From the NCBI RefSeq assembly GCF_032062105.1, contig NW_026933158.1:1-55208 (forward strand): a stretch of DNA of 55,208 bases. The letters run 5' to 3'. The notes under the pieces were generated by a model. The model worked only from the letters and a program-made list of their open reading frames with translations. It was not told the origin of the DNA and made no database searches. The translations under genes were made by a program, and so were the position numbers. This document shows, piece after piece, positions 1 to 55,208 of the stretch. Positions within the stretch are counted from its first letter, which is position 1. Every line of letters starts with the position of its first letter. The stretch comes from Saccostrea cucullata (lineage: Eukaryota).

Positions 1-10867: not shown

Positions 10868-13800
10868 TTAACTTTGGGGAGAAATCCGGTTGCTAATAGA
10901 ATAAGGTAAAGGTGGAGGTGCTGGACGATTATCCGGTCCCATTTCAGAATATTCATGAGGCAAGTCAGTGGATCCTGCAAAATAAAACAGGTACTCTTAA
11001 AGACTGCGAAATAATTTTGAATTTTAAATAATTACAAGAATTCGAAATCAGTTTAGTGCTTCCTTACGATTCAGCTGAGAATAATTTTTCACAACAGTGG
11101 CTTTCTTTTTTGATGATTTGGCCTTTTCTAGCAATATTTTAGTATTTTTTAATTTTCTAAAATGAAAAAGTAATAATTGAAATTATATTATCACTTAAAA
11201 AAATTAAATATAAACTGATAAATACCTGTCATTGTTAATATTTCACAATTACATCATTTCTTCTTCTTATTGTTTGTTGAATCTCTGTTAATCACAAACA
11301 AATCGTCTATGTAGTTTGAAACGAAATCCTACCTGAACAGAAAAATATTAAACCCAAAAGAGATGAAGAGGATAGCCACACAAACTCCAACAACAGAAAA
11401 AAATGCGATGGAATGTAGACAAATGTTCTCATTAGCCGGTTCTACTACACTGGTACCTTTGAATATATAAATTTTGATTTGAAATTATATAAATAAGAAA
11501 TCCTTCAAATATAAAGAAATAGGTTTTTGATGCCTAGATATCAATCTTTCTATCCATTTCCATGAAAATCTTGCTCAACTTTTTAAACTTATGACAAAAT
11601 GTAATAAAACCCTTCTCTGGTATACATAATTCATGTTAAAAACATTGCATCAATCATGCATAGAACTTAAGAAATGATGACTTTAAACGAGACTGCTGAT
11701 ATCTGTTTATATTCTTTCGACTTCTTTTGAACTATTTTCAGAAGTATTTTCATTGAAAAAGTTATAAGAATAAATATTTAAGTACATAAGTATTTAAGTT
11801 TGGGGTCTCACTTTAGGTCATAACATACAAATGCTAGTATACATAAAACTTGGGAACGAAATAATTGAAAGCACTCTTAACAGAAACTAACCATCAGCAA
11901 AGACGTTGGAACCGGGGGCTTATCCCCTCATTATTTGCAAAGATGGACATAATATAGGCATCAAACATTGGGGTGTGGGTTTATCCCCCCCAACACACAC
12001 ACTTTCAATTTGTTTCCGACGCCAATGACCAGTAAATCATTTCTTATCTATTCTTCTTCAAAACTAGTAATAAAAACTTAGACTTTTGCTTACGGTTGGT
12101 GTGACCGGTTGGCAAGTGATGCTCACTCCTCTAGGACACGTGATCCCACCTCTGCTGTTTTAGAGATCCATTTTTCCTCTGCTCCTGATTGCATTGCTTG
12201 CATATTGTTCGTTATTTCCAATTCTATTTGTTTGAAATAGCTCATTTTGTTCCTCATTTTACTTTAATTGTGGACCTACTTATCATTACTATGGTACTTT
12301 ATAGAACTTATGTAGATATCATATTCCTTACTTGTTTTGTTTATCTATATCAATATCTCTAAGTTTTGTATCTTTTTAACGATTGATTGATTGACTGTAT
12401 ATTGTTTTACGTCCTGTTCGAGAATATTTCACTCATTACCAGTAATGCTACGTTCCCATTGTCGTGCGGTCAGTTACGCACGTCACGATACATCAATCGT
12501 AGTTGATCGCAGAGTTTTTATTGAATTTTATGCCAATATATGAAGTAGGTGTGTTTTCATACGTTTCCTTACGCTTTGATTATGCACATTCTTACTTTCC
12601 AATGTATTATGTCACGAAATTTGTGGACCGATATAATACTTATCATCTAATATGGTACTTTATAGGATCAAGATAGAACATGTACCCAGACAGACATATA
12701 AAAATCATATTCCATTATATTTTATCTATTGAAAATTAAGCTAAACATAAACATACAATCAATAATAATTTAAAGGTTGGTGACAACTTCATAAATGTGA
12801 TGTTTGTAGTGTAACTATGGTCATATGTTATTGCTGTTAAAGTAGAGCAAAAGCAGCAGTATAACTATTTCTTGTTCAGGTTCAGAAGAAGATAGGATCT
12901 CCCCTCTTTCTTTTTTGTACCTGTTTTAGGTGGCATCTTTAAAATATTTTTCTAAAAATCAGACTATCAATCGGTATCAATTTTCCCGTTATTTTTGCAA
13001 GCTTAAGTACTCGTAATATAGCGTGATTGTCCGCAACAAAGCGTTAACACTCGTGTCTAATGGTGTTTCTTACGTCCGTATCAAATCGTCTCTGAGCGGG
13101 ATTGATTGATTGGCTGTATATTGTTTTACGTCCGATGATCACGATATGAAAGCCAGAGAATATTTCATGCTCGATTACCAGTTAAGTAGGGCAAAAAAAA
13201 TTTACGATCAACACGATTCACGAGTGAACACAAGATTTGTTTCGATTTGATACGAGAACTACGATTTGTCCACGGTCGAGTCCCCGATATCAATCGTGGC
13301 GCCAATCGTGATAGTGGGAACATAGCATAAGGGGCTTTACATTTAGACCTTTACTCGACACGAAAGTTTTTTGCTCGACAAAGAGGGTTTTTATGGTTTC
13401 ATCCGAAGGACTCTCAATTTTCACTGCAATGTGCCAAATGTATAGCGATGAAACACTGCATTTTTCTTCGACGCTGATCCAGTTGCGGTCGCAGTTCGAA
13501 CCTACTTTACAAAATAAATATATATTTATTACTTAACAATAAGAAATACATACCAAAAACCTGAACCTCACAAAGTTCAGCAATTGTTGTGTCACGCCGA
13601 GATCCCAATGGAACGACAACTCCGTCGCCGCGTTCGTTATAATATGTGACGTAGCGTCCCCGTTGTGCACACGCATGTTTGGAAAGAAGAGGCGGAAATG
13701 TGTCAGTATTTTTATAACATCGGTAACCATCCTTAAGTTTTGTCGTATTTGATATGAACAGAGAAAATCCTGCATGTTCAGACATACGCAAAGAATCTGA

Positions 13801-14369
13801 AAACAAATAAGAGTGGATAAAACTTCCTTTTCTTATTTTGAAAATCGAAAGATAGTTTTGAATGTCTAAATATAAATCTCGTCAATTTTTGAAGGTATTT
13901 GGTTTTTCTTTTCTCCTTTTTTCTTGGCTCATTTGCATATAAGCGCGTTACAAAGGCTTTATTTACCATTGTTATTACTGTCGTTTCTGTAGAAGACTTT
14001 GATGTTGTAGATTTCTTTGATCTCCCCTAGGTCCACTCTCCACCACACTACACGACCATACCTCGTTCTAGCACAGTTGCTTTCCCTCTGATTTGTGTTT
14101 CCATCCACCGCTAAGTCAGGACCATAAGGGGACTGAACTGAACTCTGCACGGTGCTCATGTTCCATGCAACATTTTCTGTAAAGTTTTTTACGATAAGTA
14201 AATATTACCAAGACTTCTTAGCTGAAATTTGAATAGTAGAAAAATATAATATAGAATTTAGATTTTACCAAACAATATACTTACCAAGTCCATGACAAGA
14301 AAAGGTAAATGCTAAGAAAAAAACCGATAGGATGCTCCATCTTTCAATCAAATAATATTTGGAATTCAT
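10868..14369 (-). CDS. Type-I membrane receptor, 285 aa: signal peptide, F-type-lectin/galactose-binding-like domain (as at the N-terminus of bivalve MEGF10/SCARF-like proteins), TM helix, tyrosine-motif tail
   Basis: Six exons, all GT-AG and in phase: 14369-14285, 14176-13967, 13796-13554, 11456-11333, 11156-11068, 10974-10868 (858 nt). Peptides: MNSKYYLIERWSILSVFFLAFTFSCHGL / ENVAW..QSS..AVDGN..C..T..WWRVDLG..YRND / ..GFSLFIS..C..C..GRYV..ELCEVQVF / ..SIAFFSVVGVCVAILFISFGFNIFLF / RKLK..KNYSQLN / RSTDLPHEYSEM..RPAPPPLPY..QS*. Extra exons in the 2.1-kb intron cannot be excluded. Confidence 0.85.
12085..12220 (+). mobile_element. Penelope-like element 3' fragment inside intron 3 of the receptor gene
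   Basis: ggttggtgtgaccggttggc..gatgctcactcct..acacgtgatcccacctctg..ttgttcgttatttcca. Confidence 0.7.
12383..13510 (-). mobile_element. SINE interrupted by a DNA transposon
   Basis: Tail (ttga)n-tatattgttttacgtcc..gagaatatttcactca at 12383-12445. It resumes at 13331 (ggggct..ggtttcatccgaaggac) and is homologous to the SINEs at 30790 and 52115. Confidence 0.65.
12446..13327. mobile_element. PIF/Harbinger-type non-autonomous element
   Basis: TIRs tgctacgttcccattgtc / gatagtgggaacatagca, with a TAA target duplication at 12443-12445 and 13328-13330. Confidence 0.7.
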
Positions 14370-14982
14370 TTTAAATTGGCATAAAAATGCCAAAATTATG
14401 AGTAAGATTTTCATCTGTCGTGAGCGACCAAGAATATACTTCTAATTTACCTGATTACTTCCTTTTGGGTGAATTCAATAGAATATATATTTCCTTCTTG
14501 TTGTAAACACTTGAACAATTCAAAATACCCTCCTCGTGTATTTGAATTTAACTACTAAATTACATAACAACTTTTTAAAACAAATAGAAATGTTGTTTAT
14601 CCATGTGCAGGTCATATCATTTCAATACAAGATATATTTACTATACAATGTTAATTTCGATAAGTGAGTTTTATGATGAATGTCCCTTTGTCAAAGGATA
14701 AAAAATCGATGTTCCTTGACCTTTGATTATCTTTACATTGCCAAATGCGGAAAGAATCTTTGTTTTCAGTCATTGTTATAGAAGACAACCAAAACATAGG
14801 ATTAGTATGAACCATGTTTTTCATTAAATACAGAAGTGGCCAGAAATATGTAATTTTTTTCTGTAATTGAAATGTTGATTACCTCTGTCGTTCTACAAAA
14901 TTAATAGTGGATTAATTTCTAAATTAGATTTACAAAACATTAAAAAAAAATAAATAAATTGGATAAGAATTTTTTTTTTAAT

Positions 14983-15150
14983 AGCGATGCTTAACGCTTT
15001 TGGCGAAACAAGACGTAACAGCTGTTATAGTAATCGATCTCAGCGCCGCGTTCGATACTGTAGACCACGATATATCAATAACAGTTCTTAACAAAACAGT
15101 ATGAAATCTGTGGCTATAGAATCATACATGCGATTTCGTGGCTGCCATGT
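14983..15150 (+). mobile_element. LINE RT fragment (L2/CR1 group)
   Basis: Translates VTAVIVIDLSAAFDTVDHDI (RT motif A). Confidence 0.75.
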
Positions 15151-16025
15151 ACATGTACTGTATATGTAAATTCCGTTTCATCATTTGTGTGTCAGCTGTA
15201 ATGTAAATTTCGCAAAGCAGCGACGGGATATTGGACACTTCGAAAGAAGCTCTCTTTTACCTCTGTTGACTACCGTTCAATTCTAGGATATTCGATTTAC
15301 TCAAAATTCTGACATTTATGTATGATTGATCAGAGGGTCAAGCAAATATAATAAAACTTTTGTCAAAATAAACGTCAAATAAATAATTGCGCTCTTCCCG
15401 AAATTTAGAAAGCAGATTTATAAAAACAGCTTAAAAATAACTTCCTCTGGGACTTTGATGCTAAATATATTTGTTGTTACTCTCCACGTGTATTGTGTAC
15501 ATATTAAATGTAAATATTTTTTTCAGTTTAACTGTAGAAGGCCATTGAACAGGTTTATGTAGAAATAAGCATTTAACCAAATAAATCAGGTTCGGTTTCA
15601 GATTCCTTGTGCTTTACAAAATCTAACATGTAAATTTCTTTTATAACTGAAAAAAAATAATTGTATGGATATTGTGAAAACCATACTATTTTTTACTAAC
15701 AAAAGGCAATATTATTCAGTATACATAAAATGAATCAATAAGATAGAGAATGGCAAAAAGAAATAGGTTAAATTGCGTATATAACAAGAAGGAAATTAAA
15801 TATTCTCTTTACATAAAGACGGAAAGTACAAATATCTATTATTTATAGCTGAAAATGTTCTGATTGTTTAGCAGTTATATAAATGGAATGCGTTGCAATA
15901 AAATGCAACACTCTTTTTTTAATAGTTTTGAATTTATTAATTATTATGCAAGCCCATTTACAATTTCTAACTTTCCCGGGCCAGGATAGTTAGTAAAGCA
16001 AAAATAACAGAGTAACATGTATTAA

Positions 16026-17560
16026 TCAAAGCATTTCTACAAATGTCACCATCTTATTTTTAAACAAGTGAGTTTTTGTTAACTTCAGTAAAATGTCCAT
16101 ATTGTTTTTAATTTTATTTTTTACATAAGAAAGTAACATATCATCTGTTCCAGTTTTGTCCTGAACTCTACAAAACATTTTAAATTTATATATCTTATAC
16201 ATGTACGCTAAGAAAGACACAAAGGTATTTAAAAATTGTATTTTGAAATTCCGTTCAGAATAAAACCTCAAGATAACATTTTTCCACTGTACATCAAAAC
16301 TTAAAACAGAACTCAGACTTTTCCATAAGATTTGAACATGTTCACAATCAAAAAGTAAATGTCTAATATCTTTAATTTTGTCACATATATTACAAAAAAC
16401 AGATGTTCTATATTTGCACTTGAAAAGAAAACTGTTACAACACAATGTATTATATAACAATTTGTAATTAAATTCACATATTCTTTTGTACATAGATGTC
16501 TTTCACTTTGTTTCTATACATACATGTATCCTTCCAGCTCTATCGAGCAACAGAAAATAATTTTTTAAACATTAATTGATATCTTGTAATTTGAAAAATT
16601 GAATTCTTTAAATTTCTTAAAGAGTAAATTATCGTAAAAAAAATTACATTTTTTATCATAAATAAATATACACCATTGATAAAATTAAAATTACCCTTTC
16701 TTTTTTTTGTATGTATGAACAACAAGTCATATTAAATCGTAAGGATTTTTTATAGATTGCCTTTTTTGATATTTTATATTCACACATCCAATTCTGTTTT
16801 CGATCAAAGGACAATTCTTGTAGAGTTTTAAATTTTCCATTTTTGTTTCACAGGTCTTTGACATGTGTTATCCCACTTTTGATGCAATTTTTAAAACATA
16901 TTGTTTTGTTTTAATATTTACAAAATACATTACTCGCATTTGCGTTAGTATTGTTTAAAAAGAAAATCAACATGATATTTCTATTGCTGATGAAGAACAC
17001 CAAATTTCTTACATCTGTCGGATTATCGTGAGAGTTATTTTGGGTAAAAGCATTAATTGGTTCCATGTTTTATCAACAGAATTAACGCCATTTCCATACT
17101 TTATGAACTTTTGAGGTATATTGGTGTTGGTATTGGATTCTTGGGAATAAAGATCAAATATATAAGTTTCGTTTTTTGTTAACTTGTAACAAGTCATCAT
17201 GGTTTAAAATTTTTAAAAAAGTTGATAGCATATGTATAGAATTATACCCCGTTAAATAGCTGGTGTATACATGTGCTCTAACTTGTAAAATAGGTTATTT
17301 GAAGAGTTCTGATTGGTTCGAATTCATGATATAATATAACATACAAATATTCTATTTGAACCTTTCCAATTTCTTTCATATTTTTGTCTTTGTCCATTTC
17401 ATTTTTCTAATTATTGGGGAAAAGTTTCCTTGACATATATCATTCATTCAACGATACAAGATATGCATATGATAAATAGATAGATAGTAAAAGTGCTATC
17501 AATATAACCCTATGATTCATTGCCTGAATATTATGAGACTTAACAATACACACATTTTGA
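16026..17560 (-). mobile_element. Decayed L1/Tx1-type LINE ORF2 3' region
   Basis: ORF 16026-16493 has the zf-RVT-type signature EFNYKLLY..C..C....DIRHLLFDC..VQILW. Broken upstream frames include KSGITHVKDL. The 5' boundary is approximate. Confidence 0.7.
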
Positions 17561-18157
17561 ACAAAGCAGATTTTCTGCTCATTCAGAATTTTGACATAAA
17601 AACACCAATCTCCTGAAAATCATTTTTTTTCTCGTATGGATTTTTTAAAGAAAATTTCGCTATATATCTTTTCTGTAGTTTTATTACATTTTAATTTCTG
17701 AAATACATAAACGTCCTCTTTTCCTGAACTTAAATTTGTGTATGAATTAATAAAGGTTAAATATCGATAACAAACAGCCACGTGAATTCTACGTGATTTA
17801 CTACTCACGATTTTCATCTAAAACGATCCGTTTCTGGTAACATGTTTTCTCAATTTTAATATTAATTTATCTGAGAGTTTTCAAAAATCAAGATATATAA
17901 TCATTATAATTATGTGACATACCTTTCCATATGATTCTTTAAATGACACAATACCTGACATTAATATTATTATTCGTAGTCATTCATTAATCTACATAAA
18001 AAGAAATGTTTAATAATTTGAAACTGATAATTAAGCAGTAAGAATGATTAGTTAATAATTCATGAAAGATATACATTGTGTATTGAATCTTTTCTAGAAA
18101 ATGAAATAAAGTGAAGAATTGAGCTTCAGTTGAGCTGCAGATAAAAGTGCTGATTGG

Positions 18158-18775
18158 AACTTTTCAATCATCAATTTTCCTTACTTATGCAGCGGTATAC
18201 CTTCATCACCTGCTTACGAGGTTTTTATCCTAAGTTGATTCGATACGCAAGAGCATGCTCTACTTATCAACAATTTCTAAAGGAGATAAATCATTGACAA
18301 ACAAGTTGCTGAAACAAAAATATCAACAGGTTATTTTAAAGTCATCATTTTGTTAGATCTATGGTCGATACAATGACCTTGTCAGCCAAATACAATTTAT
18401 CAGTAAGTCATATGGTGATTGAAGTTTTTGTAACAGTAATTTTTAGACAATTTCTAACACTGAATTGACGACGGATTTTCCCGTTTTTTCCCGATTATAA
18501 CAGAAGTACAAGGCGGGTGAGATCGGTCGACAGGGGATGCTCACTCCTCAATGACACCTGATCCCATCACTAATATTTTGGAGGTTCTTATATCCTCTGC
18601 TTTTATTCTGTATTTTTTAATGTACTTCTGAGCTTGAATACTGTTCATCTGAGGTGCGATTAGGCGCCATTAAGAAGTAGACATCTCCTGCCAAATGGTC
18701 ACACCAGCGGTGTAATCCTTGTCATGATCGGAAACTAACGGGAAAATCTGACGAAAATTCGGTGTGTAAATAATT
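18158..18775 (+). mobile_element. Penelope-like element 3' fragment joined tail-to-tail to an inverted piece (18651-18775)
   Basis: NFSIINFPYLCSGIPSSPAY..LIRYARACSTY..YGRYNDLV, then the 3' motif, immediately followed by a reverse-complemented, more diverged 3' motif. Confidence 0.8.
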
Positions 18776-19892
18776 ATTTCTCCTTTGTAATACAGCTACT
18801 ATAAAATTATTTTAATTAATTGTAGTTGAGTTGGGTATCGTACATGGATATGATATTATATTACACAATATTTTAATAGAATCAATTTTAAGCGTTAAAG
18901 TCTAAGAGGCGCCCGCTTGACGAAGTCGTGGAGCGTCTCAATAATATGGAAAAAGAACGTGACGTTGTGAAAACAAAATGACGTAAAGCAAACAAAAAAT
19001 AAAACCAATACCACAGTCAACGGATTTTTTATGTAGACTGGTACGGAATGCGATACATGGATATAAGGGTATGAGATATGACGGTGTCAGTTAAAATGCT
19101 TTAGTCTTTGTCTCTAACCTCTTACATAAGATTTGCTTTTTAATCTCAAGACATCTTTCGATAAGGGCATTTTAAAGACAGGAATTCATCCAGGAATCAG
19201 TATTTGGACTATAAAAAGGGCCTGATAATTATTATTTGCCAAATGTTCTCTGAAGGTTTTATAAAATCACTTCGTATCGTTCTAAAGCATATTCAACAGT
19301 TATAAGTTATTGTGCTAAGGAGATTCTTTATGGTGTATGTCAACCATGTGTAAAGGATGTCTCTTGTATATATGTTTACAATAACACGCAGGATTAAGAA
19401 CGCAGTAGATATTTTATGTAAACTTAAATGTATATTTAACCTTTTCATGCATTGTAAAATGTATGTGTAAGCATCTACAATCTATATAAATTCAAAGGCA
19501 AAATGAAAATAAAAAATTCAAAGTTATTATTCTCACTTTTATTCATAGCCATTAAGCTGAAAACATTTCTCGTAGATGATCAAATGCTACTCTTGAGTAC
19601 TTTTGGTCACAAATACAAGAATATCATTTAGAACACAATCTGCTTGATTCATATTGTTGTATTCTGAAATAAAGTTATTCCGAATGTACAAACAATGTTA
19701 CGTTTAAGGAAACTAAAGTACTGTTCATGATGACTTCTTTCTGATCACCATTTTATACATTGGAAGTGCATGCTTGATCTTAAGTTGCTCTCCAACCGGA
19801 ACTAATGCCAATTTCTCATTGCTTTAAAAACAACGTTTCTTGTAAAGAAGAACTTCGTATCTGTAACAGATTTGTTATCATGGAAAATGTAC

Positions 19893-20647
19893 TCAGGATC
19901 CCACTGGAATTAAATGATCACAGTTTGAAATAAATTTCAATGAAAATTTCACGTTGTGAATCAGTTTTAAGTATTTAGATTTCAATTTTGGGTTTGACAT
20001 TAGATCTTCAGGGCTGAGCCAATTATCTATATCATTCATCTGGTATTTTGACAATTTTAGTACAGTCATTATTCTCTCCTGTCGCAACAAGATGGCGGGC
20101 AGATTGGCCTACATTGTCCACAACGTTGAAATCACTTCCGTCTTTGATAAGGTATTCGGCTAATTTGAAATTACCATCCTCCACAGCTATCAGTAAGGGA
20201 GTTTTTCAAGAGTTGTCGTTTTTGTTCACGTCTGCCCCTGAGAAAAAAATATAACTTGAAAATGTTCTCTACCTCTGATTTACTAAACATCATATCTTAA
20301 ATATACAAATCAACTTAATATTGCTTTTCAAATAAATATTTTGATCCTTTTATGTGATATCGTTAAAAACTGATTTTGTTAACTTTTCACCATGTCCATA
20401 TTGTTCATTTCAATTGCAACCATTAGTGCAGTTCTACCATCGTCATTCATCATATTGACGTCAGCGAAGGGTAGGAGACCCGTCAGAGTATCCATATCAC
20501 CATAAATGATATGGGTAAATATCATAGGTTCTCCATTTTCATCCAGAACGTTAACATTGGTTCCAGATTTAATTTTCGTTTGGACTGCAGTGATGTCTCC
20601 GTTGAAAACTGCTTCATAAGGAAAGAGATAGAGTTTGAAGCATTTAT
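19893..20647 (-). pseudogene. ANK-1, ankyrin-repeat pseudogene
   Basis: Homologous to the other copies, but the start ATG is ATA (20647-20645), there is a 1-nt deletion after FLM, the exon-1 splice donor is missing, the LFNCGY codons are deleted, the TATA box is mutated and the 3'UTR hairpin loop is deleted. Confidence 0.85.
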
Positions 20648-22586
20648 TTTGTTAAGTTCGATTCAACTGATAGTCAATGACTGTACTGATAAATATTTTG
20701 TCAACCTTTTAAGATATCCTAATGTAACTTGATTAACATACCAATACCTCTTTCAAAGACATTCCCTGTATCCTATTGGTCGACACAACACATTAAAGTA
20801 AAGAGAGAGAAATTCTCATTTGCTACAGGATTTATCCTTCGGTAGACCACAATGTGTAAACAAATTTAATGTACATTTTCCTTGACTTGTCAAAGAAGAT
20901 GAGTTTTTCACTTCATAAATTTGACAGAAGAGGGGTTTTACAACGAAGTGAAACATATATTCCAACTAAAATAATTAATTCAAGGAATCATACAGGAATA
21001 AAAAAAAATAACTTGATATTTACTTTGTTTATTAAACCAGTTTCCTTTTTGAGAGAATAGCCATTGGAACAGGCAATAAAATTGCTATTTGCTAGAGGAA
21101 AGCAACCAAATTATTTGTTCTAAAATTTGTAGATTACTTGATTGAACAAATAAATTTATTTAGTTTACGTTTTATTGATTTGTTTTTTTTATCTGCTTTA
21201 CTTATCAATTTTTTTTTCGAAGAACAATGAAGGGAAAGTAATACTTATTAAAACTACTTACCCCGGGTTAATTGATTCCATTTTTTTTCTTTACTCTTCA
21301 GCCTTGTTCTTCTGTGAGATTGTTATTAAAATAATTTAAAATTGGTGTCAACAAAATAAATTTAGTTACTTTCGTGGGGAAACTCTACAATTACAAAAAT
21401 TGCTCAACGATAATTATTTTGTCAAGTACGTTGTATCATACAGACAAACTTTTTGTCATTGGCAACTTATTTTTTCTTTACTATTTTATTTCTCAATTTT
21501 AATATTACCTTATACTGTTTATGGTACCGCGTGATTTAATGGTATAATTATCTTATCTGAGAGTTCAAAATCAAGACATACAATCATCGAATAACGTGAC
21601 TTACTACTTCATATGACTACTTAAATGTCACAATATCTGACAATAATTGCTCTTATTATTAAGCAGTACAAATGATTTGTTAATAATTCAAGAAAGATAA
21701 ACTAAACTTTCACAAGAAAAAGAACAAAACTTGAAGAGCTGACTCAAATTGTAAGAAAACAATCTTCTATAGTATTACGATTATATACGTGCATATTCAA
21801 TAATATATGCTAATCCACAATCAAACATTTGTGAGACATAAAACCACTGACTACGTACGTATGTCATTATGCACATACCTTGATAAAAATCTCTTTTAAT
21901 CTTTAAGTATTGCAAATTTTCCGAAAGTTTTACAAGCTGTAAATGTATTTTAAAAATAGGAATGTTTCTTTGTTGATTTTGTACATTAACTTCATATAGA
22001 AATCCGGATATATTTTAACAATTGTTGAGTTGGGTATCACACATTGATGATTTAGATCATAACTCATTAATGCTATTAATAATAAATTTGAGACATGGAC
22101 AAAAACGAAAAATATAGTTTATATTGCTTTTTTTATGTACTGTTAAATGGATGTGTAAATAAATACATCCAATATGAATGCAAATGTAAAACAATAATAA
22201 AAACCAAAAAGTTCTTATTGTTTTCAGCATAGTTTTATTCATGGTTTTTTATTAAAGTGAAAATAATTCTCTCAGATAATCACAGGCTCCTAATAAGTAC
22301 TTCTGGCTTTTGTTCACACAGGTATTAGGTTTTAACATTACTCCTGTTTGCTATATTTTGATACATGTACATTCACGTTCTTAGAAAATGAAACCTCTGT
22401 TTCTAGTAACTCCTTTGTAATCTTCATTTTATATATGGATGCTACATGCTCAGTCTTAGTTTCCTCTCTGATCGGAACTCATACCAGTCGCATATTTTTC
22501 TTTACTGTGATACCTCATCATGTAAAGAAACATTTCGTATCTATCTGCAAAGGTACAGATTGGCTATTATATCAAAGAAATTGTAT

Positions 22587-23369
22587 TCAGGGTACCACTG
22601 GAATTATATGATCACAATTTGAAATAGCCTTCAGTGACGTTTTCACTTTGTGAATCAGTTTTAAATATTTAGATTTAAATTTTGGGTTGGACATTACATC
22701 TTCCGGGCTGAGCCAATTGTCTATATCCTTCATCTGGTAACCACAGTTAAAAAGTATTTTGACAATTTTTGTACAGTCATTATGTTCTCCTGTTGCCACA
22801 AGATGGAGGGCAGATTGACCAAGGTCGTCCACAACGTTGACGTCACTTCCGTGCTTGATCAGGTATTCTGCAATTTTAAAATTACCACCCTCCAAAGCTA
22901 TCAGTATGGCAGTTTTTCCAGAGTTGTCTTTTTTGTTCACGTCTGCTCCTGAAAAAAATAATATGATTTTAAAATTTGTTCCACCGGTATCTATGCTATA
23001 CTTAACATCATATTTAAAAAAAAAATATTAAATAGCTTTCGAAATAAATATTTTGATCTTCGTATATAAGTGAATTTTTAAAAACTTACCTGATTTCACG
23101 ATCTTTTTCACCATGTCCATATCGTTCATTTCGACTGCAACCATTAAAAGTGTTCTACCATCATCATTCGTCATGCTGGTATCAGCATAGGGTAGGAGAA
23201 CCTTAAGAGTATCCATATCACCATTAACGATTGGGATAAATATCAGAGGTTCTCCATTTTCATCCAGAACGTTAACATTGGTTCCAGATTTTATTATCTT
23301 TTGGAGTGCAGTGGTGTCTCCATTGTAAACTGCTTCCATAAGGAAAGAGATAGAGATAGAAGCATTCAT
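22587..23369 (-). CDS. ANK-2, ankyrin-repeat-only protein, 213 aa (no promoter of its own)
   Basis: Exons 23369-23090 and 22948-22587 with a phase-1 GT-AG intron. About 5 ANK repeats (NGEPLIF, DGRTLLM, SGKTAIL, LGQSALH). Confidence 0.85.
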
Positions 23370-24114
23370 TTTATTAAGTTTGTTTCAAGTAATTGTTTGT
23401 GAATCAGTTTTAAATATTTAGATTTAAATTTTGGGTTGGACATCAGATCTTCCGGGCTGAGCCAATTGTCTATATCCTTCATCTGGTAACCACAGTTAAA
23501 AAGTATTTTGACAATTTTTGTACTGTCATTATTCTTTCCAGTTGCCACAAGATGGAGGGCAGATTGACCAAGATCATCCACAACGTTGACGTCACTTCCG
23601 TGTTTGATCAGGTATTCTGCAATTTTAAAAGTGCCACCCTCCAAAGCTATCAGTAAGGGAGTTTTTCCAGAGTTGTCGTTTTTGTTCACGTCTGCTCCTG
23701 AAAAAAATATAATCTAAAAATGTATTCTACTGGTATCTATGCTATACTTAAAACCATTTATTAAAAAAAATCACCTTATTACAGCTTTTGAAATAAATAT
23801 TTTGACAATCGTATACAATTTTTTGAAAACCTACCTGATTTCATTATCCTTTTCACCATGTCCATATCGTTCATTTCAACTGCAACCATTAAAACTGTTC
23901 TACCATCATCATTCGTCATGTTGGTATCAGCATAGGGTAGGAGTACCTTTAGAGTATCCATACCACCATTAATGATTGGGGTAAATATCAGAGGTTCTCC
24001 ATTTTCATCCAGAACGTTAACATTGGCTCCAGATTTTATTATCCTTTGGAGTGCAGTGGTGTCTCCTTTGTAAACTGCTTTCATAAGGAAAGAGATAGAG
24101 CTAGAAACATTCAT
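23366..24114 (-). CDS. ANK-3, ankyrin-repeat protein, 203 aa, with its C-terminus replaced at a deletion junction
   Basis: Exons 24114-23835 and 23697-23366. Ends ..KLIHK|QLLETNLIK*, where the last 9 aa come from the ANK-2 5'UTR. Confidence 0.8.
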
Positions 24115-24177
24115 TTTGTTCAGTGTGTTTCAAATAATAGTTATTAAATAACTGTACCAATGTATATAATGTCTGCC

Positions 24178-24430
24178 CTTTTATACGTCTAATCTAATCT
24201 CATTAATATACCAATAACTCTTTCAAAGACATTCTCTGAATCCTATTGGTCGACACAATACCTTGAACTACACAGAGAGAGAAATTCATTTGCTGCAAGA
24301 TTTATCCCTCGGCAGACCACAATTTGTAAAAAATAAATTTACATTTTCCTTGAGTTGTCAAAAAATGAGATTTTTACTTTCATCAATCTGACAAGAGAAA
24401 TTGAGTTTTATAATGAGGTGAAACATATAT
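24178..24430 (-). promoter_or_regulatory. ANK-3 proximal promoter module
   Basis: TATAAAAG (24178-24185), CCAAT, ATTTGCT, GACCACA (24315-24321), TTCCTTGA and GTGAAAC, all shared with the paralogues. Confidence 0.6.
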
Positions 24431-25428
24431 TCCAATTAAACGAATGATACAATGAATCATACAGGAATAAAAAAAATTAATCACTTTATTTATTGGACCG
24501 GTTTTCGTCTCTTTTTTTTTTAGAGAATAGCCAATGGTACACGCAAAAAATTGCAGTTATCGAGTGAAAAGTAATTCGCTTGTTCTAAAGTTAATAAATT
24601 TATTGATTAAACAAATACATCTGTTTTGTTTACTGTTTAATGATTTGTTTGTTTTTTTTTAAATCTGTATTTCTAATCAATTTCTTTTTTAAAGAAGAAC
24701 AATGAAATTTTATTTGAGGAAAATTTATACTTATTAATTCTATCACACCGGGTACATCCAATACACTCATTATACCCTCCAGCCTTGTTCTTCTGTGAGA
24801 CTGAATTAAAATTATTCAGGATTTGTGTCAACAACAAAATTAGTTACTGAACTTGGGAAATATTACAATAAAAATGTTCAACTAATATTATTTTGCCAAT
24901 TACTTAGAATCACTTGAACAATTCAACCGGATTACTTTTTAAATTTTAAATATATCTGAACATGAAATCTTTGGATATTCACTTTCTTCCTCATATTGTA
25001 TTATATTTGTATTTGCTTATGTTCAACTTATTAAGCACGGGAAATTCATAGAAGAAATTCATGCTCTTTAAATCCTACTGAACTTGAAATAAGATTTAAT
25101 ACAGTCTGACACACATGTTTTTATTTGAAAATGTAACGACAAAATATTTTTGGTAGAATAGCATGATAACTTCAACAATTTATAATTTTTTCTTATTTAT
25201 ATAGTAAAATACAATTAAAAGTTGCATTTGCGGTTATACAAGTTTTTTTTCATACAGACAAGTGCTAAAACATGAAAAATTACACATAATAAATTAATTA
25301 TACAGTTTTATTAACAATCTAGTTTCTACTTAAAAAGTTCCAATTCTGTATTCTATAGGGCCGATTTCAAGATTTTTGTAGATTGCTATTTATAATTCCA
25401 AGATTTTCTGTTTATTTACATGACTAAT

Positions 25429-26103
25429 GTAAAGTAATGTCCCTAAATACAAAAATTTCACCAAAATACAATGGAGGAGATATCAAAAATACAGATTATT
25501 TTACATACCTGGGAAGTGTGGTAACACCAGATAGCGGAGCTGACAAGGACAAAATATCAAGATTAGGTAAAGTCAGAGGAGCCTTTGTCAAGCTTAAGAA
25601 TATATGGAAGTCAAGCAACATAAGCAGACATACTAAGATCAAATTGTATAATAGCTGTATACTATCTGTCCTAATGTATGGTGCTGAAAGCTGGAGGTTG
25701 ACTGAAAGTGACATTAAGATGCTATCAAGTTTTCATAATGGGTGCCTCAGAAAGATCTTGAGGATATTTTGGCCAACAAAAATAACCAACAAAAATTTGT
25801 ATGAAACAACCAAAACAACAGACATGAGGACTTTACTAATAAAATACAGATGGAGGTGGATAGGCCATGTCTTGAGAAAGCCCACAAATGACATCATAAG
25901 AGTGGCACTTAGATGGACCCTAGAAGGGAAGAGGAGGAAAGGCTGACAAAAACAACGTGGGGGCGAACAGTAGAGAAAGAGTTTAAGGAGATAAATCTTA
26001 CCTGGGGAGAGATGGAGAAGATAGCTAAGAATAGAGAGGAATGGAAATGCCTAATCCTACATGTAGCCCTATGTGCCTCCGGGTGCAATAAGGACTAGGT
26101 AGG
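25429..26103 (+). mobile_element. 5'-truncated RTE-clade LINE with target-site duplication
   Basis: FTYLGS..SRLGKVRGAF..TKIKLYNSCILSVLMYGAESW..RWRWIGHVLR..KTTW, a (TAGG)2 tail, and a 12-bp TSD tacatg(a/t)ctaat at 25417-25428 and 26104-26115. Confidence 0.92.
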
Positions 26104-26324
26104 TACATGTCTAATAAAGATAGGTGATCAAAGAATATGAAACTCATCTCGACGAATGCAATCAATAAGTAGGCAAATCTAGTGTCGTATTTTTTATTTA
26201 GAGTACATCCGTAATATATCCATGCAGGATTTGTAAAGTAGCTACTTAGAAATGAATTATCTAAAACCGTTCCCTTTGTATAATCAAGTAAATTTTAGTC
26301 GTATCAAGCATTTAAAGCAAGTAA

Positions 26325-26675
26325 CATTATACAATTATTGACTAAGTTCGAGGGCAACGTGCGTTTTGTCGGATCGAGGGTCGACAAAACGCATTTTGAC
26401 CGAGAATATAGTCAATAAGTGTTTTGTTATACCTTTCAATTTTTTTACATACATGTATTTTGTACTGTCTTCCGTGATGTAACATCAGGACCGTCACTTT
26501 TGAACACCAACGTGTGAAAATGAGATTAAGCTCCACCCATTCTGTGACGTAAGCGGTTTAACATCTCATCGACCTGTCCAACATCGCACTCCGCGGTCCA
26601 ACATCGATTTTTTTATGCCCGCTCAGCATTAGAAATGTTAAACCTTTTTTTGAATAGATTTGTATAGGAATAAAT
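26325..26675. mobile_element. Short non-coding insertion with a long terminal hairpin
   Basis: ttattgacta..tgcgttttgtcg-loop-cgacaaaacgca..tagtcaataa (26335-26418). It is absent from the homologous spacer near 30450-30500. Boundaries are approximate. Confidence 0.55.
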
Positions 26676-28768
26676 TCAAGGTAAAACAAATAGTGTCAAT
26701 CACTAAGTGCTCTTTCCATGCATGTTCAATCATAAATAACATATTATAAGAGATATTTGTGAAAAGTAAGTCTAATTCGCGTCAGAAAGTGTTCATTCTA
26801 ATCTACATCATCCATGCAAATTTCGATTTAATTATGGCTAATATTCACTCATTCGCAGAATGAAGGTGTGATACAGCATCCAATGTAGAAGTGTCAATCC
26901 ATCATCATGTTTGTTCTAGATAGAGGTTATAGTTACTAGAGAATAGAACTGCTCCAAAAACTTTCATCCTGGTTATACTCATCTAGAAAATGCAAATCAA
27001 CTTCAGCATCCGAAGCAAATTTGGTAGTGGCTGTCCATTAGATGCATCCTCATCTTTATATATGTACATTTTAGACAAATGAAAGAGTTCTCATTTGTAA
27101 ATGCTATAAAATGACCTACCGGTGTGCTATGTGTACACGTTTTAGATTTGCTACTATTTGTGTCTTTGTCGACCACAATATTGTGGAACAATTTATCTCA
27201 CATAAAAGATATGCATTGAAATGATAAATAATTAGTAACAACGACATAATCTCGTGATTCATTTTTTTCTTGATTTTGCTTGCCTGAAGTTAATGAGACG
27301 TTTTTATTTTTCATGTTTAAATGTTTGTTTCTAAGCTAACTAACATTTAAACATGAAAAAAAAAACAGCCGCCTAAAATTATTTTTTGTTAGAAAATTGT
27401 CATTTCCACAAATATATCTAGTATTTCTTTACAAAACGCAAGTTTTGTTGTAAATAAATAGCTGTATATGAAATAACGTATATTCAGTACGTGTATATTA
27501 CATTAACACAAACGTGTTGGCATTGACTACTCACGATTTTCTACTATTTTTTCCCCTCAATTTCAATATTGACTTATACTGTTTATGGTACCGCGTGTTT
27601 TAATGGTGTTATTATTTTATCTAACAGTTTTCACAAAAATCAAGATATATAATCATAGAATGATTTGTCTTACCTTTTCATATGACTGTTTTCATATAAC
27701 TGTTTTGATGTCACAATATCTGACATTTATTATTCGTAGTCATTCATTGATCTGCATGAAAAGAAATATTCAATGATTTCTCTGATTATTAAGCAGTACA
27801 AATGATTTGTTAATGATTCAAGAAAGATATATATTTCAATTTTCAGAAGAAAAAGAACAAAACTTGAAGAACTGAACTGACTGAAATTCTACAGTATTAC
27901 TATTATATACGTTCATATTTAATAATGAAGGATATGGAGATAACGAACAGTATTCAAAATGAAAGCCCATAAAACAATACAAAAAAGGAGCTGATAATAT
28001 AAGCTAATCTACAATCAAACATTTGCATGACATAAAACCGCCGACTACGTATTTCGTTATGCACATTCATTGAAAAAAATTCTTTTAATCTTTAAGTACT
28101 GCAAATTTTCCGAAAGTTTTACAAGTTGTAAATGTATTTTAAAAGTAGGAAAATTCTTTTCACAGTTTCTTTGTTGACTTTGTACATTAACTTCATATAG
28201 AATATTATATATATTATTTAGCAATTGTTGAGGTGGGGATGATACATAGATGATTTAGACCATAACTCATCTATGCTGCATTTGAGACACGGACAAGAAC
28301 GAGGAATATAGTTTATGTGACTTTTTCATGTACTGTTAAATGGATGTGTAAATAGATACATGCAATGTGAATGCAAAGGTGAAAACAATAATAAAAACCA
28401 AAAAGTTCTTATTGTTTTCAGCATAGTTTTATTCATGGTATATCATTTACGTGAAAATAGTTCTCTCAGATAATCACAGGCTCCTAATGAGTACTTATGG
28501 CTTTTGTTCAAACAGGTATTATTTTCAACATGACTCCTGATTACTATATTCTGATACATGTACATTCACGTTCGCAGAAAATGAAAGCTCTGCTTCTGGT
28601 GACTCCTTTGTAATCTTCATTTATTACATGAATGCTACATGCTCAGTCTTAGTTCCCTCTCTGATCGGAACTCGTATTTTTCTTTACCGTGATATTTCAT
28701 CATGTAAAGAAACATTTCGTATTTATCTGCAAAGGTACAGATTGGCTATTATATCAAAGAAATTGTAT

Positions 28769-29548
28769 TCAGGATCCAACTGGAATTATATGATCACAAT
28801 TTGAAATAGCCTTCAGTGACGTTTTCACTTTGTGGATCAGTTTATAATATTTAGATTTCAATTTCCGGTTAGATATTAGGTCTTCCGGGCTGAGCCAATT
28901 GTCTATATCCTTCATCTGGTATCCACAGTTAAAAAGTATTTTGACAATTTTAGTACAGTCATTATGTTCTCCTGTTGCCACAAGATGGAGGGCAGATTGA
29001 CCAAGGTCGTCCACAACGTTGACGTCACTTCCGTGCTTGATCAGGTATTCTGCAATTTTAAAATTACCACCCTCCAAAGCTATCAGTATGGCAGTTTTTC
29101 CAGAGTTGTCTTTTTTGTTCACGTCTGCTCCTGAAAAAAATAATATGATTTTAAAATTTGTTCCACCGGTATCTATGCTATACTTAACATCATATTTAAA
29201 AAAATATTAAATAGCTTTTGAAATAAATATTTTGATCCTCGTATATATGTGAATTTTTAAAAACCTACCTGATTTCACGATCTTTTTCACCATGTCCATA
29301 TCGTTCATTTCGACTGCAACCATTAAAAGTGTTCTACCATCATCATTCGTCATGCTGGTATCAGCATAGGGTAGGAGAACCTTAAGAGTATCCATATCAC
29401 CATTAACGATTGGGATAAATATCAGAGGTTCTCCATTTTCATCCAGAACGTTAACATTGCTTCCAGATTTTATTATCTTTTGAAGTGCAGTGGTGTCTCC
29501 ATTGTAAACTGCTTCCATAAGGAAAGAGATAGAGATAGAAACATTCAT
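28769..29548 (-). CDS. ANK-4, ankyrin-repeat-only protein, 213 aa
   Basis: Exons 29548-29269 and 29130-28769, phase-1 GT-AG intron, intact frame. Confidence 0.9.
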
Positions 29549-29611
29549 TTTGTTAAGTTTGTTTCAAGTAATAGTTATGAAATAACTGTACTGATGAATA
29601 TTTTGTCAGCC

Positions 29612-30126
29612 CTTTTATACATCTTGTCTAACCTCATTAACAAACCAATAATTCTTCCAGGCATGTTGTCAATCCTATTGGTCAACACAATATCTTTAAC
29701 TACACAGAGAGAAAATTTCATTTGCTGCAAGATTTATCTTTCGGTAGACCACAATTAGTAAAAAAATAAATTTACATTTTCCTTGACTTGTCAAAGAAGA
29801 TGAGTATTTCTCTTCAAAAATTTGACAGGAGAAATGGGGTTTTACCATGAAGTGAAACATATATTCCAGTTGAAATAATTAATTCAATGAATCATACAGG
29901 AATAAAAAATTAATTTGATTTTCACATTGTTTATTGGACCAGTTTCCTTTTTTGAGAGAATAGCCATTGGAACACGCATTAATATTGCCGTTCGCGAGTG
30001 GAAATTTCGTTGACTTATTAATTAAATTAATATTTGTATTTAGTCTTAAATAATATGTTTTTTCTGCATTGCTTATAAACATTTTGGTCAAAGAAGAACA
30101 ATGAAATTTTATTTCAGGGAAATTCC
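29612..30126 (-). promoter_or_regulatory. ANK-4 promoter: TATA, CCAAT, RUNX-type, IRF-like and kappaB motifs
   Basis: TATAAAAG 29612-29619, ATTGG 29676, ATTTGCT 29720, GACCACA 29747-29753, GAAGTGAAAC 29849-29858, AGTTTCCTTTT 29941-29951, GGGAAATTCC 30117-30126. Confidence 0.6.
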
Positions 30127-30592
30127 TACTTATTAATTCTAATAAAAGCCCATCCAAACTATAAACGTTTCAAACATCTTCTCCTGTGAGATTGCTATTA
30201 AAATTATTTAAGATTGTGGTAGTTATCTAGATTTTTTAGATTAACTGCCGAGATCCATGTTTAATTTACACAGGTAGTCAAAGCTCCCCTTGACGAATGC
30301 TATCTGTACATAAGGCAAATCTCATATCATATTTTTCTAATTTGTTTACATCCCCATGATCAATATCCATGAGAAGTTTTGTTTAAGTAGGATGTATCAT
30401 TACTTTAGAAACGAATCTTTTCAAAAAACGTTTACCCTTTTACAAATCAATAAACGTTTGGTCGGATTCCGTATCCAGAGCATGTAAGATAGGATCAAAC
30501 ACTAAATGCACCATTCATGCAAGTTTAATCATAAATATCATAACAGACATTTTTTGTAAATAAGGTCCCATTCGAGTCACAAAGTATGGAAC

Positions 30593-30720
30593 ATATGGAG
30601 ATTACGAACAGTATTGAAGATCAAAAGTCCATAAAACAATACAAAATAGGAGTAGAGCAAACAAAGACCTCGAAAATATTAGAGGTGGATCATGCACCAT
30701 GGAGGAGTGAGCATCCCTGC
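30593..30720 (-). mobile_element. Penelope-like element 3' terminus
   Basis: tatggagattacgaacagtatt..agaggtggatc..ccatggaggagtgagcatccctgc. Confidence 0.75.
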
Positions 30721-30789
30721 AGTATACATGTGTTCTGAATTGTTAATTGAGGCTTTTTCAGAAAAAGGTCTCGATTTTTTTTTTTTTGC

Positions 30790-31067
30790 ATATTGTTTAA
30801 CGTTTCTCTCGAGAATTTTTCACTCATATGGAGAAGCCACCACTTGCCGGTGGAGAGCTGCAAATTTTGTCTTATAATACCCGGCACTTACGGCCATTGA
30901 GCAGTGTGGAATATTTTTCGTGCGACATGGGACTCCGGTTTATACGGTGTCATCCAAAGGACCGGTTTCCACGTCGCACAATGGGATTCTAACCTGCGAC
31001 GTAAGGATCAACTCCTTACTCCACGACTCAAGAATAGACGCTCTAATCATTTTGCCACCAGACGGGC
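30790..31067 (-). mobile_element. tRNA-derived SINE
   Basis: The minus strand has an A-box-like tggcaaaatgattagagc, a B-box ggttagaatccc, a central ggatgacaccgtataaaccggagtccc and the tail ..gaaacgttaaacaata. Confidence 0.75.
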
Positions 31068-33614
31068 GAAGTCTCGTTGGTAAATACTATAATATGACTT
31101 ACAAATGTGCTATTTGTACACATTTTCGATTTGCTATACATTTGTGTCTTTGTCAACCACATCTTTCCATTAATTGATGCACATTTTCTCCAACATAAAA
31201 AAACACATTAGATTGATAAATAAATAGTAAAAGCGGCTTAACCTTATGACTCATTTTATTGACTTTATCAGCCGCCTAAAGATCATTTATCTTGTTTGAT
31301 TTTTATTTTTTAAAAATTATTTTTCTGCATTTTAACTAGTTTCCCTAAATGCACATTATGCTGAATCTAAATATCTGTATATTTTATAACTAAAATTCAG
31401 TACATAACAACCAGACACTAGCGTTTCGATTAACTACAATTTCACAATTATCTACTATTTTTATTTCAGTTTGAATATCAACTTATGCTGTTTATGGTAC
31501 CGCATGATTTAATAATTTAATTACCTTATCTAAGAGTATGCAATATTCAAGATGTATAATCATCGAATATTTATACTTGCGTTTTCAAAAATGATTGTTT
31601 AAATGTTATTATACCTGACATATATTATTCGTAGTCATTTTTTGATCTCCATTAGACATGTTCAATAATTTCTTTCAGTTTTAAGCAGTACAAATGATTT
31701 GTTTAAAATTCGATCATGAAATATATTTTATTGGACCCTTACAAGAAAAAAAAAAGAAAAAAGAATTGATCAGACTCAAATTGTAAGAATTTTTTCTGTC
31801 ATACCATTATATATGAGGGGCATTTCAAAAGTCCTGAGAACTGTGTAATAGAAAATTTACCATTTCACGGAAAATATTTAGTTTGATATCATTGGAAAGA
31901 TCAGAAAAATATACACATATTGTGACGTCACTTTGTAATTTTTATGCATATTTACTTATTTGATACATGCTAATTCATAATAATGATATTTGTTAGATTA
32001 AACTATTGACAAAGTATGTCATAATGCACATTCAATGAGAATCATTTTTCCTTCTAAACTTAGAGTTTATTGCAAATTATCCGTACGTTTTACTCTCTAT
32101 TTATGGATTTAAGAAGGAATATTCACAGTTTCTTCATTTCCTTTAGAATTCCAGATTTTATTTAACAATTGTTGAGTGCAGTATCGTACATCTAAACGAT
32201 AACCTATTTAACTACGTTCGATCCTGATATTTAAAGTCTTAAACTTTTTCAGCCAAGTATATTTTTAGTTTTTGCATACATAGCTTAAGGGGTCAATACG
32301 CTTCTTTTGGCGCTACAGTACATTTAATATGACCTTTTTGCACTGAAATTTGTGTCTTAATCAAAAATAATATTTTTGACGTTTTCCCTCCAATATTTTT
32401 ATCCAATTAAAGCATGAAACAAAATAAACTCTAAGTTTGTTTAAAAAAAGACATTTAAAATTGTGACTAAGAAAAAGTTTCAAATTGCTTCGAATAATCA
32501 ATTATTTGACATTTCTGCACTAATAAAATGTGATTTTTCTGGCATTGAAAATTTAATAAGCAAGAAAATTATTTTAAAGTCTTAAAATTTTTCTGATTTT
32601 AAGCAAATAGGTCAAATTTATCTTGAATATTTAGAAAAGAACATCAAAAGTTGGGGTACATGTATATGATGTAAATTTTCAGATATTACTAAAAAAGTGT
32701 CAATTTTACGTTAAAATTGGTTCAATTTTCCCCCGGATTTTCAGAATATATTTATTATATTTGTCACACTTTGTTGATAGAATTCATAAGAAATAATTTA
32801 ATAGATATTTCAGAACCAGTATAACAAGTACACATTTCACTGCAAAAAACAGCTTTGTGTGCAACCAGGATGGGAAAATAGGAATCCAAAATTAAGAGTA
32901 CTGATATAGTTCAAAATGGAAAAACTGATCATTTTCGTCTAAAAAACCTTCCGCCACAAAATATAGCCCCTAGCTTAATTCTACTTGAAGGGAATTTAAT
33001 CGCGGTTTTTTCATTGAATATAGTTAAATTTGTACTGTATAATTCAGATTTAATGTTAGAACTTATAAACGATGCAGAATTTTATTAATAAAGGACCTGA
33101 CCAAAATATGCTAAAAATCTCAGGATCGAACGTCATTAAGCTGCATATAAAACACGAACAAGAACGTGAAATATAGTTTATGTTTATGTGACTTTCATGT
33201 ACTGTTAAATGAATGCATAAATAATATATACAACATGTATGCGAAGAAGAATAATAATAAAAACAAAAAAGTTTTGTTTTCATTTTTATTCATAGTATTT
33301 CACTTTAGTGAAAATACCTCTCTCAGAAAATCACAAGCTCTTTAACATGGATTTTGTGTACTACATTATGATGCTAGTTCTGATACTAGTACATACACAT
33401 ACATGTTCTTGGAAAATGAAAGTTCTGTTATTGATTACTCCTTTGTAATCTTCACTTTATACATGGATGACCCATGCTCAATCTGAATTCTCTCCCTAAT
33501 CGGCCGAACTCATACCAGTCGCATACTGCTTTACCATGACATTTCATCTTATAAAGAAGAATTTCTTAATATCTGCAAAGGTGCAGATTTGTTTTGTTAT
33601 CATGGATAGTGTAT

Positions 33615-34419
33615 TCAGGATCCCACTGGAATTATACGGTCACAATTTGAAATAGCCCTCAGTGACACTTTCACTTTGTGGATCAGTTTTAAATATTTAG
33701 TTTTCAATTTTGGGTTGGACATAAGATCTTCAGGGCTGAGCCAATTATCTATATCCTTCATCTGGTATCCACAGTTAAAAAGTATTTTGACAATTCTAGT
33801 ACAGTCATTATTTTCTCCTGTTGCCACAAGATGGAGAGCAGATTGACCAAGGTCATCCACAACGTTGACGTCACTTCCGTGTTTGATCAAGTATTCTGCA
33901 ATTTTGAAATTGCCGTCCTCCAAAGCTATCAGTAAGGGAGTTTTTCCAGAGTTGTCTTTCATGTTTACGCCTGAACCTGAAAAATAAATGTAAAGATTTT
34001 TTTGAAAAAAAATATTTCTCTGATGCTTCACTGAAATTCAAATCTAAAAGTCAAAAAATCTACATCTTATAGTTTTAGAAATAAATATTTGAATCATCTT
34101 TTGTGATATCTTTGAAAATTTTGAATCTATAAAACCTACCTGATTTGATTAATGTTTTCACCATGTCTATATCGTTCATTTCAACAGCAACCATAAGAGC
34201 TGTTTTGTAATCATCATTCGTCATGTTGACGTCAGAGTAGGGTAGGAGAACCTTAAGAGTATCCATATCACCATTGACGATTGGGGTAAATATCAGAGGT
34301 TCTCCATTTTCATCCAGAACGTTAACTTTGGTTCCAGATTTTATTATCTTTTGGAGTGCAGTGGTGTCTCCATTGTAAACTGCTTCCATAAGGTAAGAGA
34401 TAGAGGTAAAAACATTCAT
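33615..34419 (-). CDS. ANK-5, ankyrin-repeat-only protein, 213 aa
   Basis: Exons 34419-34140 and 33976-33615, phase-1 GT-AG intron, intact frame. Confidence 0.9.
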
Positions 34420-34875
34420 TTTCTTAAGTTCGTTTCAAGTGATAATTATGAAATAACTGTACTGAAAAATATTTTGTCAGCCTTTTTATATATCCTATCT
34501 CATTTCATTAACATACCAATAATTCTTTCCATGGCATACTCTGAATCCTATTGGTCGACACTCAAACAAATACACCAGCTCATTTGCTACAGGTTTTATC
34601 CTTCGGTAGACCACAATTTGTCAAAATTAAATTTACATTTTCCTTGACTTGTCGAAGGAGATGATTTTTTTTTATTTCATACACTTTCAAAGGAGAAACT
34701 GGGTTACACAACCGAGTGAAACATATACTCCAACTGCGAACATAAATTCAATGATTCATACATGAATAAGAAATTATTTTGATTTTTACTTTGTTTATTG
34801 CACGTGCATCCTTTTTTAAAACGACAATAGAAATTAAAACGCAATAAAATTACTGTTCTCAACTGGAAGTCAACA

Positions 34876-48063: not shown

Positions 48064-48172
48064 ATATGGAGATAACAAACAGTATTCAAGCTCAAAAGTG
48101 CATAAAACAATACAAAATAGGAAGGGAGCAAACACGGGCCTCCAAAACTTCAAAGGTGGGATGAGGTGCCAT
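48064..48172 (-). mobile_element. Penelope-like element 3' terminus
   Basis: atatggagataacaaacagtattcaagctcaaaag..ggtgggatgaggtgccat. Confidence 0.75.
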
Positions 48173-48689
48173 CCAAACTAAGTGTTCAACAATTTTTTAT
48201 GAAACATCTTAATTGACTTCTGGGATTTCATTCTACATGATCAATACATAGACCTAGTGGGGGTGGTGACTGCTATTAGGGATAACTACTACTCCTAAGC
48301 TTCTGATATCACCTCATAAATCTAGCACTCAAATATAACAGAATACCTTCAGGATAGTAAATAAGTTTATTTTATCGATAGATAAGAGATTAAATGGCTT
48401 GTTAAATGCTTTAAACATTTTGGTTCTATTAATTTAAGGAACAATGGGTAATATTAGTATATGAGTGCAGTTTATAATAATAAATAACATTATATAGTAA
48501 AAATGTTTTATATATTATATAAATGAAGAATATTAAATGAATATAGTTATTATATTATTATTATAGTTATTAAACGTATATAGTTATGCATAAATAGTAC
48601 TTTATTACATGTTTATAGTTTTTGACACATTATTTTTATATACATATGTACATATTTGTTTCATACTAGTATTTGGATATTTCACTTGA

Positions 48690-49200
48690 AAAAGACGCTA
48701 ACAAGCTCTATAAACGTAATGACTTTAACTTTTCTATCGTCAACTTCCCTTACTTATGCAGCAATATACCTTCATTACCTGCATACGGAGTTTATTTGTC
48801 TTCGATAAGCAAGAGCATGCTTCACGAATGAACAATTTCTTAAACGAGGTAAATTATTGACAAAAATGCTGATAAAACAAGAATTTCAGCAGTCTCGTTT
48901 AAAGTCATTATTTCGTAAGTTCTATGGTCGATACAATGACCTTGTCAACAAATACATTGAGTCAAATGTTAACTGACGTTTTTCATACTTATTGTTAGGC
49001 CATTATATATACACTGAATTGACGATCGCTTTTTCCCAATCATGACAAGGAGCACAAGGTGGGTGTGACCGGTCGGCAGGGGAGCTCACTCTTACATGAC
49101 ACCCGATCCCACCACTGATGTTCTTGAGATCCTGTTTGCTCTGCTCCTATCTTGTATTGTTTTGTGGACTTTTGATCTTCCATACTCTTCGTTATCTCCA
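48690..49200 (+). mobile_element. Penelope-like element 3' fragment
   Basis: KRNDFNFSIVNFPYLCSNIPSLPAYGVY..RLKSLFRKFYGRYNDLVNKY, then the 3' motif and the terminus ttcgttatctcca. Confidence 0.85.
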
Positions 49201-51429
49201 AATATTTTATTATATGATTAAAACTAATATAATATCTTCAACACAGTTTTTTTTTTCTTATCTTAGGAAAAGATAAAGCAATCAATAAGTTTACTTTTCA
49301 TTATCAATTTCAGTACCCTCACTGGTAGGCAATTGGCACCTCTGATAGATCGATACAATGTTTTATATTATTGTTACATGGAAGAACTCTAATTTCCGCC
49401 TCAATTCTTATAAACTTTACAAGCCCATAACTCGCGTAAACTATATAAGCAGTTTTCTGAATTTGACAATAATGAAATCGCTTTACTTTCTGATGCTTAC
49501 ACTCTAAAACAATAGTATATTACCCAAAACTTTTGATTATTAGTTAAACCCATCAGAAAAATGTAGTGTTAACTGAGGAGGGACTCAACTGAATTCCTAT
49601 TTTCATTGCTTTCTTTGTATGAAATTTTTAAAAATATTTTTAAATAGGCAATCACAGGGTACGTTTTTAGAAATAAGTGTCATTGTTGTTTTTTCTATCA
49701 TTATTTTTCTTTTTAGGTACATTTGTCCAGTAAAAATATTTAAAATATAATAAATCATATTTCTGTCACTTCATAAAGTACAAAACTGAGGTTTGATCAT
49801 TATTATCTCATTTTTTTCTCTTCTTCTACGAGAAACAATTAAAAAGATAGCAAGTATGAAAACTAAAAGAAATTTATTTACGACAAACTCAGTAATCAAA
49901 TGCAACACAGATTTACTATGCCCTCTGTATTTTTTCCATCGCAAAAATAAAATTTTTGTTTTGAAAGGCAGATGGCTCATCTGGTTGGCTGATACTTAAA
50001 CAAAATCTAAAGTGAAACTTATTTTTTACGCTAAACATTTTATGTGTCGGGGGACCACAACTGAATGAATCCTTGTAAAAAGTTTCCTTTGTATGTCAAT
50101 CAAATGAGTTTTCTTCCTTGCATGAACAAGATAAATTATGCTAATGAGCATGAAAAATATTTAATTATATTTTGAATTTCTCATTAGTAAAATAATTATC
50201 TGATACATTGTAATATACAATAATAATGTGATTCTCATCTCATTTCTTGCAAAAGTTATATAATGTAATATATCCATAACATGAAGAGCTATTTTAAGGT
50301 AAACATAGTCTAAATTAAACATTTTTTTAAAAAACAAAGAGATAGGTAATATAATGAGCCTTATACATTGAAATTAGTCATTAATAATATTGAGTGATGG
50401 TTGGTCAATTAGTTTTTGTAGCATACAACGTGGTATACTCAAATTAATAAAGAAAATGAATCTGTCATGTCAGTTTCGATTGTGTATTTAAAAGCTTCAT
50501 TTAAAAACTTACAATGCTTAAAAACGAAATGTAAAACTGCAAAAATTTATTAATTTATTTTTCAAATATTAACACGTATAAATGAATTTTTTTTTAATGA
50601 CAAATCCTTGTCTGAATTTTAAATATTCTATTACCTCAGTTACTGGAATAATTCTTCACTTATGAAGACTGACTTATTTTTAATTGGAATTATAAAAAAA
50701 AAATCTATTCAAAACTGAAGATAAAAAAATATATGAATCTGTATTATTTCTGGTGGCTCCTGAAAAAGAATATAAAAATCTTAAGTTCATTTTCTTTTCA
50801 ATATTTTTGCTTATTATCAAAATTGTATATTGCAGATTTCCTGTTCTAAATTCATATTAAATTTTCCCCAATTTCTTTTTTCCTTTTAATTTTTTTATTC
50901 AATTAGCAAAATTGTTTATTGCATTTTCATATTCTAGATATAATCAGTCTGAATGTTAGACCTAAAATAATAATAATTTCGTAAAAATTCTGCATTATAT
51001 GCTGACAATTTCTCCATGTATTTCTTATTGATTTATTATTAAACTAATTTAAAGGTTTTTTTTTAATTAATCTATCGTCAATTCTCCATATTTATTGAAA
51101 ATATACCACTTTCATTTTCGTTTGATGTTAAAATGCTAAATTATAATATAATTGAATGCTAATTATTTTTGCAAAAGTGGCCAGATTTTTGAAGTCAAAT
51201 CAAAATTTCTTAACCTTTTACTTGTGCTTGAAAGTTGAATTTCAGGACTCTTAGAGCTTGTAGTTTAGCCGTAAAAGGAAGCTTAACTCCAGCACGTCCA
51301 ATCTTGAAAATAAATGCCATGAGTTACAGTTCTTGCAATAAAGAATCGGAGGGAAAAACTAAATTCTAGATTTAATTCATGCTGGCCATGTAATTTCCTA
51401 TATAATTTTTGGAAAAAATGTATTTTAAA

Positions 51430-51931
51430 ATTCAATTTCCCTTATTTATGCAGCAATACAAATTTCATCACCTGCATATGCATATGGGGTTTATATCTCT
51501 CAGCTATTTCACTACCAAAGAGCATGTTCTACGTATGAACAATTTTAAAAAGAGGAAAGTTACTGACAAACCAGTTTAAGGAACAAAAATATCAACAGTC
51601 TCGTTTTAACTTATCATATCTCAAGTTCTTTGTTTCTTTCGATACAATAATCTTGTAAGCAAAACTTTTAATCAATAAGTCAAATGCTGATTGACGTTGT
51701 TCATAATTTATTGTTAGGCCAGTATGTACACACAGAGTTGTCGACAGAATTTTTTTTATTTCCCGATCATGACAAGGAGCATACGGCGGGTGTGACCGGT
51801 CGGCAGAGAATAGTCATTCCTCCATGGCACTTGTTCACACTTCTGATATTTTGGAGGTCCGTGATTGCTCTGCTCCAATTTTGAATTGTTTAAGGGAATT
51901 TTGAGCTTGAAAATTCTTTATTACCTCCATT
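51430..51931 (+). mobile_element. Penelope-like element 3' fragment
   Basis: NFPYLCSN..SPAY..GVYISQL plus ggcgggtgtgaccggtcggcag. Confidence 0.8.
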
Positions 51932-52114
51932 TATTTCATTTCATAAAGTTGTTTCACTGCACCACAATTAAATTTCAGACCTTCAATTCACAACAGAATA
52001 CCGGATGATACGAATGCCAATAGCATATCCTATTCATGCCGAATTGCTCGGAAACAGAAAAAGTTTATCTTTTTAATCAATGTGCAAGCTATCTTTTCTC
52101 ACAAGTATCAATAG

Positions 52115-52410
52115 GTCAACCACATGACGCAGTGAAATGAGCGTCTGCTCTAGAATCGTGGAGTAAGTATGTGATCCTTACGTCTCGGGTTCGATTCCCA
52201 TTGTAGGACATGGTGACCGGTCCATCATTTGAGACCGTATAATCCGAGGTCCCGTGTTGAAGGAGCAGTTGGTACGAAAAAGATCACTGCTAATTAATGG
52301 CTCTGAGTACCAAGCATAGGACAACATTTTTAGCTATCCACGGGCAAGTGGTGGCGTCACCATATGATCAGTGAATAATTTTCGCGAGGAACGTAAAAGA
52401 ACAATTAAAC
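52115..52410 (+). mobile_element. tRNA-derived SINE
   Basis: A-box-like tgacgcagtgaaatgagcg, B-box ggttcgattccc, central gagaccgtataatccgaggtcccgtgt and tail ggaacgtaaaagaacaat. Same family as 30790-31067. Confidence 0.8.
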
Positions 52411-53079
52411 CAAAAATTAAACTAGTATCAATGGTGAGTAGATAAAATGAATGTGGTTTCATTTTATAAATTGCTGTCAATTTACCAGCACGGAAACTGT
52501 CCAAATATCCTTTTACATAAGTTGTATAGCAGAATAAATCTTTGAACTACTGAGCACCAAATGCTTAATTAACATCTACAGAAAGGCAACATTTGAAAAT
52601 AGAGAAATTACAATGTTAAATATGTCTATTATACTTTTTTTCATCATATGCGTGTACATTGTTACTTTGGTATTGTTTCCAAATCATCATTAAGTTCCTC
52701 GAATAAATTACAATTTCTTTGAACCCTCTGGTTTCTTCTCCATTTTATAATTTTTAAACTTTTTATTTTGTTCGCAATTTCATTTTTTAAAGCGTTGATG
52801 TATTTTGTGGTTTAAATTTAATTGTTTTGCTTTTTTTCATTTGCATGTTGAATTACCAATTTTCATTTTTGTATTTTTTTTTCAGCTACAAACAGTTTTA
52901 ATACAATTTGTCTTGAAGTACTGTAAAATAAGGTAACTTTCAAACTTTCTATAAATCAATAGAGTGAGTCAAAAAAAGGTGAGCCTTACTCCATTTTATA
53001 GCGTGCAAAAGAATTAGTAAACCTGAATCACCAGGGGCTTGAACCCAGCTTACAGAGAACCTAGGGTGAATTTATCAAG

Positions 53080-53480
53080 TTAAAAGGGGATATTCCCTCT
53101 TTGTAATGAATTTGGTTCCTCATGATTGGAAAAATGGGATAATTTGCATAACAGGCGAAGCCCTTTCTGCAAAAATTATCTAACGTTTCCAACTATCGTT
53201 GATGTCCCTGGCATACCCAACTAAGTAGACAGTGATTCCCTTTACTTTTATTTCCATTGCATTTTGAAATAAAATTGTAAATTTAGATTTTAAAAATGTA
53301 GACTAGTAGATGTAAATTACCAAGGCCTCTCATGTCAATTCAATTGTCCCCGCCCAGTGACGTTAAACACAAAGACATCCTCACGAGACTTACATGCATA
53401 TTAGGCCTCCTTAGCGTCAGACGCAAAGACCGACGCACGAGATTTACATGCATATTCGGCCTCTTGGCTTCTGGCCTGGG
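53080..53480. mobile_element. Probable non-autonomous DNA element with a GCGAAGC-capped hairpin and an internal direct repeat
   Basis: ttggaaa..gataatttgca..ggcgaagcc..tgcaaaaattatc..tttccaa (53126-53192); cacgaga.ttacatgcatatt.ggcctc occurs twice. Boundaries are uncertain. Confidence 0.4.
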
Positions 53481-53614
53481 GGCCTATCGCTAGCTCACTT
53501 TTGAAACTTTTGCATATATTCCTTTGGGCAAGAAATCAAGTCGTCTAAGTTTTATGACCCCCACTTACGAAATTTGCATGCAGTTATCATAGAGAAAACT
53601 AATAGAAATGGAAA

Positions 53615-54000
53615 TATGACTTCAACAATCAACTTCCCTAAACTTATGAAGCAATATACCCTTGTCGCTTGCATATGGCATTTATATATCTCAGTTGATA
53701 TATCTAACGTATGAACACTATGTAATACAAGTTTTTACAAGTTGATGAAACAAGAGCATGTTTAACGTATGAACAATATCTACAATACTTTATAAGCAAT
53801 ATAGTTTTTGACAAAACAAAAGCCATTGTTTACATGCTGAACTGTCTACGGATTTTCAGTTTTTTCGAGCATGACAAGGAGCATACAGCGGGTGTGACCG
53901 GTCAGCAGGAGATGCTCACTCCTCCATGGTCCCTGTTTGCTCTGCTACTATTTTGTAATGTTTATTGGACGTTTTAGCTCGAATACTGTTCGTTATCTCC
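53615..54000 (+). mobile_element. Penelope-like element 3' fragment, internally deleted
   Basis: INFP.L.SNIP..AYGIYISQLI, then gcgggtgtgaccggtcagcaggagatgctcactcctccatgg and gaatactgttcgttatctcc. Confidence 0.8.
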
Positions 54001-55208
54001 AGAAACTTCATCATTGATCATTATTGTCCCTTATTACACTGTTTGTTTTCCATTAATCTCTGTTTTTATGAAAAAAGATTCATTCCTTATAATTTAATTA
54101 CAGTGCAGACAAAACATTAAAAAATTTTAAAATAACGCCAAGAGTAATACGTTTTTTGACGTAACTCATTATTATCATCTTTTATCCAATCAAATGACGT
54201 GTTACAAGTGAAATTAAATTATTCATTATTATCACTTTGGTATCGAATGCACATATGAACAATAAAGTATATTGGTAACGAATATTGATAACATTGATAA
54301 TACGACGTCCATTCTGTGAACGAGGTTGGAATGCATAAATCCTTTTATAACATACATATTAATCGACCTTATACATTTTTCTCATTGATACAATTCATAA
54401 ACAGGTCAAAAATTCGAATACCTAGTTCAAGACCTGAGACCAAATATCTAGGAGGTGTAACCACCCCCTCCAGTAGCACTATCTGTGTGTTATCTGCGCT
54501 GTATGCAGTCTTTAATTATCAAATAAATAATAATAATAACAAGTTGCTGTCCTTTAAAAAAGTACTGCAATACGTGGACCATATGCATGTTTTTCTAATC
54601 GAAGTTCAATTTAGAAATTTTCTAGGTGTAGTGAATATTCATGTAGGTTTGTTCACATTTTCCGCAATGATCTGCGTACTTATTACTGATTGTAGTCTCA
54701 AATCAAAATTGTTAAACTTTATCTCCGATTAGCGGCCTTTACTTTAGTTTTGTCAGTTTCAAAAATCGGGCTATTTTGATACATGTAACTCCTAATGGCT
54801 GGGACTTGACACCTGTTCTGGATTTATGCGGAAGAAATCTATCAGGGGAAAAATAGAGATCTGATGGTTCACGTGTATCAGAGCTCTGTAGCAAGCAGAT
54901 TTTTTTGTCGGACCCCCCCCCCCCCCCACACACACACACATTAAAAGCCGTTGCTATTTATAGACTTCTATCAAACGGTATTGGATTGCTGAAGAAAAGA
55001 AAAAAAAATATTTTGCGAGCCTTGATGCACAAAACTCATGCCGGTGAAAATCTTTTAAAAGCTAGAACTAGTCGTCGAAGGACGTTTTTCATTCAAGTTG
55101 TTATAAGTTACATGTACATGTGTATCTATATACTGCAAGTTCTTCCTACTTTTTAAAGTGCTTGTACCATAGAATCAAAGTTTAGTGTTTCGGTGTTGAT
55201 GATGGTGA

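Follow-up and report, generated by a model that had tools for sequence, protein, structure and literature searches.

Stop-start overlap between two tandem ankyrin-repeat genes of the oyster Saccostrea cucullata, likely a by-product of a rearrangement that is itself probably young

On a contig of the oyster Saccostrea cucullata, two neighbouring ankyrin-repeat genes touch in such a way that the stop codon of the first (ANK-3) shares nucleotides with the start codon that opens the second (ANK-2). This raises the question of whether ribosomes pass from one frame to the other at the overlap or whether a rearrangement simply happened to end there. A sequence-only reading had described a deletion-born unit in which ANK-2 can be expressed only from a dicistronic mRNA. 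Analysis of the window (one whole, AT-rich contig of 55,208 nt) indicates that the feature is most probably the outcome of an ordinary rearrangement, a young one, within a gene array subject to conversion. Its resemblance to AUGA stop-restart systems is one of geometry only; the TURBS, CASQ2 and frameshift features that we tested fail. No report of this locus, or of such an overlap between tandem animal paralogues, was found in searches of open-access papers.

The window carries seven ankyrin-repeat paralogues, all head-to-tail on the minus strand, six of them intact and one broken (Table 1). In each, the first coding exon measures 280 nt and there is a single short intron. The broken copy, ANK-1, has lost its start codon and its splice donor and bears two 1-nt deletions (frameshifts), an internal stop and a 17-nt deletion. 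Pfam ankyrin families are matched, PF12796 at 101 bits and above cut-off, and the AlphaFold2 model of ANK-2 has five helix pairs (pLDDT 88-96 over residues 11-130) and a last helix (182-205) of low confidence. A SOCS-box identity for the C-terminus was dropped, as Pfam reports no SOCS box. Protein searches with the exon 2 products of ANK-2 and ANK-3 found relatives from Saccostrea echinata, Ostrea edulis and one species of Crassostrea, and in a 13-protein tree ANK-2 to ANK-5 form one clade (support 100/99) that contains no S. echinata or O. edulis member. Oyster ankyrin proteins named ankycorbin-like or RF_0381-like in NCBI models belong to the same family; these names are automatic, and we saw no tested function for those models. 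NCBI annotates ANK-3 as a 'partial' model of 182 aa and ANK-2 as a separate 213-aa gene.

Birth-and-death evolution with gene conversion is a known pattern in tandem gene arrays. The present array shares with it the head-to-tail copies, the one pseudogene, the mosaic members and the lineage-limited clade. Unlike such arrays in general, the ANK-3/ANK-2 join happens to leave two touching open frames. ANK-4 shows a cluster of derived changes at codons 178-189 (e.g. ISNRKL..YY) that is absent from ANK-2, ANK-3 and ANK-5 (22779-22644 versus 28961-28829).

Table 1. Positions of the ankyrin paralogues and of the parts of the ANK-3/ANK-2 unit in the window.
Feature	Position	Strand	Description
ANK-1	19893..20647	-	broken paralogue
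ANK-4	28769..29548	-	intact 213-aa paralogue; the 5' 620 nt of ANK-2 are near-identical to it
ANK-5	33615..34419	-	intact 213-aa paralogue
ANK-6	39526..40253	-	intact 207-aa paralogue
ANK-7	46632..47386	-	intact 213-aa paralogue
ANK-3 TATAAAA box	24179..24185	-	71 nt before ATG, a position shared with ANK-4 and ANK-5
ANK-3 exon 1, coding part	23835..24114	-	280 nt; ATG at 24114
ANK-3 intron	23698..23834	-	137 nt, GT-AG
ANK-3 exon 2 to codon 194	23396..23697	-	open frame
TATTTAAA in ANK-3 coding sequence	23409..23416	-	47 nt before ANK-2 ATG; possible cryptic TATA
Non-homologous join	23395..23396	-	ANK-3 codon 194 to ANK-4-type leader at -26; 2-nt exact microhomology (AA)
Leader remnant (26 nt) plus ATGA	23366..23395	-	read as new ANK-3 tail QLLETNLIK-stop
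TGA in ANK-2 frame	23385..23387	-	18 nt before ANK-2 ATG; common to ANK-3, -4 and -5 leaders
AATAAA	23370..23375	-	due to T at 23373; candidate new poly(A) signal for ANK-3
ATGA overlap	23366..23369	-	ANK-2 start ATG 23369-23367, ANK-3 stop TGA 23368-23366
ANK-2 exon 1, coding part	23090..23369	-	3 differences from ANK-4
ANK-2 intron	22949..23089	-	141 nt, GT-AG; 4/138 sites differ from ANK-4
ANK-2 exon 2, coding part and stop	22587..22948	-	open frame
ANK-4-type to ANK-3-type switch in ANK-2	22770..22775	-	codons 152-153
ANK-3-type tract of ANK-2	22647..22770	-	of 125 nt, 2 differences from ANK-3 and 12 from ANK-4
Family-conserved AATAAA	22234..22239	-	about 350 nt after ANK-2 stop, then T/GT-rich tract; likely normal poly(A) signal

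The stop-on-start overlap is present in the sequence as first described, and the join, which had been put near 23395, lies at 23396/23395; its 23-nt junction sequence occurs once in the window. Both frames are open and all four splice sites are GT/AG, again in agreement with the earlier reading. On the minus strand the ANK-3 frame ends CAC AAA / CAA TTA CTT GAA ACA AAC TTA ATA AAA TGA, with the slash marking the join. Residues 195-213 are thereby replaced by nine new ones, giving a 203-aa product (194 + 9) with 19 codons fewer of its own than the 213-aa paralogues, whilst ANK-2 encodes 213 aa. The 26-nt ANK-2 leader is without the TATAAAA (-71) and TCAGTA (-46) elements present in ANK-4 and ANK-5; the family core promoter has been lost from ANK-2, and the TATAAAA box of ANK-3 is the likely promoter of the whole unit. 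The earlier claim of 19 missing codons and a leader of about 25 nt is thus borne out, but the accompanying claim that a 3'UTR, a spacer and a promoter had been 'removed' goes beyond what the sequence holds.

The overlap itself does not serve as evidence of translational coupling, since it is inherited from the start context of the family. As the second codon opens with A, ATGA is the start of all six intact paralogues. The frame that ANK-3 now reads has no stop over 29 nt of the ANK-4 leader itself, and therefore no adjustment was needed. If the break falls at a codon boundary, 9 of 29 possible donor points within the final 29 nt of the ANK-4 leader produce the overlap, and 9/45 when the whole leader is counted. 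Of the three frames that could enter at the actual donor point, one terminates at the ATGA; the remaining two meet a stop no more than 18 nt upstream. The overlap is no more than expected by chance, that chance being about 1 in 3, and with every intact paralogue beginning ATGA it is likely an accident of the rearrangement.

ANK-2 is a mosaic, ANK-4-like and then ANK-3-like. With six private sites and one three-way site set aside, there are 70 sites where it matches only one of the two; it follows ANK-4 at 55/58 above 22775 and ANK-3 at 11/12 below 22770, and a single switch point gives a maximum chi-square of 46.5 (0/20,000 permutations). Differences amount to 9/621 from ANK-4 (1.4%) and 2/125 from ANK-3 (1.6%), with two non-synonymous changes and one synonymous change in codons 1-151. 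These counts suggest that the rearrangement is likely young. With three coding changes in a young event, the intact ANK-2 frame says nothing on selection.

We slightly prefer an origin by template switching, to which we would give an even chance. Copying would have passed from ANK-3 codon 194 to the ANK-4 leader and returned to exon 2 of ANK-3 around codon 152, for a net gain of 749 bp. The distal flank of ANK-2 differs from ANK-4 at 50/292 sites (17.1%), equal to the level between ANK-3 and ANK-4 themselves (52/299 or 17.4% upstream, 22/131 or 16.8% in the intron), which fits such a gain. FoSTeS/MMBIR events, as described in the pertinent parts of the PLP1 series (PMC6902434), are alike in the non-homologous join and possibly also in the short microhomology and in a segment copied, with more than one switch, from a nearby locus. 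In contrast to them, the present join has only 2 exact nt, the return switch falls in homologous sequence, and deletion with conversion gives the same end state. Set against the microhomology and microhomeology criteria in those parts of PMC6902434, the imperfect match around the join is not beyond chance, being reached by 217/3,000 random pairs.

The term 'deletion-born' claims more than the sequence shows; a deletion is quite possible, and the mosaic fits either origin about as well. A separate ANK-2, sister to ANK-4, would have lost its promoter together with the ANK-3 end and the spacer, with conversion then making the mosaic; this concerns origin only and is compatible with the other readings below. 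In keeping with a deletion, the nearer 760 nt of the ANK-2 3' flank differs from ANK-4 at 31/335 sites (UTR, 9.3%) and 46/425 (beyond, 10.8%), closer than ANK-3 is to ANK-4 upstream or in the intron, and two private bases lie within the 26-nt leader. The UTR now behind ANK-2 bears an 11-nt insert (22494-22484). A 523-nt transcript contig (run X2) likewise carries an ANK-2-type UTR, ungapped relative to ANK-2 and with the ANK-2 base at 5/7 listed ANK-2/ANK-4 UTR differences, together with ANK-4-type bases at 22677, 22740 and 22770 among the differences listed. However, a deletion must be supplemented by further conversion events, the two tracts are as young as each other, and ANK-4-type bases reach within 7 nt of the join. 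The distal flank also stands 17.1% from ANK-4, and synonymous divergence of ANK-3 from ANK-4 over codons 1-151 is itself only 10.9%.

As to what the unit makes, gene structure suggests that ANK-3 probably yields a 203-aa protein and that ANK-2 is a promoterless passenger, likely untranslated to a useful level. Transcripts would start at the ANK-3 promoter, and ribosomes would make the five-repeat protein, its last helix cut short, and then recycle. Two fates of the message can be envisaged. It may, as one possible course, run on to the poly(A) signal at 22239; such a read-through message would be structurally dicistronic, with a spliced intron in a 3'UTR of about 1,000 nt after the ANK-3 stop, and a predicted substrate of nonsense-mediated decay (NMD). 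As stated in the relevant part of PMC6173133, NMD in its exon-junction mode applies where an exon junction lies at least 50 nt downstream of the stop. With read-through, 276 nt separate the ANK-3 stop from the ANK-2 exon junction downstream of it, so by this rule the caveat already attached to this unit, that it could be an NMD target, would hold for that message. The literature searched contained nothing on NMD in oysters, judged by titles and the openings of abstracts.

Alternatively, and somewhat doubtfully, the message would be cut just after the new AATAAA at 23375 and carry one gene only. The T at 23373 is private to ANK-2 (C in ANK-1, -3 and -4; G in ANK-5) and makes AATAAA across the last ANK-3 codons. 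Only 3/2,247 single changes could create the hexamer within -30 to +60 of the new stop, so that P = 0.008-0.015 for 6-11 changes, a post hoc figure that assumes uniform mutation and ignores AT bias. The hexamer occurs at 2.1 per kb on the minus strand, and downstream of the new site lies a TC-rich tract, whereas the family site has a T/GT-rich one. On the account given in part of PMC5071671, an upstream poly(A) site can moreover be suppressed by a 5' splice site that lies downstream of it. The TC-rich tract, the hexamer frequency and the downstream donor together favour read-through over a cut at 23375. The AATAAA at 23375-23370 is thus a possible compensatory poly(A) signal, a lead rather than a result. 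Because this signal, exon skipping and a TATA-like site each offer another route, the claim that ANK-2 can be expressed only from a dicistronic mRNA does not follow.

Transcript contigs bear on some of these routes. A run search listed 20 runs (best share of words 0.20), and contigs of five (X1, X2, X3, X5 and X10; three samples) were compared; these come from other animals, partly another organism by label. The X1 and X2 contigs, from one sample with the doubtful label DNA but spliced, show exact splicing at both introns (joints 22947-23089 and 23696-23834), and X1 includes an ANK-3-specific spliced contig with 1 difference in 157 nt. The ankyrin family and an ANK-3 allele are therefore transcribed in some animal. 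Run X2 has a contig with the ANK-2-type 3'UTR, so the locus of that UTR is transcribed in at least one other animal. Among the contigs listed for the five runs from other animals, none bridges 23396, which we count neither for nor against the join. Contig cover is absent from 22857-23407 in X1, from 23408-23958 in X2 and X3, and from 23365-23435 in X1 and X2; among the pieces listed, an X10 contig has a loose end at 23390 and reads as an ordinary leader.

If splicing passed from the ANK-3 donor at 23835 to the ANK-2 acceptor at 22948, the unit would be one gene for a normal 213-aa protein, with this form enriched by NMD of the two-intron form. The C-terminal ANK-2 peptides named in the earlier reading would be made by this form as well; Ala3 and Thr30 mark the N-terminal peptide of ANK-2 itself. 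Skipping the 608-nt composite exon indeed leaves an open 213-aa frame, the two acceptors are near-identical and the middle exon is long. Short introns are likely to be defined across the intron. Those here are short (137 and 141 nt), so likely intron-defined, and the ANK-3-specific X1 contig uses the near acceptor, though that animal may lack the join; we regard exon skipping as improbable. In a separate 175-nt contig of X1 (at 23696 and 23089), exon 1 is of the ANK-2/ANK-4 type and is followed by the start of an ANK-3-like exon 2 (1 difference/46 nt). Its geometry is that of a 608-nt back-splice of the composite exon, but would arise equally if a different mosaic paralogue or allele were spliced normally.

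The join could itself be an artefact of a fragmented assembly, in which a read was chimeric or two haplotypes were fused. The 55,208-nt window is an entire contig, and ANK-6 has a twin, differing at 2/207 residues, on another contig (25,548 nt) from this species; the collapse of haplotypes is thus likely incomplete. The 1.4% between ANK-2 and ANK-4 could also be allelic. Assemblers tend to err inside long repeats. This join, however, is non-homologous with 2-nt microhomology, and ANK-2 has six bases found in neither ANK-3 nor ANK-4, as well as its own 3' flank, which makes mis-assembly distinctly unlikely. Independent sequence across the join was found in none of the listed run contigs of other animals, metagenome contigs or protein searches. 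The exact junction 23-mer had 0 matches in metagenome contigs, a search uninformative for oyster sequence. With ANK-3 exon 2 (63-202 aa range, which stops just short of 203-aa proteins), one of 14 protein matches was close, namely the 182-aa model of the window itself, the next best being 69%. Among the proteins shown by a search spanning 80-256 aa there was no 203-aa ANK-3-type protein, and a weak search for a doubled oyster member found none among 5 matches of 374-2000 aa from 1,250 candidates. The ANK-6 twin is likely the other haplotype, and its contig may carry another arrangement of the array.

Termination at UGA followed by reinitiation at the overlapping AUG of a dicistronic mRNA, with both proteins made, is very unlikely. 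The earlier reading had pointed to an AUGA geometry used for termination-reinitiation, and the geometry does hold. Parts of PMC10275272 describe TURBS systems (caliciviruses, influenza B BM2) with the same AUGA, in which an out-of-frame stop and start share nucleotides after a long ORF, and give the spacing as stop and restart codons out of frame within about 20 nt; the out-of-frame ATGA at 23369-23366 has this spacing, and the ANK-2 AUG has A at -3. According to the same parts, ribosomes that have translated a long ORF usually require additional elements to reinitiate. The TURBS core is UGGGA held in a stem, with motif 1 upstream of the overlap (PMC5972666, in part). No TGGGA, GGGA or TGGG occurs in 24200-23366, and the upstream sequence shows no motif 2/2* stem (z -0.36 for 100 nt and -0.23 for 60 nt; minimum free energy against 200 shuffles each). 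Unlike caliciviruses and BM2, ANK-3/ANK-2 has neither a UGGGA core nor significant structure, is nuclear and spliced, and has an overlap accounted for by inheritance of the start context.

Victorivirus AUGA reinitiation has a pseudoknot in the 32 nt upstream; here the 60 nt upstream reach only -1.2 kcal/mol in ViennaRNA, which does not fold pseudoknots. SART1-type reinitiation requires RNA structure downstream of the overlap; downstream folding here gives z -1.0 (71 nt) and z -1.5 (101 nt), 200 shuffles each, in the same sequence as the ANK-4 coding start. Cellular coupled reinitiation (human CASQ2, mouse embryonic GAD), on the account in part of PMC5972666, resembles the present unit in that the ORFs of a cellular mRNA overlap. 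For CASQ2 an Asp-rich C-terminus is required, and the downstream protein is about 82-fold less abundant than the upstream one; for GAD there is a putative TURBS. The ANK-3 tail has neither, with no Asp in its last 19 residues, and unlike both cases the second ORF is a whole paralogue. Bacterial translational coupling needs a prokaryotic host and a polycistronic operon, neither of which fits an oyster contig whose introns are spliced. For leaky scanning to reach the ANK-2 AUG, ribosomes would have to bypass all 22 AUGs that precede it in the spliced message.

In favour of stop-restart, both frames and the splice sites are intact, and U1 at the ANK-2 donor could prevent the message from ending at 23375 (PMC5071671, in part). 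PMC5972666 also lists, in the part concerned, TURBS-free reinitiation in 5/24 human transcripts tested in Gould 2014 and in pneumo-, victori- and hypoviruses; the missing motif therefore leaves low-level reinitiation possible. Against this stand the chance-level geometry, the missing signals, the NMD rule as given in part of PMC6173133 and the little need for a second product, near-identical ANK-4 being intact with its own promoter. A bolder form, in which one rearrangement made a spliced AUGA dicistron that escapes NMD and reinitiates TURBS-free on a full-length paralogue, an operon at birth, is a long shot.

Less likely still, TATTTAAA in the last ANK-3 codons could act as a cryptic promoter and start a one-gene ANK-2 message with a short leader. 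The octamer lies 47 nt before the ATG and would give a leader of about 20 nt, but it is ordinary coding sequence that also occurs in ANK-2 exon 2, there is no Inr-like match, and the upstream blocks conserved in other copies (families D8, D17 and D18) are missing.

Programmed -1 frameshifting depends on an X XXY YYZ heptamer with an open -1 frame beyond it, and although ANK-2 lies in the -1 frame of ANK-3 and the last codon, AAA, could re-pair at -1, the suggested fusion of about ten repeats is barely credible, since both heptamers (23435 and 23414) precede the TGA at 23387-23385 that closes the ANK-2 frame, no heptamer lies downstream and no significant structure follows.

Were ANK-2 translated, the locus would offer something rare among animals, stop-restart that yields two full-length proteins from a single spliced mRNA. 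Its origin could be dated, and ANK-4, 6 kb away, would serve as a near-identical control with one gene. An operon at birth would show that one step is enough to create stop-restart coupling out of the ordinary start context of a family. On the likelier reading, an ordinary young rearrangement within a fast-turning gene array, the locus has value as a natural reporter of junction-dependent NMD in oysters, of background reinitiation at an unselected AUGA and of whether one base, by making the AATAAA at 23375, has supplied a compensatory poly(A) signal.

The remainder of the window holds other features. An F5/8 type C domain exon (galactose-binding, fucolectin-like; PF00754, PF22633) lies at 13959-14204 (-), likely with more exons near 13500-13880. 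The ANK-4/ANK-3 spacer contains a 172-aa frame with DUF6451 (25428-25946, +), which we take to be the tail of a non-LTR retroelement ORF. Elsewhere, a 158-aa Cys-containing frame at 16026-16502 (-), without a Pfam match at E 0.001, resembles a mobile-element remnant. High-copy interspersed repeats occur on both strands at 1112-1563, 4909-5175, 9011-9254, 18141-18774, 27925-27990, 30586-30717, 48061-49234, 51432-51942 and 53822-54018, several of them with very high contig depth, and a short repeat piece near 27930-27990 interrupts the ANK-4 3' flank.

Follow-up and report, generated by a model that had tools for sequence, protein, structure and literature searches.

A covariation-supported RNA domain with a self-complementary 8-mer in the 3' tail of Naiad-type Penelope-like retrotransposons of several bivalve assemblies

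We found that a short GC-rich island, repeated across a 55,208-nt stretch of Saccostrea cucullata DNA (assembly GCF_032062105.1, contig NW_026933158.1, positions 1 to 55,208, hereafter the window), is the core of a folded, sense-strand RNA domain of about 95-115 nt in the 3' UTR of Naiad-type Penelope-like elements, which encode an N-terminal GIY-YIG endonuclease and a reverse transcriptase (RT). The fold is kept by compensating mutations across about seven Naiad families from five other assemblies plus this genome, and it carries an 8-nt palindrome that could let two RNA copies pair. A sequence-only reading of the window had noticed the island in seven copies and had drawn it as a pseudoknot with four helices, P0 (GGYGG/CCACC), P1 (GUGU/RCAC) crossing P2 (GGUCRG/CYGAUY), and hairpin P3 (AGGRG/YUCYU), suggesting either an unrecognized self-cleaving motif or an RT-docking pseudoknot. 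Its observation of the island held up in full. Its interpretation is only partly supported, because a conserved RNA structure does exist at this place in a Naiad-type element, but it is not the pseudoknot that was drawn.

The 17-mer GGYGGGTGTGACCGGTC at the start of the island, allowing up to 3 mismatches, hits seven places in the window, 5038-5054(-), 9150-9166(-), 12094-12110(+), 18512-18528(+), 49058-49074(+), 51785-51801(+) and 53887-53903(+), where 0.01 hits are expected from shuffles, and these are the places that had been listed. The copies align over about 200 nt rather than 57, from about 30 nt upstream to about 125 nt downstream of the island. In the 1.17-Gb genome the 186-nt tail has 5,786 first-look candidates, which we take as at least about 5,700 candidate copies, and RT fragments of the same element have 27,000-36,000. 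Thirty fetched copies share one sharp 3' boundary, at about position 182 of the query, and have variable 5' truncation, which is the retrotransposon pattern. In several loci of this genome (L001, L004, L007, L010, L026 and L029), a second copy of the tail lies in inverted orientation within 1.5 kb of the first, and these are the inverted insertions described for Penelope-like elements.

One intact copy, at positions 1892-4966 of locus L043, has an open frame of 1,024 aa with a GIY-YIG motif near the N-terminus and RT motifs in the C-terminal half, the permuted order that defines Naiad/Chlamys Penelope-like elements (PMC8557442). Its stop codon is followed by a 3' UTR of about 220 nt that contains the island. 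The motif always lies about 50-60 nt after the stop codon of a Naiad-type element, and the domain starts 52-60 nt after it. The nearest named homologues are proteins of the pearl oyster Pinctada imbricata, at about 65% identity. The copy at 49050-49141 and the other copies in the window are laid out as follows, with scores from a covariance model (R1) described below.

48673-48998 (+): decayed C-terminal end of the Naiad RT ORF; the ORF pieces at 48673-48831 and 48857-48976 match the C-terminus of the intact 1,024-aa ORF, and the position homologous to the stop codon (TAG) is 48996-48998.
49050-49059 (+): 5' strand of the outer helix, pairing with 49131-49141; this copy carries a C-to-A change at 49057.
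49060-49066 (+): 5' strand of P1, UGGGUGU here and CGGGUGU in most copies.
49067-49074 (+): 8-nt palindrome GACCGGUC.
49075-49098 (+): junction RRCA(G) and hairpin B, with the nearly invariant loop GCUYACUC; the stem is damaged in this copy, while the core is conserved in all families.
49099-49105 (+): 3' strand of P1, ACACCCG here and GCACCUG in most copies.
49111-49130 (+): hairpin C, ACCACU/UGAGAU here and ACCUCU/GGAGGU in better copies.
49131-49141 (+): 3' strand of the outer helix; this copy has lost one G.
49142-49211 (+): 3' tail of the element up to its common 3' boundary.
4967-5064 (-): second copy of the domain, the best preserved in the window, 99.8 bits.
9079-9176 (-): copy of the domain, 72 bits.
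12084-12181 (+): copy of the domain, 5'-truncated just upstream, 46.9 bits.
18502-18599 (+): copy of the domain, 73.8 bits.
51775-51872 (+): copy of the domain, 71.7 bits.
53877-53982 (+): copy of the domain with a 30-nt internal deletion, 38.8 bits.
30653-30739 (-): degenerate copy, absent from the sequence-only list, 37.8 bits, E 1e-7.
44417-44512 (-): degenerate copy, also absent from that list, with the palindrome intact, 24.9 bits, E 5e-4.

Between 19800 and 47400 the window also holds seven copies of a repeat of about 0.7-1 kb, spaced 0.7-7 kb apart, that encode ankyrin-repeat ORFs (for example 46632-46979 and 47090-47386, minus strand), and the Naiad fragments lie between them.

Folding of single copies gave no support for a structure, since the MFE z-scores of the 56-57-nt pieces (six copies) and of the 186-nt tail run from -0.8 to +1.0. 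Within this genome almost every copy belongs to one lineage. A search of the genome for divergent Naiad families, using a 54%-identical RT from another assembly, found only one dominant lineage, and a pattern search showed only close subfamilies. The differences between copies within the genome, on which the sequence-only reading relied, therefore cannot separate selection from decay.

To compare families, we took Naiad proteins at 41-69% identity and fetched the contigs that encode them, from Pinctada imbricata and four ENA assemblies. The tails behind their RT ends keep a 5' GGUG, a 10-nt stretch, RRCAG, and a nearly invariant GCUYACUC followed by CACCUGRU, while everything around these differs. 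We distinguish seven families, F1 to F7. We first scored the pseudoknot on a MAFFT alignment of 21 sequences from the seven families. It does no better than shuffles, with 79.5% of cells pairing against 78.4% (21 of 500 shuffles as high) and a covariation score of 0.230 against 0.215 (55 of 500). P2, the helix that makes the pseudoknot, pairs in 77% of cells, and two of its six pairs (27-67 and 31-64) are unpaired in 11 and 13 of the 21 sequences. P0 pairs in 72.6% of cells, its central pair (13-70) is unpaired in 11 of 21, and its bases are used by the outer helix, the P1 extension and hairpin C, which score better. P3 is 72% paired and holds in families F1, F5, F6 and F7. In contrast, P1 is paired in all 21 sequences.

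The same comparison shows a larger domain instead. An outer helix closes a three-way junction, one arm of which is P1, carrying the palindrome, a purine-rich junction and the variable hairpin B, while the other arm is hairpin C. P1 extends to 7 bp (CGGGUGU/GCACCUG) and pairs in 21 of 21 sequences, with G-U/A-U/G-C at one pair and U-G/U-A/C-G at another. Upstream of P1, with no spacer, a strand of 7-12 nt pairs with a strand 20-45 nt downstream of P1 to form the outer helix, which covaries in all seven families. Each family's 5' outer strand binds its own downstream region far better than those of other families, with a summed duplex energy of -132.3 kcal/mol against -82.5 +/- 5.2 for cross-family permutations, and none of 3,772 permutations is as low. 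Hairpin C lies between P1 and the 3' outer strand, which it abuts directly, and it covaries too, for example GCCUCCC/GGGGGGU against GCCUUUC/GAAAGGU within F2. MFE folds of single sequences return this architecture in most families.

The eight bases after P1 are a palindrome in every family, and the seven families carry seven different variants, GACCGGUC, CACUAGUG, CACGCGUG, CAUGCAUG, GGCUAGCC, UGCAUGCA and GGCAUGUC, six of them perfect Watson-Crick 8-mers and one with a single G-U. The three inner pairs are 100% paired and all change on both sides. The two central, adjacent bases show five pair types and stay complementary although they cannot pair inside one hairpin. By a minimum spanning count, linking the seven variants needs at least 8 paired substitutions. 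Families that share an assembly carry different palindromes (F2 and F3 in L046, and F5 and F6 in L049, a Pinctada imbricata contig, VSWD01000010.1). The 5' strand that had been assigned to P2 is really the 3' half of this covarying palindrome, in which GACC pairs with GGUC.

On an unfitted MAFFT alignment of 8 sequences from F1, F5, F6 and F7, 97.8% of cells pair in the whole model against 85.3% in shuffles, 14 of 28 pairs change on both sides against 7.3 +/- 1.5 expected, and the score is 0.505 against 0.243. No shuffle in 500 reaches any of these values, and slid controls pair in only 37-51% of cells. Covariance model R1, built from that alignment, finds F2, F3 and F4, which were not in the seed, at E from 1e-8 to 1e-3. 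In these held-out families the outer helix pairs in 85.7% of cells, P1 in 98.8% and hairpin C in 81.7%, but hairpin B is poorly kept at 68.3%. Over 30 distinct sequences, 87.6% of cells pair against 75.9% in shuffles, hairpin B pairs in 83% of cells, and all 7 outer-helix pairs and all 5 hairpin-C pairs change on both sides. We note that this larger alignment is fitted to the model, that many of its rows are decayed copies, and that the structure was derived from the same sequences that were used to score it. By our sum, about 100 of the 703 paired cells in these 30 sequences are G-U, which would be mismatches on the antisense strand, so the fold belongs to the sense RNA.

The domain is not universal to Naiads. 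A more distant Naiad on contig L052 (848-4741) shows no match to the model in its 3' UTR; it and proteins P0107, P0108 and P0112 represent Naiad-like ORFs of about 1,300 aa that carry a ubiquitin hydrolase (UCH, PF00443) domain together with GIY-YIG and RT. A 43-47% identical Naiad family on contig L048 (12282-12402 and 13127-13247) keeps only CAGCUUACUC...CCUGGU and has other palindromes (CUCCGGAG, GGCGCC) upstream, suggesting a rearranged version of the domain. A partial metagenome scan with a 16-base core pattern gave almost only chance matches in prokaryotic contigs. Three short metagenome contigs (L123:555-675, L133:229-349 and L171:35-155) carry a related motif, with the CACUAGUG palindrome, GCUUACUC, CACCUGGU and a longer insert, but no detectable Naiad ORF. 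A more specific pattern gave 4 chance hits in bacterial and archaeal genomes and none in viral contigs. A likeness of GCUUACUC to the 5' end of U1 snRNA or to a branch point, a likeness to SINE core domains, and the idea that a pseudo-peptide common in bivalve gene models is a translation of this tail are conjecture only, and a full-text search for the core sequence found nothing relevant.

The position of the domain relative to the end of the element depends on the family. In F2a the copies diverge into TA-rich sequence about 6 nt after the outer helix, which fits the (TA)n target bias reported for Naiads (PMC8557442), while in F1 and F5 a tail of 60-70 nt follows the domain. In Pinctada imbricata (L049:371-1478) a non-coding 333-bp unit carrying the F5-type domain is repeated 3.3 times in tandem at 97% identity and interrupts the ORF of an F6-type Naiad between residues about 313 and 316. 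The unit has no Rfam match, and ARAGORN finds no tRNA head in it or in the window. It looks like a non-autonomous passenger that kept the domain, resembling a ribozyme-less, retrozyme-like passenger, although this is a single case. A 2026 preprint on retrozymes says nothing about Naiad tails.

Three raw oligo-dT RNA runs of the same species label cover the ORF end and the tail. Depth is about 35-90 per strand in most bins, with a local spike of about 140, and is equal on both strands. It falls to zero at the 3' boundary of the element, where reads run on into many different flanks. The tail is thus present in poly(A) RNA, largely as read-through from many copies. Depth is even through the domain, no place shows many molecules beginning or ending, and the raw reads show no joints, giving no sign of cleavage or splicing in the domain, although poly(A) selection could hide weak or 5'-product cleavage and the reads come from many copies. 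At L043:4776-4808 RNA depth spikes and many reads continue on both sides into one other, well-agreeing sequence; a 33-nt piece of the RT gene seems to be embedded in another abundant transcript or subfamily. At four positions inside or just after the folded domain (L043:5056, 5080, 5085 and 5138), the intact-ORF copy has G where nearly all RNA reads have A, an A-to-G cluster as expected from editing of double-stranded RNA before copying.

What the analysis establishes is a conserved sense-strand fold and a conserved self-complementary 8-mer, and we are highly confident that the fold is real. From position and conservation alone we infer that the domain is the cis-acting handle by which the RT-endonuclease of the element recognizes its own RNA for target-primed reverse transcription, and that the palindrome pairs two RNA copies, so that both RT binding and RNA dimerization belong to the inferred part. 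Taken together with this inferred function, we hold the explanation to be only somewhat more likely than not. The 8-mer duplex alone has -9 to -15 kcal/mol, but cofolding does not single it out, because any hairpin can swap strands in a homodimer.

Parallels can be drawn with four systems. The 3' UTR of R2 and the conserved 3' stem-loops of stringent LINEs and their SINE partners are likewise folded sense-strand RNAs near the 3' end of the element, kept by covariation and retained by short non-coding derivatives, but they belong to a different element class, and the Naiad domain has no sequence or Rfam similarity to them and has a three-way junction with a palindrome. The dimerization initiation site of HIV-1 and the PAL sequences of Ty1 are short self-complementary stretches, flanked by purines, that change sequence between lineages yet stay palindromic, with different palindromes in co-resident lineages; the Naiad palindrome is 8 nt long and sits in a junction next to P1 and not in a hairpin loop, and the element has no capsid or packaging. 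Canonical Penelope-like elements carry, in the equivalent terminal non-coding repeat (the pseudo-LTR), minimal hammerheads whose short helix III is closed by a palindromic loop and which act as dimers (PMC4209133). These also occur in tandem arrays, but their junction strands differ from those of the Naiad domain. The likeness to the three-way junction (CR4/5, TWJ) of telomerase RNA, which is bound by TERT, is topological only, the Naiad domain being a three-way junction RNA that would serve an RT of the telomerase-related clade.

The rival that survives best, although we consider it unlikely, is a structured 3' UTR element that serves RNA stability, export, 3'-end formation or translation and not RT recognition, with the palindrome forming only a small local hairpin. 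Structured 3' UTR elements with such roles are common, nothing here shows protein binding, and the monomer MFE folds leave the palindrome free or weakly paired. However, a local hairpin gives no reason for the two central, adjacent bases to stay complementary through four pair types, the 333-bp non-coding unit that keeps the domain has nothing to translate, and in one family the domain sits at the very 3' end of the element.

A new self-cleaving ribozyme, possibly active only as a palindrome-mediated dimer and replacing the dimeric hammerheads of canonical elements, is very unlikely on present evidence. Naiads are reported to lack canonical hammerheads (PMC8557442), as the sequence-only reading had stated, yet they have a palindrome-bearing junction RNA in the equivalent region, and the domain occurs in tandem arrays. 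Self-cleavage nevertheless has no support. No Rfam family matches the window at gathering scores, and none matches the tails of three families at E up to 1-10, the best hit being a chance hairpin match to a microRNA model at E 0.19. No hammerhead is found at the gathering score or at E up to 10, and no HDV-like, twister, pistol, hatchet, hairpin or VS ribozyme at E up to 1-10. There is no CUGANGA/GAAA core; only CUGAUGU, with no GAAA, is visible in the loop of hairpin C, and the junction strands do not fit a hammerhead in any permutation. RT docking, the other possibility raised at first, remains plausible.

The pseudoknot as first drawn can be discarded almost entirely, since all four helices can be drawn within the family of this genome but the model equals the shuffles across families. 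A DNA-level signal, such as a promoter or transcription-factor palindrome in the pseudo-LTR or a cruciform, is equally improbable. The pseudo-LTR holds the promoter in Penelope and Chlamys (PMC8557442), and palindromes are typical of dimeric DNA-binding proteins, but the palindrome differs in every family, so no single factor could read it, helices with about 14% G-U pairs fold on one strand only, and the outer helix and hairpin C covary without conserving their sequence. A SECIS element, as found 1-21 bp after the stop codon in the selenoprotein-encoding Naiads of clams (Craig et al., PMC8557442), can be dismissed despite an ATGA just upstream of the domain and a TGAT in the loop of hairpin C, because the intact ORF has no in-frame TGA, no SECIS model of Rfam matches at E up to 10, and the sequences next to ATGA and TGAT do not pair as a SECIS needs.

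A more far-reaching possibility, which we regard as unlikely but which would be of great interest if true, is that the domain is the functional stand-in for the dimeric hammerhead that Naiads lack, an RNA that works only as a palindrome-mediated dimer. It would then be either a new self-cleaving class or a two-template handle that lets one RT-endonuclease complex start two reverse transcriptions, and the second option would explain the inverted and tandem insertions peculiar to Penelope-like elements.

Naiads are among the most abundant retroelements of bivalves, with tens of thousands of copies, and they are the Penelope-like clade reported to lack hammerheads, for which no mode of RNA recognition has been described. 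We found no description of this covariation-supported RNA domain in Rfam or in the papers we consulted. The domain is a concrete, short object on which binding to an RT of the telomerase-related clade, RNA dimerization and ribozyme activity can be addressed, and the covariance model allows Naiad tails and their non-coding passengers to be annotated. An RNA dimer would offer two templates to one complex and could favor template switching or double priming, so the covarying palindrome suggests a testable, though still hypothetical, link to the tandem and inverted insertions typical of these elements.
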